NCBI GenBank assembly: GCA_045534635.1
Contig: JAZSKB010000039.1
Coordinates: 74,722 to 106,721, forward strand
Reading direction: 5' to 3'
DNA: 32,000 nt
DNA from: Bacteroidales bacterium
GTDB taxonomy: Bacteria > Bacteroidota > Bacteroidia > Bacteroidales > WCHB1-69
Positions 1 to 32,000 of the stretch are shown piece after piece. Numbering within the stretch: position 1 is the first letter of the stretch; the number at the start of each line of letters is the position of its first letter. Under the pieces are notes generated by a model. It saw only the letters and a list, made by a program, of their open reading frames with translations, was not told where the DNA came from and made no database searches. The translations under genes were made by a program, and so were the position numbers.

Positions 1-220
1 ATAAATACAATGGATAAATCTCTTCAAACAACTGAGCAGCAGATACATAAGAACCATTAGCATAATATGTTTTTGCTGCTTCATATTTTGCTTCTTTGGT
101 TTTCAATCGTTTGGATACTTTAATAATATTTTTTTTCTTTTCTTTGGCTGACAAAGAAAAAACACTACCTTCCAAACAGAAAATCGAAAACAATATTACC
201 AAAAATATCTTTTTATTCAT
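1..220 (-). CDS. N-terminal part of a lipoprotein, BamD/YfiO-like (gene runs off the window edge)
   Basis: Hand translation from ATG at 220..218 gives MNKKIFLVILFSIFCLEGSVFSLSAKEKKKNIIKVSKRLKTKEAKYEAAKTYYANGSYVSAAQLFEEIYPLYL, open to position 1. It has a signal peptide with a Cys. The KYEAAKxYYxxGxYxxAxxLFEEIxPLY pattern resembles BamD N-termini from memory. It is not in the ORF track because it is incomplete. Confidence 0.4.
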   Translation of the reverse strand, partial: MNKKIFLVILFSIFCLEGSVFSLSAKEKKKNIIKVSKRLKTKEAKYEAAKTYYANGSYVSAAQLFEEIYPLYL

Positions 221-239
221 CAATAACTATTTTAACTTG

Positions 240-247
240 CAAAGATA
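240..247 (-). promoter_or_regulatory. Bacteroidota-type -7 promoter box (TAtcTTTG on the minus strand)
   Basis: The plus strand reads caaagata, so the minus strand reads TATCTTTG. It lies 20 nt upstream of the ATG at 220 and matches the TAnnTTTG consensus. Confidence 0.4.
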
Positions 248-312
248 CAATTTTTTTTAATAAAAATTCTTTCTATTTTTATTTATCTTTTCTTTTATTA
301 TAAATTACTGTT

Positions 313-2826
313 TTACTTTACATTAAGATAGATATTATTCCACCATTGTGCATCATTTTTCAAATATTTTGCAAACCAAGCCATAATAGTATTTGTCCAT
401 TCAAGACGTTTTTTATAATCACTAATACCATGATTTTCGCCTTCCACTTGTATAAATTCGACCTCTTTTCCTAAAATTTTCAGTGCGTTATACATTTGAA
501 TACTTTCTCCAATAGGAACATTTGTATCTACCATACCATGAAGCAACAATAGCGGTGTATTTATTTTATCGGCATTAAACAATGGACTTTGTTTTATATA
601 CAAATCACTGTTATTCCAAGGATAACTATCAGCATTGGCAATAGAACAATAACCAATTCCCCAATAACCTTCTCCCCAATAACTACTAATTGCACTAATC
701 CCGGCATGAGAAATTGCCGCTGCAAAAATATCAGTTTGAGTAAGTAAATATTGTGTCATAAAACCACCATAACTTGCTCCAAAACAACCAATATGATTTT
801 TATCTACAAAAGCATGTTCTTTACAAAATTGTTTCACACCCAAAATTATCTCATCTGCTGTACGTTGACCCCAAGCATTTACATGTCTTGCACTAAATTC
901 CTGCCCAAAACCTGTTGTCCCTGACGGATTCAATGTATAAACCACATAACCTTGTACCGCATAAAGATGCATAGCGTAACTATGTTCCAACAAACGACTT
1001 GTAGGAGAAGTCCCTCCATAATAATAAACCAACATTGGATATGTTTTTGTAGAATCAAAATACGGTGGTAAATAATATCTACCTGTTATTAATGTGCTAT
1101 CGGTTGCATAAAAATTCCAATCGTACATGGTTCCTAAAACAACATTTTGCAATTTCTCTGCCGATATATCTAAAACAAGTGTACTTTTCCCTTTTTTTCC
1201 ATTTATCACATAACATCTATCAGCATTTGACACACTTTGTCCATAATACAAAATTGATGATGACGAATTTGACACTGAAAAAGATTTCACATAATCTTCT
1301 TGATTATCAAGCTTTTTAATCTCACCTTGAGCACTTATAGAAAATAGATGTTGATAATCTCTATCTTCTGCCAAAACATAAATAGTATTATTGTAATCAC
1401 TCCAAAATGCCGCATTTACTGACGGATTAAATTTTTTAGTAATCGGTAAAATTTGTTTATTGGCTATTGTATATATATATAACTGATTATCATAGGAATT
1501 ACCTATTTTTTCTTTACCCAAATTTGCTCCAATTCCATCAAAAGCCTCTGGTCCTGCCATTATCAACAACTGTTGATTATCAGGAGAATATGTTACTTTT
1601 GATATATATTTTTCTCTCCAAAACAATGTATCAACTTTCAATGTTAACAAATCTAATTGATAAATATTTGTCGTGGAAAATGGTCGTTGGGTATAATCTG
1701 TATGAGCAGTTCCATACAAAATATAACGACTATCTGAAGAAATATCGTACAAATGAGTAGATAAAGAACCAAATGTAAGTCGTTCTAAGACACCTGTTTT
1801 TATATCATAATACGCCAAATAAGTACGATTTCTCCAACCTTGTTGCCTATCGTATGGGTCTAAAATCCGTTGCATTGCTTTACTTTCCCTTTTTTCGCCT
1901 TCATCTTTAAGGGAAAAAATCAACGTTTGTTCATTTGGGGCTATTGCAAAATTACCTTCTGGTAAATTATTATCAATAACAACTTGTTGCAAATCAACAG
2001 GATTCATAGACACTAATTCTCTACCTTTCATACCTTTTCGCGTAAAATACAAACTATTGGTTGTAGGTAACCAACGAGCAGATAACAAATAAGATTTATC
2101 TTGTAAAATCACTTTTTGAGTTGTTATATCTATCAATTGCACATAACTTTCTATTTGTGTATTTTTTCTTTCTGTAAAATTAATCAATGCGTATTTTCCA
2201 TTAGGAGAAATTTGCACTTGACGAATATTTTTACCATCCATCAAAGTTTTAAAATCATACAATCGTTTTGTGTCATTTGTACATTGAGTTATTTTACCTG
2301 TACTATCGGCGGTAAAAACGACTTTCAAAAGATTTTCATTGTTGTTTTTTTTATTTGATAAATACCTAATATAAAAGTTGTTACAACCATTTAAAAGATT
2401 TACTTCAAAAGAAATTGAACTAAATGTATCTGTTGTTGTTTTTTCTTTCTTTTTTTCATTATTAAAATAAACAGCGACCATATCTGTAGCCGTTACTACA
2501 ATTTTTGCATGATTGAATCCATCACTATTCAATTGAAAAGCAAATATATGCAACTGATATTCAGAAGTATCAGAAATAAAAGAAAGAACACCATTTGTAT
2601 CGGTTGACAATATTGAAGATGCTTTCAAGGCTTTATTAACATCAATTCTTGTATCCAATAATTCTTTATTACCAAAAGATTTTCCTTTAATATTAACACT
2701 ATCTACCAATATCGGTTGTCGAACAGAAATTGCACCACTATATTTATAAGATTGAACAATATCCGATTGTGCATATATCATCGAAGATGCCAAAATAAAA
2801 AAAATTGTTAAACTAAAATGTCTCAT
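313..2826 (-). CDS. S9 family (prolyl oligopeptidase/dipeptidyl peptidase type) serine peptidase, secreted
   Basis: 837-aa ORF. It has an N-terminal signal peptide (MRHFSLTIFFILASSMIYAQS), a long beta-propeller-like N-terminal region, and a C-terminal alpha/beta hydrolase with the nucleophile elbow GASYGG and a later GENHGI His motif. Confidence 0.85.
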   Translation of the reverse strand: MRHFSLTIFFILASSMIYAQSDIVQSYKYSGAISVRQPILVDSVNIKGKSFGNKELLDTRIDVNKALKASSILSTDTNGVLSFISDTSEYQLHIFAFQLNSDGFNHAKIVVTATDMVAVYFNNEKKKEKTTTDTFSSISFEVNLLNGCNNFYIRYLSNKKNNNENLLKVVFTADSTGKITQCTNDTKRLYDFKTLMDGKNIRQVQISPNGKYALINFTERKNTQIESYVQLIDITTQKVILQDKSYLLSARWLPTTNSLYFTRKGMKGRELVSMNPVDLQQVVIDNNLPEGNFAIAPNEQTLIFSLKDEGEKRESKAMQRILDPYDRQQGWRNRTYLAYYDIKTGVLERLTFGSLSTHLYDISSDSRYILYGTAHTDYTQRPFSTTNIYQLDLLTLKVDTLFWREKYISKVTYSPDNQQLLIMAGPEAFDGIGANLGKEKIGNSYDNQLYIYTIANKQILPITKKFNPSVNAAFWSDYNNTIYVLAEDRDYQHLFSISAQGEIKKLDNQEDYVKSFSVSNSSSSILYYGQSVSNADRCYVINGKKGKSTLVLDISAEKLQNVVLGTMYDWNFYATDSTLITGRYYLPPYFDSTKTYPMLVYYYGGTSPTSRLLEHSYAMHLYAVQGYVVYTLNPSGTTGFGQEFSARHVNAWGQRTADEIILGVKQFCKEHAFVDKNHIGCFGASYGGFMTQYLLTQTDIFAAAISHAGISAISSYWGEGYWGIGYCSIANADSYPWNNSDLYIKQSPLFNADKINTPLLLLHGMVDTNVPIGESIQMYNALKILGKEVEFIQVEGENHGISDYKKRLEWTNTIMAWFAKYLKNDAQWWNNIYLNVK

Positions 2827-3010
2827 ATTTTACTACATTTACAAAAAAAATAACTAAATAAGCAACGTTTTGTTAATCCAAAAATTGCAATCAGAGAAAA
2901 AAAATCAAAAAAAAAACATTCTATCAATAGTTAACACACACAAAATAAAGCAAAATAATCAATTAGAAAAAAATAATAACATAAATTAGAAAAATTAGAA
3001 AAAAAAATTA

Positions 3011-3018
3011 TACCTTTG
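3011..3018 (+). promoter_or_regulatory. Bacteroidota-type -7 box (TAccTTTG) for SRP RNA
   Basis: TACCTTTG lies 5 nt upstream of the first G of the SRP RNA helix. Confidence 0.55.
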
Positions 3019-3022
3019 CAAC

Positions 3023-3119
3023 GGGTAAGTCTTATACGACTAGCTCCTGCTGAACTCCCCCAGGACTGGAAGGTAGCAAGGGTAAGGTGGTTGAGCGGTG
3101 CGATATAAGTAGCTTGCCC
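3023..3119 (+). ncRNA. ffs: Signal recognition particle RNA (small bacterial 4.5S type)
   Basis: Contains cccaggactggaaggtagcaagggtaagg, which matches the conserved domain IV pattern (E. coli CAGGUCCGGAAGGAAGCAGCCAAGG). The 5' GGGTAAG..CTTATA pairs with the 3' TATAAG..CTTGCCC to close one long hairpin. A T6 run follows. GC-rich relative to its surroundings. Confidence 0.8.
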
Positions 3120-3125
3120 TTTTTT

Positions 3126-3746
3126 ATGGCAAAATTTCTTAAATTATACGAAAACAATCCTAACGAAAGGCATATTCAACAAATCGTTGATTGTCTGCAA
3201 AATGGTGGAATAATTATTGCACCAACAGATACTGTCTACGGAATTTGTTGCGATATTTTCAATCCCAAAGCACTTGATAAATTATGTCAACTAACAAATA
3301 AAAAAAAGGAAAAATCCAATTTTTCATTTATTTGTTACGATTTGAGTTCATTGTCTGAATTTGCAAAACCTATCAGTAATAATGTATTCAAACTAATGAA
3401 ACAAGTTTTACCGGGACCATATACTTTTGTATTGGAAGCCAACAATAATGTTCCAAAACTCATACAAAAAAAGAAAACTGTAGGAATACGTATTCCCGAC
3501 AACAATATCACAAGAACTATTGTTCAGAAATTGGGGCACCCTATAATGAATGCATCTTTGAAAACAGAAGATGATTTATTGGAATATATTACCGACCCAG
3601 AATTGATATACGAAAAATATGAGCATCTAGTTGATATTGTTATAGATGGAGGTTATGGAGATTACACCCCTTCAACAGTTCTCAATTGTGTTGGTGGAGA
3701 GATTGAATTGATACGCAAAGGGAAAGGGATAATTGATTTTATATAA
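3126..3746 (+). CDS. tsaC: L-threonylcarbamoyladenylate synthase (YrdC/TsaC family)
   Basis: Has YrdC-fold motifs (IIIAPTDTVYGICCD, LPGPYTFVL, TVGIRIPDN, PSTVL). I moved the start to the ATG at 3126 (MAKFLKLY) because the track start at 3087 lies inside the SRP RNA. Confidence 0.85.
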   Translation: MAKFLKLYENNPNERHIQQIVDCLQNGGIIIAPTDTVYGICCDIFNPKALDKLCQLTNKKKEKSNFSFICYDLSSLSEFAKPISNNVFKLMKQVLPGPYTFVLEANNNVPKLIQKKKTVGIRIPDNNITRTIVQKLGHPIMNASLKTEDDLLEYITDPELIYEKYEHLVDIVIDGGYGDYTPSTVLNCVGGEIELIRKGKGIIDFI

Positions 3747-3773
3747 AATACAAAAAATTATACCATAAATAAA

Positions 3774-4119
3774 ACAGCAATGTGTCTTGTCGCTGCTTCG
3801 TAAGAAGAAGAGGAAAGTCCGGACAACATAGAGCATCATACTTCCTAACGGGAAGGCATCAGCAATGATGACAGAAAGTGCCGCAGAAAATAACCGCCGA
3901 AAGGTAAGGGTGAAAATGTGAGGTAAGAGCTCACAACATAATATAGCGATATATTATGGGGGTAAACCTTATGAGTTGAAAGACCATGTAAACCGAGGTT
4001 TGAGGGTTGCTCGCCTAACTCGGAGGGTAGGTCGATAGAGACAATTAGTGATAATTGTCGTAGATAAATGACAAGAACTTGAATTTTCAAGCACAGAATC
4101 CGGCTTATAGCATTGCTGT
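3774..4119 (+). ncRNA. rnpB: RNase P RNA, bacterial type A
   Basis: Contains the universal GAGGAAAGTCCGGAC (P4 5' strand) and ACAGAATCCGGCTTA (P4 3' strand). The terminal P1 helix is formed by acagcaatg (3774..) pairing with cattgctgt (..4119). A T-rich run follows. Confidence 0.85.
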
Positions 4120-4289
4120 TTATTTTTTGCATAAAACAATAATAATCAATAATTTATATAACAAAAAAGGCTATTTTTTTCACAATAAAATAATCTCTAA
4201 AAGAAATTTTTTCTATTTGACTTTCAATGAAATAAAAAAAAAAATACACTATTATTTCGTTTTTTTGTTGTTCGTATTGTTTTTTTTGA

Positions 4290-4297
4290 TACTTTTG
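4290..4297 (+). promoter_or_regulatory. Bacteroidota-type -7 box (TActTTTG) for tRNA-Phe
   Basis: TACTTTTG lies 16 nt upstream of tRNA position 1. Confidence 0.5.
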
Positions 4298-4312
4298 CAT
4301 TCCAAATATAAC

Positions 4313-4385
4313 GGTGCTATAGCTCAGTAGGTAGAGCGTCGGACTGAAAATCCGCAGGTCACTGGTTCAACTCCAGTTAGCACCA
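4313..4385 (+). tRNA. tRNA-Phe (anticodon GAA)
   Basis: Hand-folded cloverleaf. Acceptor ggtgcta/tagcacc, D arm gctc..gagc, anticodon loop ctGAAaa, T arm actgg-ttcaact-ccagt, discriminator A. CCA is not encoded. Confidence 0.95.
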
Positions 4386-4549
4386 CAAATTTTAAGCATC
4401 ACCTTCGCGATGTCGTTAAAATAGACGTAATGGCATTCCATTCTGCCAAAAGTGAAGGTCGAATTTTACAATATGGCAGTTTCATGAATGTGCATTTCGC
4501 TTGTTTTGAGTGACTGCTTTTTATTTTTTATTATTAATAGTCTTATATA

Positions 4550-6358
4550 ATGAATAAACGCTGGGTTGTTAACAAATTGGCAAATACAGAAGATGTAAAA
4601 CGCCTTACTGCCGAATTATCTATTAAGGCAGATACCCAGAAATCTCCTTGGCAAGAACCTCTTTCTGCTTTACTCATTCAAAGAGGAATACATACTAAAA
4701 ACGAAGCTGAGACATTTTTCCGACCATCTTTGCAAGACATTCACAATCCATATTTGATGAAAGATATGGACAAAGCCGTTCAAAGAGTGGAAAAGGCTAT
4801 CAATGATAAAGAAAATATACTTATTTTTGGAGATTACGACGTAGATGGTACTTCTGCTGTTGCTTTAATGTATAGTTTTCTAAAAAAACACATTAATGAA
4901 GGAAGCAAAATAGAATATTACGTACCAGATAGATACCTTGAAGGGTATGGTATATCGCAATTGTCTATAGAATACGCTCACGAAAATAATTTTTCTCTTA
5001 TAATAGTTCTTGATTGCGGTATTAAATGTCATAAAGAAATTGCTCTTGCTAATACATACAATATTGATGTTATCATTTGCGACCATCATCTTCCTGATGA
5101 AACATTGCCTTCGGCATACGCAATTCTAGACCCTAAACGTGAAGATTGCAATTATCCATACAAAGAATTAACTGGTTGTGGGGTCGGATTTAAATTGGTT
5201 CAAGCTATTGCTCAAAACAAAAATATTGACATCAAAGAATTAGAAGAATATTTTGATTTACTTGCTATTAGTATCGCTTCCGACGTGGTTCCGATTACAG
5301 GAGAAAATAGAATATTGTCTCATTTTGGACTTCGGCTTATCAATAAAGGACCTCGCACTGGGATAGAATCTTTGTTGGCTTATGGCAAAATATTACGCAA
5401 AACAGACATAAGTTTACCTCCAAAAAAATCTGTTTTCACACGAGAAATTACAATTAATGACCTTGTTTTCTGTGTTGGTCCTCGTATCAATGCCGCTGGT
5501 AGAATGGACACAGGACGCAATTCTGTTCACTTACTTATTAGCCAAAAAGAAGAAAAAACATCGGAATTAGGTCGGCGAGTAGAAGAAAACAATAGCGAAC
5601 GAAGAGAATTGGATAGCAAAACTACCAAAGAAGCAATCGCTATGGTTAAAAATGACACTCTATATACAAACAAACGTTCTATTGTTGTGTATAATCCTCA
5701 ATGGAGTAAAGGGGTTGTTGGCATCGTTGCTTCTCGATTGGTTGAACATTTCTACCGACCTTCTATTGTTTTAACTTTATCTAACGGATTGGTAACTGGT
5801 TCGGCTCGGTCGGTGAGAAATTTCGATTTACACGATGCTTTGTGCAAATGTAGTCATCTTTTAGAACATTTCGGAGGACATACTTTCGCTGCGGGACTTT
5901 CTATTAAACCTGAAAACGTCAACACTTTTATCGATTTTTTTGAAAAAATTGTTACCGAAGACATTAGCGAAGATTCTATTCGTCCTACTATTGATATTGA
6001 TGTAGAAATTTCTTTACACGATATTACAAAATCTCTTTACGATAGAGTTTTACGATTTGCTCCTTTTGGTCCTCAAAATATGAGTCCTATTTTTATGACA
6101 AAAAATGTTTTAGATGACGGAAATGTACGTATCGTTGGAGAAAATCATTTGAAATTATCTCTTTATCAATTAGATGCAAGAAGTTATCCTATTAGTGCTA
6201 TCGGGTTTGGATTGGGAGAACATTACGATAAAATTGCTGCTGGGCAATCATTTCATATTTGTTATCACATTGATATGAATGAATGGCAAGGAAGAACGTA
6301 TATACAACTGATTATCAAAGATATAAAATTTGAATTTGACGAAAAAGATATTATATAA
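4550..6358 (+). CDS. recJ: Single-stranded-DNA-specific exonuclease RecJ
   Basis: Has DHH motifs (IFGDYDVDGTS, LDCG, ICDHH) and a DHHA1 motif (GGHTFAAG). Length 602 aa. Confidence 0.9.
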   Translation: MNKRWVVNKLANTEDVKRLTAELSIKADTQKSPWQEPLSALLIQRGIHTKNEAETFFRPSLQDIHNPYLMKDMDKAVQRVEKAINDKENILIFGDYDVDGTSAVALMYSFLKKHINEGSKIEYYVPDRYLEGYGISQLSIEYAHENNFSLIIVLDCGIKCHKEIALANTYNIDVIICDHHLPDETLPSAYAILDPKREDCNYPYKELTGCGVGFKLVQAIAQNKNIDIKELEEYFDLLAISIASDVVPITGENRILSHFGLRLINKGPRTGIESLLAYGKILRKTDISLPPKKSVFTREITINDLVFCVGPRINAAGRMDTGRNSVHLLISQKEEKTSELGRRVEENNSERRELDSKTTKEAIAMVKNDTLYTNKRSIVVYNPQWSKGVVGIVASRLVEHFYRPSIVLTLSNGLVTGSARSVRNFDLHDALCKCSHLLEHFGGHTFAAGLSIKPENVNTFIDFFEKIVTEDISEDSIRPTIDIDVEISLHDITKSLYDRVLRFAPFGPQNMSPIFMTKNVLDDGNVRIVGENHLKLSLYQLDARSYPISAIGFGLGEHYDKIAAGQSFHICYHIDMNEWQGRTYIQLIIKDIKFEFDEKDII

Positions 6359-6359
6359 T

Positions 6360-6782
6360 CTATTTTATTATATGTTCTATCGCTAAACGATAACCATCTA
6401 ATCCAAAGCCACAGATACTTCCTTTGCAACAACTTGATAATAAAGACTTTTTCCTTATAATTTCTCGATTATAGATATTGGAAATATGAACCTCAATTGC
6501 AATAATATTTGTTGCCCTTATTGCATCTGCTATCGCCAATGAGGTATGAGAAAATGCTCCTGCATTAATTATTAATGAATCAAAAGAATTGCAACGATGG
6601 ATTCGTTCTACTATTTCTTTTTCACTATTCGATTGAAAATAATCTATCTCTATATTGTAAGTAGAAAAATGTTGTTTTAACGACAATAAATATTCTTCAA
6701 ACGATTGATTTCCATATATTTGAATTTCTCTTTTGCCTTGTAAGTTCAAATTAACACCATTGATTATGAGTATTTTTTTCAT
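6360..6782 (-). CDS. aroQ: Type II 3-dehydroquinate dehydratase
   Basis: N-terminus MKKILIINGVNLNLQGKREIQIYG, plus the HISNI and SH motifs typical of AroQ. Length 140 aa. Confidence 0.9.
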   Translation of the reverse strand: MKKILIINGVNLNLQGKREIQIYGNQSFEEYLLSLKQHFSTYNIEIDYFQSNSEKEIVERIHRCNSFDSLIINAGAFSHTSLAIADAIRATNIIAIEVHISNIYNREIIRKKSLLSSCCKGSICGFGLDGYRLAIEHIIK

Positions 6783-6784
6783 TT

Positions 6785-7081
6785 TTATTCATCTATTTGA
6801 TTAGAAATTCTAAATACATCTTCATCATCTTTTTTAAGATAAAGATGGGTTCTTAAAAAATTTTCTTGATTGCTTTGACTATTTTGAATCAACTCATTAT
6901 TTTGTTCTTGCAATTGAAGAATTAAGTTTTTTTGCATTTCCAATTCTGCTTTCAATTGTCGAATTTCTTTATCTAACTTACGATGTTGAAAAACACCTCC
7001 TTCGCCAAAAAGAAAGTAACCTAAAAACACTATAAAAGCAATTCCCCACCGATACTTTTTTATTAATTGCAACAATTTCAT
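6785..7081 (-). CDS. Septum formation initiator family protein (FtsB/DivIC-like)
   Basis: 98 aa. One N-terminal TM helix followed by a coiled coil (KLDKEIRQLKAELEMQKNLILQLQEQNNEL), which is the typical FtsB/DivIC architecture. Confidence 0.6.
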   Translation of the reverse strand: MKLLQLIKKYRWGIAFIVFLGYFLFGEGGVFQHRKLDKEIRQLKAELEMQKNLILQLQEQNNELIQNSQSNQENFLRTHLYLKKDDEDVFRISNQIDE

Positions 7082-7101
7082 AACATATATTTTTATAATT
7101 G

Positions 7102-7109
7102 CAAAAGTA
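7102..7109 (-). promoter_or_regulatory. Bacteroidota-type -7 box (TActTTTG on the minus strand)
   Basis: The plus strand reads caaaagta. It lies 21 nt upstream of the ATG at 7081. Confidence 0.45.
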
Positions 7110-7540
7110 ACATTTTTTCAGATATGCTCACAACATCGCAAACATATTTTAATATTTTTTATTATATTTTAAATTGATATTATATTGTGTAATAACTATC
7201 CATCTTGATTTTATTTTTACAAACCTACTTTTAAAACCGAATATAAGAACATTTTGCTTATTATATCGCCATTCCATAGGTTGTTCAGAAATTCTTTGGC
7301 AGACCATACCGCCACTCCGTTAAATATCTTTACTTTTTTCAAAACAAACTACTATTAATTTGCACTTCAGATGTTCCTCTTGAAATGCTTTAAAACTTTT
7401 TAAATGCAATGAAACAATTCTTTCGAAGGATTTTATTTCTGCCTATTTCTAAATGAAAATTTGGACTGATACTTCAAGTTTTACAATAAAATGTGAAGTA
7501 GCGGTTAGGAAATTTACACAAAAATAAATTTAGTAAAGTA

Positions 7541-8827
7541 TTATTGTACTGCTTGGTAAAATTTTTGCAAAAGTATTTTGTTATAATTGATAATCTCATC
7601 TATTTTATCAACCGACAACAAAGCTTCTCTATTATCCAAATTCACTGTTATTATTTGGTCTATACTACCAAGTTTTAAAAATAATATATTCGGAATTGAG
7701 TAACTCGTTCTTATATTGACATTTTGTGATTTAGTGAATTCTGCATGTTTTTGAGATGATAAATATATCATATTTCTTTCATCTTCAATATATTGTGCTT
7801 CTTGTTGGTTATTTGCACGTTTAAAAGGAATAATGTGGTGTAACTCGTAATTAGGAGTATGTTTTATGTTATGGTAGCGAAAATATTTTTCCTTTGGCTT
7901 TTGACTACGTTGAGCTGACTGGACAAATAATCCATATTGACCATCGTTGAGTATTAGATTATCATCTATAACCTTGAAATAGGTAGAATTATTTAGTAAT
8001 TTATAAATTTGTTGGCTTTCATTTTTCCAGTTATGATAATCACGAGCGTAAGATTTGTTTATTCTGGGTTTTTGAGGATTACAATACATTTGTAATAGTT
8101 TATTAAGATTGTTTCTCTGAGTCTCTGTTAATCGGCGATATTCAACAAGATACATCAACTTATCATTAAAATATATATTTTCTCTATCATCGGAAAGAAT
8201 ATACATAAACTCTAAAATATTTATGTAATCAAAACGGTTGTCGGTAGAGAGCAACTCTACCATATCTGTTGCAGCATTCTTTGTTAGTATATCAACGGCA
8301 TCGGTATAGTATTTACGTCGCTCAAATTCTGTCTTAGATAGAATAAAATTCAACCCTAAAACGGACAATCGTACAGAATAAACTGCTGCTCTTTTCTGTA
8401 AAGGTTTATGTTCTCCTATAGAGAACGATTCATTTATATGATGTTCGTCTTTGTCGTATCTATCTAAGAATCCAGCTCGGGCTAAATCGGGAAAAGTATT
8501 TTTCTTTACTGAATTGATAGTTCCTTTACCTATTCGTTCATTAATTTCTCTTACAATTTCATAATAAGTTATCGCTTCTGGTTGTCTTTCCCCATTATCA
8601 TCACCTACGTGTATTCTAAAAATATCATTGCCTGCCTTCTCATGAATTACTTGGAGTAATGTTCTAAAATAATCATAAGTCAGTCTGTTATGTTGAGAAC
8701 ATTGCGTACCTCGATAGTTATCATCTTGCACTCTATCTACTATATAACTCAAAAACTGATTGTTGGTAGATATATGTTCTATTTTTTTTAGAATTTCATA
8801 ATCTTTCATATTGTATTTCTCCTTCAT
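7541..8827 (-). CDS. Putative Type II(S) restriction endonuclease with a C-terminal HNH (beta-beta-alpha-Me) motif
   Basis: 428 aa. It is the last gene of an overlapping three-gene operon behind two DNA methyltransferases. The motif YELHHIIPFKRANNQQEAQYIEDERNMIYLSSQKHAEF (nt about 7745..7840) fits the HH..N..N..H nuclease pattern. The N-terminal 320 aa or so has no motif I recognise. An alternative start is Met7 at 8809. Confidence 0.6.
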   Translation of the reverse strand: MKEKYNMKDYEILKKIEHISTNNQFLSYIVDRVQDDNYRGTQCSQHNRLTYDYFRTLLQVIHEKAGNDIFRIHVGDDNGERQPEAITYYEIVREINERIGKGTINSVKKNTFPDLARAGFLDRYDKDEHHINESFSIGEHKPLQKRAAVYSVRLSVLGLNFILSKTEFERRKYYTDAVDILTKNAATDMVELLSTDNRFDYINILEFMYILSDDRENIYFNDKLMYLVEYRRLTETQRNNLNKLLQMYCNPQKPRINKSYARDYHNWKNESQQIYKLLNNSTYFKVIDDNLILNDGQYGLFVQSAQRSQKPKEKYFRYHNIKHTPNYELHHIIPFKRANNQQEAQYIEDERNMIYLSSQKHAEFTKSQNVNIRTSYSIPNILFLKLGSIDQIITVNLDNREALLSVDKIDEIINYNKILLQKFYQAVQ

Positions 8828-9578
8828 TAATTTGTGAATATAATTCGTTATTCTCGCAACCTATAAATTGACGACCTAATTTTTGAGCTATACGGCTTGT
8901 TGTTCCGCTACCACTAAATAAATCCAACACCAAATCATTTTCATTGCTACTTGCCAGTATCATCCTTTCAATCATTTCATCTGGTTTTATCGTAGGATGT
9001 AGTGGTTTCTGAATTTTTCCGTTCACTTTTATCTTGTGTCTTTGTGATGTTATTTCCCAAACATCATTACATAACTTTCCTTTTTCATTTGGAAACCATC
9101 TTTTCCCATCTTTCAATATGCCTTTTTTTGCAGCGTGAGCTATTCTATCTACCGAATCATATGGAACTCGAATAGAATCAGTATTAAATATATAATCATT
9201 TGATTTTGTATAAAATAAAATAGTTTCCTGTGCATTCACAAATTTCTTGCGAGTAGCACTGAAGCCATCTTTTTTATACCACGTTATCCAATTTCTAAGA
9301 ACAATAGGTTTTTCTCTTAAATGATTAAGTATGATTGCAGAATTATATGCATTATTGAATAGATATATGGACGCAGAGGATTTGCATTTTGATAGAAGTA
9401 TATCAATCCATTTGAATGTAAAATCAAAGTACTTACTTTCAGTTTTAAAAGTATCCCAATCTGCCTTATGCATATTGTATGGAGGGTCAGCAATAACTAA
9501 ATCAATAGAAGATTCTCCTAACATCGAAAGAAAATCAAAAACATCCGCTAAATAAATCCTATTGGTTTTCATAATCAA
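8796..9578 (-). CDS. Beta-class DNA N6-adenine methyltransferase, M.MboIIA-like (M1 subunit of a Type IIS system)
   Basis: 260 aa. Motif IV DPPY (VIADPPYN) precedes motif I (FSGSGTT), which is the beta-class order. Blocks such as KGILKDGKRWFPNEKGKLCNDVWEITSQRHKIKVNGK closely resemble M.MboIIA as I remember it (also 260 aa). The track start at 9578 is TTG. The ATG at 9572 (MKTNRIY) is more likely. Confidence 0.85.
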   Translation of the reverse strand: MIMKTNRIYLADVFDFLSMLGESSIDLVIADPPYNMHKADWDTFKTESKYFDFTFKWIDILLSKCKSSASIYLFNNAYNSAIILNHLREKPIVLRNWITWYKKDGFSATRKKFVNAQETILFYTKSNDYIFNTDSIRVPYDSVDRIAHAAKKGILKDGKRWFPNEKGKLCNDVWEITSQRHKIKVNGKIQKPLHPTIKPDEMIERMILASSNENDLVLDLFSGSGTTSRIAQKLGRQFIGCENNELYSQINEGEIQYERL

Positions 9579-10434
9579 CTAATTTTAGTTTTTTTTCTAT
9601 TAAAGGCTTATAATTTTCATAAATCTCATAACCCACATAGTATCGATTCAAAGATTTTGCCACTTTCAATGTTGTACCGCTACCAGCAAAAGGGTCTAAA
9701 ACAACATCGTCAACACAACTAAAAAGCCGTATACAACGATAAGGAATTGCTTCGGGCATTATAGCAGAGTGTTTTCCATATGCGATATCACTTTTATTTG
9801 GTATTGGTATGTCCCATATTTGCTTTGTGAAGGTCGTCCATTCTTGCTCAGAGAGTTTGCTTTTTTCCTTATTATCAGTAGTTGGAAACTCTGGGATACC
9901 ATCTTTTACATAAATAGTGATAAATTCTGTTGTATTTTGAGCATAAAAATTCCTTGGATAAGGATAACTTCCAAACATCAACCGTTTTGACGAATTAATT
10001 CTATTCCAAATATACAAATCCATCAAATACAAATTAGTGTTATTCAAAACACTCTGTTGAATACTACTTTGAATATCAAATATATGACGATTATAATGCG
10101 TAGTCATTTCTTTTTTAAACATGGGCATTAGAGGTACATTGATACACAATTTACCATTAGGTTTTAATACGCGTTCGCACTCTTTCCACACCGTTAGTAA
10201 AGAATCAATATACTCATCAAAATTTTGACAAGCACCAATGTCAACATCTTTGCTATTAGAATGTTTCTTAAACTGATAACCATCTTTTGAATAGTCTTTG
10301 ATATTAAAGTATGGTGGAGACGTTACAATTAGTTGCACACTTCCATTGGGCAATTCCAACATTTGTTCTGAACTATGCCAAAACACCTTATCCAAAAAAT
10401 TTGGTTTGTGTTTTTCCATTTTTTTACCTTGCAT
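9559..10434 (-). CDS. Beta-class DNA methyltransferase with an SPPY motif (probably N4-cytosine; M2 subunit)
   Basis: 291 aa. Motif IV TSPPYF is near the N-terminus, HSAIMPEAIPYRCI follows, and motif I DPFAGSGTT is near the C-terminus. SPPY is typical of m4C enzymes. An alternative start is MEKHKPNF at 10419. Confidence 0.8.
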   Translation of the reverse strand: MQGKKMEKHKPNFLDKVFWHSSEQMLELPNGSVQLIVTSPPYFNIKDYSKDGYQFKKHSNSKDVDIGACQNFDEYIDSLLTVWKECERVLKPNGKLCINVPLMPMFKKEMTTHYNRHIFDIQSSIQQSVLNNTNLYLMDLYIWNRINSSKRLMFGSYPYPRNFYAQNTTEFITIYVKDGIPEFPTTDNKEKSKLSEQEWTTFTKQIWDIPIPNKSDIAYGKHSAIMPEAIPYRCIRLFSCVDDVVLDPFAGSGTTLKVAKSLNRYYVGYEIYENYKPLIEKKLKLVDYENQ

Positions 10435-10439
10435 TTTAG

Positions 10440-10650
10440 GCGTTTAGCATCTATCGGATTTTCAGGCATCTTTAGGACATAAAAAATGTGGACTCTGACA
10501 TTATCCACATTCTAAAGGCCCTGAGATTGCCTGATTCCTTAGATAAGCCAAAGCCCACGCAAGCGTAGGCATTTACTGACTTATTCTTCAAGGAATCTAT
10601 ATCTAACAATTTCTCAGGTTCTTAGAATGTTCCGAATAAATAGCAAACGC
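10440..10650 (-). ncRNA. Candidate structured RNA (unassigned family; 6S-like rod or 5' leader of the R-M operon)
   Basis: GC-enriched island in AT-rich spacer. Nested helices (plus-strand coordinates): 10440-45/10645-50, 10447-48/10643-44, 10454-58/10631-35, 10520-26/10612-18, 10527-29/10607-09, 10533-40/10590-97, 10541-49/10579-88, and an apical hairpin 10553-59/10564-70. There is also a side hairpin 10470-75/10512-17 with 10485-92/10504-11. Two positions are C.A mismatches on the plus strand but G.U pairs on the minus strand. This favours a minus-strand transcript. Confidence 0.4.
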
Positions 10651-10754
10651 TATGATTAATACTATTTTATTTTAAATTTCTATTTTCTATATATTTTTTA
10701 TTTAATTAAAAATCAATTATATATTACTTTTCACAAAGATGAAGAAGTAATTTA

Positions 10755-10762
10755 CAAAGATA
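10755..10762 (-). promoter_or_regulatory. Bacteroidota-type -7 box (TAtcTTTG on the minus strand) upstream of the structured element and R-M operon
   Basis: The plus strand reads caaagata. It lies about 105 nt upstream of the structured element and about 320 nt upstream of the M2 ATG. No other TAnnTTTG was noticed between it and the operon. Confidence 0.35.
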
Positions 10763-10820
10763 TATCTTTTTTAACACAAATTTATTTTTTTAGAAAAAAT
10801 TTTGTTTTCAGTCACTTTTT

Positions 10821-10850
10821 TTCGGAGTCTGAGCCTGCCGAAGACAACGA
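10821..10850. repeat. Hairpin repeat unit U1 (loop in reverse orientation, G variant)
   Basis: gtct-gagcctgccga-agac (10827..10845). The alternative stem is ttcgg/ccgaa. It is the reverse complement of unit U5 at 15733..15751. Confidence 0.7.
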
Positions 10851-10866
10851 AAAAACTCATGAAATA

Positions 10867-10893
10867 CGGAGGTTTCGACAGGCTCAACCTCCG
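10867..10893. repeat. Hairpin repeat unit U2 (loop forward)
   Basis: cggaggtt-tcgacaggctc-aacctccg: an 8-bp perfect stem with an 11-nt loop. Confidence 0.8.
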
Positions 10894-10910
10894 AAGATAA
10901 AACTCATGAA

Positions 10911-10943
10911 TTTCGGTGTCTGAGCCTGTCGAAGACACCGAAA
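10911..10943. repeat. Hairpin repeat unit U3 (loop reverse)
   Basis: tttcggtgtct-gagcctgtcga-agacaccgaaa: an 11-bp perfect stem. The loop is the exact reverse complement of the U2/U4 loop. An orphan copy of the 3' arm (agacaccgaa) lies at 10951..10960. Confidence 0.8.
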
Positions 10944-11006
10944 GAAAAACAGACACCGAAAAAAAACACAAAAGCAATGACGTTGCAGAAATAGTATTTA
11001 TTTTTT

Positions 11007-11032
11007 CGGAGGTTTCGACAGGCTCAACCTCC
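11007..11032. repeat. Hairpin repeat unit U4 (loop forward)
   Basis: cggaggtttcgacaggctcaacctcc is identical to the first 26 nt of U2. Confidence 0.8.
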
Positions 11033-11085
11033 ATTGATAAAAAAATATAAAAGCAACAATGTTGCAAAAAAATGTTATCTTTGCA
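11020..11085 (+). repeat. About 66-bp intergenic module, copy A (hairpin 3' half, A-tract, gcaacaatgttgc mini-hairpin, TAnnTTTG)
   Basis: aggctcaacctccattgataaaaaaatataaaagcaacaatgttgcaaaaaaatgt-tatctttgca. It is near-identical to 15761..15827. The differences are one substitution, two 1-nt homopolymer length changes and one 1-nt indel before the -7 box. Confidence 0.8.
11076..11083 (+). promoter_or_regulatory. Bacteroidota-type -7 box (TAtcTTTG) upstream of dnaG
   Basis: TATCTTTG lies 50 nt upstream of the dnaG ATG, inside repeat module copy A. Confidence 0.45.
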
Positions 11086-11132
11086 TTTGTAAAAGAACAC
11101 ATACTGTTCCTTTATAAAATATTGTTTTCGTT

Positions 11133-13175
11133 ATGATTAAGCCAGAAGACAGAGATAGGATATTAGATGCATGTCGTATAGAAGAAGTTGTCGGGGACTT
11201 TGTAAGTCTTACTCGTCGAGGAACTTCTTACGTTGGATTATGTCCATTTCACGCTGAAAAAACACCATCATTTCATGTAACACCATCAAAAAATATATGC
11301 AAATGTTTTGGTTGTGGAGAAGGTGGAGATTCTGCAAGTTTTATAATGAAACATGAACATTATTCTTATCCTGAAGCATTACGATATTTAGCAAAAAAAT
11401 ACGGCATAGAAATCAAAGAAGAGGAACAAACACCCGAAGAAATCAAAAATTACAACGAACGAGAAAAACAATTTTCTGTAAATAATTATGCCAAAAACTA
11501 TTTTATTGAACAATTGCTTCAGACAGAAGAAGGTCGTAACATTGCACTATCCTATTTTAAACAAAGAGGTTACGATAACAAAACAATAGAAAAATTTCAA
11601 CTTGGATATTGCCCCAAAAGCAAAGATAGTTTTACCCAAGAAGCACTTCGTAACGGATATAATATAGACACACTCAAAGATGCAGGATTGAGTATAATAA
11701 AAGGAGACAACGATTATATTGATAAATTTAGAGAAAGGGTTATTTTCCCTATTCAAAATATTTCTGGTCGAACAATAGCATTTGGCGGAAGAATTATGTC
11801 TTCTGGACAAAACGAAAAAACCGCAAAATACATCAATAGTCCAGAAACATTAATTTATCACAAAAGTGATGTTTTATATGGTATTTTCCTTGCTAAAAGT
11901 GCCATTAGTAAACAAGACAAATGTTATCTTGTTGAAGGTTATGCCGATGTAATATCAATGCACCAGTTAGGCATTGAAAATGTTGTTGCCTCTTCTGGAA
12001 CGTCGCTCACCTCTGGACAAATAAAACTTATCAAACGTTTTACCAATAATATTACCATTATCTACGATGGCGATAATGCTGGTATCAAAGCCGCTCTAAA
12101 AGGAGTTTCTTTGATATTGCAAGAAGATATGAACGTTCGTGTAGTTTTGTTGCCAGAAAAAGAAGACCCCGATTCTTTTGCACAAGCACATACATTAGAA
12201 GAAACGCAAGATTATATTGATAAACATGAACAAAGTTTTATCGAATTTAAAATCCAACTTTTATTACAAAACGCTGGCAACGATTTGGGCAAACGTGCTG
12301 ATGCTATTTCAAATATCGCAGCAGATATTGCTTTAATAAAAGATAGACTCAAAAGGGCTTTGTTTATCAAACAATGTAGTACTTTGCTCAATATTTCTGA
12401 GGAAGATTTGGCTTCAAGTGTCCAAAAATCTTATCAAAAAATATTTTACCAACAAAAAGGAAATTTTAGCACTTCTGAAACAGCACAAAATACTGAAATT
12501 GAAATAATTTCTCCTCAAAAAAAACATCCAAAAGAATTATTACCGCTCAAATCTGATTCAATATTAGATATTGCAGAACGAGAATTATTAAAATTGCTCA
12601 TAAATAAAGGATGTTCTATTATTAATCTTCCGCAAGAAGATGATAACGAAGAATATACACCCATTTTTGAAAGATTGGACAATTATATTTTTCAAGATTT
12701 ATATCAGTTAGATGACGAATTAACATTGAACAATCATGGTATCAACAATCCGCTTTATCGTAAATTGTTTGATATGTATGCCAATTATGCAGAAAAATAC
12801 AATACCAATCCCATAGAAATGATACTCAAAAATGAAGCCGAACAACATGAAATTTGCGATTTGATAATTGAACTTACCAATATAGAAACATTTTCAGAAA
12901 AAGAAAGCAACAATTATATAAAAGGAAATCAACAAAATAACGAAACCATCAAAACCATAGACAACGACCCTTCTAAATTACACGAACACGCTATTCGCAT
13001 TCTACAAAGGATTCGTTTGTTTTGGGTGCAAAAATGCAGAAATACTTTCATTGACAAACTAAACAATCCCAATTTATCGGAAGAAGAAATTGATAAAATA
13101 TTTAAAAAAATCGAAGAATTGAATAGTCTAAACCTTAAAATGGAAAATATTTTAGGGACCTCATATCGTGAATAA
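11133..13175 (+). CDS. dnaG: DNA primase
   Basis: Has the zinc-binding motif CPFHAEKTPSFHV..CFGCGEGGD and the TOPRIM motifs (LVEGYADVI, IYDGDNAG). Length 680 aa. Confidence 0.92.
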   Translation: MIKPEDRDRILDACRIEEVVGDFVSLTRRGTSYVGLCPFHAEKTPSFHVTPSKNICKCFGCGEGGDSASFIMKHEHYSYPEALRYLAKKYGIEIKEEEQTPEEIKNYNEREKQFSVNNYAKNYFIEQLLQTEEGRNIALSYFKQRGYDNKTIEKFQLGYCPKSKDSFTQEALRNGYNIDTLKDAGLSIIKGDNDYIDKFRERVIFPIQNISGRTIAFGGRIMSSGQNEKTAKYINSPETLIYHKSDVLYGIFLAKSAISKQDKCYLVEGYADVISMHQLGIENVVASSGTSLTSGQIKLIKRFTNNITIIYDGDNAGIKAALKGVSLILQEDMNVRVVLLPEKEDPDSFAQAHTLEETQDYIDKHEQSFIEFKIQLLLQNAGNDLGKRADAISNIAADIALIKDRLKRALFIKQCSTLLNISEEDLASSVQKSYQKIFYQQKGNFSTSETAQNTEIEIISPQKKHPKELLPLKSDSILDIAERELLKLLINKGCSIINLPQEDDNEEYTPIFERLDNYIFQDLYQLDDELTLNNHGINNPLYRKLFDMYANYAEKYNTNPIEMILKNEAEQHEICDLIIELTNIETFSEKESNNYIKGNQQNNETIKTIDNDPSKLHEHAIRILQRIRLFWVQKCRNTFIDKLNNPNLSEEEIDKIFKKIEELNSLNLKMENILGTSYRE

Positions 13176-13177
13176 TT

Positions 13178-15652
13178 ATGCAAGATGTTTATGTAGATGT
13201 TTTATTACCATTATCATTAAGTAATACTTTTACTTATAGAGCGACTCAATTTTCTGAAAATCTTGCTATTGGAAAAAGAGTTCTTATTAATTTTGGCAAA
13301 AATAAATTTTATTCTGCACTTATTTACAACATACATCAACAACGCCCACAAGGATATATTATTAAAGATGTTTTATCAATTTTAGATACTCAACCAATTG
13401 TAAACAAAGTTCAATTAGAATTTTGGAAATGGATTGCCAATTACTATATGTGTTCTATTGGAGAAGTTATGGCAGCGGCTTTACCTTCTGTATTTCAACT
13501 TAGTAGCGAAACTTTAGTTGCTATTCACCCAGATTTCAATGGAGACATTTCTTCTCTCAATCATCAAGAGATTGCTATTTTAGAATTGTTAGAACAACAA
13601 AAAACCGCAAATTTTAAAGACATCTCAAAAACATTGGGAAATGTTTACGTAATGAGTCAAGTTAGAAATATGATTGACAAATCTTTGCTTATTTTATGCG
13701 AAGATATTGAAGAAAAATTTCGACAACGACAAGAAACATTTATTGAACTTTCAACAAAATATCAAAATGATGAATCTGCACTTAGTCAATTATTCAACGA
13801 TTTAGAGAAAAGTAAAAAAACACACCAACAAGCAGACGCATTGCTTGCATTTTTAGCACTATGCCAACAAAAAGGGATTCAAAAATTAAAAAAATCCGAA
13901 CTTTTGTTACAATCCTCTATCACAGAAAGCAGACTCTCGTCATTAATAAAGAAAGGTATTTTAAATAGTTGTCAAATGCCTGTAAGCCGTTGGACATATC
14001 ATTCTAATACAAACGAAGTTGATAATATTCAACTTAGTACACAACAAAATACTGCCTTTCAATCTATATTGAATTCATTTCAAGAAAAAAATAGCGTTTT
14101 ACTTCACGGTGTCACAGGGAGTGGTAAAACAGAAATATATATCAAACTAATACAACATTATATAAATCAAGATAAACAAATACTTTATTTATTACCAGAG
14201 ATAGCACTTACAGAACAAATTATCAATCGATTACGAGCATATTTCGGAGATAATGTAGGTATTTATCATTCAAAATATAATCCGCAACAACGGGCAGAAA
14301 TTTGGCAAGAACAACTAAAAAAACAAAACAAACGTTTCAAAATTATTTTAGGCACTCGTTCTGCTATATTTTTACCTTTTGACAATCTTGGTTTAATCAT
14401 CGTTGACGAGGAACACGATAGTTCTTACAAACAATTTGACCCTGCTCCCCGTTACAATGCTCGTGATGCGGCTATGATTTTGGCTCAAAAATTTAAAGCA
14501 AAAGTATTGCTCGGTTCTGCAACACCTTGTTTAGAATCTTATTACAATGCAAAAATAAATAAATACGCGTATATTTCTCTTAATGAGCGTTTTGGCAGAC
14601 TACAACTTCCTCAATTAGAACTTATTGATATAAAAAAAGCCTCTTTCGCTCATCAAATGAAATCGCATTATTCTCAACAACTTTTAGACAAAATTCAAGA
14701 AACATTGGATAAAAATCAACAAGTAATATTGTTTCAGAATAGGCGTGGTTTTTCCTTACATTTGGAATGTCCTCAATGCGGTTACATTCCACATTGTAAA
14801 CATTGCGACGTTACGCTCACCTATCATAAAAAAAGCAATAATCTTCGTTGTCACTATTGCGGTTTCGCTATCGCAGTAACAAATACTTGTCCTCAATGTG
14901 GACACAATACACTGGAAATGAAAGGTTTTGGAACAGAAAAAGTTGAAGATGAACTAAAACAATATTTTCCTAATGCAAAAATTGTTCGTTTAGACCATGA
15001 TTCTACTCGAAACAAAAATGCTCATAATCAAATTATTGATGATTTTCAAAATGGGCGTACCAACATTTTAGTCGGTACTCAAATGGTAACAAAAGGATTA
15101 GATTTCGACAATGTAAATCTTGTTGGAGTGCTCAACGCTGACAATATGCTCAATTTTCCAGATTTTCGTGCTTACGAAAGAACTTTTCAACTGCTAATGC
15201 AAGTAAGTGGACGGGCTGGACGAAAGAAAGAACAAGGTTTAGTTATCATTCAAACAAGAAACCCTCAACACGATATTTTTAAATATCTAAAAAACAACGA
15301 TTACAATTCGCTAATCGAACGGTTGATTGTTGAAAGAAAAAAATTTTTCTACCCACCTTGGTCTCGATTGATAAAAATAGGAATACAACATCATAATCAA
15401 GATTTTCTTGATATGGCTTCTGCTCAATTCGCGACAATATTACGGAAACACATCTCTATTCCAATTTATGGTCCAGAATATGCTCTCATTACCAAGTTAA
15501 AAAACAAATTTCGTAAAGAAATTACTATAAAACTCCCTATAAATAAGAATCTGGAACTCTATAAACAACAAATTTTAATTGCAATACAAGAAACCAGAAC
15601 GCTAAAAAATTACTCTTCGTTGACATTCGTTTTAGATGTTGACAATTACTAA
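13178..15652 (+). CDS. priA: Primosomal protein N' (replication restart helicase PriA)
   Basis: Has Walker A GVTGSGKTE, the DEEH box (IVDEEHD), a Cys-rich zinc ribbon (CPQCGY..CKHCD..CHYCG..CPQCG) and helicase motif VI QVSGRAGR. Length 824 aa. Confidence 0.92.
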   Translation: MQDVYVDVLLPLSLSNTFTYRATQFSENLAIGKRVLINFGKNKFYSALIYNIHQQRPQGYIIKDVLSILDTQPIVNKVQLEFWKWIANYYMCSIGEVMAAALPSVFQLSSETLVAIHPDFNGDISSLNHQEIAILELLEQQKTANFKDISKTLGNVYVMSQVRNMIDKSLLILCEDIEEKFRQRQETFIELSTKYQNDESALSQLFNDLEKSKKTHQQADALLAFLALCQQKGIQKLKKSELLLQSSITESRLSSLIKKGILNSCQMPVSRWTYHSNTNEVDNIQLSTQQNTAFQSILNSFQEKNSVLLHGVTGSGKTEIYIKLIQHYINQDKQILYLLPEIALTEQIINRLRAYFGDNVGIYHSKYNPQQRAEIWQEQLKKQNKRFKIILGTRSAIFLPFDNLGLIIVDEEHDSSYKQFDPAPRYNARDAAMILAQKFKAKVLLGSATPCLESYYNAKINKYAYISLNERFGRLQLPQLELIDIKKASFAHQMKSHYSQQLLDKIQETLDKNQQVILFQNRRGFSLHLECPQCGYIPHCKHCDVTLTYHKKSNNLRCHYCGFAIAVTNTCPQCGHNTLEMKGFGTEKVEDELKQYFPNAKIVRLDHDSTRNKNAHNQIIDDFQNGRTNILVGTQMVTKGLDFDNVNLVGVLNADNMLNFPDFRAYERTFQLLMQVSGRAGRKKEQGLVIIQTRNPQHDIFKYLKNNDYNSLIERLIVERKKFFYPPWSRLIKIGIQHHNQDFLDMASAQFATILRKHISIPIYGPEYALITKLKNKFRKEITIKLPINKNLELYKQQILIAIQETRTLKNYSSLTFVLDVDNY

Positions 15653-15731
15653 CAAAACTTTGTTGCTCAACACTAAACAATTCATTATTAAACACATAGA
15701 ACACATCACACATAGTCTATTTATTATTTCG

Positions 15732-15752
15732 ATGTCTTCGGCAGGCTCAGAC
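15732..15752. repeat. Hairpin repeat unit U5 (loop forward, G variant)
   Basis: tgtct-tcggcaggctc-agaca. It is the reverse complement of U1. Confidence 0.7.
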
Positions 15753-15760
15753 ACCCGACT

Positions 15761-15827
15761 TAGGCTCAACCTCCATTGATAAAAAAATATAAAAGCAACA
15801 ACGTTGCAAAAAATGTCTATTTTTGTA
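15761..15827 (+). repeat. About 66-bp intergenic module, copy B
   Basis: aggctcaacctccattgataaaaaaaatataaaagcaacaacgttgcaaaaaatgtctatttttgta. See copy A. Here the 5' arm of the hairpin is degenerate (cccgactt). Confidence 0.8.
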
Positions 15828-15931
15828 CAAAAGTAGCATTATTTTATTTTTTTGGAAAAAAACAATCCCTATTTATAACTTTCCAAGTTGAATTTATAAT
15901 TATAAATTTCATTTTGCATTAAAAAAAATGT

Positions 15932-15939
15932 TACCTTTG
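15932..15939 (+). promoter_or_regulatory. Bacteroidota-type -7 box (TAccTTTG) upstream of the DUF1573 gene
   Basis: TACCTTTG lies 26 nt upstream of the ATG at 15965. Confidence 0.5.
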
Positions 15940-15964
15940 CAAAAAGTTATAAATACAAAAAATA

Positions 15965-16423
15965 ATGAACTTGATAAATAAGTTGATAAAAATATTAACA
16001 GCGATTTTCGTTGTTTTTTTTATAATAAGTTGCCAAAGAAATTCTCAACAAAATATTGATACATCTGTTGTGAATATTCCAATTAGTGCAGACAAAAGTG
16101 ATAGTTCTACTATGCCTAAAATCACTTTTGAAAGTTTAAATCATGATTTTGGAACCCTAATGCAAGGAGAAAAAGTAAGTTATACTTACCATTTTACCAA
16201 TACAGGAAAATCTCCTTTAATTGTTTCAGCCGTAATACCTTCATGTGGTTGCACGGTAGCCCAATTTACACGAACCCCAATTCTTCCTAGCAAAAAAGGA
16301 GAAATTTGTATCAATTTCAATACAGAAACAAAACAAGGTCTTGTTAATAGTAGCATTGTTGTACAAGCCAATACCTACCCTTCTGAAACAAGATTATCAT
16401 TTACAGCAACCGTAAAAAAATAA
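15965..16423 (+). CDS. DUF1573 domain lipoprotein
   Basis: Has a lipoprotein signal peptide (..FFIISCQ) and the DUF1573 signature FDFGTLMQGEKVSYTYHFTNTGKSPLIVSAVIPSCGCTV. The position before yajC is typical for Bacteroidota. Confidence 0.8.
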   Translation: MNLINKLIKILTAIFVVFFIISCQRNSQQNIDTSVVNIPISADKSDSSTMPKITFESLNHDFGTLMQGEKVSYTYHFTNTGKSPLIVSAVIPSCGCTVAQFTRTPILPSKKGEICINFNTETKQGLVNSSIVVQANTYPSETRLSFTATVKK

Positions 16424-16445
16424 AAAACATTAAAATATATATACA

Positions 16446-16769
16446 ATGAACTTAATAAATATCATTCTTTTTGCAAGTCCCAATGGACAACAAGCCACAA
16501 ACGGCGGTGGTTTTTCATTTTTCTTTTTCATCATTCTAATGATGTTAATTATGTGGCTTTTTATGATTCGTCCACAACAAAAAAAGAACAAAGAAGCACA
16601 AAAATTTAGAGATAGTTTAGAAAAAGGTACAAAAGTAATTACCATTGGTGGTTTACATGGAAAAATTTGTGATATTCAAGATGATACAGTTTGCCTCGAA
16701 ACCGAAGATGGAAGCAAAATAAGAGTAGAAAAAAATGCTATTGCTCAAAATGCAATAGAGAAAAAATAA
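16446..16769 (+). CDS. yajC: Preprotein translocase subunit YajC
   Basis: 107 aa. One TM helix, then MIRPQQKKNKEAQKFRDSLEKGTKVITIGGLHGKI, the canonical YajC core. Confidence 0.9.
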   Translation: MNLINIILFASPNGQQATNGGGFSFFFFIILMMLIMWLFMIRPQQKKNKEAQKFRDSLEKGTKVITIGGLHGKICDIQDDTVCLETEDGSKIRVEKNAIAQNAIEKK

Positions 16770-16775
16770 TTATAC

Positions 16776-17186
16776 ATGGCAAAATTGTCTTTGAATCGGT
16801 ATAGCCATTTGTTTATTTGTCTTATTATTGCCATTTTGGCATGGTTGGCTGTGCAAATGTCAGATACTCATAAACAAATTTATCCTTTTAAAATTCAATT
16901 TATTAATCTTCCTGAAGGAAAATATATTTCGTATCAATCAGATACAATTGTTGATATTACATTCAATGCCTCAGGAATCAAACTTTTACCAATTGAATTT
17001 AAACGGAAAATATTGAATATTGACCTAACGCAAATCGCTTACAAAAAAGATAATAAAAACAATATTTCTATCAATAAATCTGCTATTGTTGAATACATGA
17101 CACAACAAGGCTATCCTTCCGATGATATAGACATTGCAAATATAAAAAATATCACTATCAAATTAGAATCAATTCCTGTTGAATAG
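16776..17186 (+). CDS. Small membrane-anchored protein, YbbR-like by position and weak resemblance
   Basis: 136 aa with an N-terminal TM helix ([15 protein letters not shown]). It occupies the slot after yajC where Bacteroidota usually carry a YbbR-like domain protein. The assignment is by context only. Confidence 0.35.
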
Positions 17187-17208
17187 ATTTTATAAACAAA
17201 CAAGAACA

Positions 17209-18426
17209 ATGGATAAAGAGTTTAAATTCAACACAATAGAAGAAGCCATAGAAGATTTTAAAGTTGGTAATTTTGTTATAGTTGTCGATGATGAAGACCG
17301 AGAAAACGAAGGAGATTTCATTATTGCCGCCGAAAAAATTACTGCAGAAAAAGTAAATTTTATGCTCCAATATGGTCGTGGGGTGTTATGCGTACCATTA
17401 ACAGAAGACCGTTGTAAAGCATTAGACTTAGAAATGCAAGTCAACAACAACACCTCTTTATTGGGAACTCCATTCACTGTCACCGTTGATTTATTAGATA
17501 ATAGTTGTACAACAGGAGTTTCTATGCACGATAGAGCCATGACAATCAAAGCATTGGCAAACCCAAATACTAAAGCTGAACATTTGGGACGTCCCGGACA
17601 TATCAATCCATTACGTGCAAAAAATGGTGGAGTATTAGTTCGTGCTGGTCATACCGAAGCCGCTATCGATTTAGCAAGAATAGCAGGAATGCAACCAGCA
17701 GCAGCCCTTATAGAAATTATCAATCCCGATGGTACTATGGCTCGACTTCCTCAACTGATAGAAGTAGCCAAAAAATACAATATGAAATTAATCTCTATTC
17801 AAGATTTAATTGCATATCGCGTTCGTAAAGAAACACTTATCCGTAGAGAAGAAGAAGTAAATTTACCAACTCGTTGGGGAAATTTTAAACTAATAGCCTA
17901 TACTCAACTCAATAATAACAATACTCATCTTGTACTCAAAAAAGGTGAATGGAATGATAATGAAGAAATTTTAGTACGAGTACATTCTTCTTGTGCTACT
18001 GGAGATATTCTTGGCTCTTGCAAATGCGACTGCGGAGACCAACTCCATAAAGCAATGGAAATGGTAAATCAAGAAGGTAAAGGTTTAATTTTATATATGA
18101 GTCAAGAAGGAAGAGGTATTGGACTTGTCAATAAATTGAAAGCATACCATTTGCAAGAATTAGGTCGAGATACCGTAGAAGCAAATATAGAATTAGGTTT
18201 TCGTGCCGATGAACGCGATTATGGTATCGGTGCCCAAATATTAAAAGATTTACATGCTACAAAAATTCGATTGCTTACCAATAACCCAACTAAACGAGCT
18301 GGATTGTTGGGTCATGGTATTGAAATTGTTCGTACTGAACCTATTATCATTCAACCTAATAAAGATAATATCAACTATCTAAAAACAAAACAATCGAAAA
18401 TGGGACATAATCTTCATTTAGATTAA
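17209..18426 (+). CDS. ribBA: Bifunctional 3,4-dihydroxy-2-butanone-4-phosphate synthase / GTP cyclohydrolase II
   Basis: RibB motifs are [10 protein letters not shown] and [10 protein letters not shown]. RibA motifs are the CxC zinc site [19 protein letters not shown] plus QEGRGIGL. The start was moved to the ATG at 17209 (MDKEFKF). The track start at 17179 is TTG and overlaps the previous gene. Confidence 0.92.
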
Positions 18427-18430
18427 TTCT

Positions 18431-19084
18431 ATGGACGAAACATTCAATTTGATTGATACTGCAATACACGATTATTGCGAAAATCATACATCCAACGAAG
18501 ATGATGTTTTGTACGCTCTTTATCGAGAAACAAATCTTAAAACAATAAGACCAAGAATGCTATCTTGTAAAAATCAAGGTACATTTTTACAATTAATTAG
18601 TCGAATTGTTCGCCCTAAAAGAATTTTAGAATTAGGTACCTATACCGCATATTCTACTATTTGCCTTGCCAAAGGTTTGACCGATGATGGACTAATTTAC
18701 ACTATTGAAAAAGATATTGAATTAGAAGATATTATCAGAAAATATCTCCATTTATCAGGAATAAATAATAAAACAAAACTTATTTTCGGAAAAGCATTAG
18801 ATATTATTCCCTCTTTAAACGAAACTTGGGATTTGATTTTTATTGACGCTGATAAAGTAAATTATCTTAACTATTACAAAATGTTGCTTCCTAATCTTTC
18901 TAAAAATGGCATTATGCTGGTTGACAATGTATTATGGAGTGGAAAAGTAATACAACCTATCAAAGATAACGACAAAGATACTAAAGCGATTTTAGCATTC
19001 AATGACTTTGTACAAGCAGATGAAACCGTAAAAAATATGATACTTCCTTTTCGCGACGGAATTATGATGATAGAAAAACAATAA
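18431..19084 (+). CDS. Class I SAM-dependent O-methyltransferase (family 3, YrrM/TrmR-like)
   Basis: Motif I ILELGTYTAYST, FIDADKVNY and VDNVLWSG are characteristic of the caffeoyl-CoA O-methyltransferase-like family. Confidence 0.8.
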   Translation: MDETFNLIDTAIHDYCENHTSNEDDVLYALYRETNLKTIRPRMLSCKNQGTFLQLISRIVRPKRILELGTYTAYSTICLAKGLTDDGLIYTIEKDIELEDIIRKYLHLSGINNKTKLIFGKALDIIPSLNETWDLIFIDADKVNYLNYYKMLLPNLSKNGIMLVDNVLWSGKVIQPIKDNDKDTKAILAFNDFVQADETVKNMILPFRDGIMMIEKQ

Positions 19085-19094
19085 TAAATATCTA

Positions 19095-19595
19095 TTATTC
19101 TTGTTTTTTCAATGTATAATATTCTATCATCTTATTATCAAATACTTCTGCAAATTCATTACATAAAATCAACACGCCTTTCGTATATTTATAGAACATT
19201 TTTTGTCCAGAAGATGAAGAAAGTATCACTAAATCATTTTGAATAGAAATATTTCCTTCTTCAAATGTGGTAAATTCCCTTTCCAAATATATAATCCCCA
19301 AAACGAAATGTAACTAATTGTTTTTTAGGCAAAAAATATTTACTACTTGTACATTTCGTTTTATACCCCATAAATAGTTTGATGTTAATTTGTATGTATC
19401 ATTATTACACAATTCCAATTTGACTTCAATTCCCGGACAATCAGCACAAGGCATAATCCCCTCATATATTCCACACAAATCAATATGACTGCTATCTTCA
19501 ATTGAAACTTTATTGTCAATATTATCCGATAATGCCGAATTTGAAGAACAACCAATCAACAAAAAAAACAACGATAACAATACTATTAATTTCAT
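19095..19595 (-). pseudogene. NlpE N-terminal-domain lipoprotein gene interrupted by a single in-frame TAG
   Basis: Track ORFs 19314..19595 and 19095..19301 are in the same frame. They are separated only by TAG (19314..19316) plus four sense codons. The upstream part has a lipobox (LLIGC) and the NlpE_N signature GIYEGIMPCADCPGIEVKLEL. The downstream part looks like the C-terminal beta strands of the same domain. Confidence 0.6.
19300..19362. repeat. 63-bp palindromic segment: perfect 13-bp inverted repeats around a 37-bp spacer
   Basis: aaaacgaaatgta (19300..19312) is the exact reverse complement of tacatttcgtttt (19350..19362). The spacer contains the TAG that interrupts the NlpE-like gene. 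Confidence 0.85.
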
Positions 19596-19680
19596 ATCAC
19601 ATATTTTTATAAATTTTCAATACAACGTTAAAACAAAAATTTTAGTATTTTTATTTATAAAAATGAAATTCTTGAAAATA

Positions 19681-19712
19681 AAAAAACGGAAATTAAAAAA
19701 TTTCCGTTTTTT
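19681..19712. terminator. Bidirectional rho-independent terminator (serves rplQ on the minus strand)
   Basis: aaaaaa-cggaaatt-aaaa-aatttccg-tttttt: an 8-bp perfect stem with a 4-nt loop, flanked by an A-run and a T-run. It lies 32 nt downstream of the rplQ stop. Confidence 0.8.
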
Positions 19713-19743
19713 ATTTAAATTTCTACAATAAAAGAATATATTA

Positions 19744-20274
19744 CTATTCTTCTTTTTGAGCTTCGTCTGTTGCAGGAGCTTCAACTTCTGCTACAGGTTC
19801 TACATTTTCTGCAACTGTTTCTTGTACAGGAGTTTCAACTACTTCTGCTTTTTTCTTACCACCTCTACGAGTTGATTTGGCTTTCTTTTTACCACCTTTA
19901 TTTTGTGTGTAATTTTCGTTATAATCAACTAATTCAATGATACACATTTCAGCAGCATCTCCAATACGATACCCTGTACGTAAAATACGAGTATAACCAC
20001 CAGGACGATTGGCTACCTTTTGAGATATTTCTCTAAATAATTCGGTCACAGCCTCTTTATTTTGAAGATAACTAAACACAACTCTACGAGAGTTAGTGGT
20101 ATCGTCTTTTGATTTTGTAATAAGTGGTTCAATATATTTACGCAAGGATTTAGCCTTAGCTACTGTTGTTGTAATTCTTTTATGAAGAATTAGTGAAGTA
20201 GCCATGTTTGACATCATCGCTTTACGATGTGCACTTGTCCTTCCTAAATGATTAACTTTTTTCCCGTGTCTCAT
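19744..20274 (-). CDS. rplQ: 50S ribosomal protein L17 (bL17) with a long K/E/V/A-rich C-terminal tail
   Basis: [37 protein letters not shown] is the canonical L17 N-terminus. It follows rpoA. Confidence 0.95.
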
Positions 20275-20278
20275 ATTT

Positions 20279-21271
20279 TTACCTTTCTATATCCAATTTA
20301 TATTTTGAAATATTCATTCCGAAATCTAATCCTTTAGATTTCACCAATTCTTCTAATTCGTTTAACGATTTTTTACCAAAATTTCTAAATTTAAGCAAAT
20401 CTGCTTTTTGGAACGCAACTAATTCTCCAAGTGTTTCTACTTCTGCTGCTTTCAAGCAATTCAATGCTCTTACAGATAAATCCATCTCCGATAATTTAGA
20501 TTTCAACAATTGGCGAATGTGTAATGAGGCTTCATCAAATTCATTTGCCAATGCAACTTCCTCACTTGAAGATGATATTTTTTCATCAGAAAATAAAATA
20601 AAATGTTGAATCAATACATTTGCTGCTTTTTTCAATGCTTCTTTTGGATGAACAGAACCATCAGTAGTAATTTCAAAAACCAATTTTTCAAAATCAGTTT
20701 TTTGTTCTACTCGAAATGGTTCAACTCTATACATCACATTTTTTATTGGAGAATGAATAGAATCAATTACTATAACTCCAGGAGCTTCATGAAGCAATTT
20801 GTTTTCTTCTATAGTAACATATCCACGACCCTTATCAATAGTAAGTTCTATGTCTAATTTTACATTAGGTTCCATTGAACAAATATGAAGGTCGCTATTA
20901 AGCACTTGAAAATTATTTAAAAATTTATTAATATCGCCTGCTACAAACTCATCTTGACCTGTGATAGTAATACGAACTTTTTCATTTGTTTGGTCATCGA
21001 TTTTGCTCTTCAAACGAATTTGTTTTATATTAAGAACAATATCGGTAACATCTTCTATCACACCTGGTATTGTGGCGAATTCATGTGCAACACCATCTAT
21101 TTTTAATGATGTTATTGCAAATCCTTCTAATGATGAAAGCAACACCCTTCGCAGAGCATTTCCTATTGTTTGTCCATAACATGGCTCAAGAGGACGAAAT
21201 TCAAAGACACCAAAGGAATCTGTCGATTCTATCATTAGTACTTTATCCGGTTTTTGAAAGGGTATAACCAT
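20279..21271 (-). CDS. rpoA: DNA-directed RNA polymerase subunit alpha
   Basis: 330 aa. The N-terminal domain has [11 protein letters not shown] and the C-terminal domain has [21 protein letters not shown]. Confidence 0.95.
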
Positions 21272-21328
21272 TATTTTATTATTTAATTGTTATTAACTAT
21301 TTTACTTTTATCTATTATTCGTCAATTA

Positions 21329-21931
21329 TTACTTAGAGTACAATTCAACGATTAATTGTTCTTTAATGTTTTCAGGAATTTCTTCTCTTTCTGGATATTG
21401 CATAAATTTTCCTGACATTGAATTAGCATCCCATTCCAACCATGCATAAGCACTTGCATTGCGATGACTCAAAGAATCAACAATAACTTCACATGCTTTT
21501 GAACGTTCTCTTACTCCTACAACATCTCCTGGTTTTAGAGAATACGATGGTATATTTATAATATTTCCATTTACAAGTATGTGTCTATGTGATACTAATT
21601 GTCTTGCTGCTGCACGTGTAGGAGCAATTCCCAAACGATAAACAACGTTATCTAAACGTGACTCTATCATTTGAAGCAATATTTCACCTGTGATACCTTT
21701 TTTAGCAGAAGCCTTGTGGAAAATATTTTTAAATTGACGTTCTAAAATACCATAAGTATATTTTGCTTTTTGTTTTTGTTTCAATTGCTCTCCATATTCT
21801 GATAATTTTCCAGAACGTTTGCGAGCACCTTGTGCTCCTCTTCTTTCTTTACTTAAATTTTTATCAGGACCATAGATAGGGTCGTTGAATTTTCTTGCTA
21901 TTTTAGTTTTTGGACCAATATATCTTGCCAT
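21329..21931 (-). CDS. rpsD: 30S ribosomal protein S4 (uS4)
   Basis: [16 protein letters not shown]-terminus and an S4 RNA-binding domain. Confidence 0.95.
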
Positions 21932-21964
21932 ATCTTAATTTACTTTAACTGTTAACAAATACCC

Positions 21965-22354
21965 TTATACTCTTCTTCTCTTTGGAGGTCTACATCCATT
22001 ATGAGGAAGTGGTGTTACGTCTATTATTTCTGTAACTTCAATACCTGCTGCATTGATAGTTCTAATTGCAGATTCTCTTCCACCACCAGGACCTTTAACA
22101 TAAACCTTCACTCTACGCAAACCCAAATCATAAGCAACTTTTGATGCGTCTTGTGCTGCCATTTGTGCTGCGTATGGAGTATTCTTTTTAGAACCTCTAA
22201 AACCCATTTTTCCAGCAGACGACCATGAAATGGCTTGTCCCATATTGTTTGTCAAAGTAATGATAACATTGTTGAACGAAGCTTGAATATAAGCCTTACC
22301 AACCGCGTCCACTTTTACAACTCTTTTCTTTGTAACTTTTGTCGATTTTGCCAT
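21965..22354 (-). CDS. rpsK: 30S ribosomal protein S11 (uS11)
   Basis: Contains [30 protein letters not shown] and ends with [13 protein letters not shown]. Confidence 0.95.
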
Positions 22355-22381
22355 AAATCTTTTCTAATTTTTAATTCTTAA

Positions 22382-22756
22382 TTATTTCGTTGCTTTCTTT
22401 TTGTTGGCAACAACTTTCTTACGTCCTTTACGTGTACGCGCATTGTTTTTCGTAGATTGTCCACGAAGAGGTAATCCAATACGATGACGGATGCCACGAT
22501 AACAACCAATATCCATTAAACGTTTGATATTCATCTGAACTTCAGAACGAAGAGCTCCTTCTATCTTCATGTCCGCGATGATTCCACGAATGGCACTGAG
22601 TTCATCATCATTCCAATCTTGTACTTTCTTATCAACAGATACATTGGCTTGTGCTAATATCTTCTCAGACGTTGAGCGACCAATGCCGTAAATGTAAGTT
22701 AAACCTATTACTCCTCTTTTGTTGTTTGGTAAATCAATACCAGCAATTCTTGCCAT
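22382..22756 (-). CDS. rpsM: 30S ribosomal protein S13 (uS13)
   Basis: [15 protein letters not shown]-terminus, with [18 protein letters not shown]. Confidence 0.95.
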
Positions 22757-22792
22757 ATAATCTTACTCTTTTTACGTTATTTTATCTATTTA

Positions 22793-22909
22793 TTATCCTT
22801 GTCTTTGTTTGAATTTAGGATTCTTCTTGTTTATAACATAAACAACTCCTTTGCGACGAACTATCTTACAATCGTCAGATCTTTTCTTAACTGATGTTCT
22901 TACTTTCAT
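22793..22909 (-). CDS. rpmJ: 50S ribosomal protein L36 (bL36)
   Basis: Hand translation gives [38 protein letters not shown] (38 aa). It is below the ORF-track size cut-off and sits in the expected slot between infA and rpsM. Confidence 0.9.
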
Positions 22910-22918
22910 TTTGTATCT

Positions 22919-23140
22919 TTAATTTTTATATCTAAATATAATTCTTGCTTTTGTCAAATCATACATCGACATTTCCATTTTAACTTTATCTCCTGGCAAT
23001 ATTTTTATATAGTGCATTCTCATTTTTCCTGACACATGAGCCGTTACTATATGACCATTCTCAAGTTCTACTCGAAACATTGCGTTTCCAAGAGATTCTT
23101 TTACTATTCCATCTTGTTCTATAGCTTCTTGTTTAGCCAT
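22919..23140 (-). CDS. infA: Translation initiation factor IF-1
   Basis: 73 aa with an S1-like fold: [43 protein letters not shown]. Confidence 0.95.
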
Positions 23141-23144
23141 TTAA

Positions 23145-23918
23145 TTACTTATTAATTATTTCTTCTACATATTGATATGTTGATAACACCTCAGTTCCTC
23201 CATCACGGATTGCAACCATGTGTTCATAATGTGCCGATGGCAATCTATCTGCTGTTCGCACTGTCCAACCATCTCTATCTACTTGAATATTCCTTACTCC
23301 TAAATTTATCATCGGCTCTATACAAATTACCATACCTTTTTTCAATTTAGGACCTTTGCCTTTTGTTCCATAATTTGGAACTTCTGGACTTTCATGTAAG
23401 TTACGACCAATACCATGACCTATCATTTCTCTTACAACAGAATATCCAAAACTTTCCACATAACTTTGAATTGCGTAACCAATATCGCCTATTCTATTTC
23501 CTTCTACGGCTTGTTCTATGCCATTGTACAACGATTGTTTTGTTTTTTCGCACAAATTACGGATTTCTTCTGCAACATGTCCAACACAAAATGTATAGGC
23601 ATAATCTGCATGAAAACCATTCTTTTTTGCTCCACAATCCACTGAAACAATATCTCCTTCTTTTAATTCATATTGTCCTGGTATTCCATGAACAACAACA
23701 TCATTAACAGAGATACACAATGTAGCAGGATAACCATTATAATTTTTAAAACTTGGCACTGCTCCATTGTCTCGTATAAATGTTTCAGCAACACTATCCA
23801 ATGTTGTGCATCTTATTCCTGGTCGAATAAGTTTCGCAACCTCTCCGAGGGTTTTACCAACTATCAAAGAACTTTCTTTTATAATCTCTATTTCTCTTTC
23901 AGTCTTCAGATGTATCAT
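23145..23918 (-). CDS. map: Type I methionine aminopeptidase
   Basis: Has the metal ligand blocks VHGIP, DIVSVD, HGIGR, IEPM and EH. Length 257 aa. Confidence 0.93.
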   Translation of the reverse strand: MIHLKTEREIEIIKESSLIVGKTLGEVAKLIRPGIRCTTLDSVAETFIRDNGAVPSFKNYNGYPATLCISVNDVVVHGIPGQYELKEGDIVSVDCGAKKNGFHADYAYTFCVGHVAEEIRNLCEKTKQSLYNGIEQAVEGNRIGDIGYAIQSYVESFGYSVVREMIGHGIGRNLHESPEVPNYGTKGKGPKLKKGMVICIEPMINLGVRNIQVDRDGWTVRTADRLPSAHYEHMVAIRDGGTEVLSTYQYVEEIINK

Positions 23919-23930
23919 CTACCAAACGTC

Positions 23931-25301
23931 CTATTGAATATTACGTCCTTTTATACGACCTGATTTTGTTAATCCATCGTAATGATGCATCAACAAATGA
24001 CTTTCTATTTGTTGTAAGGTATCTAAAATTACACCTACCATAATCAATAGAGAAGTTCCTCCAAAGAATTGAGCAAATTGTGAATTGATACCCAACAAAC
24101 GAGCAAATGCAGGCATTATAGCAACAAATGCTAAAAATATAGAACCTGGCAATGTTATTTTTGAAATAATATTGTCTATAAATTCTACTGTTTTTTTACC
24201 AGGTTTAACCCCAGGAATAAAACCTCCATTTTTCTTCATATCTTCTGCTATTTGCGTTGGATTAAAAGTAATAGCAGTATAGAAATATGTAAATAATATA
24301 ATTAGTACTGCAAAAATCAAGTTATACCAAAAACCATTATAGTTTGTCAACGCTGTGGTAAATGCTCCCATTGATTCAGCACTTGATGAAAATCCAATAA
24401 TAGTTAATGGTAAAAACATAATCGCTTGTGCAAAAATTATTGGCATAACTCCAGCAGCATTTACTTTTAATGGCAAATATTGTCTTTGACCTCCATATTG
24501 TTTGTTACCTATAATACGTTTTGCATATTGTACAGGAACTTTTCTTGTACCTTGAACCAACAATATCGTAATTAATATTACAAACACTAAAAGTAAAATT
24601 TCTATCAAGAAAACTACCAATCCACCATTTGTTTCTGCTACTCTTGATATAAATTCTGCAGACAATGCAAAAGGTAAGCGAGCAATAATACCTACCATAA
24701 TGATGAGAGAAATACCATTACCTATTCCTTTTTCAGTAATACGTTCTCCCAACCACATAATGAATAATGTACTAGAAACTAATACTATCAAAGATGTGAA
24801 TATAAACGAAAATGGTAATTGTCCTGTAATTACTTCTCCTGAAATAGTATGAAATACACCCGAAGAGGTTCCGACAGTACGTACCATATTAGAAAGATAT
24901 GCTGGTGCTTGCAATGCTGTTACTGCAATAGTCAAAAGTCGCGTCATTTGCGTAATTTTTTTTCTTCCACTTTCTCCTTCTCGTTGTAAACGTTGGAAAT
25001 AAGGGACTACCAAAGTCAATAACTGTACCACAATTGATGCAGAAATATAAGGCATAATACCTAATGCAAAAATTGAGGCATTTGAGAAAGCACCACCAGA
25101 GAACATATCCAACAATCCTAACAACCCTTCACGAGAACTAGAAGTGAATGCAGTTGCTGAAAGTGCATGTACATCTATACCAGGTAGAGCAATGTACGAA
25201 CCGATACGATAAATTAATATTATACCTAATGTATAGAGAATGCGTTTACGCAAGTCCTCTATATGATAAATGTTCTTTAATGTGGCTATAAATCTTCTCA
25301 T
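23931..25301 (-). CDS. secY: Preprotein translocase subunit SecY
   Basis: 456 aa polytopic membrane protein with the SecY signatures (FALGIMPYISASIVVQLL, GISLII). Confidence 0.95.
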   Translation of the reverse strand: MRRFIATLKNIYHIEDLRKRILYTLGIILIYRIGSYIALPGIDVHALSATAFTSSSREGLLGLLDMFSGGAFSNASIFALGIMPYISASIVVQLLTLVVPYFQRLQREGESGRKKITQMTRLLTIAVTALQAPAYLSNMVRTVGTSSGVFHTISGEVITGQLPFSFIFTSLIVLVSSTLFIMWLGERITEKGIGNGISLIIMVGIIARLPFALSAEFISRVAETNGGLVVFLIEILLLVFVILITILLVQGTRKVPVQYAKRIIGNKQYGGQRQYLPLKVNAAGVMPIIFAQAIMFLPLTIIGFSSSAESMGAFTTALTNYNGFWYNLIFAVLIILFTYFYTAITFNPTQIAEDMKKNGGFIPGVKPGKKTVEFIDNIISKITLPGSIFLAFVAIMPAFARLLGINSQFAQFFGGTSLLIMVGVILDTLQQIESHLLMHHYDGLTKSGRIKGRNIQ

Positions 25302-25303
25302 TT

Positions 25304-25750
25304 TTACAATTTTGTTGCTATACCCCCTTGGGCTTCAATTAACTGAATCGCTTTGGCAGAAAATGCATGAGCTTTAACTTCTAATTTAGATTTTAATTCT
25401 CCTTTTGCTAATATTTTCACCAAATCTTTTTTACCTATTAAACCATTTGCTCTTAAAACATCAATATCTACAACATTCACACCTTTGTTTTCAGCCAAAT
25501 ATTGTAAAGTTGAAAGATTTACACTAGTGTATTCTTTTCTATTGATATTTCTAAAACCGAATTTAGGCACTCGTCTGTACAATGGCATTTGACCACCTTC
25601 AAAACCAGATTTACGAGAGTAACCCGAACGCGATTGAGCTCCTTTATGTCCTCTTGTAGAGGTTCCTCCTTTACCAGATCCTTCTCCTCTACCTATTCTT
25701 TTTTCAGCTTTTACTGCTCCATCGGCAGGTTTTAAACTATTTAAATTCAT
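25304..25750 (-). CDS. rplO: 50S ribosomal protein L15 (uL15)
   Basis: Contains GRGEGSGKGGTSTRGHKGAQSRSG. It sits in the expected operon position. Confidence 0.95.
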   Translation of the reverse strand: MNLNSLKPADGAVKAEKRIGRGEGSGKGGTSTRGHKGAQSRSGYSRKSGFEGGQMPLYRRVPKFGFRNINRKEYTSVNLSTLQYLAENKGVNVVDIDVLRANGLIGKKDLVKILAKGELKSKLEVKAHAFSAKAIQLIEAQGGIATKL

Positions 25751-25776
25751 CTTTCTACGTTTTTCCTAATTTTGTA

Positions 25777-25959
25777 CTAAACTTCTTCTACTTTCAATAA
25801 ATGTTTTACCGTTTCTATCATTCCTAAAACTTGTGGTGTTGCCACAACTTCTATAGGACGATTCAACTTATGAATACCTAGTGCTTCTATGGTTCTTTTT
25901 TGCACTTTTGACCTGTCTATTTGACTTTTTACTTGTGTTATTCTTAACTTTTTGTCCAT
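25777..25959 (-). CDS. rpmD: 50S ribosomal protein L30 (uL30)
   Basis: 60 aa, with LRITQVKSQIDRSKVQKRTIEALGI. Confidence 0.9.
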   Translation of the reverse strand: MDKKLRITQVKSQIDRSKVQKRTIEALGIHKLNRPIEVVATPQVLGMIETVKHLLKVEEV

Positions 25960-25975
25960 CTTTTATCCCTTTCTA

Positions 25976-26485
25976 TTAACCATTGAACACTGTATTCAAA
26001 TCTACACCACGCAATTGTGCTACCATATAAGGGTCTTTCATTTTTGACAAAGCGTTGAATGTGGCTTTTACCACACTATGTGGGTTGGAAGAACCTTTTG
26101 ATTTTGCCAACACATTTTTAACTCCAACACTTTCTAAAACAGCACGCATCGCACCACCGGCTATAACTCCAGTACCAGGAGTTGCTGGTTTCAAGAATAC
26201 CAACGAACCACTATAACGACCTTCTTGTGCATGTGGTATTGTTCCTTTTAAAACAGGTACACGAATCAAATTTTTCTTCGCATCTTCTGTTCCTTTTTGA
26301 ATAGCCGCTGTTACTTCTTTGGCTTTTCCCAATCCATAACCAACAACACCATCTTCATTACCTATAACCACGATGGCTGAAAAACTAAAAGTTCTACCAC
26401 CTTTGGTAACTTTAGTAACACGTCCTACGTGAACTAATTTTTCCTTGAATTCTATCTCACTTGCTTTTATTCTCTTATCTGACAT
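25976..26485 (-). CDS. rpsE: 30S ribosomal protein S5 (uS5)
   Basis: Contains [34 protein letters not shown]. Confidence 0.95.
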
Positions 26486-26494
26486 AATCCACTT

Positions 26495-26854
26495 TTAGAA
26501 TTTTAAACCACCTTCTCTGGCTGCTTCTGCCAAAGATTTTACTCTTCCATGATACAAATATCCATTTCTATCGAATACAACAGTTGTTATACCTGCTGCC
26601 AATGCACGATTTGCCAATTCTTGACCAACCAATTTGGCTTGCTCTATCTTCGTTATTTTTTGAGCATTAATTGCTCCCATTGAAGATGCTGAAGCTACAG
26701 TTACACCTAAATCATCATTAATGATTTGAGCATATATTTGTTCATTGCTTCTGAACACTGACAAACGTGGACGTTCAGCAGTACCATGCATATTCTTTCT
26801 AATTCTATGTTTTATTCTTTCCCTTCTAAATGCTTTACGATTTTTTGTTCCCAT
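26495..26854 (-). CDS. rplR: 50S ribosomal protein L18 (uL18)
   Basis: Contains [46 protein letters not shown]. Confidence 0.95.
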
Positions 26855-26887
26855 TCTTTACAGATTTTTTATGTTAACAATCTAATC

Positions 26888-27445
26888 TTATTTTTCTGCT
26901 GATTTACCAACTTTTCTACGAACAACCTCACCTTGGAAACGAATACCTTTACCTTTGTATGGTTCTGGTTTACGATAAGACCTGATTTTATTCGCAACTT
27001 GACCTAATAATTGTTTATCAGCACTCATCAACTTAATCAATGGGTCTTTCCCTTTTTCTGTTATTGTTTCAACAGTGATTTCTTTTGGAAACTCAAATAT
27101 AATATTATGAGAATATCCTAAAGATAGTTCTAATATTTGACCTGTTGCTTGAGCTTTGTATCCAGTTCCCACCAATTGTTGAACAATAGTAAAACCTTCT
27201 GATACACCATGTACCATATTCGCTAAAAGTGAACGATACAATCCATGCAATGCTTTATGTCTTTTTTGTTCTGTATGACGTTCTACATGCATTACCCCCT
27301 CTTCCATAGAAAGAGTGATACAAGGATCTACATATTGTTGCAATTCACCTTTAGGTCCTTTTACAGTTACAATATGTGTTTTTTCGTCAACATTTATATT
27401 AACACCACTGGGTAATGATATGGGTAATTTACCTATTCTTGACAT
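26888..27445 (-). CDS. rplF: 50S ribosomal protein L6 (uL6)
   Basis: MSRIGKLPISLPSGV N-terminus, with PEPYKGKGIRF. Confidence 0.95.
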   Translation of the reverse strand: MSRIGKLPISLPSGVNINVDEKTHIVTVKGPKGELQQYVDPCITLSMEEGVMHVERHTEQKRHKALHGLYRSLLANMVHGVSEGFTIVQQLVGTGYKAQATGQILELSLGYSHNIIFEFPKEITVETITEKGKDPLIKLMSADKQLLGQVANKIRSYRKPEPYKGKGIRFQGEVVRRKVGKSAEK

Positions 27446-27463
27446 TCTTTTATCCTCCTTTTA

Positions 27464-27862
27464 TTAACTGATGTAACAAATAACTTCACCACCGATACCC
27501 AAACTACGAGCTTCTTTATCGGTCATCAAACCTCGTGAAGTTGAAATAATAGCGATACCCAATCCATTCAATACGCGAGGCAATTCATCTGCTCCCACAT
27601 ATTTACGTAAACCAGGACGACTAACGCGTTTCAATTCTGTAATTGCACATTGTTTAGAAATAGGATGGTATTTCAAAGCAATCTTTATCATCCCTGGTAT
27701 ACTTGAATCTTCAAATTTATAATTTAAAATATAACCTTTTTCAAACAATATTTTTGTCATTTCTCTTTTCATATTTGACATAGGTATTTCTACTACCCTA
27801 TGTTTTGCCATCACGGCATTACGTATTCTTGTCAAATAATCTGCTATTGGATCCGTATTCAT
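27464..27862 (-). CDS. rpsH: 30S ribosomal protein S8 (uS8)
   Basis: Contains [13 protein letters not shown] and ends with GGEVICYIS. Confidence 0.95.
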
Positions 27863-27883
27863 CTTTCTTAATTTTAAATTAAT

Positions 27884-28153
27884 TTACCAACTTGCTTTTT
27901 TTACACCTGGAATCAAACCTTTTGAAGCCATTTCTCTAAAATTGATACGAGAAAGACCAAAAGTTCTCATATATCCTTTTGGACGTCCTGTCAATTTGCA
28001 ACGATTATGCAATCTGATAGGATTTGAATTTGGTGGTAATTGTTGTAAACCTACCCAATCACCAGCTGCCTTTAATTCCGCTCTTTTGGCTGCATATTTT
28101 GCCACTAATTTTGCTCTTTTAACTTCACGAGCTTTCATTGACTCTTTTGCCAT
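27884..28153 (-). CDS. rpsN: 30S ribosomal protein S14 (uS14), long form
   Basis: 89 aa, with [32 protein letters not shown]. Confidence 0.93.
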
Positions 28154-28156
28154 ATC

Positions 28157-28714
28157 TTATTTCTTCTGATTTTTAAATGGTAATCCAAACTCTTTTAACA
28201 AAGCTAAACATTCTTCATCATTTTGTGCAGTTGTAACAAATGTAATATCCATACCATTGATTTTGTTTATTTTATCAATATCAATTTCTGGGAATATTAT
28301 TTGTTCAGTAACGCCCATAGAATAATTTCCTTTTCCGTCAAAACCTTTATCGTTAATACCTCTAAAATCACGAATACGAGGTATTGATACTGATATAAGT
28401 CTATCCAAAAATTCATACATTCTATCTCCACGTAAAGTTACGCGAACACCTACTGCATTACCTTTTCTAAGTTTGAAATTTGAAATATCCTTTCTTGACT
28501 TAGTAGCAACGGCTTTTTGACCTGCTATCATTGTCATTTCATTGATACCATTATCTATTAATTTTTTATCTGCGGTTGCAGCTCCAATACCTTGATTCAA
28601 ACAAATCTTAGTAATTTTCGGAATACGCATCACCGTTTTAAAATTAAATTGCTTTTGCAAAGCAGGTGCAATTTCTTTATTGTATTTTTCTCTTAATCTT
28701 GGTGTGTAGCTCAT
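28157..28714 (-). CDS. rplE: 50S ribosomal protein L5 (uL5)
   Basis: Contains the L5 core blocks [29 protein letters not shown] and [11 protein letters not shown]. Confidence 0.95.
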
Positions 28715-29034
28715 TACTTAATCTCCTCTTTCGATTTTTTTGAATACCTTACTAACTTGCCATTATCTGCTACACGCCTTCCTATGCGAGTTGCATTTCC
28801 TTTGGAATCAACTAACATTAAATTGGAAATGTGAACAGAGGCTTCTTTCTTTACGATTCCTCCTTGTGGGGTTTTTGCAGTTGGTTTAGTACTTTTTGAT
28901 ACCATGTTTTTACCTTCTACAAACGCTCTGTAATTTTTAACATCAACTTTGAGCACTTTTCCGGTCTGTCCTTTATCATCCCCTGATAAAACTTTTACCG
29001 TGTCCCCTTTTTTTATATGTATCTTCGGTTGCAT
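28714..29034 (-). CDS. rplX: 50S ribosomal protein L24 (uL24)
   Basis: KOW motif [24 protein letters not shown]. Confidence 0.93.
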
Positions 29035-29060
29035 GTTTAATTAATTTTTTTCTTTATACA

Positions 29061-29429
29061 TTAAAGCACTTCTGGTGCTAATGAAACTATTTTCATATAT
29101 TGTTTTTCTCTAAGTTCGCGGGCCACAGGTCCAAATATACGAGTTCCACGTAATTCATCTGAAGCGGTTAACAATACGACAGCATTATCATCAAAACGGA
29201 TATAAGAGCCATCGTTTCTACGAACTTCTTTTGTTGTTCTTACAACAACAGCTTTGCTAACTGTACCTTTTTTTATTGAACCAGAAGGGATTGCGTCTTT
29301 TACTGTTACAACGATTTTATCGCCAACGGTAGCATAACGCTTTTTTGTTCCTCCCAATACTCGGATACACAATACTTCTTTAGCACCACTATTGTCTGCC
29401 ACTGATAATCTTGATTCTTGTTGTATCAT
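29061..29429 (-). CDS. rplN: 50S ribosomal protein L14 (uL14)
   Basis: [27 protein letters not shown]. Confidence 0.96.
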
Positions 29430-29431
29430 CT

Positions 29432-29686
29432 TTACTTAGCCTTTTCTATTATTTCTACTAATCTCCAGCATTTGTTTTTACTCAAAGGTCTGGTTTCCAT
29501 AATTCTAACAACATCACCTATTTCACATTCATTTTTTTCATCATGTGCCATAAAGTTAGATGATCTTTTTAGGAACTTTCCATATTTCGGGTGTTTGAAC
29601 TTACGTTCTACCTTCACAACGATAGATTTTTCCATCTTGTTACTTATTACAACACCTTCTCTTTGTTTTCTAAAATTTCTATCCAT
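29432..29686 (-). CDS. rpsQ: 30S ribosomal protein S17 (uS17)
   Basis: Contains [31 protein letters not shown]. Confidence 0.93.
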
Positions 29687-29704
29687 ACCAAAAATTTATC
29701 TCTT

Positions 29705-29914
29705 TTATTTTACAGATTTATTTTCAGCAATCTCTCTTGAACGAATTTCCGTTTTAAGTCTTGCTATCGATTTACGATTTGCTGCAATTCTATTTGGATT
29801 TTCTATTGGAGAAACGGCATGATGCAATTTCAACTTTGCCAATTGCTTTACTTCCTCTTCCAATCTTTCGTACAACTCTTTTGTTGTAAGACCTGCTATC
29901 TCTGACTGTTTCAT
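29705..29914 (-). CDS. rpmC: 50S ribosomal protein L29 (uL29)
   Basis: 69 aa helical protein (LEEEVKQLAKLKLHHAV) in the slot between rplP and rpsQ. Confidence 0.88.
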   Translation of the reverse strand: MKQSEIAGLTTKELYERLEEEVKQLAKLKLHHAVSPIENPNRIAANRKSIARLKTEIRSREIAENKSVK

Positions 29915-29919
29915 TTTAA

Positions 29920-30348
29920 TTATATTGTTTCTTCTGAATAATCTCTTCTAACTATAAATTTTGTCAAGATTGGCAATTTTTGAGCGCCCAAACGCATAGC
30001 TTCGCGTGCAACATCAGTTGGTACACCATCTGCTTCAAACAGAATTCGACCTGGAGATATTCTTGCTACAAAATATTCTGGACTACCTTTACCTTTTCCC
30101 ATACGTACTTCCGCTGGTTTTTTAGTAATAGGTTTGTCTGGGAAAACTCTAATCCACAATTGACCTTCACGTTTCATATAACGTGTAATTGCTTGACGTG
30201 CTGCCTCTATTTGACGTCCTGTCAGCAAACATTCCTCAGTGGCTTTCATGGCAAAGGAACCAAATGCAATTTCTGCACCTCGTTTGGTATTCCCTTTCAT
30301 TTTGCCCTTTTGGACTCTTCTATATTTTGTCTTTTTTGGCTGTAACAT
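29920..30348 (-). CDS. rplP: 50S ribosomal protein L16 (uL16)
   Basis: [20 protein letters not shown]-terminus, with [14 protein letters not shown]. Confidence 0.96.
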
Positions 30349-30376
30349 CGTTTATCTGATTTTTCCTTAATTAATA

Positions 30377-31126
30377 CTATTTTCTTCTTCTATCTCCGCC
30401 TCTTTCTGAGCGTTCTCTACCAAAATTGCCACCTCTTTCTCTTCTCATCATTTTACCTTGTTTGGAAGATGCTTCTGTTGACGCTTGAAATAGATCTTTT
30501 TTACCATAAACTAAACCTCTGCATATCCATACTTTAATACCTATTCTTCCATAAGTAGTATGTGCTTCTGCATGACTATAATCTATATCTGCACGCAAAG
30601 TATGCAATGGGGTTCTGCCTTCTTTATAATGTTCGGTACGTGCCATTTCGGCTCCACCTATACGACCAGAGATAGAAACTTTAATACCTTCTGCTCCTGA
30701 ACGCATTGTTGATGAAATCGCGTTTTTGATAGCTTTACGATAAAACGCACGACGTTCTATTTCTTCTGCTATCGTTTTGGCAACCAATACTGCGTCTAAT
30801 TCTGGACGTTTGATTTCACTGATATTGATTTGAACATCTTTTCCTGTGATTTTCTTCAATTCTTCTTTCAGCTTATCAACTTCTGAGCCCATTTTTCCGA
30901 TAATCAAACCTGGACGAGCGGTATTGATGGTTACTGTCACCAATTTCAAAGTTCTTTCGATATATATTTTCGAAATATTGGCTTTATGCAAACGTGTATT
31001 AAGGTATTTTCTGATTTTATCGTCTTCTACTAATTTTTGACCAAAATCTTTTCCACCATACCAGTTAGAATCCCATCCTCTAACGATTCCTAAACGTATT
31101 CCTATTGGATTAACTTTCTGTCCCAT
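30377..31126 (-). CDS. rpsC: 30S ribosomal protein S3 (uS3) with an R/G-rich C-terminal tail
   Basis: [21 protein letters not shown]-terminus, with KH domain and S3-C blocks. Confidence 0.96.
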
Positions 31127-31546
31127 TTATTCTTCTGTTTGATTTACGTTTTCTACTTTGCTATCTAATACTATTGTAATATGGTTTGAACGTCTTCTGA
31201 TTCTATAACCACGACCTTGAGGTGCGGTTCTCAATCTTTTCAATATGGTGCCACCATCTACAAATATTTCTTTTACGTACAAATTACTATCTTCTATTCT
31301 TGCATTTTCATTTTTTGCTTGCCAATTTGCAATAGCAGAAAGAAGCAATTTACGTATTTTTTCAGATGATTCTTTTTTACTATATTTCAAAACATTCAAA
31401 GCATAATCAACATTCTTACCTCTTATCAAATCTGCCATAAGGCGTGTTTTACGAGGAGATGTATTATTGTCCATCAGACGTGCTACGCATCTTGTGCGAT
31501 TATTTTCTTTTCTAGCTTCCGCAGCTAATCTTTTTCTTGCACCCAT
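31127..31546 (-). CDS. rplV: 50S ribosomal protein L22 (uL22)
   Basis: Contains SPRKTRLMADLIRGKNV..APQGRGYRIRRRSNHITIVL. Confidence 0.94.
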   Translation of the reverse strand: MGARKRLAAEARKENNRTRCVARLMDNNTSPRKTRLMADLIRGKNVDYALNVLKYSKKESSEKIRKLLLSAIANWQAKNENARIEDSNLYVKEIFVDGGTILKRLRTAPQGRGYRIRRRSNHITIVLDSKVENVNQTEE

Positions 31547-31565
31547 CTTTATTCTTTAATTTGCT

Positions 31566-31844
31566 TTATTTTTTTCCTTTATCTTTACTTCCAGCATGTC
31601 CACGGAATATGCGTGTTGGTGCAAATTCCCCTAATTTATGCCCTACCATATTTTCTGTTACATACACAGGAATAAATTTGTTTCCGTTATGAACAGCGAT
31701 TGTCTGACCAACGAAATCTGGAGAAATCATTGACGCACGACTCCATGTTTTAATGGTAACTTTTTTACCAGATTCCTGTGCTTCTATCACTCGTTTTTCG
31801 AGTTTATAGTGAATGTACGGACCTTTTCTTAATGATCTACTCAT
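31566..31844 (-). CDS. rpsS: 30S ribosomal protein S19 (uS19)
   Basis: [12 protein letters not shown]-terminus, with [27 protein letters not shown]. Confidence 0.96.
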
Positions 31845-31859
31845 TGTAACTACTTTTTA

Positions 31860-32000
31860 TTATTTCTTTCTTCTTTCTACTATAAATTGAGTTGAGGCTT
31901 TTTTAGGACGACGTGTTTTGTAGCCTTTAGCGATTAAGCCCTTACGTGAACGAGGATGTCCTCCTGAAGCTCTTCCTTCACCACCACCCATTGGGTGATC
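31860..32000 (-). CDS. rplB: 50S ribosomal protein L2 (uL2), C-terminal 46 codons only (gene continues beyond the window)
   Basis: Hand translation gives [46 protein letters not shown], then stop. HPxGGGEG is the conserved L2 C-terminal motif. Confidence 0.9.

Follow-up and report, generated by a model that had tools for sequence, protein, structure and literature searches.

The DNA upstream of the M2-M1-R operon, a restriction-modification (R-M) cassette of a Bacteroidales bacterium, contains a GC-enriched patch which raises the question of whether it encodes an independent RNA, such as 6S RNA, or belongs to the operon that it precedes. In the window, which is the whole stretch of 32,000 nucleotides that was analysed, GC content is 0.37-0.42 over positions 10450-10650 and 0.13-0.21 in the spacer upstream. 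A preliminary description of the window had proposed a densely base-paired element at 10440-10650, and the patch is a real and strongly structured RNA leader. On the minus strand 10440-10651 folds far better than shuffled sequences (-76.2 kcal/mol for 10435-10655, z = -6.15, with none of 200 shuffles equally good), and the plus strand of the same patch gives z = -3.5 in the shuffle comparison. The structured patch as first delimited stands, and the conserved unit is longer, extending from approximately position 10676 to the start codon; the RNA module measures about 230 nucleotides and its multi-helix part about 210. The preferred reading, to which we assign a probability of roughly 0.6 as a whole, is that this element serves as 5' untranslated leader to the M2-M1-R operon and acts in cis as a portable transcription attenuator or riboswitch-like 5' UTR.

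Organisation of the leader

The features of the leader and its surroundings are collected in Table 1. The two -7 boxes are likely to form the promoter of the leader and the operon; the box at 10755..10762 had been the only one of its type noted initially, and a second is present at 10777-84. The true start of M2 is probably the second ATG (10419), which places P1 about 21 nucleotides away from the start codon and not 6 as originally described. The distance from the end of a' to the start codon has a median of 17 nucleotides in the family, and a complementary a' site is present in every leader 12-35 nucleotides 5' of the AUG.

Table 1 Features of the leader, its promoter region and its first gene in the window
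Feature	Position	Strand	Sequence, partners and remarks
Two Bacteroidetes-type -7 boxes (TAnnTTTG)	10762->10755; 10784->10777	-	TATCTTTG; TAAATTTG
AU-rich conserved 5' flank	10652..10676	-	consensus AACTAACATATTATAAATCAT; window ...AATAGTATTAATCAT
Segment 1 (18-mer)	10634..10651	-	AGCGUUUGCUAUUUAUUC; partners segment 2 (Fold II) or a' (P1)
P2 5' strand (b)	10621..10630	-	ACAUUCUAAG; partner 10507-10517
P3 5' strand (c)	10612..10618	-	CCUGAGA; partner 10520-10526
Segment 2 (P4 5' strand)	10563..10597	-	variable stem GAUUCCUU, then GAAUAAGUC-AGUAAAU-GCCUACGC; partners segment 3 (Fold I), segment 1 (Fold II)
Segment 3 (P4 3' strand)	10533..10559	-	CGUGGGC-UUU-GGCUUAUC-UAAGGAAUC; partners segment 2 (Fold I), segment 4 (Fold II)
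e	10528..10532	-	AGGCA; internal loop of rod; partner e' (10464-10468) in read-through RNA
c' + b'	10507..10526	-	UCUCAGG GCC UUUAGAAUGU; 3' strands of P3 and P2; alternative partner the post-terminator segment
Segment 4 / T region	10481..10510	-	AUGUGGAUAAUGUCAGAGUCCACA + U6 (10486->10481); paralogous copy of segment 2; local hairpin (10504-10510/10486-10492) or long 3:4 helix, U-tract after either
Post-terminator segment + e'	10464..10478	-	GUCCUAAAGA, mimic of b and c; e' UGCCU; read-through RNA only
a' (P1 closing-stem 3' strand)	10440..10457	-	CCGAUAGAUGCUAAACGC; partner 18-mer
First cargo gene start (M2, N6_N4_Mtase)	10417..10434	-	annotated ATG 10434
Strain-variable island	7119..11065	.	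REP-like hairpins, promoter, leader, M2, M1, putative endonuclease, 52-aa ORF

A decayed coding fragment was rejected as the source of the patch, since the ORFs that overlap it give no Pfam hit at E <= 1, the helices covary and insertions and deletions do not come in threes. The resemblance to 6S RNA, or to a 6S-like mimic of an open promoter, is one of size and shape: Fold I is a rod of about 125 nucleotides (10507-10630) whose internal loop is asymmetric, and a closing stem is present in the full-length RNA. This identity can nevertheless be almost entirely discounted. A cmscan search of 10350-10800 at E <= 10 returned chance matches only (sRNA_0030, L20_leader and Six3os1_7) and none to RF00013 or RF01685, and at the gathering score nothing in Rfam matches the window or 20 homologous loci. 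Unlike a 6S RNA, which is a housekeeping gene, the element occurs in many copies that are tied to variable cargo, contains an internal terminator and is fused in a fixed manner to a start codon. It is also missing from conspecific strains that lack the island: in seven conspecific contigs the spacer between dnaG and divIC measures 140 nucleotides, and the 3.9-kb R-M island and the element are both missing.

A family of leaders with unrelated cargo

The element is a member of a large family of Bacteroidales leaders which is carried by many unrelated methylase, restriction and other defence genes. The 18-nucleotide motif of the family (AGCGTTTGCTATTTATTC) is found in more than 120 metagenome contigs, almost all of which contain the whole leader; its invariance among the 120 loci reflects ascertainment because the search pattern fixed the 18-mer. 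The leader is present in one copy per locus by nhmmer, and in 93 of the 102 loci with enough sequence an ORF on the same strand starts approximately 205-250 nucleotides past the 18-mer. Among 84 members, forward TAnnTTTG boxes cluster 50-110 nucleotides 5' of the 18-mer with a peak at -60 to -80, and the boxes in the -50 to -110 zone comprise about 52 in forward and one in reverse orientation. Homology between leaders starts about 25 nucleotides 5' of the 18-mer, a limit which is the same across leaders with different cargo and different upstream DNA, and extends to the start codon, where it ends although the cargo differs. Fixed orientation and distance to the first gene, together with the upstream promoter box, bear out the proposal of the preliminary description that the element is a leader acting in cis.

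The first genes of the cargo represent at least seven DNA-methyltransferase (Pfam) families plus others, and are located at many unrelated chromosomal sites. In about two thirds of the operons the first gene encodes a SAM-dependent DNA methyltransferase, and cargo of other kinds includes Acyl_transf_3, DarT, a dynamin-like GTPase, PAP2 and surface proteins. The upstream neighbours are unrelated housekeeping or miscellaneous genes, which rules out a common upstream gene. Leader homologues precede homologues of M2 in three other genomic contexts, and the leader is missing altogether from more distant homologues of the M2-M1-R cassette. The initial suggestion of a device for timing methylase and nuclease expression in this cassette is not supported, given these leaderless relatives and first genes as unrelated as those for the acyltransferase, DarT and the dynamin-like protein. 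In addition to complete leaders, half-leaders exist which stand alone, consist of the 1:2 hairpin and a terminal hairpin only and are followed by convergent genes.

One member of the family (L009) is a chimera whose crossover lies inside the leader, and the same point is a breakpoint in several assemblies. Near-identical leaders with different cargo are also found, and here the break lies at the ATG.

A search for DnaG synteny among the GTDB representatives retrieved relatives of only 29-53% identity, none of which carries the element. Distant-mode blastn with two family members gave no match in PLSDB or INPHARED, the 18-mer occurs in only two IMG/VR contigs (one chance match and one half-leader) and three further viral pattern scans were empty; a plasmid or phage origin was rejected on the basis of the PLSDB, INPHARED and IMG/VR results. 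The family is apparently undescribed, as the preliminary description had supposed. Rfam 15 contains no family for the window or the homologous loci, a full-text search for the 18-mer found nothing, and the literature on Bacteroidales R-M or defence leaders, FopS and surveys of GC-rich intergenic regions (GC-IGR) yielded nothing relevant, all of which is consistent with novelty and does not amount to proof.

The leader lies at the 5' boundary of strain-variable cargo at many chromosomal sites that are unrelated to each other. Such a position would also suit an element that acts at the level of DNA, for example as the site where a mobile defence cassette joins or recombines, or as an anchor of homology through which cassettes are exchanged, with hairpins that are incidental or active in single-stranded DNA. 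The near-identical leaders whose similarity breaks at the ATG, the L009 crossover and the recurrent assembly breakpoint speak for this explanation, which is nonetheless very improbable. The pairings show a strong G.U strand asymmetry, the orientation to the cargo is constant with a promoter box upstream, the inverted orientation is never seen in more than 100 loci, and there is no recombinase, target-site duplication or cassette array. Recombination events inside leaders are better understood as following from the conservation of these elements. An integron or cassette array was rejected on the single copy per locus, and an invertible promoter (inverton) on the constant orientation and the fact that the 18-mer adjoins no divergent gene start; divergent upstream ORFs are all at least 128 nucleotides from the 18-mer.

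Mutually exclusive pairings and their conservation

Four segments of the leader are alternately complementary to each other. In Fold I, segments 2 and 3 form the P4 hairpin, which P3 and P2 lengthen into a rod, and segment 1 is free. In Fold II, segment 1 pairs with segment 2 and segment 3 with segment 4. Nearly all of the helices drawn by hand in the preliminary description are real and conserved in homologues, including the closing stem P1 (10440-58/10631-50), P3 (10520-26/10612-18), P4 (10533-49/10579-97 and 10553-59/10564-70), the terminator-like hairpin (10485-92/10504-11) and a helix (10470-75/10512-17) that belongs to the alternative pairing in read-through RNA; 10527-29/10607-09 alone is not conserved. 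The mutually exclusive 9-bp pairing of 10507-15 with 10622-30 corresponds to P2, the best-supported helix of the family, and P2 and P3 show the strongest covariation. The duplex of P2 and P3 has an energy of -24.4 kcal/mol with its own partner and -11.3 kcal/mol with foreign partners, and individual pairs are changed on both sides in 13-30 of 71 sequences.

Both alternative folds covary, in keeping with the two-state architecture proposed at the outset. In Fold I 80% of cells are paired, compared to 70% when shuffled and 34-47% when slid, and changes on both sides occur in 37 of 47 pairs. Fold II has 89.8% of its cells paired; the 1:2 pairing reaches 97% across the 71 sequences, and the 8-bp ap3:T3 helix is 95% paired with changes on both sides in six of its eight pairs. 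Cells with G.U exceed those with A.C in both folds, at 412:181 for Fold I and 442:35 for Fold II, which bears out the assignment of the RNA to the minus strand. The duplexes 1:2, 2:3 and 3:4 have strengths of -18.5, -22.5 and -22.6 kcal/mol, respectively, and shuffled partners for the three give only -7.5 to -9.4 kcal/mol (-8.6 for 3:4). No pairing signal was found between leader segments and the translation start region or the upstream flank.

The alignments were made with MAFFT without structure refinement, and RNAalifold on the raw MAFFT alignment recovered only the conserved 1:2 and T/ap helices and missed P2-P4. It was replaced by counts for named structures and alignment-free tests of own versus foreign partners. 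An all-against-all scan for column covariation was noisy and used only as confirmation of P2, P3, ap5:ap3 and ap3:T3.

Leaders that were found via protein alone, and not via the motif, provide a view of segment 1 which does not depend on the search pattern. The 18-mer is identical in four of five such leader types. A divergent subfamily, likewise found via the protein, has GCTTTATGC in place of GCGTTTGC and a compensating change in segment 2, and its 1:2 duplex has an energy of -22.3 kcal/mol for the cognate pair and -12.2 and -13.2 kcal/mol for the crosses. This subfamily bears on the possibility that the leader pauses the polymerase and recruits a specialised NusG paralogue, or another antiterminator protein of the RfaH/ops, UpxY/opsX or LoaP type, with whose help transcription would pass the leader terminator and continue through AT-rich foreign cargo. 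Horizontally acquired cargo and a terminator in the leader would fit such a factor, as would the core of the 18-mer (GCGTTTGC), which can form a small hairpin and matches the E. coli ops sequence GCGGTAGC at six of eight positions; this match is weak, with a chance of about 5% within an 18-mer by our own estimate. The opsX elements of Bacteroides are YGCGNAGCR hairpins in the leaders of capsule operons (PMC11685472). None of the loci has a NusG-like gene next to the leader, as cargo always comes first; methyltransferases and other cargo occupy the place that a NusG paralogue takes in UpxY-type operons. The compensated change of the motif argues for RNA pairing rather than a fixed recognition sequence for DNA or protein, and recruitment of a NusG-type factor is improbable.

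Proposed attenuation and read-through

The leader is located directly upstream of the first gene on the strand of that gene, its conserved terminator and antiterminator helices are mutually exclusive with segment 3 common to both, and a U-tract immediately follows the terminator helix. The element had been described as lacking a terminator, and in fact contains the terminator-like hairpin with U6 (10481-10486). From these features we infer a scheme of the classical 1:2/3:4 versus 2:3 attenuator type. The leader, which joins many unrelated accessory operons precisely at their start codons, would be transcribed from the -7 box 50-110 nucleotides upstream of the 18-mer. Fold II resembles an intrinsic terminator because the U-tract comes directly after 3:4, and the choice of fold during transcription would decide whether RNA polymerase halts approximately 50 nucleotides before the start codon or enters the cargo. 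A putative effector, acting on segment 1 or on conserved loops of the rod, would set the balance. Termination itself, the fold of the ON state and the nature of the effector are parts of this model rather than of the observations on which it is built.

Fold I is more stable than Fold II by 13.7 kcal/mol on average, and when ap3:T3 is enforced the window leader forms 1:2 and a 3:4 hairpin of about 21 bp followed by U6 at -49.0 kcal/mol, compared to -54.5 kcal/mol for the rod. P4 is moreover a hairpin that forms locally, so that a stabilising factor may be required for Fold II. The U-tract after T3 has at least 4-8 U in most members and is degenerate in a few. Segment 4 of the type 1 leaders, which make up about half of the members, additionally forms a local hairpin of its own ahead of the U-tract; this hairpin could bring about termination in Fold I as well, and the assignment of ON and OFF is accordingly provisional. 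The T hairpin of the window fails a simple terminator scan because its loop measures 11 nucleotides. Ribosome-mediated attenuation was rejected since a leader peptide is not general: only 32 of 80 members have an ORF of any kind with an ATG start in the interval from the predicted start site to the 18-mer, and the window has none. Only 40 of 80 members have all three frames closed by stop codons immediately 5' of the 18-mer, as expected in AT-rich sequence.

The read-through RNA has a third set of pairings, likewise conserved, in which the 18-mer pairs with a' about 17 nucleotides before the AUG, e with e', and c'b' with the post-terminator mimic; it may further tune translation or stability. 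The 18-mer:a' duplex has an energy of -16.8 kcal/mol compared to -10.6 kcal/mol for shuffled partners, and own and foreign partners differ for e:e' (-9.5 and -6.2 kcal/mol) and for c'b' with the post-terminator segment (-17.4 and -10.6 kcal/mol). These pairings also inform on the alternative that the product is a terminated, trans-acting small RNA of about 170-220 nucleotides, which would extend from the promoter as far as the U-tract and use the conserved 18-mer as its seed. Its targets could be, for example, the a' sites before all leader-bearing cargo, and the downstream gene would be regulated only secondarily. The terminator-like structure within the leader, the high conservation of segment 1, the a' complement 12-35 nucleotides before each AUG and the half-leaders, which stand alone with 1:2 and a terminal hairpin, all speak for this alternative, which is nonetheless unlikely. 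However, the post-terminator segment, e' and a' lie 3' of the U-tract and covary with upstream segments of the same molecule, which indicates selection on read-through RNAs. The leader also keeps a constant orientation and spacing relative to the ATG, and its homology reaches exactly as far as the ATG. The joint change of segments 1 and 2 in the divergent subfamily argues for intramolecular pairing over a common target in trans.

As a further alternative, the leader could be a metabolite-binding riboswitch. The rod, consisting of P2-P3-P4 and conserved internal loops, would then be an aptamer whose ligand (SAM, SAH or a nucleotide signal are candidates) stabilises Fold I versus the terminator fold. 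The terminator/antiterminator logic fits a riboswitch, as do the conserved unpaired motifs GAAAC / RCCU between P2 and P3, AGUGAAC / GU within P4 and ACGGGCA between P3 and P4, and the SAM-dependent methyltransferases of at least seven Pfam families that make up about two thirds of the first genes. However, R-M is simply the commonest defence cargo, so the link to SAM may be incidental; the remaining cargo, from Acyl_transf_3 to surface proteins, has no common substrate, and the leader bears no likeness to the riboswitch classes of Rfam. The cargo offers no coherent clue to a ligand, and a metabolite riboswitch is an unlikely explanation.

Implications and comparison with known systems

To our knowledge, the regulation of defence systems is largely unknown beyond a few models, and known regulatory devices of R-M systems, such as C proteins and autorepression, are specific to individual families. 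The leader module seems to have been attached repeatedly to genes for methyltransferases, restriction enzymes, DarT, dynamin-like proteins and acyltransferases in gut and rumen Bacteroidales. We tentatively suggest that this portable, cargo-independent RNA switch may place unrelated R-M, defence and surface-modification operons of Bacteroidales under one signal. This signal might come from a small molecule, a protein or an RNA with segment 1 or the rod as its site of action, and the operons would form an attenuation-controlled 'defence regulon' in which the half-leaders may be decoys or sponges for the same factor. If the leader is an attenuator with a common effector, it would be a regulatory input shared by the defence islands of a dominant gut phylum, a compact ready-made expression switch for Bacteroides engineering and a new candidate for an orphan leader or riboswitch, unusually rich in covariation and with three alternative folds. 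In metagenomes the family would also be useful as a sequence tag with which to locate accessory and defence cargo.

Like integron cassettes and their attC sites, the leader is a conserved, structured, imperfect palindrome at the edge of exchangeable accessory cargo. Unlike attC, it lies upstream of the cargo with a promoter, occurs once per locus without arrays or an integrase, has no R'/R'' core sites and shows a G.U bias indicative of selection at the RNA level. Known forms of R-M control, including C-protein/C-box systems, methylase autorepression and antisense RNAs, share with the leader a position 5' of the first gene, here in an operon without a C gene. The leader differs from them in that it is based on RNA structure, is not restricted to one R-M family, is found before non-R-M genes as well and is missing from relatives of the same cassette.

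RfaH/ops (JUMPStart), UpxY/opsX and LoaP systems likewise have a conserved leader element before horizontally acquired or surface/defence operons, a terminator or pause to overcome and a small GC..GC hairpin motif. Their sites are DNA or RNA elements of 12-40 nucleotides, in contrast to the multi-helix RNA of about 210 nucleotides described here, whose motif covaries with an RNA partner and whose loci are without a NusG paralogue.

The closest parallels are trp-type attenuators, transcriptional riboswitch platforms and T-box leaders, which also contain four alternately complementary segments in a 5' UTR. Riboswitches and T-boxes differ from the leader in that it has no known aptamer or T-box motif. 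As in classical attenuators, 3:4 is followed by a U-tract, 2:3 excludes 3:4 and 1:2 excludes 2:3, and all three helices are conserved. Unlike classical attenuators, the leader has no consistent leader peptide, its antiterminator is extended by the covarying helices P2 and P3, a third fold is found in the read-through RNA, and the device is not tied to one pathway but is cargo-independent and horizontally portable.

The element and its neighbourhood

The element, which lies on the minus strand at about 10440-10676 and 5' of an operon encoding two methylases and a putative endonuclease (M2-M1-R), belongs to a large family of portable 5' leaders that resemble attenuators. The family is apparently undescribed, and its members are found at the head of varied R-M, defence and other accessory operons in Bacteroidales. 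Its GC content is 0.37-0.42 over 10450-10650 compared to 0.13-0.21 in the spacer upstream, and the minus strand at 10435-10655 folds at -76.2 kcal/mol compared to -48.3 ± 4.5 for shuffled sequences (z = -6.15, with 0 of 200 shuffles as stable), which confirms the GC-enriched, densely paired patch of the preliminary description; the plus strand gives a folding z of -3.5. The assignment to the minus strand, originally made from two positions, is borne out across the family, where G.U/U.G cells outnumber A.C/C.A cells both in the rod termed Fold I (412 versus 181) and in the alternative Fold II (442 versus 35), so that selection acts on the gene-strand RNA. Short ORFs overlapping the element have no Pfam match.

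Features of the leader and its surroundings in window coordinates
Feature	Position	Strand	Remarks
18-mer (segment 1)	10651->10634	-	AGCGTTTGCTATTTATTC
P2	10621-30 with 10507-17	-	rod helix
P3	10612-18 with 10520-26	-	rod helix
P4	10563-97 with 10533-59	-	rod helix, apical hairpin included
b/c mimic	10469-78	-	after U-tract; pairs with c'b'
e'	10464-68	-	after U-tract; pairs with e
a'	10440-57	-	after U-tract; pairs with 18-mer
-7 box of preliminary description	10762->10755	-	TAnnTTTG
Second -7 box	10784->10777	-	TAnnTTTG
M2, N6_N4 DNA methylase	9559-10434	-	ORF, Pfam; element upstream of ORF
Second methylase	after M2
Third operon gene, presumed endonuclease	7541-8827	-	428 aa; no Pfam match
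Strain-variable R-M island	~7119-11065		holds element; dnaG-divIC comparison of strains
Four REP-like palindromic units	10820-11042		~27-36 nt, alternating orientation, between leader promoter and dnaG; CGGAGGTTTCGACAGGCTCAACCTCCG, TTTCGGTGTCTGAGCCTGTCGAAGACACCG

On its other side the element is flanked by an AT-rich spacer, REP-like hairpins and dnaG/priA on the plus strand. The number of REP-like units varies among strains, with a single one at locus L001, and a 109-aa ORF that overlaps them (10771-11100, minus strand), for which Pfam gives no match, is probably spurious. M2 as listed starts at the ATG at 10434, which its homologues lack; they align with a second in-frame ATG at 10419, and comparison with leaders of other cargo and with locus L044 indicates that the latter is probably the real start. 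The presumed endonuclease gene is split or truncated in L001, L004 and L038.

Among contigs that encode an identical DivIC protein, seven conspecific ones have a dnaG-divIC gap of 140 nt with neither R-M genes nor the element, while in others, as in the window, the two genes are separated by about 3.9 kb. The flanks of this island, AACATTTTTTT and AAAAAATGTTA, are mutually inverted copies, and at this site L001 and L038 hold DUF1016 and Fic genes in addition, or an endonuclease gene that is split.

The absence of the element together with the island in these seven contigs is unlike a housekeeping RNA and bears on the resemblance to 6S RNA that had been suggested. In the window, Rfam 15 matches RNase P, the Bacteroidales small SRP RNA and one tRNA, all outside the element; it has no hit at the element itself or at its counterparts in twenty homologous loci. 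A permissive scan of 10350-10800 (E <= 10) gave three chance hits only, none of them to the 6S models, and the 6S reading was rejected. A SAM-II riboswitch at L110:9478-9537, about 3 kb upstream of the leader of that locus, is unrelated to the leader.

A modular leader family

Three unrelated chromosomal sites carry the same kind of cassette (M2-M1-R) with M2 proteins 91%, 86% and 77% identical to that of the window, and each has a homologous leader directly upstream that is strongly diverged apart from an identical 18-mer. An exact-motif scan of metagenome contigs found the 18-mer in at least 120 stretches; aside from two or three matches by chance and a few copies that are truncated, every listed stretch has a complete leader, about 210-250 nt long. 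Among the matches listed, 102 loci have enough downstream sequence; in 93 of them the first downstream ORF is read from the same strand, its start lying some 205-250 nt past the 18-mer, and only six of the 102 have an M2-like gene. Clustering and Pfam or PADLOC assign roughly two thirds of the first genes in these matches to the DNA methyltransferases, of which at least seven families are represented, namely N6_N4_Mtase (including type III-like forms), EcoRI_methylase, N6_Mtase with Methylase_S, Eco57I, MmeI, D12 and C5; others include Tsp45I, DarT, dynamin-like GTPases, Acyl_transf_3 and PAP2. The leader is missing from more distant M2-M1-R cassettes (72-75% identity); this, together with the varied cargo, implies that the leader is neither specific to nor obligatory for this R-M type. 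The proposal of a cis-acting leader timing methylase and nuclease expression was right in kind but too narrow in scope.

Upstream neighbours are unrelated genes, often housekeeping, there is one copy per locus and no arrays, and distant-mode blastn with two family members gave no match in the plasmid and phage collections PLSDB and INPHARED. The window leader resembles those of L118, L160, L097 and L070, which carry very different cargo, from about 25 nt 5' of the 18-mer to the start codon, and judged from such alignments the leader is modular. Locus L009 is a chimera whose 5' half has diverged with compensatory changes (GATTCCTT/AAGGAATC to GATTTTCC/GGAAAATC). Its final 97 nt, like its M2, match those of other carrier strains exactly, with one base different from the window. 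Within the group sharing an identical M2 (L002, L006-L009), four assemblies break inside the leader 91-97 nt upstream of M2, at the L009 crossover point; the chimera and these breaks suggest recombination within leaders between co-occurring strains. At L153:288-900 the leader is broken off right after P4 by unrelated GC-richer DNA, which may be a mobile-element insertion; its close relative L142 is uninterrupted.

Seven loci (L068, L107, L113, L134, L151, L169 and L176), one of them on an IMG/VR contig, carry half-leaders which keep the 18-mer, the P2 and P3 5' strands (b and c) and a segment 2 with better complementarity to the 18-mer, forming the 1:2 hairpin only. This is followed by a hairpin GAGUCUCACGACUC (GAGTCTCACGACTC) and a convergent gene; segments 3 and 4 and the cargo are missing. 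Half-leaders may represent remnants or decoys, or else small RNAs that stand alone.

Likely promoter and 5' extension

In the stretch 50-110 nt upstream of the 18-mer, forward TAnnTTTG boxes (the Bacteroidetes -7 motif) are strongly over-represented, most of all at -60 to -80, and reverse-oriented boxes are essentially absent. The box given earlier as the only one found upstream is present in the window, and a second lies further upstream. The RNA would therefore start well upstream of the 5' boundary first drawn. One subfamily has an additional covarying hairpin, GCGNCGG-GNAA-CCGNCGC, in its 5' extension.

The rod and the read-through fold

Folded alone, the 5' domain from the 18-mer to the U-tract adopts the rod shape in the window. 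Of eleven other members, about half do likewise, and the remainder form an alternative pairing instead of one or more of P2-P4. When 71 non-redundant leaders are aligned with plain MAFFT, 80% of Fold I cells are paired; the figure is 70% after shuffling and 34-47% after sliding by 1-3 columns. Both sides have changed in 37 of 47 pairs, with 471 double-change cells observed versus 207 expected. An alignment-free comparison of duplex energies with own and foreign partners from the family gives -24.4 versus -11.3 kcal/mol for P2 plus P3 and -16.0 versus -8.2 kcal/mol for lower P4, and equal values for control pairings not expected to form.

Sequences beyond the U-tract allow a third fold in the read-through RNA. 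The b/c mimic pairs with the P3 and P2 3' strands (c'b') at -17.4 kcal/mol versus -10.6 for foreign partners, e:e' at -9.5 versus -6.2 kcal/mol, and a' with the 18-mer at -16.8 kcal/mol compared to -10.6 for shuffled and -11.2 for coding sequence, with the 3' end of a' at a median distance of 17 nt upstream of the AUG. For the full window leader this fold has the lowest energy, and it includes both the closing stem and the 'side hairpin' noted earlier.

Fold II and the attenuator layout

Segment 4, located before the U-tract (window GGAUAAUGUC-AGA-GUCCACA), is a paralogous copy of segment 2 (GAAUAAGUC-AGUAAAU-GCCUACG), the P4 5' strand, and is complementary to segment 3, the P4 3' strand. The core of this pairing, between ap3 in segment 3 and T3 in segment 4, comprises 8 bp that are 95% paired with both sides changed in six of eight pairs, as in the variants GCGCGG/CCGCGC, GCGUAGG/UCUACGC and UGCAGAUG/CAUCUGCA. 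The 18-mer forms 17 pairs with segment 2 that every segment 2 variation preserves, and the 97% pairing is by itself weak evidence since the search pattern fixed the 18-mer. Stronger support is given by divergent leaders upstream of a Paludibacteraceae-type (P0037-type) M2 (L179-L184), found via the protein and not the 18-mer, which have GAGCUUUAUGCUCUUGUUCUC as segment 1 and a matching segment 2; their cognate duplex has -22.3 kcal/mol compared to -12.2 and -13.2 in crosses with canonical segments. The family is therefore larger than the 18-mer scan reveals. Mean energies for 1:2, 2:3 and 3:4 are -18.5, -22.5 and -22.6 kcal/mol, respectively, compared to -7.5 to -9.4 with shuffled partners. 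The two-state architecture proposed at the outset is borne out by covariation.

When ap3:T3 is enforced, the program folds the 1:2 hairpin and a long 3:4 hairpin with the U-tract directly after. It is proposed that 1:2 plus 3:4-U would constitute the terminator state and 2:3, strengthened by P2 and P3, the antiterminator state, which would imply regulated termination within the leader. In the window, enforced Fold II reaches -49.0 kcal/mol and the rod -54.5 kcal/mol, and Fold I is favoured by a family mean of 13.7 kcal/mol; for Fold II to form, a factor or kinetic assistance is therefore probably required. About half of the members, the window included (10504-10/10486-92), additionally fold segment 4 into a local hairpin ahead of the U-tract, and in the others a different small hairpin has T3 in its loop. 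The switch may therefore vary in sign or be more complex. The cargo provides no single ligand clue, even though SAM-dependent methylases predominate in it, and a leader peptide is not general across the family. The core of the 18-mer is only weakly like ops/opsX hairpins, and the 18-mer covaries with an RNA partner. It is the classical attenuator that the leader matches in layout, with the same alternating segments and a 3:4 pairing followed by the U-tract.
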